Shown: piece after piece, positions 1 through 1,231 of the stretch
How positions within the stretch are numbered: position 1 is the stretch's first letter
How the letters are laid out: the number at the start of each line of letters is the position of its first letter
Made by a program: the position numbers and the translations under genes
The notes under the pieces: generated by a model
Database searches by the model: none
Seen by the model: the letters and a program-made list of their open reading frames with translations, nothing else
Told to the model about the DNA's origin: nothing
Source of the DNA: Escherichia coli
GTDB lineage: Bacteria > Pseudomonadota > Gammaproteobacteria > Enterobacterales > Enterobacteriaceae
NCBI RefSeq assembly: GCF_003334765.1
Contig: NZ_QOWT01000081.1
Reading direction: 5' to 3' (one strand)
Length of the DNA: 1,231 nt

Positions 1-12
1 CGGCTAAGTGAG
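1..12 (+). repeat. Inner part of the left terminal inverted repeat (IRL); outer ~27 bp including the TGATC terminus lie outside the window
   Basis: cggctaagtgag (1..12) is the imperfect inverted counterpart of ctcgcttaggcc (1193..1204) at the inner end of the right repeat: reverse complement of 1193..1204 is ggcctaagcgag, matching 1..12 at 10 of 12 positions. Confidence 0.65.
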
Positions 13-18
13 TAAACT
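13..18 (+). promoter_or_regulatory. Candidate -10 hexamer (TAAACT) for the orfA/orfB transcript; any -35 would lie in the IRL portion outside the window
   Basis: taaact at 13..18, about 20 nt upstream of the ATG at 39, at the IRL boundary where IS3-family promoters usually sit. Only a motif match; weak. Confidence 0.3.
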
Positions 19-26
19 CTCAGTCA

Positions 27-32
27 GAGGTG
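27..32 (+). promoter_or_regulatory. Shine-Dalgarno sequence for orfA
   Basis: gaggtg at 27..32, 6 nt upstream of the ATG at 39..41. Confidence 0.6.
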
Positions 33-38
33 ACTCAC

Positions 39-338
39 ATGACAAAAACAGTATCAACCAGTAAAAAACCCCGTAAACAGCATTCGCCTGAATTTCGCAG
101 TGAAGCCCTGAAGCTTGCTGAACGCATCGGTGTTACTGCCGCAGCCCGTGAACTCAGCCTGTATGAATCACAGCTCTACAACTGGCGCAGTAAACAGCAA
201 AATCAGCAGACGTCTTCTGAACGTGAACTGGAGATGTCTACCGAGATTGCACGTCTCAAACGCCAGCTGGCAGAACGGGATGAAGAGCTGGCTATCCTCC
301 AAAAGGCCGCGACATACTTCGCGAAGCGCCTGAAATGA
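39..338 (+). CDS. insE: IS3 OrfA (InsE): small DNA-binding transposition regulator, 99 aa, with helix-turn-helix N-terminus and leucine-zipper-like C-terminus
   Basis: ATG 39..41 preceded by an SD; TGA stop 336..338. Translation [50 protein letters not shown]... matches IS3 InsE as I recall it. The track ORF starts at GTG 30, but the ATG at 39 with proper SD spacing is the more credible start. HTH-like segment about 96..176; heptad hydrophobic repeat (I70/L77/L84, L73/L87) about 219..320. Confidence 0.92.
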
Positions 339-1201
339 AGTATGTCTTTATTGAAAAACATCAGGCTGAGTTCAGCATCAAAGCAATGTGCCGCGTGCTC
401 CGGGTGGCCCGCAGCGGCTGGTATACGTGGTGTCAGCGGCGGACAAGGATAAGCACGCGTCAGCAGTTCCGCCAACACTGCGACAGCGTTGTCCTCGCGG
501 CTTTTACCCGGTCAAAACAGCGTTACGGTGCCCCACGCCTGACGGATGAACTGCGTGCTCAGGGTTACCCCTTTAACGTAAAAACCGTGGCGGCAAGCCT
601 GCGCCGTCAGGGACTGAGGGCAAAGGCCTCCCGGAAGTTCAGCCCGGTCAGCTACCGCGCACACGGCCTGCCTGTGTCAGAAAATCTGTTGGAGCAGGAT
701 TTTTACGCCAGTGGCCCGAACCAGAAGTGGGCAGGAGACATCACGTACTTACGTACAGATGAAGGCTGGCTGTATCTGGCAGTGGTCATTGACCTGTGGT
801 CACGTGCCGTTATTGGCTGGTCAATGTCGCCACGCATGACGGCGCAACTGGCCTGCGATGCCCTGCAGATGGCGCTGTGGCGGCGTAAGAGGCCCCGGAA
901 CGTTATCGTTCACACGGACCGTGGAGGCCAGTACTGTTCAGCAGATTATCAGGCGCAACTGAAGCGGCATAATCTGCGTGGAAGTATGAGCGCAAAAGGT
1001 TGCTGCTACGATAATGCCTGCGTGGAAAGCTTCTTTCATTCGCTGAAAGTGGAATGTATCCATGGAGAACACTTTATCAGCCGGGAAATAATGCGGGCAA
1101 CGGTGTTTAATTATATCGAATGTGATTACAATCGGTGGCGGCGGCACAGTTGGTGTGGCGGCCTCAGTCCGGAACAATTTGAAAACAAGAACCTCGCTTA
1201 G
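39..1201 (+). CDS. OrfAB fusion transposase (InsEF) made by programmed -1 ribosomal frameshift at 302..305; roughly 385-390 aa
   Basis: The -1 frame is open without stops from the slippery site (302..305) through the orfB ATG at 335 to the stop at 1201, so a -1 slip on the Lys codon AAG (303..305) fuses OrfA residues 1..89 to the full OrfB frame. This is the established expression mechanism for the IS3 family. Confidence 0.8.
302..323 (+). promoter_or_regulatory. Programmed -1 frameshift signal: A-AAG slippery motif (302..305) followed by a GC-rich hairpin (stem 308..312 / 319..323)
   Basis: Zero-frame codons caa-aag (300..305) give the A_AAG motif. Directly downstream, cgcga (308..312) can pair with tcgcg (319..323) around a 6-nt loop, and the following gcgcc (326..330) could add tertiary pairing. 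IS3 frameshifting is known to use an A-AAG motif plus a downstream structured stimulator; I have not folded the complete structure. Confidence 0.7.
335..1201 (+). CDS. insF: IS3 OrfB (InsF): transposase catalytic domain, DDE/RNase H-like integrase fold, 288 aa as an independent frame
   Basis: ORF in the -1 frame relative to orfA; ATG 335..337 overlaps the orfA stop (ATGA); TAG stop 1199..1201. DDE triad at D135 (WAGD, nt 737..739), D195 (HTD, nt 917..919) and E231 (VESFF, nt 1025..1027), with 36 residues between the second D and the E. Sequence matches IS3 InsF by recall. Confidence 0.92.
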
Positions 1202-1231
1202 GCCTGTGTCCATATTACGTGGGTAGGATCA
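1193..1231 (+). repeat. Right terminal inverted repeat (IRR), about 39 bp, ending in the canonical IS3-family 5'-TGATC...-3' terminus when read from outside
   Basis: Reverse complement of the window end is tgatcctacccacgtaatatggacacaggcctaagcgag, a typical IS3-group terminus with TG at the tip. Its inner portion pairs imperfectly with 1..12. The orfB stop codon TAG (1199..1201) lies inside the repeat, as is usual for IS3-family elements. Confidence 0.85.

Follow-up and report, generated by a model that had tools for sequence, protein, structure and literature searches.

An IS3 copy from Escherichia coli, complete except for the outermost 27 nucleotides of its left end

The DNA analysed here, a stretch of 1,231 nt from an E. 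coli assembly (contig NZ_QOWT01000081.1; hereafter the window), is, judged by its sequence, an ordinary copy of the E. coli insertion sequence IS3 that is complete save for the outermost 27 nt of its left end. IS3 is a classical E. coli insertion sequence of 1258 bp, the founding member of the IS3 family, and has been characterised since the 1980s. We assign a probability of about 0.9 to the explanation as a whole, namely that the window holds nt 28-1258 of IS3, that this copy is almost certainly functional, and that the outer 27 nt were most likely lost for technical reasons. The element is thus one already known, and the scientific weight of this copy is small, as most E. coli genomes carry IS3; the window can now be labelled and masked as a known mobile element.

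Megablast searches and alignment with the full-length copies of three loci (L001-L003) placed window positions 1-1231 on nt 28-1258 of the 1258-bp IS3 (27 + 1231 = 1258). Across the whole window, identity to loci annotated as "IS3-like element IS3 family transposase" in complete E. coli genomes was 100%; assignment to IS3 proper at the isoform level calls for identity well above 95% over the whole element, and we found 1231/1231 nt. Identical DNA in RefSeq carries a transposase CDS marked "programmed frameshift" that starts at window position 39, and the corresponding RefSeq protein is WP_085947771.1, with the same product name. The IS3A copy of K-12 MG1655 (annotated as mobile_genetic_element, "insertion sequence:IS3A", with insE1/insF1) agrees with the window at 1230/1231 nt, the sole mismatch being G at window position 173 against A in K-12, a synonymous change of CAG to CAA in orfA.

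The element is widespread. Megablast matches occurred in 4685 of the 5426 complete E. coli genomes, the median number of places in a genome being 3; a single place spanning 80% or more of the query was present in 4519 records, and in 4083 the best place was at least 99% identical. In the plasmid megablast, IS3 copies with 100% identity were found on plasmids of E. coli and Citrobacter, and related copies in Shigella, Klebsiella, Salmonella and other genera. The exact E. coli IS3 was also seen in metagenome-assembled genomes labelled Candidatus Nanosynbacter, Lachnospiraceae, Collinsella and Flavobacterium psychrophilum (L005, L006, L008, L009 and L010), most likely pointing to binning contamination by Enterobacteriaceae contigs rather than to real IS3 hosts.

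Comparison with the full copies fixed both edges of the window to the base. In L001-L003 the 27 nt immediately 5' of the match read TGATCTTACCCAGCAATAGTGGACACG, with unrelated host DNA further out, and on the other side the three copies diverge from the first base past ...GGATCA, where the window ends; the same divergence was seen in 29 distinct contexts. The initial annotation had placed the left edge about 27 bp inside the left inverted repeat (IRL), a figure that proves to be exactly 27 nt, and had correctly put the right edge at the IS terminus. It had also described the remaining IRL as "ending in TGATC", which was right in meaning, but 5'-TGATC is the outer start of the IRL. That the element fills every base of the window agrees with the 100% identity to annotated IS3 copies, and the statement that no flank, target-site duplication or host gene lies within it is true by construction. 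As that annotation also said, the window, which carries no flanking sequence, does not reveal the insertion context.

Elements of the IS3 family end in imperfect inverted repeats of the form 5'-TG...CA-3'; the window holds the full right inverted repeat (IRR) together with only the inner 13 nt of the IRL (Table 1). An ungapped alignment of the two repeats gives 28 matches in 40 positions, and the resemblance is greatest at the outer tip, TGATC.TACCCA. The orfB stop codon (1199-1201) falls inside the IRR, as does the window's single GATC site (1227-1230). In K-12 MG1655, IS3A is annotated with a length of 1255 bp, and its outer left tip (L132:2227-2231) reads GCCTC, not TGATC, a non-canonical IRL terminus.

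Table 1. Features of the IS3 copy, in window coordinates
Feature	Position	Strand	Basis or remark
Inner IRL remnant (IS3 nt 28-40)	1..13	+	Outer 27 nt (TGATCTTACCCAGCAATAGTGGACACG) missing; full copies L001-L003
orfA, InsE-type, 99 aa from ATG 39	39..338	+	ORF list; HTH_Tnp_1; RefSeq start; K-12 insE1 at the same position
A_AAG slippery tetramer, -1 frameshift	302..305	+	0-frame AAG 303-305, -1 frame AAA 302-304
Putative pseudoknot stem, perfect 10-bp helix	311-320 with 337-346	+	GACATACTTC with GAAGTATGTC; inverted repeat, 100% complementary
orfB, InsF-type, 288 aa, -1 frame relative to orfA	335..1201	+	ORF list; Pfam; NCBIfam NF033516
Catalytic D1, OrfB D135, WAGDITY	737..739	+	Aligned to the GDIT aspartate of retroviral integrase chain 7ouf_D
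Catalytic D2, OrfB D195, HTDRGGQY	917..919	+	Aligned to the TDNG aspartate of integrase 7ouf_D
Catalytic E, OrfB E231, CVESFF	1025..1027	+	35 residues between D195 and E231; K238 at E+7
IRR, complete, ends ...GGATCA-3' (terminal CA)	1192..1231	+	IRL/IRR alignment; flank divergence past 1231

Sister copies elsewhere retain their flanks. Some of them are bordered by 3-bp duplications (gta/gta, ata/ata, cac/cac and atc/atc, the last of these also in L133 and L134); identical 3-bp flanks occurred in 9 of 29 distinct contexts, as against 1/64 expected by chance. In the other 20 contexts matching flanks were absent, as would be expected if the IS had mediated rearrangements or if metagenome contigs were chimeric. 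A single right-hand junction (right flank AAATGCCGCTTTATGGTGAC, adjoining dgcT in L001) was shared by L001, L069 and L089, where it was combined with three different left flanks and lacked a 3-bp duplication, suggesting deletions or recombination mediated by IS3, or again chimeric metagenome contigs. Two short metagenome contigs carried outward-pointing IS3 left ends at both of their ends (L023, 145-195 on the minus and 2402-2452 on the plus strand; L055, 25-75 on the minus and 4261-4311 on the plus strand). The segments between these inverted copies may represent either a composite-transposon-like arrangement or an artefact of the assembly graph.

Two unusual arrangements of IS3 were also encountered. 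In E. coli CRE10 (L135:301-2308) an IS1 is nested within IS3, with about 767 nt of annotated IS1B transposase lying between the parts that correspond to window 1-388 and 379-1231; positions 379-388 are duplicated, and the insertion breaks up the IS3 transposase gene. By implication, E. coli strain EC24 shares this layout. In E. coli NWU_1 (L136:301-1606) the last 75 nt of an intact IS3 (window 1157-1231) are repeated in tandem directly behind it, giving two right ends in succession, and strain NWU_4 is similar. This tandem right end may stem from aberrant transposition or repair, or may be an artefact of assembly.

The left edge of the window lends itself to several explanations. One of them is that the copy is genuinely truncated in the genome, the outer 27 bp of the IRL having been lost by deletion, adjacent insertion or an IS-mediated rearrangement; such a copy would remain a possible source of transposase, while its own left end would not be mobilisable. 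The 27 bases are simply absent from the window, damaged copies do exist (the GCCTC tip of K-12 IS3A and the IS3 interrupted by IS1 in L135), and the 20 of 29 contexts that lack matching target duplications point to rearrangements at IS3 ends. We looked at what precedes window nt 1-51 elsewhere, using the exact 51-nt pattern and a sample of 8 species-representative genome contigs and at least 120 JGI/ENA metagenome contigs. Among the matches listed there were 133 occurrences; the canonical 27 nt stood upstream in 125 of them and single-base variants in 8, and non-IS3 DNA in none. The 27-nt tip was thus missing from 0/133 occurrences, so that real truncation at IS3 nt 28 should be rare, below about 2-3% by the rule of three. 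A truncation also gives no reason for the opposite edge to lie exactly at the IS terminus, whereas a technical boundary explains both. We consider a true truncation very unlikely. Equally doubtful is the idea of a chromosomally fixed IS3 derivative without the outer 27 bp of the IRL, or of a functionally distinct (attenuated or immobile) lineage marked by the single-base variant G27A, which lies in the transposase-binding part of the IRL and is described below; if true, a one-ended IS3 derivative would supply OrfA and OrfAB in trans, and only one-ended or IRR-driven events would be open to it.

A technical rather than a biological loss of the outer 27 nt is most likely, and we infer the cause of the left boundary from the way in which repeats are assembled. 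In de Bruijn assembly, the contig of a repeat is the longest stretch common to all of its copies. The right boundary of a collapsed IS3 contig would therefore lie where the flanks of the copies diverge, and the left boundary where the copies themselves differ, for example at IS nt 27. Such a difference exists in nature: the G27A variant of the IRL (TGATCTTACCCAGCAATAGTGGACACA) is found in an IS3 copy of E. coli M1/5, of WWCOL-236 and of one gut-metagenome contig (L075, about 2900-2981, minus strand; L133:2319-3576; L134:2319-3576). This copy sits in a DUF4222 gene, is flanked by the duplication atc/atc, and over nt 28-1258 is 100% identical to the window, as confirmed in two complete genomes. 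Since a repeat contig is the stretch shared by all copies, a genome with both a G27A and a canonical copy would collapse to a contig of exactly nt 28-1258 (1231 nt). In WWCOL-236 a second place matches the query made of flank plus IS3.

Collapse of a repeat contig in de Bruijn assembly is thus a plausible and the likeliest cause, and it would account for both edges at once. The initial annotation had named a contig collapsed at a repeat boundary as one of its alternatives, and G27A now provides this plausible account with a concrete mechanism. In public assemblies, 15 flank contigs were found to end 127 nt inside IS3 and 2 to end 140 nt inside it, lengths of about k-1, indicating that assemblers routinely break at IS3. 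Two observations count against collapse: among the fetched species-representative and metagenome contigs none began at IS3 nt 28, and G27A is rare, with most of the flank-plus-IS3 query present in 3/5426 complete E. coli genomes and G27A confirmed in 2 of these. The end of L075, 55 nt past nt 27, is where SPAdes with k=55 would stop beyond the G27A branch, but the detail is not specific, as L019, with a canonical IRL, ends at the same IS position.

A further technical explanation, close to the other alternative of the initial annotation (a window cut around an IS), is that the boundaries of the window come from an extraction or annotation step (the boundary of a feature or of a similarity hit, or trimming), in which case the genomic copy would be a full-length IS3. 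Its right edge is exact to the base, as boundaries derived from annotation can be, and no standalone contig equal to the window was present among the public contigs listed. A boundary caller working from inverted repeats or from similarity would normally include the outer tips, however, where IRL and IRR are most alike, and the reference annotations of IS3 seen here span 1255-1258 bp; we regard this explanation as less likely. The left boundary of the window is best read as an artefact of assembly or extraction. More generally, where a collapsed repeat contig begins or ends can be decided by single-base polymorphisms within IS termini, of which G27A is an example, and such boundaries are not to be mistaken for real truncations.

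The coding part of the element is intact. The two reading frames overlap by ATGA, the orfB start codon (335-337) and the orfA stop codon (336-338) being interleaved, and an in-frame GTG lies at position 30, upstream of the orfA ATG. OrfA contains the Pfam DNA-binding domain HTH_Tnp_1 (residues 12-78, E 1.4e-08) as well as a coiled-coil region. OrfB matches rve (2.3e-27), rve_2 (3.6e-20) and HTH_21 (1e-11), that is, a DDE core resembling that of retroviral integrases together with a helix-turn-helix. The -1 frame is already open upstream of the slip site, and fusion at this point (39-305 joined to 305-1201) yields an uninterrupted OrfAB of 387 aa. Against the NCBIfam model NF033516 ("IS3 family transposase"; cut-off 160 bits) OrfAB scored 392.7 bits over profile positions 1-369 of 369, and OrfB by itself 339.2 bits. 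Membership in the IS3 family is consequently seen in the overlapping -1-frame ORFs with their slip site, in the NF033516 score above the cut-off, and in the DD(35)E residues and lysine of the rve core. The assertion of the initial annotation that both ORFs and the catalytic residues are intact was borne out by the 99-aa orfA, the 288-aa orfB, D135, D195 and E231, and the lysine at E+7. As this copy shows the commonest natural IS3 sequence, without a difference, throughout its coding and right-end parts, we infer that this copy is almost certainly functional. Two antisense ORFs of 91 aa each (203-478 and 938-1213, minus strand) also appeared in the ORF list and were taken to arise mechanically from the GC-rich coding sequence.

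Window positions 296-310, CCTCCA-AAAG-GCCGC, equal the published frameshift window of IS3, CCUCCA-ZZZN-GCCGC, and the IS3 pseudoknot is described as beginning directly after GCCGC, with its 3' half past the UGA of orfA (PMC4066793). The perfect helix formed by 311-320 and 337-346 encloses the orfA stop and the orfB ATG, and is present in both the MFE and the centroid folds; it fits the published description of the pseudoknot. Among relatives of 78-93% identity only one position varied within window 295-349, compared with a mean column identity of 88% over the aligned region. Near-invariance of this kind is what a dual-coding overlap with a functional RNA signal would show. The fold of 295-420 was not significantly more stable than those of shuffled sequences (z = -1.36), and an Rfam scan of the window on both strands at E<=1 gave no match, the frameshift pseudoknot included. 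It is thus the literature and the conservation, and not the thermodynamic fold, that support the pseudoknot.

Two other candidate structures were set aside. A perfect 13-nt inverted repeat (149-161, TGAACTCAGCCTG; 362-374, CAGGCTGAGTTCA) brackets the frameshift region, with a rough chance expectation of about 0.01 in 1.2 kb. As a conserved long-range helix it was rejected, since the relatives of 78-93% identity showed 2 wobble-compatible changes, 2 disrupted pairs and 0 compensatory changes. A hairpin at 8-38 that overlaps the orfA start (-12.6 kcal/mol) was indistinguishable from shuffles (z = -1.54).

By its identity with IS3 and its family membership, the element should follow the mechanism described for the IS3 family, in which copy-out/paste-in transposition proceeds through a figure-of-eight and a circle and leaves a short target duplication (PMC3219604, PMC10379815). 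On what is established for IS3 and its family, carried over here by sequence identity, orfA would be translated from the ATG at 39, and at A_AAG the downstream pseudoknot, with its first stem predicted at 311-320/337-346, would stimulate some ribosomes to slip back by 1 base. Slippage would give the OrfAB transposase, which combines a helix-turn-helix at its N terminus with a coiled coil and a DD(35)E core of the integrase type. OrfAB would then bind the terminal inverted repeats, cut one 3' end at the terminal CA and join it beside the other end of the element; host replication would convert the resulting figure-of-eight into an IS circle, whose insertion elsewhere would duplicate 3 bp of the target. 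Promoters were sought with simple consensus scans. No sigma-70-like promoter was found in the left 120 nt of the complete IS3 at a modest threshold, and the modelled circle junction gave a weak 8/12 promoter match that depended on the spacer bases. Within the window two weak promoter-like sites were found deep in orfB (946-973 and 1063-1092), and no terminators.

Compared with IS3 as known from E. coli (insE/insF in K-12), the window has the same orfA/orfB layout, the same A_AAG cassette and the same IRR, with 3-bp duplications in sister copies; the only difference from full copies is the absence of the outer 27 nt of the IRL. Its relatives of 78-93% identity (L137-L140, on Shigella, Klebsiella and E. 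coli plasmids) belong to the same length class and share the ORF organisation, and their frameshift cassette is identical save for one position, against 7-22% nucleotide divergence elsewhere. With 100% identity to IS3 proper, assignment of the window to one of these relatives is ruled out. IS911, IS2 and IS150, the members of the family that have been studied best, resemble it in having two overlapping ORFs, a -1 frameshift to OrfAB, a DD(35)E core, imperfect terminal repeats ending in CA-3', and copy-out/paste-in transposition by way of a figure-of-eight and a circle (PMC3219604), yet they are distinct elements with distinct sequences. IS2 and IS911 possess a junction promoter, Pjunc, whereas nothing comparable was evident in the modelled IS3 circle junction by simple scan. 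The frameshift signals differ as well: in IS911 and IS2 the slip site is an A-rich heptamer accompanied by a stem-loop and/or an upstream SD-like stimulator, while IS3 uses the A_AAG tetramer and a pseudoknot (PMC4066793).

Follow-up and report, generated by a model that had tools for sequence, protein, structure and literature searches.

The orfA/orfB junction in the DNA analysed here, a stretch of 1,231 nt that we refer to as the window, is almost certainly the -1 programmed ribosomal frameshift signal of insertion sequence IS3. This signal is an already known and experimentally characterised element, known since 1994, and the window holds the known system itself rather than a relative of it; the initial annotation recognised it correctly in an intact IS3 copy. 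It is one of the founding bacterial cases of programmed -1 frameshifting and is used as a standard tool in studies of ribosome mechanics. Finding it again has little value as a discovery; its practical value lies in annotation. Our own analysis covers the anatomy of the sequence, its identity with IS3, the co-linearity of the fused protein with the family model, the conservation of the slip site and the covariation of the first stem of the downstream structure.

An intact IS3 copy and its overlapping genes

Judged by its sequence, the window is identified as Escherichia coli IS3 from nt 28 to nt 1258 of the element. In a megablast search it was found in 4685 of 5426 complete E. coli genomes; copies 100% identical to it at a coverage of at least 80% occur in 3817 of the 5426, and 4083 records from these genomes hold a copy with at least 99% identity. 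Many complete E. coli genomes match the whole of 1-1231 at 100% nucleotide identity, and the junction region is also 100% identical to that of the IS3 copy of the F plasmid. An alignment to reference IS3 had been proposed as a check on the slip site, which proved to be unchanged, at 100% identity. RefSeq names the matching CDS (window 39-1201) "IS3-like element IS3 family transposase" and gives it as a join of two pieces with the note "programmed frameshift". Older records have separate InsE/InsF annotations.

The numbering of the element comes from a genomic copy retrieved with its flanks (L001), since it shows 27 more bases, TGATCTTACCCAGCAATAGTGGACACG, to the left of window position 1. These bases (L001 1474-1500, starting TGATC...) are the tip of the left inverted repeat and are absent from the window, which starts 27 nt inside IS3. 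An IS3 element is expected to end in imperfect inverted repeats of the form 5'-TG...CA-3'; of these ends the window has the right one in full, as ...GGATCA at 1226-1231, and the left one is seen in the L001 copy. The right inverted repeat (1193-1231) is likewise complete and contains the orfB stop codon TAG (1199-1201). The 3 bp flanking the two ends of the L001 copy differ (cac and aaa), hence there is no simple target duplication.

As expected of an IS3 member, orfA and orfB overlap in the window, and orfB lies in the -1 frame with respect to orfA (Table 1). An in-frame GTG at 30 lies upstream of the orfA ATG, and Pfam HTH_Tnp_1 covers residues 12-78 of OrfA, its HTH DNA-binding region; orfB matches HTH_21, rve, rve_2 and rve_3. 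The codons of orfA run CTC(297) CAA(300) AAG(303) GCC(306) and so on down to CTG AAA TGA(336-338), which bears out the A_AAG reported at 302-305, AAG being a zero-frame codon of orfA. Frameshift signals are expected to carry, in the zero frame of the overlap, a motif of the type Z_ZZN or X_XXZ_ZZN; A_AAG 302-305 has this form and is the sole in-phase AAAG there. The other points of anatomy in the initial annotation also held: the motif lies 31 nt upstream of the orfA stop (31 positions from base 305 to base 336), the orfB ATG (335-337) overlaps the orfA TGA (336-338) in an ATGA, and the -1 frame, whose last upstream stop is TGA 281-283, has no stop from 284 onward and hence stays open from the slip site to the orfB ATG. 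For IS3, the A_AAG tetrad is given in PMC6815119 and PMC4066793, and a review gives the P-site context as C_CA(A) (PMC5009743).

Taken alone, the motif and the open frame are weak evidence, compatible with chance, because both are frequent in shuffles of the 55-nt overlap: the chance of an in-phase A_AAG is 9.8%, and that of 10 stop-free -1 codons is 67%. What raises the site above chance is the conserved position of the motif, the significant hairpin downstream and the covarying base pairs, all described below.

Table 1. Coordinates of the genes, the slip site and the RNA structure in the window.
Feature	Position	Strand	Description and basis
orfA	39..338	+	OrfA, 99 aa from ATG 39; ORF list, translation; RefSeq CDS start at 39
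orfA/orfB overlap window	284..338	+	-1 frame open from 284 (translation)
Slippery site C_CAA_AAG	299..305	+	Core tetramer A_AAG 302-305; sequence phase, conserved position, literature
5-nt spacer GCCGC	306..310	+	Between motif and structure; PMC4066793, PMC6938710
Stem 1, 5' strand (GACAUACUUC)	311..320	+	Perfect 10-bp complement of 337-346
Loop 1 (GCGAAGC)	321..327	+	7 nt; follows from the proposed stem assignments
Stem 2, putative 5' strand (GCCUGA)	328..333	+	Inside the stem 1 loop; complement of 361-366
Loop 2	334-336	+	3 nt
ATGA	335..338	+	In loop 2 and the first bases of the stem 1 3' strand
orfB	335..1201	+	288 aa; DDE/integrase-core catalytic region; read from 305 in OrfAB
Stem 1, 3' strand (GAAGUAUGUC)	337..346	+	Complement, fold, covariation
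Loop 3	347-360	+	14 nt
Stem 2, probable 3' strand (UCAGGC)	361..366	+	Proposed assignment

Elsewhere in the window, two 91-aa antisense ORFs lie on the minus strand, one opposite the junction region (203-478) and one opposite the 3' part of orfB (938-1213), with no evidence of being genes. Two sigma-70-like promoter matches, against 0.6 expected in shuffles, lie within orfB on the plus strand (946-973 and 1063-1092) and face the right end. No terminator-like sites were found in the window.

Reading 39-305 and then 305-1201 yields a 387-aa OrfAB with the junction ...AILQK/GRDILR.... This fusion is an exact match to a public protein, "IS3-like element IS3 family transposase", whose 90% cluster has 2127 members. 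The database protein fixes the shift at the AAG/AAA codon, because slipping one codon before or after it would yield LPKGRD or LQKARD. Against the NCBIfam model NF033516 (transpos_IS3), the fusion scores 392.7 bits (cutoff 160), and the alignment covers profile positions 1-369 of 369 in a single stretch across the OrfAB junction. By Pfam, the OrfA portion of the fusion holds HTH_Tnp_1 and the OrfB portion holds HTH_21, rve and rve_2, so that OrfAB has the N-terminal HTH and the C-terminal DDE/integrase core of an IS3 transposase and matches the family model. In IS elements the transposase activity resides in the fusion, and where it has been examined the level of frameshifting sets the level of transposition (PMC5009743). 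The classical IS3 mechanism, a -1 programmed frameshift giving OrfAB, had been proposed for this junction from the outset, and it is supported by the identity with IS3, the RefSeq note, the match of the fusion and the published reporters. The copy is intact and presumably able to make OrfAB; its CDS should be annotated as a join at 305/305.

In the mechanism that we favour, the majority of ribosomes would terminate at UGA 336-338 and produce OrfA, a small HTH protein. A minority would slip back one base with the Lys codon AAG (303-305) in the A site, tRNA-Lys re-pairing with AAA (302-304), and would go on in the orfB frame from GGC 305 to 1201, giving the 387-aa OrfAB transposase (HTH and DDE). 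A pseudoknot starting 5 nt downstream would have its first pairs at the mRNA entrance while AAG 303-305 occupies the A site, and would slow translocation; we infer that it acts mechanically, resisting unwinding at the entrance during the decoding and translocation of the slippery codon. Sekine, Eisaki & Ohtsubo (1994, J Mol Biol 235:1406) are reportedly the primary source for the A_AAG and pseudoknot signal of IS3. The same work and Sekine et al. 1997 are said to have found that some OrfB is made independently from the ATGA by termination-reinitiation, and that OrfA and OrfB inhibit transposition.

For frameshifting at A_AAG, the need for the pseudoknot and the yield of transposase we rely on the literature. 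E. coli has a single tRNA-Lys, with anticodon UUU, and in reporters A_AAG followed by the IS3 pseudoknot gave 5.6% frameshifting, the highest among 16 tetramers; frameshifting was near background when the pseudoknot was removed, and the deletion of its 3' half served as a 'no-stimulator' construct (PMC4066793). Changing A_AAG to C_AAG provides a non-slippery control, ribosome load modulates the level of IS3 frameshifting, and frameshifting on the IS3 element has been reproduced with pre-made mRNA in a purified translation system (PMC6815119). The inhibition of transposition by OrfA and OrfB has been stated for the IS3 subgroup (PMC5771124).

Conservation of the slip site and the downstream structure

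A scan for OrfB with one genome per species gave 80 loci with 52-90% OrfB protein identity, and the junction was extracted from each of them. All intact relatives have the slip site in the same position, as C_CAA_AAG or A_AAA_AAG/A. In a first tier, of Enterobacterales with 78-90% OrfB identity, the motif is C_CAA_AAG at the same position and the ATGA overlap is as in IS3. A second tier at about 55-67%, with Halomonas, Thiothrix, Marinobacterium and others, has A_AAA_AAG (or A_AAA_AAA), whose last base falls at the same position, and ATGA or GTGA. In a third, Vibrio-like tier at 52-59%, A_AAA_AAG lies 3 nt nearer orfB, the orfA stop is TAG or TAA and comes one codon earlier, and there is no orfB start codon; because of this last point, these relatives would make the OrfB sequence only within the fusion. 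The [A/G]TGA is kept in 43 of the 44 near and middle-distance relatives. The conserved feature is the slip site, an independent orfB start not being universal.

Several other features of the relatives were noted. The Vibrio-like loci (L041-L058, L072, L076, L080) have a shorter hairpin, CUACUU/AAGUAG, whose 3' strand includes the orfA stop UAG. An SD-like GAGGAG (Glu-Glu codons) is found at the equivalent of window 282-287 in about two thirds of the relatives, and in the second tier it lies 11 nt upstream of the heptamer, which is the spacing of the upstream stimulators of IS911 and dnaX; IS3 itself has GAAGAG at 282-287, without GGAG. Some copies have decayed. In that of Edwardsiella ictaluri (L017), ATC stands in place of the orfB ATG and TCA in place of the orfA TGA. 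A segment of roughly 311-355, pseudoknot included, is lost from L075, a premature stop interrupts L069, and truncation a short way upstream of orfB affects L012, L073 and L033. The flanks of a Citrobacter relative (L002) contain a match to the Hfq-binding sRNA isrA (60 bits) and a tRNA gene (292-420 and 2923-2995), unrelated to the IS.

The sequence published for the stretch that leads into the pseudoknot (...CCUCCA-ZZZN-GCCGC-, then GACAUACUUCGCGAAG...; PMC4066793) corresponds to window 296-326. The IS3 pseudoknot is described as lying 5 nt from the slippery sequence, with two G-C and one A-U as its first three pairs (PMC6938710), and published spacers are 5-8 nt (PMC4066793). Stem 1 in the window starts at 311, after a 5-nt spacer, and so falls within the ~5-8 nt after the motif expected for the structure of a frameshift signal. 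It has 10 bp, of which 4 are G-C, and its first three pairs, G-C, A-U and C-G, agree with PMC6938710. The hairpin 311-346 folds with -12.5 kcal/mol (z = -3.8 against dinucleotide shuffles). In an ungapped alignment (A1) of 44 distinct sequences from the first two tiers, 97.7% of the cells of stem 1 are standard pairs, and both sides have changed at 5 of the 10 pairs; for instance, the pair 312-345 is A-U in 27 sequences against 16 with G-C, and for 314-343 the counts are 28 (A-U) and 15 (G-C). When the partner strand was slid by 1-3 columns as a control, pairing fell to 34-47%. The relatives form about three clades, and the compensatory changes therefore amount to few independent events; the covariation signal of stem 1 is clean despite this.

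As published, the pseudoknot forms its second stem with the loop of its first (PMC6938710). We propose an H-type pseudoknot made of stem 1 (311-320/337-346) and a stem 2 of 6 bp whose exact pairs are most likely 328-333/361-366. The loop core GCCUG is retained in 39 of the 44 relatives, and in 36 of these 39 a search with each sequence's own core recovered a complement, CAGGC, CGGGC, UGGGC or CAGGU, at 361-365. This complement occurs in codon phases 0, 1 and 2, encoding Gln-Ala, Arg-Ala, Trp-Ala, Arg-Gln, Ser-Gly or Thr-Gly, and the first tier has a non-synonymous series CAG > CGG > UGG through which pairing is preserved by G-U. Since the complement is kept across codon phases with differing residues, an RNA constraint accounts for the pattern and protein coding does not. 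Pairing of stem 2 in register is 76.9% over the 44 relatives, low because the complement of the second tier sits 1-3 nt away; the z-scores of individual duplexes are modest (-0.2 to -3), and 5 relatives have an altered loop core without a clear compensating partner. The two stems here have 16 bp, against 19 bp for the joined stems in PMC6938710; either that construct was engineered, or stem 2 as drawn here is incomplete. Altogether, the comparative data are modest independent support for the pseudoknot.

Other partners for the loop and other folds were considered. UUCAG at 371-375 could also pair with the loop, and is inseparable from conserved Phe-Ser codons. A duplex search of the loop against 347-400 pointed, in several relatives, to 391-400 (CCGGGUGCU) as a partner; this candidate pairs weakly in IS3 itself, which has CGC instead of CGG, and we rejected it as a GC-rich coincidence. 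A nested alternative fold of 306-370 (-19.9 kcal/mol) is also conceivable; it holds the stem 2 pairs extended by 334-340/346-352, and for this extending helix, which we set aside, the relatives show no compensatory change. The minimum free energy fold of 300-420 has z = -1.25, and its long-range helix 305-310/414-419 was also set aside, as 305-310 is the spacer and would be inside the ribosome.

The functional RNA signal spans about 299-366, with the orfA stop and the orfB start inside the structure. The boundary at 338 drawn by the initial annotation is too short by ~28 nt, and the stimulator that it named, a short GC-rich hairpin within 300-338, was not confirmed in that form. Small GC-rich inverted repeats are indeed present there, CGCGA/UCGCG at 308-312/319-323 and GCG-AAG-CGC at 321-329, but the pseudoknot is better supported as the stimulator and we regard that role for either repeat as very improbable. 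Folding 306-338 alone does return a hairpin of -7.7 kcal/mol, and 308-312/319-323 is 90.5% paired in the relatives with 7 double-change cells; yet of the two structures obtained when the folding check was made, 311-346 was significant (z = -3.8) and the hairpin within 306-338 was not (z = -1.2 against shuffles). It begins 2 nt after the motif, inside the mRNA channel of the ribosome with AAG in the A site, whereas the literature puts the start of the pseudoknot at 311; the pairs in it that never vary come from the G-C of three Ala codons (GCN), and it excludes stem 1, which is stronger and covaries better. No covariation was seen for the mini-hairpin 321-329, whose third pair is disrupted in 20 of the 44 relatives. 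Besides, a truncation comparable to an end at 338 did not keep wild-type frameshifting (PMC4066793). The pairing and double changes of the 308-323 repeat may be a by-product of the Ala codons or a competing fold.

A simpler stimulator would be stem 1 alone (311-346), a stem-loop like that of dnaX, the pairing of its loop with downstream sequence not being real. The strong support for stem 1 by itself goes in this direction, as do the shortness of stem 2, its in-register pairing and duplex z-scores, and the absence of its complement from some relatives. We nevertheless consider this quite unlikely, in view of three papers in which the IS3 stimulator is a pseudoknot whose second stem involves the loop (PMC4066793, PMC6815119, PMC6938710), of the loss of stimulation in the construct deleted for the 3' half (PMC4066793) and of the CAGGC complement retained in three codon phases.

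Other conceivable routes to OrfB and a possible tuning of the signal

If no recoding took place, OrfA and OrfB would be separate proteins coupled by termination-reinitiation at the ATGA, and OrfB alone would be the transposase. The ATGA is present, its [A/G]TGA form is conserved in near and middle-distance relatives, and older records annotate InsE and InsF separately. Against this, the Vibrio-like tier keeps a slippery heptamer and a hairpin without an orfB start codon, NF033516 is a fused protein with which the junction is co-linear, RefSeq annotates a programmed frameshift, and it is the fusion that carries transposase activity (PMC5009743). Coupling and frameshifting are moreover compatible, and OrfB is probably made too; as a replacement for frameshifting, coupling is extremely improbable. 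That RNA polymerase, and not the ribosome, changes the frame by transcriptional realignment on the A run is scarcely credible. The site is an A run, but just AAAA (301-304), far from a long homopolymer: productive transcriptional slippage is known from much longer runs, of about 9 or more. Some IS elements do use slippage of this kind (PMC5009743, PMC6211511), but the effect in IS3 depends on downstream RNA structure and on a tRNA-specific hierarchy of tetramers (PMC4066793), and it is seen on pre-made mRNA in a purified translation system (PMC6815119). Ribosomal frameshifting on A_AAG remains the best explanation by far.

A broader reading joins several observations. The competing folds (308-312/319-323 versus stem 1), the loss of the SD-like GGAG and the change of the heptamer from A_AAA_AAG to C_CAA_AAG in the enterobacterial lineage could together reflect an evolved down-tuning of frameshifting, and hence of transposition, in IS3 proper, and the fact that gammaproteobacterial relatives keep the stem 2 complement whatever its codon phase could mark a wider RNA family, uncatalogued because Rfam has no model for the IS3 pseudoknot. 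We offer this combined reading as speculative and, as it stands, unlikely.

Comparison with known frameshift signals

The motif, the GCCGC spacer and the structure start (GACAUACUUC) of the window are those printed for IS3 in PMC4066793, and nothing in the signal differs; with respect to the whole element, the window is without the first 27 nt of the left end. IS911, another member of the IS3 family, fuses OrfA and OrfB into OrfAB by a -1 shift on a Lys codon, as IS3 does. Its signal consists of an A_AAA_AAG heptamer, an upstream SD-like GGAG and a stem-loop with a three-way junction, whereas IS3 has the tetramer in a C_CAA_AAG context and a pseudoknot instead of a branched hairpin, and the upstream SD-like element is degenerate (GAAGAG) in this copy. 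The middle-distance relatives of IS3 have the IS911-like heptamer A_AAA_AAG at the same position.

The ALIL pseudoknot (Rfam RF01497), found in IS3411 and about 27 other IS3-family elements, is like that of IS3 in that the apical loop of the first hairpin pairs downstream. The partner in ALIL is an internal loop, carried by a second stem-loop that lies 44-104 nt further downstream (PMC5009743), whereas the partner proposed for IS3 lies 14 nt after stem 1 (H-type). We rejected membership of the window in RF01497, the match having 10.2 bits against a gathering threshold of 50, an E of 8.9 and an alignment from which the first stem is deleted. This insignificant match was all that Rfam returned for the window at a permissive threshold, no family reaching its threshold, and at the gathering threshold no frameshift element, ALIL included, was found in 20 relatives.

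The dnaX gene of E. coli shares with IS3 a -1 shift on a motif containing A_AAG, the use of tRNA-Lys(UUU) and a structure downstream. It differs in its heptamer A_AAA_AAG, its simple stem-loop, its upstream SD-like element and an efficiency much higher than that of IS3, and ribosome load acts on the two signals in opposite directions (PMC6815119).

Follow-up and report, generated by a model that had tools for sequence, protein, structure and literature searches.

The window, by which we mean the whole analysed stretch of 1,231 nucleotides, contains two overlapping genes, orfA (39–338) and orfB (335–1201), in frames 0 and −1, with an A_AAG motif in the overlap, and thus displays the layout of the IS3 family. 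It is the insertion sequence IS3 itself, not merely an IS3-like element. The features are listed below with the basis for each.

1–1231, plus strand: IS3, nucleotides 28–1258 of the 1258-bp element (100% identity to E. coli genome and plasmid copies).
39–338, plus strand: orfA (insE), 99 aa, N-terminal DNA-binding/regulatory part, frame 0 (list of open reading frames; identical to K-12 InsE1; positions 1–87 of the NCBIfam transpos_IS3 model).
302–305, plus strand: A_AAG slippery tetranucleotide, predicted site of programmed −1 frameshifting from orfA into orfB (motif match to PMC4066793; frame arithmetic).
306–346, plus strand: putative 5′ part of the frameshift-stimulating RNA structure, the IS3 pseudoknot (PMC4066793 and a predicted hairpin).
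335–1201, plus strand: orfB (insF), 288 codons plus stop, −1 frame relative to orfA (list of open reading frames; identical to K-12 InsF1; AlphaFold pLDDT 95).
737–739, plus strand: D135 (D234 in OrfAB), first catalytic Asp, codon GAC, in β-strand 1 (invariant; aligns with HIV-1 integrase D64).
917–919, plus strand: D195 (D294 in OrfAB), second catalytic Asp, codon GAC, right after β-strand 4 (invariant; aligns with D116).
1025–1027, plus strand: E231 (E330 in OrfAB), catalytic Glu, codon GAA, near the N-terminus of the helix after strand 5 (invariant; aligns with E152).
1046–1048, plus strand: K238, basic residue at E+7, codon AAA (kept in at least 90% of 112 relatives; aligns with HIV-1 integrase K159).
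1192–1231, plus strand: right terminal inverted repeat (IRR), ending ...GGATCA-3′ (28 of 40 positions match the reverse-complemented left repeat, IRL, of the complete copy at locus L001).

Over its full length (1–1231), the window showed 100% DNA identity to copies in thousands of E. coli replicons, chromosomes as well as plasmids. In a megablast search against complete E. coli genomes, 4685 of 5426 had a match, with a median of 3 places per genome with any match, and 3817 of the 5426 contained a site spanning 80% or more of the window. These genomic matches carry the annotation 'IS3-like element IS3 family transposase', some of them with a programmed frameshift, and full-length IS3 matches at 100% were likewise detected in 2679 plasmid records. 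A complete copy of 1258 bp lies in locus L001 (NZ_CP025916; L001:1474–2731), where the CDS is labelled as a programmed-frameshift product; the stretch identical to the window (L001:1501–2731) stops on the last base of the IRR.

Compared with IS3A of K-12 MG1655, a single base differs, G instead of A at window position 173, and the change is synonymous. It converts CAA to CAG in a Gln codon of orfA, and the exact sequence of the window is present in many other genomes. The OrfA protein is identical to K-12 InsE1 (NP_414832.2). The comparison with the reference InsF proposed in the earlier note gave zero substitutions, as OrfB is identical to K-12 InsF1 (NP_414833.1); relative to a 288-aa variant called 'insF for IS3D' by one source, OrfB has three substitutions, all at non-catalytic positions.

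The 288-codon orfB frame had been described as free of internal stops and frameshifts, and it is open throughout: translation of 335–1198 yields 288 aa with zero internal stops, whereas a frame of this length would stay open by chance with a probability of ~1e-6 under a simple 61/64 model. Within OrfB, an HTH_21 region (aa 53–102) is followed by the rve catalytic core (aa 126–287). Upstream, window positions 296–310 read CCTCCAAAAGGCCGC, in agreement with the IS3 frameshift window CCUCCA-ZZZN-GCCGC reported in PMC4066793. The IS3 pseudoknot begins at the GCCGC right after the frameshift motif, and its 3′ half lies beyond the UGA stop (PMC4066793). RNA folding predicted a hairpin pairing 311–320 with 337–346, so that both the stop codon of orfA and the ATG of orfB lie within it. 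For the 125 nt folded around the frameshift site, the z-score was just −1.4, a nested fold being unable to display a pseudoknot. When the window was scanned against Rfam at E≤1, no family matched, leaving the IS3 frameshift pseudoknot without a covariance-model match. As judged from the sequence, orfA, orfB and A_AAG are intact, and so is the stimulator as far as it was checked (its 5′ start and the predicted hairpin). The earlier argument against a decayed pseudogene copy is strengthened by the intactness of orfA, A_AAG and the start of the stimulator, and by 100% DNA identity to thousands of copies.

Frameshifting at A_AAG would generate an OrfAB fusion of 387 aa, equal in length to the CDS annotated 'programmed frameshift'. 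The predicted fusion is exactly equal to no retrieved protein, and the cause is the junction convention: residue 88 (window 299–307) is P in RefSeq/PGAP products, compared with Q88-K89 from a −1 slip on A_AAG. Automatic annotation seems to join the frames a codon upstream of where the literature puts the slip.

The family models place the two genes on one enzyme. With the NCBIfam equivalog NF033516 (transpos_IS3), the score was 339.2 bits against a cut-off of 160; OrfA covers model positions 1–87 and OrfB positions 90–369. Pfam detected rve (126–222, 1.3e-27), rve_2 (231–287, 2.2e-20) and HTH_21 (53–102, 6.6e-12) on OrfB, and the NCBIfam IS481 and IS6 models scored far under their cut-offs. 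The profile search that had been suggested as a check thus assigns OrfB to the rve/IS3 transposase family. Could OrfB alone (InsF, 288 aa, starting at the ATG at 335) be the functional product, with the triad working there instead of in the fusion? It has its own ATG, InsF is annotated as a separate CDS in K-12, and OrfB of ISSau2 cleaved ends in vitro by itself (PMC5771124). The N-terminal part of the transposase model (1–87), however, is on OrfA, with OrfB covering only 90–369; RefSeq annotates the 387-aa programmed-frameshift product; OrfAB is named as the transposase in the literature (PMC3219604; bioRxiv 10.1101/2023.06.07.543989); and the window retains both the slippery site and the stimulator. 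We consider it very improbable that OrfB works alone. The predicted active enzyme is the OrfA–OrfB frameshift fusion.

The earlier note had assigned a complete catalytic triad, D135, D195 and E231, to OrfB, and translation located all three residues exactly where they had been placed. The span given for them, 737–1027, runs precisely from the first base of the D135 codon to the last base of the E231 codon. The motif WAGDITY starts at residue 132, VHTDRGGQY at 192 and the motif around E231 at 229. The spacing between the second Asp and the Glu, described as 36 and retroviral-integrase-like, agrees with the sequence: E231 lies 36 positions after D195, with 35 residues between them, which is the classical D(35)E, and the distance in HIV-1 integrase is likewise 36 (E152 minus D116). 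D135 and D195 are 60 positions apart. The claim that a K/R-rich region is preserved downstream held in part. Single basic positions, K238 and R269, are conserved, but the region as a whole is not K/R-rich, with 12.3% of these residues in 232–288 compared with 15.6% in the whole protein.

A word-indexed homologue search returned near-identical copies only, which were unusable for measuring conservation, and diversity was obtained from 50%-cluster representatives. An exhaustive HMMER search of 1.84 billion such representatives identified 64,153 relatives, and the conservation set comprised OrfB and 111 full-length relatives with 36–57% identity (n = 112). Only six columns are invariant in these 112 OrfBs, namely G65, D135, H193, D195, E231 and H271, and K238 and R269 are each kept in at least 90% of them. 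D-D-E-K was present in 120 of 120 near-identical database proteins. Among 150 of the 50%-cluster representatives, those deficient in the triad are truncated or chimeric fragments, or are substituted at the second D or the E; they look as decayed copies do. The invariant residues beside the DDE positions are encoded at 527–529 (G65), 911–913 (H193) and 1145–1147 (H271). H193 supplies the histidine of the H-T/S-D motif and corresponds to H114 of HIV-1 integrase, which has this motif too, and H271 is located in the C-terminal rve_2 region (N-R-x-R-x-H-S).

We then compared OrfB with retroviral integrases. HMMER against deltaretroviral (STLV/HTLV) integrases aligned both aspartates, D135 with the Asp of GDIT and D195 with the Asp of TDNG. 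Matches to integrases in the PDB, obtained with either the single protein or the 112-sequence profile, end before E231, so hhalign and structure prediction were needed for this residue. Aligning the family profile to HIV-1 integrase with hhalign placed OrfB 128–241 onto integrase 57–162 (E = 6.4e-5; probability only 64%, the target being a single integrase sequence). The alignment paired D135 with D64, D195 with D116 (H-T-D in both), E231 with E152 and K238 with K159, and the E231/E152 pair lies within an ungapped block with V-E-S on both sides. The HIV-1 integrase sequence used is in register with PDB 8w34_A over 1–288, with few substitutions and none at D64, D116, E152 or K159.

Sequence and profile searches of the PDB returned no IS3-family transposase structure; the matches were to retroviral integrases only, at E of 1e-5 or weaker. 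Because of this, the geometry of the triad rests on prediction. An AlphaFold model built from the 112-sequence alignment had a mean pLDDT of 95 and a pTM of 0.85, with the topology β1-β2-β3-α1-β4-α2-β5-α4. Its strands comprise residues 131–141, 144–153, 158–165, 191–194 and 215–218, and helix α4 comprises 228–242. D135 is predicted in β1, D195 one residue past β4 and E231 in α4, an arrangement that, in the model, is the canonical RNase H-like one. The N-terminal 91 residues of OrfB are confidently predicted to be all-helical (pLDDT about 92–98). Querying the PDB with the model in Foldseek gave IS21 IstA, TnsB and retroviral integrases as the top matches, all with a probability of 1.00.

That D135, D195 and E231 are the catalytic positions follows from the agreement of four independent lines of evidence, namely family models, conservation, integrase alignment and structure. 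We looked specifically for what the earlier note had named as speaking against its claim, residues that fall off the catalytic columns of the family or are substituted there; they proved invariant in the 112 proteins and aligned to D64, D116 and E152. A D/D/E pattern could also arise from a chance open reading frame, from a misassigned motif or with the true gene on the opposite strand. Two minus-strand ORFs of 91 aa do exist, at 203–478 and 938–1213, overlapping orfA and orfB, but family, conservation and fold data overwhelmingly support the plus-strand frame, and the probability of such an origin is negligible. Neither minus-strand ORF matched an NCBIfam family at E≤0.1, and both were treated as non-coding. 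Collectively, the four lines of evidence make it almost certain that 737–1027 encodes the core of a DDE active site, RNase H-like and of the retroviral-integrase type, belonging to the IS3 transposase, and no result spoke against this. The earlier reading of the triad as an intact catalytic site is supported, with two qualifications: one concerns the enzyme, which would be OrfAB, and the other concerns mobility.

How the site would act can be outlined from what is established for DDE enzymes and for IS3-family elements (PMC3219604; bioRxiv 10.1101/2023.06.07.543989). A ribosome translating orfA would slip by −1 at A_AAG (302–305) in a fraction of passages, giving the 387-aa OrfAB, whose N-terminal helix-turn-helix would bind the terminal inverted repeats. 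The carboxylates of D234, D294 and E330 (OrfAB numbering) would hold two divalent metal ions, which are expected to activate first water, so that the 3′ end is cleaved behind the terminal CA, and subsequently the freed 3′-OH for strand transfer. In the copy-out-paste-in pathway, one end would attack the same strand beside the other end to form a figure-of-eight, and replication of this intermediate would yield an IS circle with abutted ends, which would in turn undergo cleavage and integration. OrfA and OrfB produced by non-frameshifted translation would serve as regulators, not as the enzyme. Both the assignment of OrfAB as the transposase and the copy-out-paste-in pathway are described in bioRxiv 10.1101/2023.06.07.543989. 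The same study found DDE-mutant transposases of IS629, an IS3-family element, to be inactive, the readout being the loss of IEE-promoted IS excision. In the literature searched, we found no mutational data on the triad of IS3 itself.

An intact reading frame alone does not establish mobility, which also involves the element ends. The complete copy at L001 has imperfect inverted repeats, with IRL and IRR matching at 28 of 40 positions, and its TGATC...GATCA termini lie 1258 bp apart. An inverted-repeat finder with a 9-nt seed missed these imperfect terminal repeats, and the figure of 28 of 40 came from direct comparison. The window contains the IRR, ending in CA, with the tip of the IRL outside it; the identical copy at L001 has TG...CA termini. 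The window starts 27 nt into IS3 and thereby misses the IRL tip TGATCTTACCCAGCAATAGTGGACACG, whereas its right edge coincides with the last base of the IRR. Its left edge is either a boundary of the window or contig (a collapsed-repeat contig) or a real truncation of the left end, and a boundary is more likely. This copy may be immobile despite an intact enzyme.

One could accordingly read the element as a dead, 5′-truncated IS3 that lacks the 27-bp IRL tip, with DDE residues that survive solely because little time has passed since the truncation or because sister copies still use the enzyme in trans. The asymmetry between the two edges, one 27 nt within IS3 and the other exactly on the IRR terminal base, fits such a history, and left-end damage is real in some copies, K-12 IS3A being one without the terminal TGA. 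Position 1 may, however, be a mere window or contig boundary: short-read assemblies often give contigs of ~1.2 kb for IS3, cluster members lie on contigs of 1146–1258 bp, and every inspected copy identical to the window runs on into a normal IRL. We regard a dead element as unlikely, and this reading leaves the triad undisputed as the catalytic site. Considered on its own, a genuine loss of the outermost 27 bp of the left inverted repeat from a copy that retains a perfect transposase gene is quite improbable. If such a 27-bp loss had occurred, the element would be one-ended and unable to move itself, yet it would supply OrfAB and the OrfA and OrfB regulators to sister copies, or would drive one-ended events. 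Even then, the catalytic site would show nothing new.

Two further observations concern the ends of other copies. The K-12 MG1655 IS3A is annotated as 1255 bp, and at its left end ...GTGCC is followed by TCTTACCC (L003:25–40; NC_000913.3 about 315224–315239). It is without the terminal TGA, including the conserved 5′-TG, that the L001 copy has, and it may be defective at one end. The flanks of IS3 at L001, the one complete copy examined for them, are CAC and AAA and form no 3-bp direct repeat; the window holds no flanking DNA. The L001 copy (flanks 1464–1473 and 2732–2741) is bordered by a frameshifted dgcT and by a truncated pseudogene of ACP S-malonyltransferase. These flanks suggest an IS-associated deletion or rearrangement as opposed to a simple insertion.

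The significance of the locus reaches little beyond correct annotation: it holds a standard, apparently functional IS3 transposase gene and not a pseudogene. Such annotation is of use in repeat masking, in reading assembly breaks and in anticipating IS3-mediated insertions in the host strain.

Among solved structures, the best Foldseek matches to OrfB were IS21 IstA and Tn7/CAST TnsB, in which HTH-type domains precede a DDE RNase H-like core. Identity to OrfB is 11–16% and the global rmsd is 17–23 Å, meaning that domains superpose and the full chain does not. IS21 and Tn7/CAST are other IS/transposon families, which need the helper ATPases IstB and TnsC, respectively.

Retroviral integrases (HIV-1 with D64, D116, E152 and K159; RSV; HTLV/STLV) share with OrfB the RNase H-like fold, as predicted here, together with D,D(35)E, H-T-D, V-E-S and a basic residue at E+7. 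They differ in showing just ~12–20% identity to OrfB and in the distance between the two aspartates, which is 52 positions in HIV-1 compared with 60 here. Integrase carries a zinc domain at its N-terminus and an SH3-like domain at its C-terminus, whereas OrfAB has an HTH and leucine-zipper N-terminus. Additionally, IS3-family enzymes have a single helix in place of integrase helices 2 and 3 (PMC3219604).

Closer relatives are IS2 and IS911, which, like IS3, have OrfA and OrfB joined by a −1 frameshift and follow a two-step pathway through a figure-of-eight and a circle. In the IS2 transposase, the triad is D240/D306/E342 (OrfAB numbering), with a W three residues ahead of the first D and, before the E, a hydrophobic residue corresponding to HIV-1 V151 (PMC3219604). 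The W-x-x-D motif, the 36-position D-to-E offset and the hydrophobic residue before E are common to IS2 and OrfB (W132 and V230 here). IS2 and IS911 belong to other subgroups, however, and relatives outside the IS3 group had ~36–57% identity in the set examined. The frameshift signals also differ, as the A_AAA_AAG heptamer of IS911 is accompanied by a Shine-Dalgarno sequence and by a stem-loop, and the tetramer of IS3 by a pseudoknot (PMC4066793).

The closest known system is IS3 of E. coli (InsE/InsF, OrfAB; IS3 group of the IS3 family), whose A_AAG motif, stimulator start and IRR are the same as those in the window. The window differs from it in lacking the first 27 nt of the IRL and in the one synonymous base that separates it from K-12 IS3A. 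The triad matches the textbook description throughout, and the finding is one already known for IS3.
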